Shown: piece after piece, positions 1 through 64,000 of the stretch
Position numbering within the stretch: the stretch's first letter is position 1
Layout: every line of letters begins with the position of its first letter
From: Ascidiella aspersa
Taxonomy: Eukaryota
Length of the DNA stretch: 64,000 nt
Reading direction: 5' to 3'
Assembly: GCA_963924565.1 (NCBI GenBank)
Contig: OZ004609.1
Coordinates: forward strand, 17,546,001 to 17,610,000
The notes under the pieces: model-generated
What the model saw: only the letters and a program-made list of their open reading frames with translations
Told to the model about the DNA's origin: nothing
Databases searched by the model: none
Translations under genes and position numbers: made by a program

Positions 1-12000: not shown

Positions 12001-15000
12001 AAATGCTGCAAACAATTTGCGATACAATCATAAAGTACCGCTTGACGTTATATCAGCCGTCGCGCTAGGACAAATCGGATACGCGAAAAATACGCCCCTT
12101 GTCGCCCAACAAAACATGCCTTAATAACAACTAAAGGCACGTTTAGACCCGCCTTGTCACTTTAACCCCTTGAATGATATCGCTTTCACCAGCGAGAAAG
12201 TGCTATGCCAATCGATATCCACCTGGATATGGTGCTCGTACCGTTGTACGCTCTGCGCAGTGTTTGTCTAAAGCCGTTCGAGTGCTTTGTATTCCCCGTC
12301 GGTCGCACGGGACGCGGATATTTGTAGTCAGCGAAAGCCGTAGCGATTGCAGGCCTAGTACTTGTTTAGCATGCTGTAAGTCACAAATTTTGCCTTATTG
12401 AGTGGCTTGTGATTTTTGTTTCGTTTATATATTCGCAGAGGTTCGACTGATTAAATGTAGTATAAGACTTTTGCCAAATTTCAAAGATAACTTTAGCCGA
12501 TCTACCAGACCCGTAGCTGGCAAATTATATATCCTCTTGGTACAGTGGTTTTTAAACTTTTATTACTGCGGTGGTTTAAATAAATATTTTACTTCGCGTG
12601 AACCATGGTAGGCAAGATTTTTTTACAGATGACATAAATTAATCTTACATTGCAAATAGACGTCAGAAATCTGTTGCTTTCGAGAAAAACATATGTAAGT
12701 GAAACAGAGTATAAAAACAATCCGTGCAAAAGCCTTTTATATTCAATTAAACTATTTTCTTTGAAAAAGTGATGACTTTCCAAATATACACTAATTTTTC
12801 AGTCAGGCCTTCATGGACCCCCTAAAACTAGTTGACGTACCCCCAAGGGTCCATGGACCCCAGTTTAAGAACCAATGCTTTGGTACATATGTTGTTAAGG
12901 CAGGTCGTAATATCAATATCAGTATACAGATATCGCCTTGATTTTTAATAATAAGTGTTAATTAATTATTTATCTGGATAAAGTCACTGCACTCCAAGTA
13001 AATACTTAACCTCAACTCTGTCACACTATACAATGTAATCAATAACACCTAATTCCGCTTTTGGTAAAGCATACATTTATATTTAATTGATTTCATAAAG
13101 AATTTGAAAAGTTTAAGAAAGAAAATTACCACTAGTAAAACATTTGATGCATTCCCAGCAGCAACTTATAGAAATCGAAAAGTTTTTCAAAAATCTGGAT
13201 TTGATCCACGCAGAGCGCGAACGAGCGATCTTAAGAGGAGAACGAGTCCGACTTCTACCAGACATCCCTGGAGAAAGTGTGAACGTAAGAAGGATAAAGG
13301 AAAGATCAAGCACGCTCGACAGTGCCGAAGACGGTAAGTGACGTATAACAAAAGAACACACATTCGAGTATTGTAGTGTTCTAGTCTAAACGATATAAAT
13401 GTAAAAATTTTCCCAGCGTTGTAAAGCATATTATACTAAGTAATATATGTTTTATTTGAACTGCGGTACATATTTTAGACTTTTTTTATTTATAAGTTTT
13501 ACACTGTGGGCCCTAAACTTGCGTAATTAATTAAAAAAATGTAGGCAAAGCGTTTTTCTAAACAAGCTTCTGCGATAACCTACGCAGGGGTGAAATTTAC
13601 AGTTGTTTTTGCTTACCTAGACCCACGTTGGCGAAAAGGAAGCAGCAGCAAGAAACGCAGTAACACGATAAGCGGACTAACCGCGGCTGAGATCGACGCT
13701 AAGATAACCAGGAGAGTCCAGATCGCAGCAAGGCGACAAGCAAAGATGGAGGCTCAGAAACGTCTTAGGAGAGCACAGGTTTGGAGTGTCTGTCAATTAT
13801 TTTGGGTTAGAAATAAAACTCATTGTGTGTACCTGTGGATTACTGAAGTACTGTATGAATATCAAGTACGTAAAAAGGTCGGAATATGTTCATGGTTCAA
13901 GTTCCCTTTAAACATTGTAAAACAGTGTTCATACTTCCAAACCAATACGATATTTCGCAACCGGTGTGCCGCTATGTTGCAGGACGATTTTTTACTTGCG
14001 CTTTTCAAAAACTGCTTAATAGTAGAATTGCCACTAGACGAGAACAAGACAGACATTTTGACCGTATTTAATGTTATATACAATAAATATATAACTTTTC
14101 AAAATACATTTTTGACGTTTTCAAAACCAATGAACTGAAGCAAGTTTTTCTTTTAATATTTAACAATGTTTTAATATTTAACAATGTATACTTATACTTA
14201 AGCTTGTACATCAACACATAGTTGCCTATTAAAAACCATAATATACATATTGTTTACACCTAATTATTATTTATACCGACTTCCTCATATAATTGTTGGA
14301 TATCAGGTAATTCAGCGCCAGTTGGAGGAGGTCGAAGTGAAGCAACGAGAATTGGAGGAAAGGGGAGTTACTCTTGAAAAGCTGCTTCGAGACGACGGAG
14401 GTGAGAGGAAAAATGCGTGCAGAGTTTGGTTTCCGTTTAGTTAACTTTGCTGCAATTTTGGTAGCTTTAGAGCACAGCGTTGTCTTTAAGAAATACCCTA
14501 CGATTAGAGTTTGCTGGTTTGTGTTGATGTTAACCTGTTTGTATTTGTACAGACGATACGGAGCGAGACGACTCACAGTGTATGCAAGAGTGGTTTCGGC
14601 TCGTGCAAGATAAAAATGCCCTACTCCGATACGAAAATGAACTTATGATTTAGTAAGTGTGAGATTACGACTGATTTTCGCTTTTCTACAAATTAACTAC
14701 CTTACAATCGGTTTTACTCAGTCCAATTTATAGCTAAGTCAGTCTACTGCTCAAGAAGTCGCTTACGTTTTGTTTTTCAGTCAACGCGAACTACAACTTG
14801 AAGACGTTCAAAGTCAGCTACAGCAAGATCTTAGAGAAAGGATGGCAATGGATGGTGAGTTGTTCTTCAAGTTAATCGCCAGAAATCGTATATATTTTCT
14901 CACTTTAAAGCTCCTGAAAAAATAATCCAGATTTACACGCTTTAATAAAAATGTTTTAGTAAACATGACATGCATGACATTTTATGTTATACGTGTAAAT

Positions 15001-15644
15001 ATTGCGTCTACAACATTGTAAAAATTTAAATATTTGAAAATTTACTTTAGTAAGTAAACTAAAATCAAGTAAGTTAGTTAAATCCACACCTAATTACAAA
15101 CAATGGCTAATTTGCGCAGAGTTCGGTACGATTGGTTTTGTAATCCGAAATCCAACATTTTGTTATCCAATTCTAAACAAATATACGACAATAAAGATAA
15201 GATGTCGTCATTTTTACGTATATTATTTAAAATGCTTAGTAATAAAATTAGGAGAATTAAAAGGCTAACATCATTTAAAAAAAATTGTTCTCAACCTTGA
15301 TACTATTTTCAGATAAGCGAAAGACTTCTGCCGAGTTGGCCCAGGAAAAGGAAATTCTCCGAAAAATGTTGGATGTTGTGGAACAAAGAGATGAATTAGT
15401 CGGACTACTCGAAGAACAAAGACTTAAGTATGATTGGAAACAATAATTTTGTGCGCATTTTTCGTAATTTATAATTAAAAATGTTTTTGGTAAACTTTCA
15501 ACTTGTTGCCACAGAGAAAAAGACGAAGCAGTTGACATGGAGACCCTCATGCTTAGCAAGTTCAACGCCTTCAGCCAAGAACCACGTGACGATACGTCAT
15601 CCGATTCCGTGATGTCAACGCCACGCGCTTTGGCTGTCACGTGA
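1..15644 (+). CDS. MICAL3: MICAL family protein (MICAL2/3-like), 3' part of a multi-exon gene ending in the bMERB/Rab-binding coiled-coil domain; 5' exons lie outside the window
   Basis: Phase-consistent GT-AG exons: <1-110, 228-288, 413-977, 1186-1382, ~1949-2132, 3266-3454, 3971-4212, 8834-8964, 9216-9317, 9751-9835, 10078-10254, 11087-11239, 11441-11520, 11585-11663/11702, 13214-13333, 13621-13778, 14307-14400, 14553-14652, 14781-14854, 15313-15427, 15515-15644 (TGA). The last exons give EIDAKITRRVQIAARRQAKMEAQKRLRRAQVIQRQLEEVEVKQRELEERGVTLEKLLR..MQEWFRLVQDKNALLRYENELMIYQRELQLEDVQSQLQQDLRERMAMD..EKEILRKMLDVVEQRDELVGLLEEQRLKEKDE, closely matching the recalled MICAL3 C-terminus. Confidence 0.93.
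194..225. repeat. (TTTG)n microsatellite forming the polypyrimidine tract of a MICAL intron
   Basis: About 8 tandem TTTG units directly upstream of the TAG/AAG acceptor at 225-230. Confidence 0.9.
2343..3154. mobile_element. Nested, decayed hAT-like MITE remnants
   Basis: Degenerate left end (..tgttcaaatggcggatcgcgatcc) and right end (ggatcatggcagaaatcatttgaacacccctg, ending 3154), plus an internal second left end caggggtcagcaacc..gcgggccggatgcgcccc at 2601. No clean TSD. Confidence 0.55.
3619..3730. repeat. Foldback/MITE-like interspersed repeat, copy 1 (right arm only)
   Basis: aagagttattcgaaacgttcaaaa..gatacct.cttctgtatgggctttgatatt.ttattacgtcttactacaacctct..ccattatgctcc is shared with 25312-25459 and, in part, 63205-63305. 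Confidence 0.8.
4958..6189 (-). CDS. Nested antisense gene: 184-aa secreted protein with an SBSPON/TINAG-type somatomedin-B domain and one galaxin/usherin-like CC repeat
   Basis: Exons 6189-5973, 5569-5387 and 5112-4958 (555 nt, both introns phase 1, GT-AG). Signal-peptide-like MLFKSEILSLLAIFLVTRSEG; SMB motif RCCDGQDANCYTAAGCFCDIACHMFFGDCCPDHRDQC; C-terminal ACCGSRAYSIAQKTCCSG. Lies inside MICAL intron 4213-8833. Confidence 0.88.
8981..9052. repeat. Local 33-bp direct duplication
   Basis: tgtgactttttcggcggttctttattctggtac at 8981-9013 and 9020-9052. Confidence 0.9.
12543..12877 (+). mobile_element. hAT-like MITE, family A
   Basis: Ends cagtggtttttaaact ... agtttaagaaccaatg; near-TSD tcttggta/ctttggta (6/8); subterminal ggaccccc..gggtccatggacccc. 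Homologous to 25809-26076 (opposite strand) and 18514-18820. Confidence 0.75.
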
Positions 15645-17058
15645 CGCCGTTGTCCAACTTTAACATCATTCCATGGTTGCAATTTTGTAAATACAAGCGC
15701 TGTCTAAAAAAGTTGTTTTGAGCAATCGATTTGATTTGTATTGCACTGTGCTTCGTTTTTGACCAAATTGGTACGCTACGTTGGTGACATTTTTGTAATT
15801 GGATCGACCAAGATACTGACGCTGCAGTGCTTTCAAAATAAGGGCATTCCTTTTATTTATACCTGGTGATAATCAGACCTTTTGCCGAGTGTCGCTCATA
15901 TACAGACTCTAGACGTGGAACAAATGCTTTTAGTAACATAATGCTTCGACACGGCACATCTATAGACACTTGTAAATTAGGTACTAGGTATAATATTGCT
16001 AAATGAGTATTTTCATTTTCGCTGAAAAAACATTGTTATATTAACTCTCAATTTATTTTCTTTTATTGCTAAAAAATTTATCACCTGTTAATTTGTCTGG
16101 CTGTTAATAAATAACATAACCTTTTATGGGATATGTAGAACCCACTCCCATTGCCACTTTACGGTGCTGCATTTTACAACAACATTTTGTTTTTTATAAA
16201 AGTTTTAAGCATTACATAGACCGCATTTCCATGAAGCCATTGTGTAATGAAATCTGTCTGCCATGTGAAATCTACTTGTGCAATGTTTGTTTTTGATGAC
16301 AATTTTCTTGAATATAATTTGCTTTCGCACTTTTTTCTCGTGAAACGAAGATTTAATAAAAGGACCAGATTTAATAGTTGGTTTTCTCAATGTTTTTGCT
16401 AAACTTAGCTGGAAGTTTCTGTAGCACCTGTAGTATAGGGCGTATACCCGCTTTTACCCTAAAACAGTGCCCCGCAACCGGTGGCCGCGATGTAAAAATA
16501 CTTTTTTGCTTGCGCTTTTCTAAAGCTGCAGTCTAAATATAGCTCTAACTGTACGAAAAGCGTACAGTTTGGGCAGGGATTTTGATTGTAAGCAGTAAAT
16601 CGAACAAAAAACGGATGTTACCTTCTTAAACCCGGAAAATATTATACATACGCTTATACCCGTGCAACTTCGATGTAAAATGATAGGAATTTTGGTTCTT
16701 ATTATCCGCCTCAGTCCGCACATTTTTATCTTTATATTGGTTGGTACTATAAGACTGTTTGAACATTTGAGTACATGTGCATTTTGCAGTCTTTAAATGA
16801 GTTTCAATTTCCTAATTTCATTTAAAACCTTAATAAATCTCTGATTATAGTCATCGTTAGGGCCAACCGAGGCAAGTCCAAGAATTGATCAGATTGCTTC
16901 AGGATGTTAAAGCCGACGATAAGGGAATATAATACGTCAAAATTTTGAGATTCGCCCTCCGGCTGCATTGGTTATTTGCCCATGTGTTTATTGTCGTTTT
17001 GGGTTATTTTTTGTAGGTGTGCTGCCAAGAAATCTAAATCTGTTTGTGTGTCGTAAGG

Positions 17059-18190
17059 CAGTGGTCGGCAACCGCCGGTGCCGGTCCGCGAGGAGTTCGT
17101 TACCGGTCCGTAGCAGGGTTTCCAGATTAAATTTTGATTTAAACCCGAACTGTACGTAAAAAGCCGGACAAAAGTAAATAACAATTAACTGTATTTTTAT
17201 ATTCCGAATATATTAACTTTCGTGTAAATATACTCCATGGTTGATTGGTCTGATGAAAAATAACAATTAGTATCAAGCTTGCGTGAGGTTGAAAACAACC
17301 AGTGTGCTGTGGCCATATGAGTTGCATAGCACGTTCACAACATCCAAAAATGCATATTTTTATTACAAAATCTCCTCATGACGTACAATGTATCAAAAAA
17401 TGGGCTAAAATATCATGTTTTTTTATGTTCAAGTGAAATACAATAAATTCATGCAAACAATGTTTATAAACAATGTCACATAATAAAAAGATTTATTATT
17501 TTGATATTTAAGCAGAAAAGGTTACGAAAAACATGTATATAGTTTAATTAGCTTTAGCAAACCTATACAAAAATGATAGAAGAAAGCCAAAATGATGAAT
17601 TTATTTTGTGACATCAACCACGTTAAAAAAACAGATTTTTTTTAATTTGGTGTAAAAAATTTGGCAAGCCTTGTACGAATAATTATAACTATATCCTATA
17701 CTTTCCAGGTGTCAGTCTGTGGTTCGTATACGTTTTTTGTATTGTCATTATATTTTAATATTTAGTCTTTTCGTCTAGTATGGCAACAAAAAGTGTCGTT
17801 TGGGGCCTGTACAAAAAATAGATCCGAAATGTGTGACTTATTTTAAAATTTAAATGAATGCTTTAATTATCCTTATTCTGACAAGCTGGTAAGAGTTGGG
17901 ATAGGTGATAATGGTATACAAGTGTAACTTATTCAATAAAACATTTTAAGGCCTATAAAAGAGGCCAAGAGTTTAATTGCTTGACGGTCCGAAAACAAGC
18001 CGCACGCGGGTTTCATTAACTTTAATAATTCCCAGATACGAGCATCATGTTGCGGTAAAACAAGCTTAAAGTTTGCATTGAAAAAGTTGTAATAAATTTC
18101 CTTTACTGAACAGTTTTTTTAAAGGCCACTCCGTGACAAAATTTCAGATTTATAACTGGTCCGCAGTGCAAAAAAGGTTGCCGACCCCTG
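17059..18190. mobile_element. Non-autonomous hAT-type DNA transposon (1132 bp) with perfect 8-bp TSD
   Basis: TIRs cagtggtcggcaacc ... ggttgccgacccctg; TSD tcgtaagg at 17051-17058 and 18191-18198; no transposase ORF. Confidence 0.88.
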
Positions 18191-18513
18191 TCGTAAGGGA
18201 CAAAAGGTTGCGGAGCTCTGATAAAAACAAACACTAAAATATGCTATAGACCTACTTGAATTTCTTAAATGTCGAAAACGGGAAACATGTTTATGAATCG
18301 GTTATAGCTTATTTTTTAATGATTTTTAAGAGTCGAACCGAAAGTAATCGGAATATTCATAAATAGGTTGAATCTTATCCGAACGTTTAAAAAAACAAGT
18401 CTCTCGCACGTCGTCACAACTTGGGAAGTTAGGTTACAGGGTACCGGTAGTCTAGCTTTATGTTTAAAATGGTGCTGTTTGAAAAATATTTGCTACATTT
18501 TATTTAACTAGCC

Positions 18514-18820
18514 CAGGGGGTTTTAAACTTTTTTTACCGCGGACTCTTATTTTTGGGGGGCTTAGCGTGGACCACGGTTGGCGAGCAATTTTCAGATATG
18601 ACGTCATGAATTGCCGCAAAAATACAAATAGACTTTAGAAATCTACTGATTTCCGTCCAAAAATGTGAAAGTGAAATAAAGTCGAAATACATTTAGTGCA
18701 AAAACATTTTTTTCTAATTAATCTCTTATCTTTTAAAATTTAATTACCGTACTTCTTAAATACAGCCTACCCTCGCATTTCCATTAGGCCTTCATGTATC
18801 CGCTAATACTAGTTCCTGGA
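18514..18820 (+). mobile_element. hAT-like MITE, family A (truncated, degenerate)
   Basis: Left end cagggggttttaaact; shares caaatagac..agaaatct and aggccttcatg..ctaa.actagtt with 12543-12877. Confidence 0.55.
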
Positions 18821-19631
18821 CCTAATTTTTATCCAGCCGGTCTCTCAGCAGATATTTATGAAGCAATAAAGGAACTATTTGAGAAAAGCATGTATAAACC
18901 AGACGTGTAACACTCAACGGTTAAGAAAAACAAAGTTTCGACGGTCGCTTATATTTTTTTATATAGTAATATGAAAAATCGCTCGGTCACAAAAAATGAA
19001 ACCAATTTTATAGAAGATTACCTCAAACGGTTCTTTTCACTAATATCTATATAACACTTATTTAAAATGCTGGATAACCGAATGCCAAAGCGGGGCAACT
19101 TGGGTGTATGACCGGGGCGCCTAAACAGTCTTTAAAAGCCTGACTGTTTGGGACAGTCTGGTACTGAGAATAAAAGTGACACGTAGAAATTTCAACTTGT
19201 TGGCTCCATTGTTAATGGTAAATATGGCTAAATAGTAATATATATATCTATATCTATATGTTTATCAAAATAAAGGTATGCAAAAACAATGATTAGGTAA
19301 TAATTAAGGCTAAGCAGAATAATAAATTCCGGAACTCTAAAAAGTATAGCGCGTCAAGTTTAGTTAGGCCCCATCCATATAAGTGCCACATGTATTTGTA
19401 TAATTATTTTTTTTATTGTCTTGGCAGATATTACAGGAATTTGGCAGATATAACAGGAAAGTATACACATAAAAAATGTTCTTTTGAACTCTATGCCTCA
19501 TAGAGCACTAAAATATAAGAAACCTATTCATGCGTGCATTGGTTAAAAATACAGTTTTGATTTGTGCAGTTTTGTAACTTCACTAAAGCAAAAGCTAAAT
19601 TTAAAGTTCTGCTGCTCCTAATGCTGTTTTG

Positions 19632-19937
19632 ATGATTTCAAATGACAAGGCTTTTGGGCTCGCAGAGATGCTGTTTGGTCCAACGTTGTTAAGAATTATG
19701 GCTTTGTCAACAGCTTCACTTTGTGGGTTTTGTGCGAGCTATTACACACTTTATCCACAAATGAAGGAAACCGAACTTATTAAAGAAATGCAACGGCTGG
19801 ATGCTGAAGGACGATATGAAGAAGTGAAAACACTTGCAGAATCGCCAATCCTAAAAGATTATAATATTACTTTTCGGTCAGATATAATTGAGATAGATAC
19901 AAATAAAGAAGACAAATCCATTAATGACAAACATTAA
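19632..19937 (+). CDS. Small single-coding-exon protein (~101 aa) with one hydrophobic segment; function unknown
   Basis: Open ORF in an AT-rich region; hydrophobic LLRIMALSTASLCGFCASYYTLY followed by a charged helical segment; splice acceptor tttgatttgtgcag at 19569 upstream. No recognised homology. Confidence 0.55.
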   Translation: MISNDKAFGLAEMLFGPTLLRIMALSTASLCGFCASYYTLYPQMKETELIKEMQRLDAEGRYEEVKTLAESPILKDYNITFRSDIIEIDTNKEDKSINDKH

Positions 19938-20239
19938 GCTGATGCTACAAGGCGTTTTGTTTGACATGTTTGTTGATATTACCAACTTTATTCGAAACTT
20001 CTCCATGGCTGTAACAATTAACTTCTGATAATATGTTGCATTTAGACCCCGATTCTAATAACTAGACATAATTTGTTAGTTAACCAGTATTTCTTTACCT
20101 CAGTGTCAAATTTCGGGTTAACTTATTTTAGTAAAACGAATATAAAATACGTGTTTGTAATCTGGGAATAATAATTTTTCATAATATTAAACAAAAAATA
20201 TTTTCACGGTCATATGTTTATGAGAAAATATACACTTAG

Positions 20240-20445
20240 CGCAATGGCAGACTAACTGAATCTGTCAATCAACGCTACAAGCAAGGCAGGCTAAAAAAAA
20301 AAACTTGCCTGCAGTGAGTTTAAGTTCCTGACCACCTGCCATACCAGAAAGTCCCTTTACCAACTGAGCTACACAGGCTCAGAGGGGAGCGAGTCGAGAA
20401 ACAACCATGATGCCAATGCTTGCTACATTCATTTAGTACCCGCAA
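20240..20445 (-). repeat. tRNA-containing interspersed repeat, degenerate copy
   Basis: Colinear similarity to 23860-24065 (gcctgcagtgag..taccaactgagcta..caggctcagag.ggagcgagtcgagaaacaaccatg). Confidence 0.8.
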
Positions 20446-21323
20446 CCCTATATAATAATTCACTTTGAAAACTGTTTTGTACTCCTCATTTCACCAAACA
20501 CCAATTTATTTAAATTGATACTATATCAAACTATTTGTACGAACAATTATATATTAGAAGCATAGTTGAAGTGTTTTACTGAATCATGGTTTATTTAATT
20601 GGAAGCAAATGCCTGCAAGCTATAGAAGCAAGTTTATTCACAAAGAAATAAGAAAATGGCCAATGACAAATACAAAAGAAACATACAATTTTTAGGAGTT
20701 TTGCAACATGTTAGGTTTAGCAAATTACTACTTGACATGACTTACTTTTCCAGTTTTTCAGTTGAATTTTTTTTAGCTTTTAAAATAAACAAATCAAATC
20801 ACATGCCATTACAGATATACAAAAGTTTACTGGAAAGAGTGACAATATACATAAATACAACAAATCAAAGAAAAGTAGTATTTTTAACAGTATTCTCCGT
20901 AAAACCAATATCCCAAGACTAAACTTTTAAAGGCAGTACTTTTGTAAAATACAAATAAAATCACTTTTGAGACAACTAAAATCTAAAAAGACAAATTGCC
21001 ACACCATGACATTTAATAGGTAGTTACTATCACAAACCTTTAGTGAATCAGGTATAATATGACATAACACCAACTTAGCAATATAATTAGCTTACGGTAG
21101 AATATAAATATGTAATCAGCATCAATGGTCTATAAAAAACAAATCGAATTTTTAAACTAATTAGACATCAAACAATAATATAAAATCTGATGTGGTTAGT
21201 GACCGTGCTGACACCTCATAAAAAGAGAGCTAAAATTGTTACTATCCATTTCAGTCGGCTTGAGAATCTGCTGCGTAAAATAATTCATTGGTCAAAATAA
21301 TGCATTTTTCGACAAGGGTGCAT

Positions 21324-24300
21324 TTAAAAGCCCTTGCACTGACTGGTGAAGCTTGTATGTCCGGGAGGCATAATAGGCGAGCTCCAATGCGCAGAACTTG
21401 TTCGTTTGAAGTAGCGCTCCCTGCTTTTGGAGGGGAAGATTACAGCGAGATTAACCTCGCCCAGTAGGCCGGAGAATATCCGATCAACCAAGGATAAGTT
21501 GTTGCAGTGTTGCTGGATAAGGGCAGAAGAGAGAGCACCACCTGTAAATAGGTTACCGATCAGAGTTAGGTGTTAAACACCGCTGTTTTTAAGCGTTTGC
21601 TATTTGAGGGCCCTAAACCAAATGATCCATACTACTGAAGGATTTTATATTGAGCAAACATAGTATGACATAAGACAACGACTATACAGTCTTGTCACAG
21701 ATGAGCGATAATAAGGCTATGCACCACTTTTATACATTTTTTTAATACTTTGAACTACACGCAAAAATTAAACACAATCCCTGCATCGTGTTTTATTTGT
21801 TTGCCCTCGAGGCGGTTTCGTCCTGAAAAAACGTCGTAATGTTTTACCTTCGCCCTTGTTTCAAATCATTTGAAATCAAGTAAAGTAAGAGTAACATTTT
21901 ATTGCAAAAAACGTTCGACTAAACAATTCAACATTTAAAAAAACAGTCCTTAAACTTTTTGATTGAGATCTTCCTCGCAAAATGTGATACAACAAAGTTT
22001 GTCATAAGTAGAGTATTTAAAGCCCTGTTAATACAATGCTACGAGGCACTCGGGTACAGAAAAGAGCAATATTTTGTTCAACAATTGTGGTTAATTTAGA
22101 AAAAAATCTTTAAAAAAAATTAGCTGTCAAGGCTGAAAAATTAGCAGGTAAACATCAGCCTTCTAAACATTTAGGTCAATGTAACATGTAACATCAACCA
22201 AAAAACCTTACAAGCTTTAATCTCCTACCTTTTGCCCACTTGGGAACTTGCTTTTTCGGTTCGTCTTCGTTGTCAGTGCTGTCATCACTTCTCATATCTT
22301 GGATGTTGTAGTCGGTGGATGTGGAGGGCAGCAGAGGTCGGTCTGGGCCACGCGGGGTCATGTTGTAGTTGTTCATCGAGGCGTCCTAAGTATGAGAGTT
22401 AAAATATAATTTTTTTCAATTTTACCTTAGAAATTCCAACTAAGCCTAAAGGGCAAATAACGCAATGTCAGCTACTCACGTTTTGACTGGCGGTGGCGTT
22501 ATGGTGGGACTTGGGTGTCTGCATCGTGAAGGTGCTGTTTATTTGATGTTTCTCGGCTTCCAACTCTGCCAGTTTCTGTTTGGCTTCCTATATTGTATAA
22601 CATGACATATTCCGGTATTTGAGTAGAAACTGGCGAATCACAAACTAATGGAAAGTTAAAATAGAGGAGGCTTTTAGAAAGCTTTAAAGAAAAAAATCAC
22701 CGAATTGAAGGCCAGAATTTTAATAGGAAAAACAGTACCTTCATCTTCCGGTCATACTCTCTTTCCTCGCGTAGGATGCGAAGACGCTCTTGCTCATCAC
22801 GAATGCGTTTCTGCGAGATAATAATTTGCAAATATAAAAGTTGCATTCAATAATAAAAATTAAGTAAACACTGATCAAAAAAGGTTTCGGTTGACTTCAC
22901 AGATGCCGTTTGCCGCTTACTTAGTAAATCTAGGTAAATAAAAAAAATGCGTAATCCTGGTTGGTCACGAAACAAGCGTTAAATTGGAATTATTTTCATA
23001 GAAGCACTGGGCGCTAATAATATATCAGAAATGTTATTTTAATTATAGCAAGTCTCCATTAGCGGAAAGCCTGTTAGAAAAAATAAATGCCAATTTACAA
23101 TTACAGATTAGTCAACGTTGTGTTTTTAAAGGTTTTATATCATAATCTTTCTCCAATGCGCGATTACAATTGTCTGGGATTTGGTGAATGCAAGCGTTTT
23201 TGGCCAAGAAACGCTTAACAACAATTTCAGTGACATAGACTGATAGTAATATACCACATGTTGCCCTAACGCAGTGGTCAACAACTGTAAGTCGTATCTA
23301 TTTATTGGATGGCTTCATTGTGACATCCTAGACACGAAAATTTTCTGGCAACTTTTTAGGGAGAGTTCCTAACACCTATCTCGTTATGGATCAACAACAA
23401 AAACCTTAGGCTGTATGTGTTTCCCTTTTTCAGCTTGCTGACGGGCCAAATAATGTATATTTATAAAAATATTTTTTTAAGAATTGTCAAGCTTGTCACC
23501 TGTTTCTTTTCTTCCTCAAGGACTTTACGTTCCGCTTCAATCTTTTTGCGCATAAGGTCCTTCTTCTTTTTGGCCGCTTGTCTCTTTGCCTCTTCTTCTA
23601 CCTGAACACGACAACAAAAATATCATGAACCGCGTTGTGCCAGTTAAGAGATTGTAAAATTAGGTGTCGCAAAAAAACAATACTCGACACCTTCTGCCGT
23701 TCCTTTTCCTCCCTTAACCTCAACATTTCTTCTTCGTTTCGCATTGCAGCTTCCTGTTCACGGGCTTTCTCTTCTTCCTCTTGTTGCTAGATAAACAAAC
23801 AACTTACGTAAAACTTTTAATTTTTTAAGTGAAACTCTAAAGTTTTAGTACACCGAAAAGCCATCGCAGACTCGCCGAATCTGTCGATCTATGATGCAAG
23901 CAGAGCAAGCCAGAAAAACAACTGGCCTGCAGTGAGGTTCGAACTCACGACCTCCGGTCAAGCCGGGACCGTCGCTCTACCAACTGAGCTATGCAGGCTC
24001 AGAGAGGAGCGAGTCGAGAAACAACCATGCGCCAATACTTGCACATTTTGTTAGTACTCGTTGGTCATAAAGCAACTTCCGAGGGGCTAGATCACAGATG
24101 TTATTAAACACATGTTTGTGTGTGTCTTTCATTCTTTTCATCTAAAGTTTTAGGTTTGATACTCGGCGACTGTAAAGTCAATAGTATACCTTGAAAATTA
24201 TTATTTTTGAACAAAAGTCAAAAACTATTCCTAAATAAATTTATTAAAACTAATGGATAATATTCGCCCAAAATGGGTGTTACCTGGCGAAGGCTCTCTT

Positions 24301-27300
24301 CACGCTGCCTCTTTTCTTCTTCTCTAGCTCTTCGCTGTTCCTCTCTCAGTCTCTTCTGCTCCTCCTTTTTGCGCTTTTCCGCCTCTTTCTCCAGCCTCTT
24401 CTCTTCCATTCGAAGCTGACGAGCGGCTTCACGCTCTTTTCGAGCTTCCTCGCGCTGCTCCTGTGATGAAAAGTAACAAGAGTGAATAACAAACAAAGAA
24501 AAGGCGTAGTTACGTTCGCTACGGCTTCGTTTGTTGATAAAATGTAAGACTCACTTTAAATTGAATATTACAATGAAAAAATGTTTTGTTAAATCACCAG
24601 TAGACCAACCTTCAACCTGGTCATTTCCTCCTGTTTTCTTTTCTTTGAAGCGATATCGGCAGCAGCTTCCACTTCCTTTTTTCTGCGTGCTCTCTCTTGT
24701 TCATCGTGCTCCCTCTTCTTGCGAAGACGTTCCTCCTCTCTGACAGCTTTCTGTTCTTCTTCCAACTTTTGGAGCTGAAATATTTGTTTGTGAGGATTTT
24801 GGCTTGCAATTTAATACTCAATAAAATATTTTTTTAGACCACGTTAAGCAGCCAATTTCTCACCCGAATGTTTTCTTCTTCCTGTCTTTTTTGCTCTTCG
24901 CGTTTCTCTTCTTCTAATCGCCTTTAAAAAACAAATTTAAGTTTAATAAGTCTAAACTAAACTCTAAAGAATAAACGAAGTCAGCAACTGATCACGAAGC
25001 ATAATATACAAAATACAAAACATTAAAGATGACTATAGGGATTTACCTTTCCTTCAATTTATGTTCTTCCTGTTGCTTCTTTTCGTTATAAAGTTGTCGA
25101 AGCCGTTTCTCACGTTCTTCTTCCTATTGTAAAATATAGCAGTGTATTACCGGTTGAACAACAAACAGAAAATAGGCTGCAATCATACGTTACCTGCTCT
25201 TTAAATCTGGTTATTTTCTCAGCTTCTTCCTCCTTTCGTCGCGCCTCTGCCTTTGCCTAAAAAATTAAGCAAAGAATTTCTGAGATTTTTAATGGAATTG
25301 CACATTTAATTTATCAAAGCCCATACAGAAGTAGGTATCATCTGTTGATGTTGAAAATGAATAAAGAGTTATTCGAAACGTTCAAAACGATACCTTCTTC
25401 TGTATGGGCTTTGATATTATTATTACGTCTTACTACAACCTCTCAACCATTATGCTCCACATGTAATTTGTTGTACGTTAGGTGCCTATTGTTTTCGCAA
25501 AACGTAACTAGTGACAAACACTGACGCTCACTCACCAGCTTTTCCCTCTGCCTCTGCACCCTGGCAGATTCCTCCTCCCTGCGGAGCGTCTTGGTGCGAT
25601 CGGCTTCGGCAATCTTTTGAATCCAGCGATCCTGGATCTTGTCCTGTTTCTCGCGGTCGGCCTTTTCCCGCATCTCGCGCAAGTGGTTTGCCCTCTTCGC
25701 ACGCTCCTCGCGTTTCCTGCACAAAGCTTCAGCGTTTAAATAATAATGCAAAGTGGTTCAAACGCTCAAGTATATTTCTATCGTTTTCTTTACGCCAATT
25801 GAATGATGCAGGGTTTCTTTAACTGGGGTCCATGGACCCCTTGGGGGTCCTTGAACTAGTTTTAGGGTGTCCATGAACTTCTAATTAAAATATTAGTGAA
25901 TATTTAAGAAGTAATCAGATTATCAAAGAAAACAGTTAAATTAAAAATAAAACGGTTTTGCACTCGATGTATTACGACTCCATTTAACTTGTTTTTCTAT
26001 TTCTGTTGTGACGTAATTTTTGAAATTATTTGCCTACTGTGGTCCACCCGAGCCAAAAAAAGATTAAGAATCCCTGGTATGATTGCAGTCAAAGCTCTGT
26101 CGTTTGACAATTGGTATCAAAGGCGCCATAAGCGGAATCTATTCTTTTTTAAAACACGAAAATAACGGGATTGTACCGTTTTTGTTCTAAAAGCTTGGCT
26201 TGCTTCTCCTCCTCGATTTTCTTTTGTCGTTCTTCTTCTTTGCGACTTTTATCCTCCATAGCTTGCTTTTTGGCCTCAAGCTCATCCTTTTGATATTCAA
26301 GAGATTTTTTTACAAAACGATCAGCGGATTAAAGTAAAACTGAAAAAATGCCAACTAGTAAAATTATTGAACGTCAGCAAAAAGCTCGTGTTGTAAAATA
26401 CAAATAATTGAACTCAAGTACCCTTTTTTATGGAGAAGAGAGCGCAGTGAATTTTCAGCCCTTTCTAATTACAAACAATATATTAGGAAAAATAAAATTA
26501 ATTAGTAAACGTGTAGTCCTTACTTTTTCTTTTTTGTAAATATAGCATGCAACACTCCGTAGCAACCGAAAAAAAAATTTTATTAGGGCTTATGTACATT
26601 ACACTGGGTACGGTTAGAAATAACTTACTTTAATTTTTTATTTTTTATTGAAAATCTGTACTCGCCTCCCTGCTGATTTTGTCGGGCGTGTTGCGAAGAA
26701 GGAAAGACTTAACGGTGTTGTTAATGTTGGAAGATGTCGGGGTCCTTGGAATCAAGGGGAAGAGCCGGGACTTGTTCGGGGTTGAACGCCCGGGGGTAAC
26801 TTTGGCACGACTGGCAGCTGTGGAGCGGTTAAGGAACGAAGTCGGCTTTTTGCTGCTGATCTTCAATTTCTGAAAAGGAGGGAAACCCTGTGCGTTACTT
26901 GATTTCATAAGAACTATTGAAAGTCAGAATAAATATTCATTACAATTCAAAATTGCCCTTAATCTACAGATCACTGGTTCACTTAAAATCAAGTATAGTG
27001 GATGTTGCAAAGTTGTAAGAAACTAGAAAAATACGTTAAAAGATATCATTAACTAGAAAAATGTAGTATATGAAAAAGTTTGACTAGTCCTGGGAGCATT
27101 ATAAAACGATTTCTGATTTATTAAGACATTGGTTAGTAAAGTTAGCATAATTTAATGTAAAAATCCAATAAAGCACTATAAACCCACAGCAGTTTACGGT
27201 GTCATGCACAAACACAGCCATAAAAGATAAAAAATACCTCACATTAGGTATTATATTTTTTTTTTTTAGTCTAATGTGAGGTTATTTTTATCTTTTTTAC

Positions 27301-30300
27301 CATAAAAGATAAAAATAACCTCACATTAGACTATATAAATATTGTTAATAGAGTAACACTTGTGTATGTTAACAGCCAATTCTTTATATTCGACAACACA
27401 TGCTGCAGGCAAAACGAAAACATATACTCTACCTTACTACGCGTAATGCTAGCTACCGCGGACGGTGTGCTGGCCCAATCAGCACTTAACTTCTGTGTAA
27501 ATGGGAAACAGAAATATCAATTATAATGCTACGGAAAGCGGTTATTCAGATAAGCAAGTTCTAAGGGAATTAACAAGTAAAACGTCACGATTTAGAAAGC
27601 GAAACAAAAGGGTGCAGACACTACATGATATTGTTCACATATACGCATTATCTACTTCTGCATTTAGTTTTACGATTGAAAAATTATTAGTTTTAGATTG
27701 AACGATTGAAGAACAAAAAGTTTACCTTTTGTTTTGGCGGGCTTGGAGTTTTCACGAGACTTCGGTTTCCCGCATTTATGGACGAGTTATGCGTCAAGAC
27801 TGCTCGACATCTTTTCTGTGCGCCAGCTAAAAAGGAAAAAGGGTTCATTTAGACGAGTGGGTGCCCGGCAACCTACAGTTGAATTTTGACTTAGCCTAGT
27901 TTTTTCGTTGTGCAAGGCAAAACAAGACTTAACGATGTACAAGGCACTACTTACAAATGTGGTTTGATAACTATAGGTTGCGTTGTTAAACGATAAAGGT
28001 CCCAGGAGTTCTGTATAAGACTTTTCATGGGCGGAACAAAAGGCAACAAATGTGATAATATTTTTAACCCTTTGACAGAAAAATAAAGAAATTGGTTTAC
28101 CGGATCTTGCAACGGGTGGGTGGTGCTTGCGAGGCTTTGGTCTAACAACAGGTTTGGCAATTTTCGGCCGAGCGATCCTTCGCTGCTCAGATCTGCTTTC
28201 TGCAATAAAAAGTTACCTTCAGGTTCAATTACATGACTTAACAAAGTTATGGAGGCGTAGCAATAGATAGACCCTGGTGGTTTGTACCTTGTTGGCATCA
28301 GGTTATCAAAAGAACACAAAAAAAACAAAATAAACGTACATTATGTAAAACGTTATTTTTTTTACGTTTCTCGACAAAAATGTGCTATATCAAAAACAAT
28401 TGTTAATTCGAAATATATATTATATTAATTTTATTAGCAATACCAACATTACCAGCATCCGGGGAGTGGTTTTTCATTTCAACAACGTCAACATCGTTTT
28501 CATCTTTTTCAGTTTCTTCCGTTTGTGATGATGTATCAGGTTCAGTGGTGTTCTCGTTAACCTACATGTGAGTTGTCGATTAGTTACATCGACAAGTGTT
28601 TTTAGACATTGACTCAATTTTAACAACGCATATTCCACGAAGCAGTTAGTCGCACTTCGGCGTATTTTATTGCTATATATACCTGCTCCACAATTTGATC
28701 AGCTGTTTCCGTTCGACGGCGCATACTCTGTCTTGTTGAAAGCCTTTTGGCAGCCAATCCACCTGTACAAAGATTGGCTTTATATAACCATAGTTACATA
28801 ACAATAATGTATTATCGCATAAATTATAAAAAAAAAATACAAAAACGGATAATAGTATGGCGTTTAGTACCGAGTACTCTGGTTGAGGCTCTTGTTGATC
28901 TTCTAACATTGCGAGATATTGACTTTTTTACGTGATTGTCCTTCTTTGCGAAGGAGTTGACCATCGCGTTGGTCAGTGATGTTGATCCTTGTTCCACGTC
29001 GCCAAAGCTGCAAAATGTGAAAAAATGATACAAATGTCAATACAATAGGCTACAATCACACGAAGGTTTAAGGCACAGTACTGGAAATATCTCGTTTGCT
29101 TGTCTACTTTTATTCATAAACAGAAAAACAAAAGAAATATTTTTCCATCTTGTTTGAATCACATCGCCTTATTATTGAAGAAAACTTAAAAGAATGAGCA
29201 ACCTGAATAAACCAACAACAAAAAATGTTTCTTAGTTCACTTACTCCTCGTCTTCATCAGATTCCGAAACAACCAGAAGAATGGAATTTGATAAATTCCT
29301 ATCATTCGGTGTTGCAGCCTGCAAAAAAACATTTTTTGACGTAAAATAGATTAAAATATGTAGTAAAAAAAGTTTGGGTATTGTATTGTAATCAACGACT
29401 AAGTACCACCGTAAAGGCAACTAAATAGCATTAGCAATGAAAAATATTTTTATATTTAATAAACACAAGTCGAAGGAAGGTTTTAATATCTAAATGGAGG
29501 AGAACAACTCGTTAATTACCAAAAAGTTATTGGCATCTTCTATGTCGATTGTCGCAGCAGAAGAGGAGCAAACAGAACTTGAAGTGTCCATAGAAACCGA
29601 ATGCTAAAGACACGTTAGGATACTTAATTTAGGCACTATTCTTTGTAATAAACGTATGTACTTTATTCATGTAATGAAACAATACCTGTAAACTCGCTTC
29701 TTCATGTAACGTAGGTTCATTTACATGCTTTGAACGCAATTCATTTATTTCAATGACGGCTATATTGTCTTTCATACTTTGAAGCTGAGAACATTCATTT
29801 TGACCTATAGTAGTTAAAAATTAATAAATGATAAGGCATGATGCTAGAAATCAACCAGCTGTTAAATGGTTTATTAAGGCCATTTATTTTATAATGTTTA
29901 TATAATTACAATACTATTATTATATAAATAAGACAATATTCCAATATTCAACCCAAGAAAAACTAACCTCCACTATTCCGCAGTGCTTTGTCCAGCATAT
30001 TATGATGATCCAAATTCTCAACAGAATCTCGCAATATTGTACTTATTTTTTTTTGGTTTGCCTTTTGTTTCTCTTTTGGTTTCTGTTTCTTTGCTGTGGG
30101 TTGAAATTATTCTATAGTTACACTTAACACATCAATAAAAAAATACTTATTTACCTGAAAAAGATTTTAAGATTGATCTCCTTGCATTTGAAGTGCCTGC
30201 AAATACAACCAGTCTTTTTGATAATAAAAATGTATTTGGATCAAAATTATTACCTTATGTTTTTTGGCTAAACCGATCCACATACATGGCAAATATTTAA

Positions 30301-33300
30301 ATTGTTTCAAAAAGAAAAGAATTAAAAAAGATGTGAACACGGTGTTATAATGAAACATGTAATAAACGTACGCCTAGTTTTTGGCTGAAGCGTTGATAAG
30401 CTGTTCAGTGACTGAAGGTCTTCTTTCAACTCCGAGTTATTTTTGACCTCAGCATCCAAACTGTCCTCAACAGCCTTGGGTTGAGCAGATACTTCCATAT
30501 CAGTTCCTTCTCTGTTTAATGGTTTAAACAGAATCTTCATTGAGTGAAAAGAATTGTAAAAAAGAGAAAAATGGCCTAACAATGATTAATTTACCTTGTG
30601 TCAAGAAAATCAGGTGAAAATAGATTTGCCTCAGTAATTTTCTTCTCGTGATATTCTATCAATGTCTGAACTTTGGGAGAGTCCTGTATATACAAAAACA
30701 TGAATAAAAACTTCACTTTGCAAAAAAACTAACTTAAGCATCAGAAATGTAGAATATTTTTTAATATATCCAAAGCAAGCATTATAATAATCAAGACAAC
30801 CAGGGTGATTATTGTCTGGAAAAGAGCAATAGTATTCCATAAAATAGGTAAATGACAGTAAAAAATATTTTCCACACCTCTAATTCGATTTGTGCATCAC
30901 CACTTTGTAATTCATCAGTTGCAGGACTTGAAATAATAAAATAACAAAAATTACTACAGATGGCTATTGTAAAATTTGAAGAACACTTTAAATTAATAAC
31001 ATTTCTTAAAAATAAATTTTATTGATTAAATTACAAAGGACTAAACAAACCTCTCCACTTCCTTAAAAGTTGTTCTCTTGTTTTTTGCATTCTTATTAGA
31101 TACAGTTGTAAGTTGTCCGATCTCCTCAAGATTTTCAGCAAGAACATTTGATTTATTGCGCATTGATCTTACAAAATTAGTTATGTTATTGAAACATTAT
31201 TTAAGTTTAAGTTTTTTATAAAAAAAATACTAATATATAAGAGTTGGAGTGTGATTACAATTTAGCCTTTCACGCAATGCAATGAACAATTTTGCAGTTA
31301 TATATTGTTTAAGTCTGCTGAAAAATATATTGTGGGAATGTCCTGAAGAACTAAATGGACCAAGATGCAGAACAATTAAAAATTATTAGTTAAAAAAACT
31401 TTTGGCAAAATCAAAAACCATACTTTGCAATTACTTAACTCAGGGTTTGGATTTTGCAATACCATCTCACCAAATTGAGTGCTAAACGCTCGAAGCAAGA
31501 GCTGATTAACATGCGTCTGTGCCCTTAGGCAAAATTTGGTTGTTGTTTTTGGACCCACTGGACTCTAATTGTTATTCAGTGACATATATGGTCAAAATTT
31601 ATGACTGATATTGTACACTATGGCATGTTGCCATGTAATGTGACTCTATTAAATTTGATTATAAATATCTACATTTCAAGCAATATGTTTTAAAAATTTC
31701 TCCCAATTTCTCCCCAATTTTTTGGGGGCGTTTTTCAATCTAATTTTGTGCTGCAACATGGCACACAAGTTTGCCCAAAACAGCTTATCTATGTAACCGA
31801 GTAAGAAAAGCAGACAAATGCACCCCAAGGCCCCAGTTACTACTTTAGCATGCCCCTTATGTATGCATGTCACAAAAATTTTGAGCCTTCGTCGCAACTT
31901 TTTATTGACTAATTTATTACTTAATAGTCTTATTTATCATCTAAACATGGAAATGTTAAAAAATTTCTCAGGCGAACACATCATTTAACTTCAGGGGCGC
32001 AACCAAAAAATGAAGAATTTAGGGAAAAATGCTTGTCAACAAGATTCTGTCAAGACATGTATCCGTGTAGAATGTATTTTATGAGGATTGCTCATTTTTT
32101 GGAAAATCCAGAAGTGCAATATTTCAGAATGAATAATATATACTTTTTTAACATACACAGAAAACAAAAACTACATCATAATTATTTTAACATACACAAC
32201 ATTCTAAAAAGACAAAAACAAATGTAACCAACCTCCTGAAAGTTCCATTTGAAACCTCAATGTTTGTTACTCGGGTTAATCTCTTAACTCTTGATTTTGG
32301 TTTCCTCTTTGTGTGGGGAGTTTTAGGAATATCAGTCACTGGCTTCTCCTTATTTCTGTCAAACAATAATGTTGAATATAAATATGTGTATACTGCGGGT
32401 ATGGCGCTAGATACCATTTCTTCTCCTTAAGTTTATTTTCAAATAACAAAAGAGTTTAACAAGTAATAGCAGATACATTATCGAGTATCAACAATATCTT
32501 TAAAGAATCCAGAAGTGCAATAATTCAGAATAATATATACTATTAAAATTACACCACCTTAAACTGGAATAGAAAAAAACTTTATATATATATACTTTAT
32601 TATCGTTTATGTAAACTACAATACCACACCTTATCGGTCAGTGGTAGATAACAGTTTAGTGCAACATCTGGTATTACAATGTAGCATATACAAAATAACG
32701 CAATTTGTGACACTTCTAAACTAACAAATTATTATAAAAATACTTACAAAATATCTTCCATAGTACTAAGCACGTTCTCATAGCAGGTTTCAATATATAA
32801 ATCAGTTTCCTTGTATAACTGTTGAAGATTTTCTTGTGTCTTAGCTGCCTTCTCACCAATGATCCCCATCCAATGCATTTCATTCTGCTTGAATATCTTC
32901 ACTTCATTTGTAGAGAATTCACTTTCTCTGTCCAAGTATAAAATTCAAAATTCAAAATTACAGAGGAATAGAATTTTTACTTTCATAGAGATATAACACA
33001 AAAAAACAAAATGCATCCATCTGCATCGAGTCTGCATTTCATGACACTTTTTGTAGAAATCTCTTTCAATATGTAAACATTGTATAGCTTTCCTTAAAAA
33101 CAAATATTTTTCGGACTTTCTTTTAAACTTAATATTTTTTGGTGCAAGTCTAGAATACTACCACTTTTGTTAAGTGTGGTGTGAAAACCAGTTGTCAGGA
33201 TTGAAATCGCAAACTGGGAGAATAAATCTAATAATATTAATACTTGACACACCCTAACCCAAACCCGACTCTAACTCAAATAATGTGTGTTAATTTAATA

Positions 33301-33867
33301 ATTTTTTGAATGTGTGGTAGGATTCTAAACCATTGTCGAAATTTGTGCTTCTGGTTTAAGGTGCTTTTAGCATCATACAAAGTTAACAGGCAAAATAAGT
33401 ATTTTATATTGCAAAAAGGTAGATTAACTGATGTTATTTGCAATTTTATGTCAATTATTTCAAATGACTAACTATGTTCTAGCTTTCTAGGTGTACAGTA
33501 AAATCAATATACATAACTCTCTTATACAAATAAACATAATGTGAAAAGTACTAAAGATCACTAAAAAAATTAGGGTGACTGGGTCAAAAGTGTACCCTTC
33601 TAATAAAGTGTATAGGAAAATCAGGGTAAAAACTTTATTTTATAAGGTCGTTCAATTTTGGTCTGTTGAAACAAAAACTAGCTTTGCATGTGTCTGCCAT
33701 ATTTTCCACAGTAGCAAATGAACGCCTGTAAATCAGACATATTTTTAAGATAAAAAGTTAAAGATTCACCTTGTGAACTGACTATCCAGGACTGGTAAGT
33801 ATCCACTTTTACTATCCCAAATAGAGAAGGGAAGCTGAGGATTATTTACTTTCTTATTTTGAGGCAT
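21324..33867 (-). CDS. INCENP: Inner centromere protein (chromosomal passenger complex scaffold), many small exons
   Basis: Exons 33867-33770, 32927-32748 and 32355-32233 give an N-terminus with NEMHWM..IPKTPHTKRKPK (INCENP_N-like). E/R/K-rich single-alpha-helix exons at ~22740-26290. IN-box exons 22385-22229 (NNYNMTP..DYNIQDMRSDDSTDNEDEPKKQVPKWAKG) and 21541-21324 (..NLAVIFPSKSRERYFKRTSSAHWSSP, the Aurora-B-activating TSS motif). Not every middle exon was phased. Confidence 0.93.
23860..24065 (-). repeat. tRNA-containing interspersed repeat (SINE-like), best-preserved copy; tRNA-like body 23998-23925
   Basis: Minus strand GCCTGCA TA GCTC AGTTGGTA GAGC GA CGGTC CCGGCTT GACCG GAGGTC GTGAG TTCGAAC CTCAC TGCAGGC: perfect acceptor, D and T stems with A/B boxes and a T5 run after the 3' end, but a non-canonical anticodon arm. 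Flanks are shared with the other copies. Confidence 0.85.
25312..25459. repeat. Foldback/MITE-like interspersed repeat, copy 2
   Basis: Internal inverted repeat tatcaaagcccatacagaag.aggtatc ... gatacct.cttctgtatgggctttgata; right arm shared with 3619-3730. Confidence 0.8.
25809..26076 (-). mobile_element. hAT-like MITE, family A
   Basis: Ends cagggtttctttaa ... ttaagaatccctg; near-TSD gaatgatg/gtatgatt (6/8); reverse-complement homology to 12543-12877. Confidence 0.75.
27218..27333. repeat. Direct-inverted-direct triplication of a ~30-bp unit
   Basis: Unit aaaagataaaaataacctcacattag(acta): forward 27218-27247, inverted 27267-27296, forward 27300-27333. Confidence 0.88.
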
Positions 33868-33989
33868 TATTCACCTGCAGAATTTCTATTTCTTTTCGGT
33901 TCTAAACTTGTTATTAAGTTTTCAATTTAATTTCTACAAACAAAAAGAAAACGCTCTCTGTCAACCTTAACGCTGTAACAAATAAAAAC

Positions 33990-34150
33990 AATACTTAACG
34001 GTTTTTAAATTTGTGTGGGCAGATTTAGGTTCATTTGACTGCTTTTGTATTTGGCGGTGATTGCGCTACAACAACTTCCACCATTAAACGTCGCACTTTG
34101 TCTTTATTTTTTTGTTAAAGGGGCACTAATCAGTTTACAGTTGAACTGTC
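33990..34150 (-). promoter_or_regulatory. Candidate cell-cycle promoter motifs upstream of INCENP
   Basis: MYB-like TAACGG (33996-34001) next to CHR-like TTTAAA (34004-34009); E2F-like TTTGGCGG (34050-34057). Short motifs only. Confidence 0.3.
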
Positions 34151-36289
34151 GCACAACTTTCACTGTTCGGTGTCGCTTCTTACCAGCATTTTTTCACTAA
34201 GTTGCTTTTTAGATTTTTTTCTTGAATTTTTGTTCTAAAAAATACTTAAATCTTATTTTATCAAACGTTGACACGACATAATTATAGAAAACTATCTCGT
34301 CGCTATGAAAAATTTTAAGGTTTTGACCGACAGTCGGTTTAATCTTCAACTTAGTGTGAAGGTTACTCTTCAAATGGCTAAGCGCTTAATCGATTATCCT
34401 GGGTAATGGATGTATAAGGCTTATTACCGTAGTCAAGTTTACCTGGTGCAATCTCCCGAATATGTACAATGGTAAAAAAAACATCGACTTGATCTTAAAA
34501 TGATCATCGCCGCCACATGGAATAAATCCGAATAACAAGCTTAACGACCAAATACTTAGTAAAACAAAACAAAATTAGTCACTACATAGGCTATTTAGTA
34601 AAACAAATCGATTGTTTCTATTTTCTTTGTACGGTACTAATACAATTAAATATTTCTTTTTGGGGCATGCACTAATACGAATTTGAATTAACAAACAAGG
34701 TACATAATCCTTACCACTTCGTTGATTTTCAAAATCCTAATCCATAGTATTTTATGGTCGGTTATTTTAATAATTTTTTTTCGAAATTCTATTTAATCTC
34801 TTAAAACAAAAAGTTAACAAATGATATTTTTGAATATACAAATTTTCAATTTAATATCGTCACAACTTTTGGAGATACCATTTCCCAAACCAATTCCGGC
34901 GCGCCAAGTTCGCCTACGTGGTTAATTCCCCACTACAGGGGTCACCAATCTCTTTAAACCTAAGGGCTTTTCAGTTTTAACCAGTTTGATCACGTTGAGT
35001 AAAAAATAATTATAATTAGTTTTAAAATTAATTTTATTTTAGTAGATTTTTATCCTTAACCTAGACCAAAATGATTTATCATGTTTGAACAATTGCCCAT
35101 TTGGGAAAAGGGGGATACGCCTCTCAAGTCTACCGAGGGCTCTCATGTCTGATCTCAAAAATATCTCAACAATATTTCTTTTTGTGCAACCAACGATAAA
35201 TTACTCATAAATCACTGGCTCATAGCACCCCTCTAAAAATCTCTAGTTCGCGAATTTATAAAGAAACTAACATACAAAAAACATATTTCCAGTTATTTTT
35301 TGCCGAATCTTGAAAATTGTCCAATTTTTTTAATAATTAATTATTTATGGTGGGTAATTAACACTCACAACCATGCTGTGTCAGGTCTTATTTTAATCAC
35401 CATCACATTCGAAGGTTAGGCAAATTAATACCGGAACCGTTTGCAAATACATTTTATGAACCGATCGGCGAGCTTTTTTCTCTCTGTGAACGACCACAAG
35501 CGTCTTGTTTATATTCAAAGACGGCAGCCAGACAGACGGCTTACTGCTTGATCGGGCTTGCGCGAGCGTTCTGTTGCCGTGTTAATTGGTAAGCTATTAT
35601 CCAGATCAGCTGATTTATCTGGGCCAGAAATGCACTGCCAAGTGCATATTTGTTTATGGCGCCGGCGATTTTAACTGCTGCTGGACAGCTCACACTCGCG
35701 ACTGGGTATCTCTTTTTCTTGACGGTTGAATTGTTTAAAGTTGTTTCAGTTACAACCAGACTGTTATCTAATCTAAGAAGATAAATGTATAAAAAGAAGG
35801 TTTTGACTTAGGGATGTCATGTCTGTTTTACTCGATACCGTGTGTATGTATAAAACAGCAAATCGTTATCTATTGTGGCACTTTGTTTTGTATGGTTCAA
35901 CTTGTCTCACGGTTTCTAAACAGCTACACCTTACTCAAGAAGCCAGTAAGCTTTGAGTTGTGGAACCGAACCCAGGAAATCAAAATTGTTTTGGGTGTCA
36001 GGATAGTTTAGACTAGTTTTACTGTCGTGTTTATTGGATTTGTGATCAACCAAACGATTTGGTTGGGACCCGCGGGCGGACTAGGGTCTACTCTAAATCA
36101 TAGCCTTCAAACGCAAATCAACCGTTTTATATTGAAATAGCTTCTTAATTTTATTTAGTTAGCAGTTGCGCCAATCTACAGCATACTATTATTGACTTTG
36201 AAGACCAATGCAGACCGAACGTCCTAAGGTGGTACTCATCTGATATAAACGATTGGATTTAGCTGTTTACTGAATCAAAGCAGTCAGCG

Positions 36290-39200
36290 ATGCAAGTTTC
36301 CAGGATTGGGATAATATACTTTCTTTGTTATATGGCAATATCCGCATGGTGCCAAGGTAAGAAACATATCTTATTGTTCGTTTAATTTTGGTGTATTTGT
36401 TTTATTTTTATTGTGTGAAATTTTAAACCCACAGTCAATTGAGTTAAAAAATGTGTAGAAACTAACAACATTACGAGCTGGCGTTGGTGTTACACGAAGG
36501 CTAATACATATGATTTCTATTAACCTTGCTCAAATTAACTCCTTTGACTCTTATACACCAAGTTCTAACACACATAATATTGGGCCGACGTTGTTGGTTG
36601 CCTTAAACCTTACAGACTTCGTCACGTTTTGTGCTGGCAAGTTTTGTTGAAAGGGCAGTGGTTCTTTGGATGGCGATATAATGACAATGCGGCGCTCTTT
36701 CGGGACGCTTAAACATCTGTGTGTCACAAAGCCAGCCAGATGTGTTTGCTTAGCTTTGCGAAATTATTTCTTGCCTAACACCTGTTCACTCTTAAGCGGC
36801 GGCCTGTTTTGCCGAATCCTGACTAAAAGCAATTCGATCTGCGCAGCGGCTACACCACACTTTAGATTGGGTGAGGGGTGGGGAAATATTGGCATTAAAC
36901 GTCGTGTCGTTTTTTTTGTAAAGGCTGGTGAACATAGGTAACTTAGTTAGTGGGGTAAAGCTGTTTGATTATTCAGTTTAATTAGATGATACATAGAGTA
37001 TTAATTATATTGAAGCTTAGGTTTATACCATAGGCCCACTTAGTTTAACTTTCGTCATCCAGTGTACGATTTCGGACGTGTTTCAAAATTCCCATTATTG
37101 CTGCGTGATAGTGAGGGCGTAAACTTGTTTTTAAAAAGATAGCTTATACTAAATGCGTTTTACCAAGCTGAAATATTTAAAAGGCGCTTTGGCGCTTTCT
37201 CAATCTGCGTTAACAAAGTCCGGAAACAAGGGGAGAAAATTGTCGGCTCGTACTCCAAGTGGGAGGGGAACTTCTGTGACATCACGCTTTGGCAAACAGC
37301 CGAAATTGACGCGGAGCAGCCATTGTTTGTGAAGTCACGGCCGCGTGGTGTGCGACGTTTGTTAGATTCACACAGTGAAACCAATTAGCTGACGCAAGCA
37401 GGTAAGGATGACATTAACCACCTTTATTATGTTGTTTTCCGTCAAATGTGCCGAGCTTATACAATATGGCCAAATTTTATTTTTTGGGTTAGTCACTTCG
37501 CCCAAATGCATAATTGTATAAAGACAAATCAAGTCTGCGCCTTAAGATTCACAAAATACATGCTCTAATTTCGTTGGAAACATTTAAGGTAAAATTGAAA
37601 TAGTATTCCATGAATCACGATTGATGCTGCAACTTCTATGTAAACGCTCTATACGTGCAGACCCAAAATCTTGAATATATAAATACGACCACCAGATTTA
37701 TAACAAGCGTTGGAGAATAGTCAATCGAGCACCTGGACGCCGAAGTCGCTGCGACGGCGACAGACGAAAGAGCTCGCCCACACAGCTGTCGAACGCGCGC
37801 GGGAAACAGGGCGTTTTCTAATTGCCGGCTTGCCTTGGTCGACCGCTTCCCCTCCACGACGGGGCCGGTGGGACTCGCCACGTTAAACTCTTCGCGCTTG
37901 TTGCAGCAGACGGCAATTTGATCGAGCTGGAGACGCTTAAACACGTGTCCAAACATGAAGCCTGCAATAAACAATCTGTGCAAATACCAGACGTCTCGCG
38001 CGTTCTCATGTACCACCGTAAATAGCATTTGCAATATAGGAGAAATAATAGACCAAATTTTTCGCATGTCAAGGCCAAGCGGAAGAACATTTTGCCTGGG
38101 TTGTGCAAATAGTTTGTTCTTATAATATGAATTTCCTAATACATGTTAATAGACTTCTTGGACGGACTTGCTAGTCGATTAAACAAATTTGCAAATAATT
38201 TTCCTTCTACCAGATAAGTGCAACCGGCAAACTTAAGCTACACTTTTAGACGCGATTTAACAATAATTCATCAAAATGGTTAAAAGGCTAAATATCATAG
38301 TATCACAAGACTTTCTATATAAGGGGATTTTTCCACCGAAAATTTCACACGTCATATGTTTGTTTGGGAGACCAGTCGAAAAGAATTACGTCGTTCCATG
38401 TCAAGCACATTCGGAAGCGATTTTGCATTATTTATATGCACTTGACTGCTGGAGGCACGTCGCCTTGCTCCGGCAGTTGCTGACACCAATTGTGCAGCAA
38501 ACAACCGCCCCCGAAACAAAGGAAAGATTTGGCTTTCTTCCATTTCACACATGTATTTCGCCCTTTCCAATTTTCATAACAGATCTTTCCAGACGCTCAG
38601 CCACTTCCCAGCTACGTGACGCGTCTACCCGCAAACTGAAAATGGCTATACCAAATGCTTTGACTTTGGAGATAGCAGTTGACCAGTAAATGGGCACCTG
38701 TTAAAACAGAAGGGGATATAAACTACTAAATTTATGGCTTTGTAGAATCAAGCTTTGTTTGCCTTGGTTGTTTTTATATCAGCCATCGGTATTTACTTTA
38801 AAGTCAGACATGTATTTAGGAGACTGTAAAATGCATATCGTCGTTTTATTTTTAGTTGCATTCTGTTGGTTTTGTCATGCCCATGGCTTATAATGTGATT
38901 TCTCCATGTAACAGTTTCTAGTTTTTTTGACATATGTATTTGTAAGTTGGCTACCACAAGCACTCCATATTCGTGATAATACTAGTGTGTAAAGTCGTTT
39001 CTATGCTATTGTGAATGACTGAACTTATTCAATCTATTTTTACGACTTGATTTATCAGTCGCTATCGCAATTCTTATTTCCTTGACCTTTTTTTCACGAC
39101 GGTTTACTGCTTTGCTGCGACGTGGTCGCTCTAAGTAGGATGCTTGTACGGCCAAACTATGTCACCGTATAGTGGATTATGCTAGGATGGCTTCTTTAAG

Positions 39201-42200
39201 TATCAACATGTTGTATCTTATTTTCTTCTCGTAGTTCTTATATGTGCTAGCAATGCGTAATGTGATTCCTTAAACATTGGATTCAAAAAATGTCGACATG
39301 CATGAAATGCCCTTGTACCGTATAAAAAGTTTTATTGTAAAAGGCGCGAAGTGAATTAATGATTCGAGGTAATCGCAGCATTAACTCACGTTGCAATCCG
39401 CAACAACGCTATACACTGAGACATTTCCTTTGACCTGTAAGCCGCAGTCTACAGACGTAGGTCTGTAACCGCCATTATCCGGCATACTACTTTATTGGTT
39501 GAATAAAAATAGTTGATATTTCGTTGCTACGGTTTGCGGTTGAAATACATTTCGTTCCCATCGTTCGACAGCTCGCTCCTCGGTTTTAAGTGAAAAAATC
39601 ATATTAACTTGATGATGTTTTTTTCAGATCGAACTTCGCCTAAACGTTTCATAAGGATGTTAGAATAATCAAGATTTTGCTTATGATTTCTATTATTACT
39701 GCTGTTTGAACGTTTGAACGGAATTTTTTGATAGGCCAACTTGGTACAAAATTGCCAATTTAACGTCAGTTCCGAAAGATCATAGAACCAAATAGTTTTT
39801 ACGTAGCCAAGATCGGAATACAATTTTTAATGTACAAGTTTCACAGTATGATGTCGAAAAAAATTTTCCCGGGCTAGTTATTTATGTTATATTGTAAATA
39901 TTGTTAAGATTTTTTTGTAAATATATATTTTGATACACGCTCTCAAGCATTAGAAAGACTAAGCAGCTAAACGTGCACAAACAACAAAAAAGTTTGCGGG
40001 TTTAGCGCACCACTTTACCTTCACTACAGTAAAGTTATATTCAACAGGTACAGGATGTCCATTTCACGTGTGTACAGCAGAGAATCTAAAGTGTGCCAAC
40101 AAGCGATTGATGCGAAACGCAGACGGTTGTTTCATTTGTAAATGCGACGGTAAGTTAATCATCGCTCACGTTGTATCGCCCATAAGTTATTCAGAGTCTA
40201 CCTCAAATCAGAAAAGTTTTCTTTATGTCATGCTCACAACCTTCATAAAGTTATTTTTCCTGTGCCTATAGTGCGCCCACTTAACGCGTTTTTATCTACC
40301 AGCAGGTAACAGCGCAAATAGGACGCAGCATCCTTGCTTATTGCACGGCTGTACTGTTGAGCTACTAAAATGCGAAAGTTCTAAGCTGCGGAAAGACGAC
40401 AAAGGATGCGCGCTGTGCGAGTGCGAGGGATCGGGAAGTAAGGCTTGTTAATTCATTCAATCTGCCTGTATGAAACAACCTTAACTTTTGTGTAAGACTT
40501 GGAGCATAGCAGGTTTCTGCATTAGGCTTATGTCACTCACACATGCCTTGCCCTTTCGCAGCAAACCAAACTGTGCCGATTAAATTCGGAGATTCGGCTT
40601 CGTCAGGGGGCAGAATCCCTTTGTTCGATAGCGGCGGCAGCAACACACCCGCATGTCGACAGCCAAACTGCACCGCTGCAGAGTTGAATTGCAGTCGACT
40701 GGCACAGGGCCCCAGCGGTTGTCCTGTATGCCGGTGCGCGCTCGAGAGCGACGGATCTGACGGGATGCTGATCGGATCAGTGAGCAATCCGATATTTAGT
40801 GAGACCGACCTTGACATCGGTAAGATTATTTTGTTTTTGTATTCTCTCTGGTAAACTTAGCAGATATTTACAAAAGTGCTTAGGGTCAATTCTTCGTTGT
40901 TTAGATCGTTTTTATATATCATTATTTGAACAGTGCCTTTTTAGTAACTTTAGCTATATTTGAGTGTATTCTACAGTCTAACTCTATACTATAGGCTAAA
41001 GGACACTCTAGATAACTTAAACAATTAGTCACGCTAAACGCACTTTTGTCCACACTTTTATTTGGGTAACTAACAAGATACTCCGCTCATGCGTTTAGGT
41101 CAGCCCTGTCCAGATCCTCACGAAATATTGGAAGACGAAATGATGAGAGAAGGGGTGAACCGGGGAAGAAGACCACTATATAAACTGGTGCTCAAAAAGC
41201 TCCGAAAGGGATTTAAGCCTGGAAAGAAATACAAAAGTGAGTAGCTATTCGCGGGTAATGCTTTTTGTGATTCAGTTTAAATGCAGCTACGGATTAGTCG
41301 TGCTTTAAGTTTATCAACGTCGGTTAGCTCTTTAAAAAAAATACTATGCGTTTGCGCCCCAGCCAGAAAGGCTTCTATGCAAACGATCATATATGATGTT
41401 GACAATTAGCTCGCAAATTCGGGTCTAGTGTCAGTTTGTCTTGCGTCATCTGGCGATCTGGATTAATGTAAACGAGTTCATGATGCCAATTTTATAATGA
41501 TATTTTATAATGAAAATACATTAAGAAAACAGTCCAGTTATAGTGTTTTATCTTGTGACAACTGGTGACCAAACATTCATACCCATTTTCTTATAATTTA
41601 GATAAAGCACCTGATTTGTATGTGAATATAGATATTCCATCTTAAAACGAGAAGCATTGCTATCTACATCAGATATCCTTTGTGCTGTACCCGAAACGTT
41701 GGCGTTTGATCTTTCTAGCAATTCATAGTAATACCGCAAGAGTTTGGCGTCTGTGGGTCGATAAAACACTCAGGTAGACGGGAAATCTTTAGCGATAAAT
41801 TAAGCAAAGAAGCCAAATTCTCAATTGCTTAGCGTTTTTATCGGTTAATCTTTCGAAAACTATTCATTGAGGGTCGCCATACTCTCAAATCCAGGAGTGT
41901 CAAATTTAATCAGAATCACAGATTGCGAGCAAAAAACTAAATGAGAAACTCCTGTCTACAAATCCGTGTCTTATTTCGGACTTGTTCCCTACACACACAG
42001 CTTTTTATATATAAAGAAACCTACGGTTAGGAATAATAAATCCGTTATAACGGTTACTGTATTTGTTTGCATAATAATTATTGATTTTATTATTTGTTGC
42101 TTCTATCTAATTTTACCATATCACTTTATTTTCGGCAATTTTAACGACAACGCATTGTACGCACATTGAAGTTGTTTTTTAAATGACGATTTACACTTTG

Positions 42201-45200
42201 AGAGTGGTAACTTGTGTATGAACACTTGAACAGTTTTCAGCTAAGCCTATTTTGGTAAGTATGTATGCAAATCACTTCGACCCCATGGCGTTGACAGATT
42301 GGACACCTTCATGCCCAATCTGTGCTGCGTGAGGTTTCGCTTGTGCTCCAGTTGATCTGAAGTGCATCTAGTTGAAGCAGACCTGATTAATTACGTTTTG
42401 AATGATGGCTGAAAGATACGCAATTATCACCTGGAGAATTTTATCGCGGTTAAAAACCCGGTTGGCCAAAGATATGACGTCATTGCCGACAGCAAAGTTT
42501 GTCGCTGTATTGTACGCGTCCGATCGAGCGTCGTTTTTGTGCTATCGCCGTGAACTAAGTAAACAAAGACATCAAATTTTGACGCGGCCTTGATAAAGCA
42601 CTTCGAATGTGGAACCAGACAGCATTTGTCCCATACCCGCAGTTTATGAAGTGTTTTGGGTTTGTCGCTACAGGCTTTTAAATGCGCGCGTCATAAGCCC
42701 CTGGACTCGTCAATTTCCATTTTGCGGTCTTTCGGGTGACTTTCTCCGACTAAGTTAGACGGGCCCTAGCAAAAAAGAAATCACAGTAGTCTCGCCAATG
42801 CAGGAATCTCGCCTTAGCCCACCCATATTGTCTTGGAATTATTAAATTCAACTGGAATGACGTGTAGCCGAAACAGTTTAGTTTTAATTACATTGAAATA
42901 TCTGAAGAATAGTTTCACTTTCTAATTTGGCAGACGCAGAAAACTTACATAATAATCGAAGTCTTGCTGTCACTTAAAAGTCAATTTAATTTACCGGTCT
43001 AATCAAGGCTTATAAGAGAGCCGGCAATTAAACGGTTTATTACGCATACCATACGCCACCTCCACAGTGTAGTTTGTTAATCGCCATTTTAATTGCATCG
43101 TCTGGTGTATAATAATCAATACACAATAAACAATTTTGGAAAATCATGTCAAAGTATTGGATTGAGTAAGATAAATTTCGTATAATACCCAAATCATTTT
43201 GTACCGTCAGCTGTTACAAAAACTGCTACATAAGTTTACCTGTTTCCTTATGAGTGATATGATTACATCAAACAACATCGTATAGTTTTTGCCCAATTAT
43301 TTGCCTTCAAATCGCGTTACTTCTGATAATAGACAGTAGTGTCAAGTAAAAGCCCAAGAGATTAGCTATTTCAGCAAACAAACTGCTGCGTGACGATCGA
43401 CTTAATTAGGCTGCACTTTCCTTTAAAGCTACCCTTTCGACTGCTGCCGGGCCCGGCGCCGTCGCTGCACGCTCCAGCTAGCTCGTTGGCGACGAAGTGG
43501 CTCAACAGATCTCATAAAGTCTCGCTAACGATGAGAGAACTTCTGGTACTTTCACGGCACGCCTGCTTGTAACTACAGGCCAATAACTGGCGGTCGACCA
43601 GGTCTTGTTTGCACATCTGATTATCGCCTTATGTTGATCGATACACTGGCATCTCGCGGCGGGCGCCGGCACACGACCCAAACAAAACCCAGGATTTTCG
43701 TCGACCAAGCCTCAGTCGAAAAACACAGGGGCGTAAACAGACAGAGTGTCTTGAAAGACGCCGGCGCGCGATTTGCAAGGCTTTTTCTTGAGGGTCGGGT
43801 TTCTTGCCGCAATCTGCCCACGCCTTTCATTTTGACCCGGTCGTACTTAAGGAGTCACGGTTCGCCGAAAGCCGCGAAATTCAGTCAAAAATGTCGGGGT
43901 ATGGCGCCTACGCTCACTCCGTTAGGTGACGCTGTTTAAGTACTACGGAAGCGGCTATTCCATATTTGGCCAACTTTACGTCCCAATTCAAAATTACACC
44001 CCGAACACGGCGAACAGGTTAACATAGTTGTGCAGTCTAATACCGATTTTTTTTATCTTTTTGGAAAGTGGTTGCGCCACTTTCAGAGCAGAATCCCGAC
44101 GCCTCTTCAAGTGATTTTCCGGCGTCGGTCTCTCGGTTGTTTATTCCGCAAAATAAGTGGAAGCGACTAAAATTACAATTTTTTTAAATCTTGTAAAACG
44201 ATCTTGAAAAACAGAAAGTAATTCTCCTCGTAAAATTGTTTTAGAGTTGTGCTTTTGTTTTCGGAATGTTAACAGTATTTTTCTTTTGTCTTTCCCCAAA
44301 ACATTATTTTAGCTACAAAGGCTTGTTTTTTTATTGACACTTCATTGACATATACACATTTAAAAATATATAAAAGTTTTTTCTTTTCCCTGTGCTATAT
44401 TAAATTTGACACTGACGATTTTTGTTATAAAATCAATTTATTACCTCAAAAAATGTTTGTGGATATGTTCGATCATCACTTGTTATATTAAACTTATACA
44501 ACAAAAACGTTGTCATCACATGCAGAGGCACCTCATTATCTTCAACATCCCATATTGAGTGACTACTTCCGACTCGTCGGTCAAACACAGCATTTCAGAA
44601 TTTTAATAACAAATTCAGTAATATTTCCTTTTTTAACTTGGGAAAATTTTGAGATGGCAGGTTTAGGTTTGAGAGGCAAGTTCCAAGATTCGCCCAACCG
44701 ATTCCGTCGTGTCTATATCCTGGTTTGACATTGATGGATTACTTTGCGAGGGGATTGTATTGCCATGAGGAAATAAATGTGTGTCATAAATAGGTAGCCA
44801 CTAAACTTGTTGAATCATATTCCGACAGCTTTATTTAAATATTAGGTGAAAACTAGCACGAAGTCCCTTTCCTATTATCAGTTTCAAAACTAACGATTGA
44901 TTGTCTAAGTGGTGCTTTATATTTGTCAAGCTTTGCGAAATTGAAATACATCGCTGTGCCTGCAGAACTAATACACGCACCTCTAGTGGTGTAGCGCCAA
45001 CATGACAGTCGATTGGGTTATTACTCGTATTTACTATGACACTTAACCTCCTATGCTCGGTACCCGCGTAATTGCTTTGGTAGAAAGTTCATTTTCAGCG
45101 TCGTAAATATTAAAGCGCTAGAGGCTTACGCGATGTGGATGAGGCATTTCAGAGAAAAAATGACGGACCGTTGATCGAAGTAAATTGTTCATGAGACAAC

Positions 45201-48200
45201 AACATCTCTGCGATATTCGCGGTCGTAATTTTGGTGTCGGACCAGACGACAGGCCGGCGGCCGAGAAACAAGATACGGCGCCGCTGAGTTTACAGCCTTA
45301 CGACACCGAGTCGACTCTGTTTGTTCAGATAAAGGCACGGAAAAAACCTTGGCGTTGTTTTATGTGTGCGTGACAAAAATGTAATCTTGTTCTTTCCTCT
45401 CAACAAATTCTGTTGACGGTAAGTGACTGTGCATTCAAAATGATTTATCCAATTTGCCAGAGCTTAGCCGTCTAATACAAATGCGAAGATTGACGATAAC
45501 GACGCGATTTAAGGCTCACTTTAAAAATATGTTTGTCAGCCGCGCGACTTGTGTAATTTGCGTGTGTGATTGACCCCGTCTCGCGCGCTACTTTTAAGTC
45601 GGGTCACAAAAATACTTGTACTTAGCGCTGTTTTTTTAGTTTTATATTTATAGATATTTGTCATACTTTCAGTTTTGGTCAAAGCCAGAAGCAAGTCGAA
45701 GCCGTTTAAAGCCGTACTGATTGACCTTAAGGCGGCGCCTGCGGGAACATCCGGCAAAGGCAGGAAACGGTTTGGTATGAAATAAACAAAATATTCAAGC
45801 ACGAACTATCGCTTAACATTGAAACATCATTGTAGATACCCATAATTGTGCGTTCTCCAAATTTTTTTATTATTCACATACTATTTGTTTTCCAACAGTG
45901 CTATATCTCATACAAAAGATAGGAATTGGCTAAATACAGCTGTGAGGCAAAAAAATCTTGTTTTAAGTGGATCTTCCTTAACCTAGCAGTAGTTCTAAAA
46001 ATTCGAAGTTGCCTATACCATCGACTTACTTTTAAAACCAGATGACGCAACGTGTGGGGCGGGAATATTGCAGCAAGTAGACGGCGTTAGGATTGTTCCC
46101 AACTGTCCCACCGCCGCTGTTGAAGGCGACACCAAGAACAAGACAAAGTTGCTCGTCAAGTGGATTGCGCCTTCATGCGGATGTGTTTACGTAAGGTAAA
46201 TGCGCAAGTCTGAGTTAGTGAAACGTCAAGCATCGTTTGCGGTCATTAGCGGTCAACCTTTTTTGGCTACCAGCAAATGAAACGTAAAAGGAATTAGTGT
46301 TACCGAAACAAAAAACAGGTGTATCCAGGGACTGTGCACGAAAACGGTTTTTATAAGTTCAGGTGCGTCAGACAATCTTCCTGAAACGCTTCACAGTTTA
46401 AAGCTAATCTCACCCTATAAACGGTTTCAGCCATTTTCATATGTAAATTAAAGAAAATATACTAACATTTTTCACCAGCTTATCGATACTTAACTCGGAG
46501 TTCAGTTGGGATCAGGGTATTTTTCTACAGGTAATTAGAAATATCAGTTTTTGTCAACAGAGCCACTGTTATTGACTTCACCGACCGTGTTGCCTTCATG
46601 GATGAGGGTCTGGCACCAACCAGTGACGGCGTAGCCACTCCGGGAAAGGTGAATAAGGCGCTCTACAAGACCGTGTGTGCGCGCAAGAGGTTTGTGACGA
46701 CGGTCGAAGACACTTAACATTTTAATAACTGGTTCTCTTAAAAAAATGCCGTTTGAGGTGACTTCTGATTAAATGTACCGCAGTATTGTTTAAACAGAAG
46801 GAAAATAATCAACTAAATGAAATTATCTTGAAACGTTTTTTAATCGTAAAACTTATTTTAACATATTTAGTTTTCCACCTAGGTCTATTTATATTTTATA
46901 TTTGGTGAAATTTTTACTGTCATACCCTATATGCATTTTCATGCAACCATAATTTGGTTGTTAATCAGTCCGCATTTCGTTTATTAATCTTCTGTTCTTT
47001 TTTGTTAGAACCAAGAAGCCACGTCCAGCAGGTAATTGATGGTGATTATGCATGCAACTTCGTGTAAAAATACTATACCACAATTGCAAATAAGTAAAAT
47101 ATACAATATATACTTAGCTTAAAAAACGACATTTCAAGTGATTTTTTTTATTTGGTAAGGATTTTTGTTTACATAAACACAGATGCTCTTATCGGAATAT
47201 AAGGTATGCACCGAATTACTACCACAATATAGTTGAAATACAAAGTAAAGAAGCGAGTATGTAATCACCCTGTTTCTTTTACTTGCTATTACGATAATGT
47301 TGTCAAATAGTCTTACTTTCAGTATCATATACTAACTTGTAGCCCCGGGCATCAAATAACTCTGTATGCTACTTACGAATGGCCATAACTCTTACAAATA
47401 CCACTTCAAAATTAACCTTTTCTAAAACATTTTAGTAAATTAATATTTAATTAACGCAATCAGTGTGTAACTTGCTTTTTGGTTTAGCTCAGGATATTTT
47501 CCAGTCAAGGCTACTGCTATAGCTCTTGGCAGGTCACTTGGCTCCGATTTATAAGCATTATTAATTACAGTTGTGTTTTGTTTAGATAAAAATCCACCGA
47601 GAGAAGAAGTCAAGTCGTGGATTGCGACTGCGTGTTGCAATGCGGCTATTTCACTCTCGACGCCGTCTACAAAAAAGCGCATGGTTCCTCATGCAGCTGC
47701 TGAAATTTGTGAGCGACAAGCAAAACTGTACGGCAGAGGCTGGAATCCGTACAACAGGTAAACTTGAATACATGTTACTGACATCACGTTACTGCAATTT
47801 CACAATATACAGATCAAAGAATAAAAAATGGAACGAAATATGGCCTACGGTTGTGCACTGTAGAGCAGGGGTGGGAACCCTTTTACCGGGAAGCCATAAA
47901 GTGGAATACTTTTGTTGTATTTCGATGAGAGTCCTTTAACATGTTTCAACCTCTAGTTTGTTAGAAAAACGAACATGACCCTTTATAAGAGATTTCTACA
48001 ATAAGAGGATTCTGTCAAACAATAAGAGATTCTGTCAAACGGACTGATCGCCACCAACTGAAAAATATAATTCGCGCCAAGCGCTGAAAAAAATTGCTAC
48101 TAGTCTTGTTTTAAAAAAATAATAAATACAGATTCGAAAAGGGCTATGGCCGCGGGCAGTTTTATTCAAATTACGCTAGCACATAATAGCTAGATTGATC

Positions 48201-49377
48201 TGCGGCCGACATCTCTTTATCAAAAAAGCTATATGGCGTCACAAAAAGAGCCATAAATGGCTCGCGAACCATGGTTTCCCGACCCCTGCTGTAGAGGTCA
48301 GCTAAACACTAATAACATTCAAAAATCCTAGTTAAGAAACATAGTTTGAAGACTTAATGATGCTAAAAGTAACAAATCTCAACTTTTTTAATGATATTCG
48401 ATTGTGCGTTCTCCTGGATAAAAGGAAATGTAAATAAAGCAACCTTTTTTTATTTCGTCATGTCTTTGTTCTTCTAATTCTTTGTTTCGTTTTGTAAAAT
48501 TTTCGATAAACACAAAATTTAAAGCAACCCAACCGAACCTCTGTGAAAGGTTTACCGAACTTCAGTGAAACTCTATTAATCTATCACTGAGTTCCATTTG
48601 TGGAAGGTACCAACCAATATTCAACTCTTTCTGTGTTTTATTTTACAAGGTATCGCGTAATGCAAAGAGCTTGCAAAAGAGAATACAAGAAATGCTGCTT
48701 AATGATCTATGAAGTCATGAAACAGAAAGGAAGTACGTATTACTTTATGTACTTTATGTAAATGCTTGATTGGGAGTTTAATCGTTTAAAACGCGCGTTT
48801 TATAACGCCGTTACGCAAAGGTTACCCTATACGGCGGGGGGTACGCCTTGTGTAAGTCTAGGGCGTAACAAAATAACTCACTATTTTCTGATATCGTACT
48901 TTTGCGACCTGACCTTTAAGCGCTCAAAGAGCCACTGTGTTCTAGAATCTAGACCTAAGACCTATCTATCATGTTTAAACCCCAATAACCAACTTGTTTG
49001 TAGGGGTTCCTTTCATACACAAACATAACCGCAATATATTTTTTTTGTTTAATTTCTTGTTTTGTGATCCCCTATTTATCACAAGATATGGGAATAGTAA
49101 AGTCAGTTGTAATTTAGACCTGAGATACTTTAGTTTACAGCCTCAAATCACCATCCACATTTTTTTATCATTTCGGTATGCTTGTAGGCCTAATCAAATT
49201 CCCGCTTTTTATGCAGCCGTGTTTAAACCGACGAGCGGTACGGGTCGCCCTGGTGTCGCCGCCCCTTCTGCCTACCCAGCTTCCCATCGCTCATCAAAGA
49301 AACGACCAAATAAAAATAAAAATAAGAGGTTGCGTCTCAGAAGACGGAAGAGCAAGAGTCATCTGTCGATGCGCTGA
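36290..49377 (+). CDS. Secreted multidomain protein (507 aa): signal peptide, 3x antistasin-like, Reeler (F-spondin type), anaphylatoxin-like Cys motif, basic tail
   Basis: Phase-consistent exons 36290-36356, 40048-40149, 40303-40437, 40562-40819, 41099-41236, 45673-45774, 46042-46195, 46561-46689, 47009-47031, 47586-47757, 48650-48732, 49217-49377 (1524 nt). Signal peptide MQVSRIGIIYFLCYMAISAWCQG; repeats such as CPFHVCTAENLKCANKRLMRNADGCFICKC; Reeler FKPGKKYKILV..PNCPTAAVE..LVKWIAPSCGCVYVRATVI..FMDEG..LYKTVC; ACC..ICERQAK..ACKREYKKCC. Confidence 0.85.
47866..48288. mobile_element. hAT-type MITE with perfect 8-bp TSD
   Basis: TIRs caggggtgggaacc ... ggtttcccgacccctg; TSD ctgtagag at 47858-47865 and 48289-48296. 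Confidence 0.88.
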
Positions 49378-50939
49378 ATGAAAATGACTTTTGCTTTTGC
49401 GCAACTATTTTGTTCCTTTTCATCTCTTTTCCATCGCTCGTCTAGCTCGTCACGTCGTCCTTCAATGTAAAGTCCTTGCCAACGCACGACGCAATGGAGA
49501 AGCCCATTATTCCACGATGGTTGTATTACCGAATTCAACTATGTTTTAAAATAGAAGGCCTATTAGGTCGAAGTCATGCGTGGCCCACATGATGTTGATT
49601 CGCTGACAAGAATGAAAAGAAATACATCATGATTGGAATATGTTTGAAGATTTTGAAGCTTGCTCACTTTATTTAGTTCTGCATTTATGTTTTGACAAAA
49701 ATGCTCAATGCTTTTCTTTTCGCGTTTTTATCGTTTGTAAATAAGAATATTGAGTTTGCTATTGCGCTTAAAAATGTTTTATTCTTTGTCTACAAATCTG
49801 ACACAAATGAAGAGTATTTTTAAACTACAGCCAGTGTAGACAATTAGTTTTCTTGCAAATTCATTAAGAGGAGAATAAATAGCTATTTTCGTTGTTTTAT
49901 TAAGGCAGTATCCAAGCTTTTTATTAACTGACCCCAATTTACATAAAATGAAAACAGCATTCACATGCGACCTTAGATTGTTTTCTAAAAAATTATTGAA
50001 CTAAATACCGCGAACGATTGATTATGATGCTTAAATTATACACAATTTCAGAGAACTGTGGCTACGCATGTGTACTAAAATGAGAAGTTTAAATAACACG
50101 AGGATTTAAACACATAAAAACATGATTCTTTTCATTTATTTTAACATTTTTAGTATATCCGTGGTTTAAACGAGTGCAATGAAAAAACTAAAACTACAGG
50201 AATCGGCGAGTGATGGCGGCTCCGTTAAAAGGCTAGGCGACCCCACATGGGGACGCGACCCATAAGTTAGAGACCACTGTATAAAGTATACTTCTGGAGA
50301 TAAGATCAATATAGACTCAGTGCATAGGGTTAGAAACGAGTATTAGCATTTAGGGGGAACTATTTATTAACCAAATAGTAATTCTTTTTTAATCCAAACA
50401 TTTCAGGAACTGTTAGTTGAAATAAAACATCAGAAAATAGTGCCATATATAGATGGGGGACATCACATAGTGACTTTATTAATGTAAAAAAAAAATTATT
50501 AACATGTAAAAAATTATACACATTTTTTTCAAATAGGTCCACAAGTATAACATCATAATCGGCATTCGTGAGTGATCTACCAGTAACTCTTCGATATAAT
50601 CGTAATTTAGCAGAATATCTAGATTATGAGACCTGAAAATATCGCCTTCATAACTATAAAGTATTACTGTCGTTCATAGGATACTTTTTTTATGGTTACC
50701 CAGATCCGGAATAACATAGACATGTTATACATAGTTTGTTTAAGGATTTTGTTTAAGCAATTTGCAAGGGTATGCAGTGAAGTTAAAAAAAGAATAGTTT
50801 TATTTATTTTACCTACCTGTACATTATTATGCAATAATAAGTTACAAGCCGAAAGGAAAAGACGCACGAGAAATAAAGATAGATAGCACCTAATAAAAAG
50901 CGAGTGCAGGTATACGTTTACTTTTGTGCAGATATACGT

Positions 50940-53900
50940 TTACAAACTGGCCCATTTAACTCAAAAAGCTGCGAGATACCTATTTCCTATAGCGCAATAT
51001 AGTATTCTGATTTTTTCACTGTTTTCACCGTGTTCTTGATTATCATTAAGGAAGGCAAAGTTTTGGCGTATTTACATCGATAAATCACAAAGCGAGCACA
51101 AATCAGTAAACAGTTTAGCAAATCATTCTCATTTACAGTTTCAAACAGTTAGTGGAATGGCTTGTTGGGATATAAAAAGTTTGAATGAAATCTAGGCTTG
51201 TGACCAAAGTTAAGCGTAAACGGTGCATTTGGGTTATTTAGTTGAATTGTTATACCTAAGTACTTAAATGAGTGTTCTGGCCACTCGAGGCCTTTGTTCG
51301 CGTAAGGTTTTTCTGTCGAAGAACGATTTGATACTACACGGAATGCAAGCGATTTTTGCATACTAATTTTATATCCGGACATGTCTCCGAAATATCGTCA
51401 GCGAGAATAGATACTTGAAATTCGTCGTCCTTCAATTGTAATGCAACTAATTCACCGTTACGCCACGCCGTTGCTAGACATTTAATACATATAGCAAAAA
51501 AGAGTCGGGAGATAATGGGTCGTCATGTTTGACACCTCTTTCGATTATAAATTCGCGCGACAAAAAGTTGTTGTTGTTTTTTTACAGGTAGGTAAAATTT
51601 CCTAATGTAATCCCAACCAACAGTGCCAAACACTTTGTAAATGTCCAAGGAAGAATGGAGCCTGGAATTTTATAAACGTCGGAGGAATCCGTAATTTCAA
51701 ACAGTATTAAGCGGAGATTAACTATCCACAATACATCAGCCCTCCATAAAACCATTTTGGTCTCAACTGATTAGGTACTCGATAATTGCTTTGTTCTGTT
51801 GTTTATAACTTATGATATAATTTCATAGTCGGCAATAAACAGAGAGATAGGGCGATAATTAGTTATCAGCGAAATATCTTGATGTGGCTTGGGGATCAAC
51901 GTTACAACACCTTACGCTTGACTTACTGAATTTATCGGTTTCTTCAGTATACATCCAAGCATCGTAAAACAAGTTTTTTAACTCTTGCCAAAAAGTCTGA
52001 TAAAATTCTACTGGCAATCCATCAAGGCTCGGGGACTTATTCCGCAGCATAGAGTTAATTGCTGATAAAATTTCATCAAGCGTGATTGGGCGTTCGTTCT
52101 ATTCTTTCTGTATCGCGCCTAGCCTCGGATATAATAAGTGTACGTTGAGTTGTGCTTAAGTTTATTTGGAATTGCATCGTTTGTATAGACTTTCAAAACA
52201 ATTGGCAAGTTCTTTCAAAATATCCTTTTGTTCTGTTTGGATTTGATCACACACTTTTAGGCGGTTGATTGATTTTTTTGGACGTTGCGTTTCTCTAAAT
52301 TTAAAAAGTACTTGGTTTTATCACCCTTCTCTGCCCAGCTTTTTTTCACCCTTCTCTGCTTCTAATAATTGCACCTTGTGTACGCTTTTCTATCAAGTTA
52401 TCTAGCTCCAGTTTTAAGTTGGCCAACTTATCGGTTTAACCATGTTGGATTTATTTGTTAGCGTTAATTCCCGTTCAATGCCTTGTATCGCCCCTTATAA
52501 ATATTCCTGTTGGCTGTGGTTTGCTAGTTTTATTTTGGCGCTGTGTTTAATGGATTCCCTAGTCCTAGGCTTGCCATTTTTTAGAAACGTAAATCCGGGA
52601 CGCATATTAAAAACTGCAAATAAACTTAATGTAGACCTAATACAAAAGATTTAATGCAGGTAATTAACTTAACGGGGTTGCGGTTGTTTTATATTTTGTC
52701 AGGAGGTATTTTCCAGGCCCCTATTTTTAAGGGTGGGCTGTCTAAGTAGCCTAATTTAAATTGTAACGGAGAGTAATGTTCTGTATTGTGAATAAAATGA
52801 GTCGGATAAATACTTTGTATAAGTAAAGTAGGAATCGGCCCTCGTGAAAGCAGCAACCATATTAGGCCGTACGTACATGTTGGAAAAGGCGCTGCTGTGT
52901 ACATTGACAAATTCGTATTCCTGGACCAAATCATACTCAAGCATAAGTTAAACAAAATGTAGGATTCCATCAAGCTGGCCTCTTAGAACTATTACATATT
53001 ATGCTGTACGTCATTTGTTTGAGCCGCGTGTTTTTGCCGATGATTTAAAAAGGCAATTTGACATGTTATTAAGTAATGTTACGGATAGCGTAATATCCTG
53101 GCTTGAGTGCTAAATAGTGTGTAACGTCAAAAAAACATTTTACTTTTTTCTAAATAAAACATTTTAATTTCTACAATCGTTAATTGTTATATACAGCATA
53201 TATGTTGGTTGTCCCTTGACTATTTTTTCCTTATTGTGCCTGAAATGGGTTAACTAAATGATTCCCCACAAATGGAGTTAAACAAAAAAGTATTACTTTT
53301 ATAGTTTTGAGAAAGAATTGCTAAATGGCTAACTCAAGAATTTTTACATTTTTAATTTTTTTTTGGTAAATCTCAAATTGAAAAATCCGGGACAAATTGG
53401 TTAACCGGCCGGGACACCGGGACAAGGCCTTAAAACCGGGACTGTCCCGGCTAAACCGGGACGTATGGCAAGCCTACCTATAGTCCCTATACGTATTGCG
53501 CGCTTCGTGCTTTTAATTTAGGCCTAATCGTTATTTAGCGAGAGATTTGTGTTTAGTTTCCAGTATCCTCTGCCACGAGGAGAACTCGAGTACTATTTTT
53601 TTGATCTGAGTTAATGGCTTGTGTGATATTTGCGGAACTTACTGTAGGTAATTTAGCGATGACTCCGATATGAAAAAGAAATCAATACACGTGGCGGTCA
53701 TGGGATTAACCGGAAGCCTATTGACGGGCTGTTGGGTGCAGATATCGAAACGCGTCACACAACTTGTAAGAATGCATGTGCGATAAAACACTGGCACGAG
53801 AATTTCGGTTAGAATGTGAGAGACCCTGGTTTTTATTATTATTACCCTGCACAACTGTATTATAATTACCTCCCAAAATAACTCCGAGTTATCAATAAAT

Positions 53901-54312
53901 GCTAGTTTCGTAAATAGTTGTTCAAAAAACAAAGGGAATGTCGTTGTTTGGGGCGACACGTCCAAAATTTAAATTCTTTGCCTTCAACCGTTGACGAGGC
54001 AACCAGGTACCTCCCTTCGGGGTCTATTTCTAGCTCCTTAATCGAAATCGAGGTATTTTTTGTCAATAAAATGGCATCGCGCTGGATATCTGAGCCCAAT
54101 ACAATGTTTTGTGCGAGAATCGCAGTTTATGAGCGACATAACTAACATATAATATGACTGTTTTATCGTAATTAACATCTCCCCAACTTACAAGTTTACC
54201 TATAGATAAACGTATTCGACGATTTTAGGCGCTTGGATCAAACTGCTACGATGTTTTTTTGTGGACTCAAACTACTGTTGGTTAAAGAGATGGCCACTAG
54301 TTTAAAAGCCAT
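50940..54312 (-). mobile_element. Decayed L1/Tx1-clade LINE ORF2 (endonuclease-reverse transcriptase) remnant
   Basis: Fragments in correct order on the minus strand: EIDPEGRYLV and CIDFFFISES (endonuclease), PRGRGYWKLN, NKSPSLDGLPVEFYQTFW, NYRPISL, SGYKISMQKS, FKYLGITI, C-terminal LLICARFVIYRCKY. Many stops, frameshifts and deletions. Confidence 0.88.
52566..53476. mobile_element. hAT/Tip100-like non-autonomous element inserted into the LINE
   Basis: TIRs taggcttgccat ... atggcaagccta; repeated subterminal ccggga(c) motifs; near-TSD cctagtcc / cct(at)agtcc. Confidence 0.75.
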
Positions 54313-55346
54313 TGTATAAGCCCTTTAAATAATGTCACCGTGGCATATAAGCAAAAATGTATCGTATTTTCCCCTTTCCTTAACGGCGAACTTATCGACT
54401 AGTAACAATACTAGTAGAAGAACCTGTGTACCCAAATTGATGTGATGCAATTTTAACCACGAAGGTCGTATAAACATTTCGTGCTACAAAAATTATTTAT
54501 TAAAATATATTGGTTTAAAAAAAACATGCGAACATATTTTTTGGTGGGAAAACACACTATAAAAATGCACGTTTTAAGCCGACACAACGCACCGAGGACA
54601 TACTTTCCGCTATGAACAAATAGCATGCTGGTTTATTATAAATCGCTTTGCGATTTTAAGGAGAACCGGACAGCAGATTGTTATTTAGCTTTAATGCCAT
54701 CGATCCAACTATTCAAACGGAGAAAAAACAATGGGGCAATTGGCGGATTAACAACAGAGAGCGTCGTAAATGCCTAACTGCCTTATGTAGCGCGCTGGTG
54801 TTATACCCTGCTCAGTGCAACGAGACCTTGATGTCAGCATTTTCCCAGGCACCGAATGGCCTTTGAATCACTTAATTTTTTTAATCCATCCTCAAATGCA
54901 ATGTGGAAGAATAACGGCGCCCGGGTTGCATTTCGTAAGCCGCTTTAGGCGCCTATGTTCACACAGCTAATTTACTGCAATGTTTAGTCGTTATAATTAT
55001 TATATTAGCAGAAACGAAAAAGGAAAAGGCGTTCAAAGACAACATCTTATAACGTGTGGGCTATCTGCCGCATAGAAATGTAGACGCAGAAAAGCAAGGT
55101 CAGGGTAGGCGTTTTAAATCAAAAATTGTACAACTAAGTATTAGCTTATATAAACAAATTGCTATGTGTAACGTAGGGAAATTACTAGCATATATTATAG
55201 TTAAAACAAATATCTTATTCGAAAGTGAAATAAGGCGCCAGGAATAGGAATGTCGTAAAACTTGGTTTTCGTTCTAAATATAACGTTCAGCATTACAGAA
55301 AAATGTTTTATGAAACGTTTTACATGTTTTGATTTCAGAATTAATA

Positions 55347-57072
55347 ATGCTAAAGGGTGCAATACAAATAAGTAAAATGCAAGTGCCTCATATGGCTTGC
55401 GATGATCGTGAAATTTCTCCGATTCGACATTCTTTTTCCATTGAATCTCTTATAAAGCGTGAGTTTACTTCCGAATGCCACGACATTAACTCTACAAACA
55501 AAGAAAGTTTATCTACAGAGGTATGTAATAAAGTTACACCTATATAACGTTCTATAAATGGATAAATGCTACTTTTCACATTATTTGCTCGAGGGCACAT
55601 CCATGTTTTTTATAGTGCTAACGTTTCGACATAGATAGAGCGCTGGTCGACATAAGGCAGTGAATTTTTTTTAACCTAAAGGTGGATTGCGTTTCATGCT
55701 ATATTTAAGTAAAAATTTTCAACTTAAAATGAAAGATATTTCAACTTAGTTTAACACAAGTTTTCTTATTAACATTTTTATGTCACCAAATACTGGTGCC
55801 AAGTTTTTCTTATAAATAAAATTCTGGCTAACTAAGTAAATTAATCAAATTCTTTTGCGCAATGCGAGAATGAAGAGGATGTAAGCTATATGGTATGTAT
55901 GATATGCAAGTTTGTGCAACGCGTTAACTCACACGTGGCTTCTGTGTGGCCAAACAGCTGTTGTCTAAGGCCTTACATCTTGTTTTTCAAAAATCATCTT
56001 AAAAATCGCATTGGGCTTTTACAAATAGCAAACAAATGCTATTTTTAGGGGTCAATGGGCCACGTCATCTCTAAACAGCCCTCTATCCCAATATAAAAAT
56101 ACCTGGACCCATGTGAGCAAACTACGGCGCTCCACTTTAGCCACACAAAATCTTTAAACTACCGTATATTACATTTACACTTTGTGTACTTTTTTGTTTT
56201 TCGATATTTACCAAAATATAATTGTATTTCAGGCCTGCATTGGAGAGCACTTGAGCGGAAATAACAAGTTACTTCCCTACGTCCGTATGCATTACCCTGC
56301 ACCAACCTCTAATAAGCAACCACTATCTACTTATCAGACAGCAAACGATATCATTGTGCCAAGAGTTTTCACTCCATACTCAAATTCCACGTCGCGTTCT
56401 CAAGATCTGGCGCATAATGTGACGCACGAGACTTTCGTCAAGGCAGGAAGTCCAACACTGGGCCTACCTTTAAACTATCATCAAAGGATTGCGGCTACCT
56501 ATGCCACCTTGTCGGCCTTGGGCTTAGCAGGGCGATTAACTTCTTCATTACCTGGACATCAGCCGTCTGAATTTCCATTTTCCGGGACACATCTCGGAAC
56601 TGATTGTCGCGACAGGCAAGTACCCAACTTCATGGATTACCGGAATCAAGCAACCACGAAACAACCAAGGACACCTCCTCGAATACCGAACTTCGCCGAC
56701 AATGGAAAACACGATCAGGGTCTTCACAAAGACAACAATTCTCTACACAATTCACTTGCAGGACAACTTTCTTCATCATACACCAGTCAATCGTTTAAAG
56801 CTTCTGTAGCTTGTGAGAATACCCAGTCCGAGGTTGACAAAAAACGCATGAGAACGGCTTTCACAGGACATCAACTCGTAGAACTTGAGCGAGAATTTCA
56901 TTCTGACATGTACCTTACACGCCTTCGAAGAATTCGTATTGCCCAAGCTCTAACTTTAACCGAAAAACAAGTTAAAATCTGGTTCCAAAACCGAAGAGTT
57001 AAGAGAAAAAAGGGAGATAAACCAGAACGTAATTCAAGTGGATCGGTGCAACTAAACAATGCCGAAACGTAG
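55347..57072 (+). CDS. Gsx: Gsx (GS homeobox, ParaHox class) transcription factor, ~337 aa, two coding exons
   Basis: Exon 55347-55520 (contains eh1/SNAG-like HSFSIESLI) joins in phase 0 to exon 56233-57072. Homeodomain [57 protein letters not shown] carries the Gsx-typical KRMRTAF, MYL, RLRRI and [20 protein letters not shown] at ~57137. Start codon uncertain. Confidence 0.87.
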
Positions 57073-59792
57073 ATTACTGAATTTATTTAGTTTTATTTAT
57101 TATTATATTAAACAAAAAATGTTCATTGGTTTATAAAATAAACTTTTGTGGCTTCTATACAACGAATTTTTTTTTAAAGTTTGATGTCAGCACACGCGAA
57201 GCAGTTTTCCGTGAAATACGTTTCTAAATTAACTATTAAATTCCTAAAAAAGTTTCAAGTACATCCAGGTATCGTTTTTGAAACAGTATAAGTTACTTTA
57301 CATCAATACTATAACTTTTGTATGCATAACCCAAAATGTTGCTTGGCTGCACTTTGGCTGTAATGCATTTATTTCGTTCCAATTTACAAAATTTATAGAT
57401 GGTTTGTCAAACAAGTTTTGAGGGCCATTGATCCGCAGCTCCATGGTAATTACACAGTAACCATGTAAAAAACATACTAGGTTTTACGTTTATCCTTTTA
57501 TAATACAAATTTGCCAAAAAATGTTACCAATTAGCCTCCAATTAAAAACAAACATTATGTAGGCCTAAAGTCAAATATGATTCGCGCAAAATGCGAAATT
57601 TTGTCTGGCATAGTTAAAATCAGGGCTGCGGAGTAGGTCGACAATGACACGTCTGACGCCAGCCAACAAAATAAACTTGAGTCCAACTCCACCCAATATG
57701 CTTCTTCTGTTAGGTCTCGAATCTATTTCCCTATCTGAGCCTATATTCAACCCCTTTACATAACGAAAATTATATGGATATGCAGCAATCCACTTAAAGG
57801 GGTGTCATATTTGTTAAACACTTATCAAAAACAACTTTGCCCAGTACAAAAAAACAACTTTCCTGTTTTGCCATTGCTTCCGCTCTTATATTTTAGTTGG
57901 TAAGCTTTATCATAATGGCAGCCATCACATCTTTGTAGCAAACACCAAAAGTAGAATTGGTGAACACAATTTCGGTACGTCTAAAGTTCCAGAAACGCCT
58001 CTGGAGTAAATATTATAAAAATTAACATTTAAAGGGTTAACTGGTTGACGTTTTTTATTGTTTTAGCACTAAAGAGTGTGACGGAGTAACTAAATTAAGA
58101 ATATTATCGTACAATATTTTTTATCAGGTGTCTCTTTAATCACTAGTGAAGGAATTTTAAATACGATTAAAGTAAAGGCATAGAAAAACTTGTTTGTTAA
58201 GTATTCTGCGCACCTTGCAAAATTTGCGTCCGTCACGCAATACCCAATAGCCTTTTTTACTAAGAAACCTAAATCCAGCTTGCGAATGTCATTCCCACTC
58301 CTGTCAAGCAGTATACTAACATCACAAACACTCAATAGCCGAGCGGCCAGTTTCATAATTCGTGTTTTAATTGTTGTTAATTTTATTCAACATTTCTTGT
58401 AATCGAGTTGCGAAATGTACACGGGCAGTTATTGTTAGTGGGTGCTTGTGGCGCCCGAACAAAAGCGAAAATGTGCCGTCCACGACTGAAACTCAACGAA
58501 TAAAATCGGTATACACGAAGTTCTCCCCTTCATTCCCCACAACAGCTAAGAATTCGGGAGAAGCTCCACAACTCAACCAATATAGAAAAATGACAATGGA
58601 TCTACAAATAGTTCTACTGAATTGGTTTTAACCCGTATTCTACATATGGCGTACCGATGAATGAGCAAGTATAAAGAAGCTACTCTTTTAAAATCCTCTA
58701 CTTTGGGGAAGCGTCTGTATCTGATCAAAAGAGCATTCTTCAATAAGAAAATAATGTTAAAACCGGATATTTCATACCATTCCTATATGGGTAGGTCTTT
58801 TGCGTTGTGGTCGCAAATAAAATTAACAAGAGTTTAAAAAACGGCTTAAAACTGTAAAAAAGCGAGAGAAAACGTACATATTGAAATACAAGATATGAAA
58901 ACAACGCATACGCTGCAAGTTGACGCGACATGGGAAGGAAATTAAACACACAGCAAACGAAGACTAAAATGGGTTAAAACAATTATATTATATAGACAAT
59001 ATAGTTATATGAATCGATGTGCCAAAAAACGGAGCACAATGAGGAAGTAACCTCAATAAAAACTACAACCACGATATTTGGTGTTGTAGATGCAAACAGA
59101 CAAACAAACAAACAACTTGCGGCTGTCACTTTGGTTTAAATTTGGCGATGATGATTTGCAAGCGATCTTACATAGCCGCTACTTATTCGATGCAGAAGCT
59201 CTTTGTATAGGTAATTAATGCCAAATAAACGATAAAGTGAGTTGATTTTGAGGATTGCAGGAAAAAGGGGTTGGCTTGAAAGTGCGCTTATCGCGGTAAT
59301 TAAACAGAAATTAAAGCAAATTATTACATAGTAAGTTATATCGATATATATAATTACGTGACGGTTAGGTTTTTTGTATTTCAAATACTTAGAATAGCAC
59401 CCTTAACATACTGGCGTCATAAGCGATCGGTTAGTTGGCTGGAAAGGGGGTAGGCAGGGCGAAGACAAGAAAGAAATCCAACCGACGTCCCTGCTGGTTT
59501 AAAGACAGATAAAAACTTGTCCAGAAAAGCTAAAAATTTAAAAGCAAACGACAAAGGCGAAAAGGCGCAAACATTTCGCCTCTGTCCACCAATTATCTTA
59601 CTCCTATAGTTTCGTCGTTTGTGATGAGCACCGTATAAAAAAGCAACAAAAATACAGATCGAGCGAGCAAGTGAGTGGAGTGTCGCATTCTCTTTCCCCC
59701 CATCGTCCGACCATTTTCTCCACCTTGCGGCAATAAAAAGGGATTGAGTTTCACCGGCTGGGTTGGCGATTAACATGAATGTGAAGCTGGAG

Positions 59793-62700
59793 TTAACCGG
59801 TCTGCCAAAGTAAAGTATTCGTCAGAATAAAATGGTTAGAATAATCTAAATTGATTTTAACCATTTTTCAGTCATTGCTGTTGTTGTAAAAAACACTATC
59901 TCCAAAACAGTGATTCTCAAACATTTTTCTAGCGACGCCTTTAAAAAGTTTGTTTATCTGGCTATGCACTTAACGATAGGATTTTTAATAGTTTTTAATA
60001 TTATTAATACACAAAAAACAAAACAAGCAAAACGATTGCTGAACTTTTACGATATTAACTAAGTTTTGGATAATAAATCAAGTGTGGTCTTTCACAGGAT
60101 TGTTTTAAATTTAGTGTGATGTATATAAGCAGAGCTTCAAACTTTTAAAAAAATATCTCCGTTTTTTTTTAATTTACGTCTAGGCAGATAATGCACCGTG
60201 GTGTTATTGACCAATATCTTGCTGCAAAATACACATTAAGGCTTCCTGGCCATTCAGATTTACCCGCTGCTTTTCATACCCCGAACCTCGATAAAAGTAG
60301 TTGACTACTCAAGAATATTAGAAGTACGGTAACATGCAATTATATTTTTGCATTTTAGCCGAAGTTGAGTTTAGATAAGAACCGGATTATTGTGCGGCGC
60401 CATTGGAAATTGGAAAAGACGCACAGTTTGAGAACATCTGCTCTAAATAAAAGCGGACGAACACCTAGCAGATTGAATTTTAACCTGACATATTTCAGTT
60501 AAAATACAAACGAAAGGTGCAGAGAAGGTTACAGCAGCAACAAGGCGTACGTTGAAAAGTCACTCACCGTTCCTCCTATGCTCTCGCTTCTTCTTCCTTT
60601 TTGCTGCATCATCTCTTTGGTCATCACCATCTGCGCTTGGAGCGCGTCTGCCTCCAACGACTTTAACCTGGAAGTCAAAGTCCAGGTTACGCGGATATGA
60701 CACGTTAAACATTGCTGTGTGGCATAACACAATAGTCGGTTTGCGTCCCCCAACGTATATATAACATGACCACTAACAAGTCCGAGGTAAAGGTATGTTC
60801 GTCATAATCAAGAATCTTTTGAAACCCCTCGAGCCCGAAATTGTGGAAAAATGGGTGGCGCACCGTAATTCCTTAAAACAGTATGTTTGTTCGCAAAGAA
60901 AACTTCTACTGATATATGTTAGAATTTCTGAATCAAGCGAGTAATTTTCTGAATCGTGCGTATCTACCAAACAATATTGGAAAACTAAATCCGGGAATAT
61001 ATTGCGGGTTAATTGCCTTAAGACTACAGACCCGGACAAATATCTAGCGTTTGAATATATCTTAACCGACCTATTTATTATACTATTGTGTCTATTCTGC
61101 GCACTTGCCCATGCAAGTTGTACCGACAAATGATAACGAAACACATTGCTAGTAATAGAACACCAGATGACTTCGCAAGTCTTGCAGCAATCATTCGACC
61201 TAATCAGGATAATTTGTGCTGTTATCGTTGGTCAGAACGACTTTAAAAGGGGTTAATCAAAGAGTATACGTAATGTGTATAATGCATGGTTCAGTTGCCT
61301 AATACAAAACTTTCGTTCCACTTCAAATGTAGTCAAACAAAATCAGCAGAAAATGATACTACGGCCGTTTCTCGGCCAGTTGCCACTGGACCTAGCTCTG
61401 TCTGTAGCAGTGGCTCGGCCTTTGGTCGTGAGTTCGAACCAGCTTGTTTTTTAACCCTGCTTTGCTTGCACACTAATACGACTACGTCGGACAATTCGAC
61501 AAGCCCCGTCGAAGGCATTCGGTGTAATATATTTAAAGAAATGAAGGGTAACTTGAATGGATAGACAAACAACAACAATCCACATCCGTGACATACAACA
61601 TATAAAGAGTTTAAATTTTCGAGTGATTTCATGCACAACTCTGGGCTACCGCTTATCAACATGAAGTCCAAACAATTAAAATAGTTTCCTATACAACCGA
61701 AAACCTTGTTGACAAACCGTTAGCTTTTCTACTGTAAAAAGTGTAAACAAATATTATCACATGGTGGAAGTTGTATGTTGTGCCATGTGTAGTGCGGGTG
61801 TATGGGCGACGGCCGAGGGCGCTTTGTATTTACACGGTTGCGTTAGATGTGTGAGTGTGAGCAACTGTACATGCCAAATGCGGCTGTGTGCTTAGGTGCT
61901 GAGTACGGCCCGTGCTTCTGTGTCTGTATGCGTGTTATATTTTGTGTGCGTGCCCACGTGGGCGTCTGAGTGTTCCCATAGATGCATTTCACGAATCTTG
62001 AAAACCTTAAATTGGTGCTACAGAGGTAGTATGACGAATAAACAGGATCGTAATTTGGCCTGGCGCATGAGCGTGATGACACTGCTTCGAAGCGCTATCA
62101 ATCAACCCTAATTTCACAACGAGAACCACGACCAACATTACATTCAAGCAGACCTTACACGCAAGACATCTTTCTACAAGAACAATAATCAACCTGTTGC
62201 CATTCACGTTTGTGACGTGATATTCATTGGTCGGGGCGGCTGAGATAGAACTCGAAAGTGACCTTTTGACGTAGAAGCGCTTCGCCTTGAGCGAATTGTA
62301 AGCGGCGATGTCGGTTTCTAACTCTTCCCTTGGGTAAAGCAAGATAATTTCGTAGAATGACACTACCCTCAGGGCAAATAGTATACGACTCCAGGCGTTA
62401 TTATGTAGGTTTGATGAAGTTCAGCAGAAATGACAATTTTCAAACAAACCACCGTCGTTTGCAGTTATTTGGAGAAGAGCCGTCACCAGCATAGACAGTG
62501 ATAAATTACTCTCATGTTATTTGATAAACGTCACGTCTTGTAAATTTATAGTGGTCTAACGTTGCTGTTCACAATATACTTTTTATATCTTAAAGATATG
62601 TAAATCGAGACAACCTAGTTCCAAAATAGGTTTAGTTTAATACTCTATTCAAATCGCATTGATGTTGAAAATTCAGTTTTACGCACCTGGCCTGTCGCCA

Positions 62701-64000
62701 CTGCTTACGCTTCTCCGCATCCAAAGCCCTCTTCTCTGCGGGCGAGAGGTCCTGGGTGGAAGTATCCTGCGTCACTTGAGGTGAGGTGATCTTTAACCTC
62801 TCTTGGAGGACACTGAGTAAACAAAAGAAGGTAAAAACTTAAAAATAAGTTGTGCTAAAAACGATTGGGTGGTAAAGCACTATAGAATTTTACGCAAAAT
62901 GAAAATATAACATTCAATATATCGTCCAGAAAATAATTTATTTGCTTCTCAGTTTTAATCCTCAAATAGTACACCCACCTTCCTCCTGGAGATAGAGGAG
63001 GCTCGTCTTCTTCATCCAGAGCGTAGCTCACCCTCTTAACATCTTGCTCCAAGGATCGTATCATATCCTCTTCACTTGATGCCGATAATGATCGGCTGTA
63101 GTTGGGATTAAGGCGCTCCCTTGCACTTCTAAATAATAAGTACCTGATGGTCAAAGGAGATAGCAGAGCCAAAGAATAGTGATTTGTGGAACTATTTAAA
63201 TAAAACGTAATAAGAATATCAAAGCCCATACAGAACTAGGTATGATTTTGAAACCTTTGATATTCTTATTACGTCTTACTACAACCTCAAACCATTATGC
63301 TCCAATATTTAAATAAACATGATGAATAAGATAAAAGTAAATAAACAACAATTAATTAAATATTGGTTTTCGCATTGGAATGTTGTTTTTCGCATTGGAG
63401 AATATGCCGAATGCCCAAGCAGTGCTTGCTTTCGAGTTATATTTGTATATGTCAAGGTGGCTTCTTGCATTTAGGTGAGGACCCGTCTCAAGGCGATGCA
63501 TCAATGTACAAAGCTATTGAATTAGACAAAGTGCATTCCATATGATGGCAATTTAATCTCGTTCGGACGCACGCAGTAAGAAGAAAGGGTGTGTGTTTAC
63601 AGAATCGTGAACGGCGAAAGAAACTGAAGCGCATAGCGGTGATTGATCAATTGATAGTAACATTCTCAATAACAAAAAAATACCACACTCTTTCTTCTTA
63701 GATAAAGACAACTCTGCTTGCCCTGCATTTCACTACTTATTCAAATAGAATTAGTAAATTTGGTCAGGATTGGTAATATAGATTTTAACTAAACCGATGT
63801 AACTGTAAAGAGATAATGTCTATCGAAAGGTTAACCTTACACCGCGGTGTAGCCTCAACAACGGCATACTTACAGCTTTTCTGGTTTCTTTTCGACCTTG
63901 TACTGCTTGCCTTCGATCACAACAGTGGAGTCCTGGAGAGCCTCGGGTGGCATGGATGAGACCTGGTTAGCAACATCTTCATCCTCCTCTTCCTCGTCAA
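59793..64000 (-). CDS. SCRIB: Scribble (LAP polarity scaffold), last exons; gene continues beyond the window
   Basis: Exons >64000-63874, 63128-62979, 62812-62687, 60667-60568 and a probable last exon 59801-59793 (TG*). Peptide LSPAEKRALDAEKRKQWRQAR|LKSLEADALQAQMVM matches the recalled Scribble C-terminal motif LSPAELRALEAEKRALWRAARMKSLEQDALRAQMVL. Confidence 0.85.
61365..61500 (+). repeat. tRNA-containing interspersed repeat, highly degenerate third copy
   Basis: ggtcgtgagttcgaacc (B box), tttttt..ctgctttgcttgca trailer and gtttctcg leader match the copy at 23860-24065. Confidence 0.6.
63205..63305. repeat. Foldback/MITE-like interspersed repeat, copy 3 (internally deleted)
   Basis: Inverted arms acgtaataagaatatcaaag ... 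ctttgatattcttattacgt followed by cttactacaacctc..ccattatgctcc. Confidence 0.8.

Follow-up and report, generated by a model that had tools for sequence, protein, structure and literature searches.

A 12-exon ascidian gene for a predicted secreted protein joining antistasin-like repeats, an F-spondin-type Reeler domain and a six-cysteine module

A gene of the ascidian Ascidiella aspersa joins, in a single chain, three antistasin-like repeats, a Reeler domain of the F-spondin type and a six-cysteine module that weakly resembles an anaphylatoxin, and we regard this as a new domain combination among mosaic matrix proteins that owe part of their make-up to F-spondin. Our preferred reading, to which we would give a probability of roughly 0.5, is that the product is a polycationic matrix adaptor that binds sulfated glycosaminoglycans and was built by exon shuffling in ascidians. 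The gene lies on the forward strand of a 64,000-nucleotide stretch of contig OZ004609.1 (positions 17,546,001 to 17,610,000, assembly GCA_963924565.1), which we call the window and whose numbering is used throughout. The family is already in databases as the uncharacterised LOC100176057; among the papers listed by literature searches none deals with the gene, and full-text searching found none with all three domain names, while gene identifiers were checked in the supplements of one paper only. The original prediction that no described protein has this architecture therefore holds for the literature searched, but the homologues themselves had already been deposited, uncharacterised. What makes the gene attractive to us is that traces of its assembly are still visible, both in the ancestral introns of its Reeler domain and in antistasin-like exons whose closest relatives sit in another gene, and that a Ciona orthologue makes expression, knockout and binding accessible to test.

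The 12-exon gene is genuine. All 11 introns have GT-AG boundaries, their phases agree, and the exons give a single open frame of 506 codons plus a stop codon (49375-49377) that is the only one in the model. This reproduces the canonically spliced structure first proposed from the window, and the 507 residues then counted are explained by a NAGNAG acceptor at exon 3, which in frame allows one codon more. Across the 309-Mb genome, two exon searches indicate a single copy. As for transcription, we looked at 6% of the reads of one stranded RNA-seq run (X5), 78 of which fall on the gene, nearly all in the sense of plus-strand RNA. This check of the splice model supports introns 7 (3 reads) and 8 (4 reads, joining 46689 to 47009) exactly as modelled, giving exon 8 junctions on both sides, but the other nine of the 11 junctions (introns 1-6 and 9-11) fall under the three-read listing threshold in this 6% of the run; in the same sample the bin 40340-40833, which takes in most of exons 3 and 4, has zero reads.

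That the three kinds of domain belong to one chain, as originally proposed, is borne out by three full-length homologues with an identical order of parts. These came from a two-sequence profile of exon 7 run against 1.84 billion representatives, which returned nine matches: seven family members, one unrelated sequence and one that was not inspected. Among these nine, the named sources of family members are ascidians only, and the family is conserved and apparently ascidian-restricted, although distant relatives may lie beyond the reach of so shallow a search. The full-length members are those of Ciona intestinalis (438 residues; LOC100176057, XP_002130986.1, UniRef F6UPF7) and Phallusia mammillata (537 residues; CAB3260766.1), both annotated 'uncharacterized', together with P0005, a 548-residue frame on a 1,832-nucleotide contig that is probably a spliced transcript. 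In end-to-end alignments they match the model at 143/423 (Ciona), 191/485 (Phallusia) and 166/476 (P0005) positions, that is, 34-39% identity (34% for Ciona and 39% for Phallusia), and all 30 mature cysteines are kept in the three, one Phallusia cysteine being off by one column. The Ciona and Phallusia proteins also share the basic linker and tail, but differ from the 506 residues here in length, their linkers and tail being variable.

A metagenome contig, L049, adds exons 6-12 in the same phases; its frame is open, identity is 43% and the 11 cysteines are all kept, and even its exon 9 has 23 nucleotides and equal phases; the antistasin-like exons and exon 5 are absent from the 8.3 kb upstream of its exon 6. 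This absence, like the nine introns that lack RNA support here, would suit two separate genes or a chance join of exons, a reading that we nevertheless hold to be extremely improbable. Indeed, separate genes for the antistasin-like exons and the Reeler/module exons, which the original prediction had named as the finding to watch for, are refuted by the three one-chain homologues, which carry the whole architecture and one of which is the probable transcript. In addition, intron 4 (279 nt) contains neither a polyA signal nor an ATG leading to a signal peptide, and intron 5 falls inside the Reeler domain at a position of ancestral origin, which also speaks against two genes or a chance join.

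The Reeler domain itself spans about residues 187-358. It starts in exon 5 (41099..41236), where alignment and profile place Cys190 and the first strands, continues in exon 6 (45673..45774) beyond the 4.4-kb intron 5, has its core in exon 7 (46042..46195), the most conserved exon of all (32/50 residues identical to L049), and ends at Cys357 in exon 8 (46561..46689), where a basic linker begins that runs on through exon 9, a 23-nt microexon (47009..47031). The proposed F-spondin type is confirmed at the level of sequence: exon 7 alone finds Spondin-1 structures in the PDB at E 7e-4, and a full-length family profile gives three significant matches there, all of them Spondin-1 (E 1e-6, with some 130 residues aligned). 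Pfam Reeler (PF02014, cut-off 21) scores 35.4 bits in Phallusia and 45 bits in Ciona, has no match in P0005 and reaches 16.2 bits for exon 7 when the present gene is scanned exon by exon. Besides this gene, six Reeler loci are present in the genome, and one of them (C8) is a true F-spondin with Spondin_N; a four-sequence family profile gives 30.6 bits for the F-spondin Reeler and at most 7.0 for all five others, three of which were modelled in part only. Intron 5 (phase 1) has the position and phase found in F-spondin and the remaining Reeler genes of the genome, and intron 7 (phase 2) matches five non-spondin Reeler genes, not the genome's F-spondin.

With Spondin-1 (PDB 2zot, 3coo and 2zou) the family has in common the Reeler subtype, the phase-1 intron, a secreted type and a basic character. 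However, the Reeler domain is internal here, with longer loops and an extra conserved cysteine pair (271/312) specific to the family, and it stands between antistasin-like repeats and the six-cysteine module instead of preceding Spondin_N and thrombospondin-type (TSR) domains. The absence of the latter had also been foreseen and is upheld: Spondin_N (PF06468) matches the genome only on C8 and is not found in Pfam scans of the exons or the full-length homologues, and there is no TSR match in the model or its three full-length homologues, all of which close with a basic tail.

Each of the three repeats ahead of the Reeler domain occupies an exon of phase 1-1 and has the cysteine spacing 4-6-(9-11)-2-1: repeat 1 is on exon 2 (40048..40149; 4-6-11-2-1), repeat 2 on exon 3 (40306..40437), and repeat 3 on exon 4 (40562..40819; 4-6-9-2-1), between a linker and an acidic linker. 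The early call of three antistasin domains stands in a weakened form. Pfam Antistasin (PF02822, cut-off 21.2) gives 12.7 bits for repeat 1 (E 0.19) and 11.8 bits for repeat 2 (E 0.38), and has no match to repeat 3 or to the three full-length homologues; what the sequence comparisons confirm is a divergent antistasin-like subtype, which we denote 4-6-x. As in the antistasin family, these are six-cysteine repeats that mostly end G-C-x2-C-x-C, the terminal C-x2-C-x-C being present in 3/3 repeats here and 12/12 in the four full-length sequences; unlike that family they have a six-residue second loop (11/12) and Thr after Cys2 (11/12), and unlike the 10-cysteine antistasin domain they hold only six cysteines each.

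The closest relatives that we found lie on contig C2, where a Kunitz/thyroglobulin gene has 13 repeats spaced 4-6-x like these; in it, repeat triplets alternate with Kunitz domains and the repeats also end at phase-1 donors. Identity to them reaches 17/30 residues, against 12 or fewer for five repeats from other loci, and a C2 repeat that is 57% identical scores 28.8 bits on Pfam Antistasin, above the cut-off. The phase 1-1 exons 2-4, and C2 repeats that are alike in both spacing and phase-1 donors, point to shuffling and so lend support to the exon-shuffled origin suggested at the outset. We picture a gene that would descend from the initial exons of an F-spondin-like gene, with Spondin_N and the TSRs lost, and that would have acquired a set of phase 1-1 antistasin-like exons together with a new 3' end, all this predating the split of the Ciona, Phallusia and Ascidiella aspersa lineages. 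Exons may have passed between this gene and the C2 gene in either direction.

Might the repeats be working inhibitors, making the protein a serine-protease inhibitor anchored in the matrix by glycosaminoglycans bound to its basic half? It is true that they rank second in conservation, behind the Reeler core, with 56-59 of about 130 residues identical, that their relatives adjoin Kunitz domains and include a repeat that Pfam recognises, and that a predicted repeat (pLDDT 76) finds its best whole-length structural alignment in gigastasin (TM 0.52, rmsd 2.4), at a non-significant E of 8.2. Leech inhibitors, however, have Arg or Lys after Cys2, the basic P1 residue, and a loop of three residues, a combination (quoted here as general background) that is missing from 11/12 repeats, where Thr and six residues are the rule. 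The six cysteines per repeat likewise fall short of the 10-cysteine domain, and a seven-repeat profile has no match in the PDB at E 10, so that we consider a tethered inhibitor distinctly unlikely. Non-leech antistasin-like proteins are, moreover, described in PMC7851590 as largely of unknown function.

The six-cysteine module covers residues 385-442, its first part (Cys385, 386 and 410) being encoded by exon 10 (47586..47757) and its last helix (Cys434, 441 and 442), which bears the resemblance to C3a and fibulin modules, by exon 11 (48650..48732). Here the original idea of an anaphylatoxin-like module holds in part: the pattern CC-C-C-x6-CC is found in 6/6 sequences, with 18-23 residues between Cys2 and Cys3, 21-23 between Cys3 and Cys4 and invariably six in the last gap, but Pfam ANATO has no match and similarity to PDB entries is non-significant. 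A relaxed form of the pattern, chosen after seeing it, turned up in 10 of 100,000 sequences made by shuffling exons 10-11, and is thus rare by chance. We lean, at somewhat better than even odds, towards a true ANATO homologue, but do not class the module as a member of that family. Cysteine order, predicted helices and cationic character are common to this module, C3a/C4a/C5a and the fibulin-1/2 modules, and its last helix aligns weakly to C3a and fibulin module 3. Membership would call for a helical bundle with 1-4, 2-5 and 3-6 disulfides. Compared with C3, C4 and C5, there is no thioester protein here, only a single module without a conserved furin site or C-terminus, and compared with fibulins no EGF repeats follow.

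A real contender, if short of an even chance, is that the module is an ascidian-specific bundle of helices with three disulfides, anaphylatoxin-like by convergence, which would be compatible with any function of the whole. Pfam ANATO (PF01821) gives 19.9 bits for module 1 of a fibulin of the same genome, yet misses 3/3 complete homologue modules and every exon of the gene in an exon-wise scan. Each of the two loops exceeds its counterpart in anaphylatoxin and fibulin modules by about ten residues, the fibulin range being 8-13 (spacings 12-12-6 and 12-9-6 in fibulin-2, PMC11220139; 12-13-6 and 12-8-6 in the fibulin of this genome); the module intron differs from the one in the fibulin module in position and phase, and the ESM Atlas gave no usable match for the module. 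Convergence has, however, to account for cysteines in the same order and a final gap that is always six residues, and for exon 10, folded alone, being predicted as two helices that carry Cys1-2 and Cys3 as in C3a, at low confidence (pLDDT 58). The family profile also scores fibulin module 3 above 995 of its 1000 cysteine-fixed shuffles (module 1 above 868 of 1000, with 132 not beaten), and two module profiles run against the PDB found C3a only (3/3 matches at E 2.2-2.9, 5/5 at E 4.7-7), all non-significant and with the third cysteine of C3a out of register. No likeness of this kind reaches significance at the scale of a database. If the module is ANATO, the range of that domain would extend beyond complement and fibulins; if it is convergent, it would be an undescribed disulfide-bonded helical domain.

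How might such a protein work? Exon 1 (36290..36356) supplies the ATG and, by hydrophobicity, a predicted signal peptide of residues 1-23; the most hydrophobic 19-residue window is at residues 3-21, no segment of membrane-span strength appears after residue 30 in the hydrophobicity scan, and the protein is predicted to be secreted. The coding part of exon 12 (49217..49377) holds a low-complexity, very basic tail and the stop. Lys and Arg outnumber Asp and Glu by 36 to 17 in the Reeler domain, 13 to 3 in the module and 19 to 1 in the tail after it, and in all homologues by 10-16 to 1-3 in the module and 10-25 to 0-7 in the tail. From the Reeler domain onward every homologue is strongly basic, a feature suggestive of glycosaminoglycan binding, and the reelin-N (Reeler) domain of F-spondin is described as binding heparin (PMC3117680); by analogy, the Reeler-to-tail half would bind glycosaminoglycans or heparin. 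The analogy carries heparin binding over from an F-spondin domain about 25% identical, and high positive charge is equally compatible with antimicrobial or nucleic-acid binding.

In the adaptor that we favour, the secreted chain would be tethered to sulfated glycosaminoglycans of the matrix or of cell surfaces, anchored through the basic surface of the Reeler domain, the module and the tail, and its neutral-to-acidic N-terminal repeats would face outward as protein-binding modules, not as classical protease inhibitors. Each repeat may hold three disulfides, as may the last module, and the Reeler domain may have three as well, namely two F-spondin-like pairs and the extra Cys271-Cys312. The helical module may also dimerise the protein, much as the anaphylatoxin-like region of fibulin-2 dimerises (PMC11220139), an idea that leans on the non-significant anaphylatoxin resemblance.

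The main rival reading is a precursor in innate defence, in which proteolysis in the basic linker would free the six-cysteine module, itself cationic and perhaps still joined to the tail, as a C3a-like peptide that is antimicrobial or attracts haemocytes independently of complement C3. The linker before the module is indeed rich in Lys and Arg in 6/6 sequences, the module is strongly cationic and its PDB matches are all C3a, which is reported to be antimicrobial (PMC2752989) and, in Ciona, chemotactic (PMC7565592). We nonetheless think this unlikely, since an R-x-K/R-R site is absent from the linker in 6/6 sequences, the 23-95 residues after the module are unconserved and so offer no conserved receptor-binding C-terminus, and the C3a matches have the weaknesses given above. 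The anaphylatoxin region in the C3 of the same genome is likewise not significantly similar, with 91 and 43 of 1000 shuffles reaching the score. More doubtful still is a true ANATO domain with two loop insertions in a matrix-tethered precursor, whose linker would be cleaved so that a C3a-like antimicrobial or chemotactic peptide is freed independently of the complement cascade; a true ANATO domain here would be a third home for it, outside complement C3/C4/C5 and the fibulins.

Some smaller observations come from the same RNA run, in which expression is low. Depth peaks at 6.5 in the bin 49232-49725, over the 3' UTR, which we place at 49378..49880 from RNA depth, with an approximate end and an AATAAA at 49874. 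There is no exonic indel among the 12 listed of the 15 indels in the reads, and the three exon substitutions examined among the differences listed are one silent and two missense. Reads also lie within introns 1 and 9.

Within intron 1 of the antistasin-Reeler gene, plus-strand RNA reads cover window positions 37376-38857 at a depth of 1-2.4, which exceeds the depth over exons 2-4 in the same RNA run, and we consider pre-mRNA, an alternative start and a non-coding RNA as candidate readings of this signal. This region offers a single open phase 1-1 candidate exon, 37907-38017 (+); no junction for it was seen in the RNA reads, and its counterpart is absent from the homologues of the antistasin-Reeler protein.

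Elsewhere in the genome of the same species, the antistasin-like/Kunitz gene on contig C2 (~24,015,000-24,025,000, minus strand; loci L040 and L041) is built of near-identical tandem units, each comprising three antistasin-like exons and one Kunitz exon, and ends in an exon that we judge by eye to be thyroglobulin-type-like. The near-identity of these units could reflect either recent internal duplication or assembly expansion. Another Reeler gene, on contig C1 at ~419,000 (minus strand; locus L018), encodes a Reeler domain and then a long exon of Pro/Gly/Phe pentapeptide repeats, an unusual, matrix-like tail. On contig C4, in a C3-like gene (~9,858,000, minus strand; locus L068), the cysteine pattern of the anaphylatoxin region is rearranged and differs from the canonical six-Cys order, and a Fibulin-1-like gene (28,185,000-28,214,000, plus strand) carries three anaphylatoxin-like modules, the second of them without cysteines.

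As for the rest of the window, raised contig depth marks short high-copy repeats at ~47865-48300, in intron 10, and at ~50030-50270, downstream of the antistasin-Reeler gene. Decayed LINE-like reading-frame fragments at 51149-52098 (-) were recognized by eye, and Pfam gave them no support; a Cys-rich exon at 5370-5672 (-) resembles a somatomedin-B-like motif by eye, and a Pfam search at E 0.1 returned no match. Finally, ~6.8 kb downstream of the antistasin-Reeler gene lies a homeobox exon (56158-57072, +), matched by Pfam Homeodomain at E 3e-21, which resembles the ParaHox gene Gsx.
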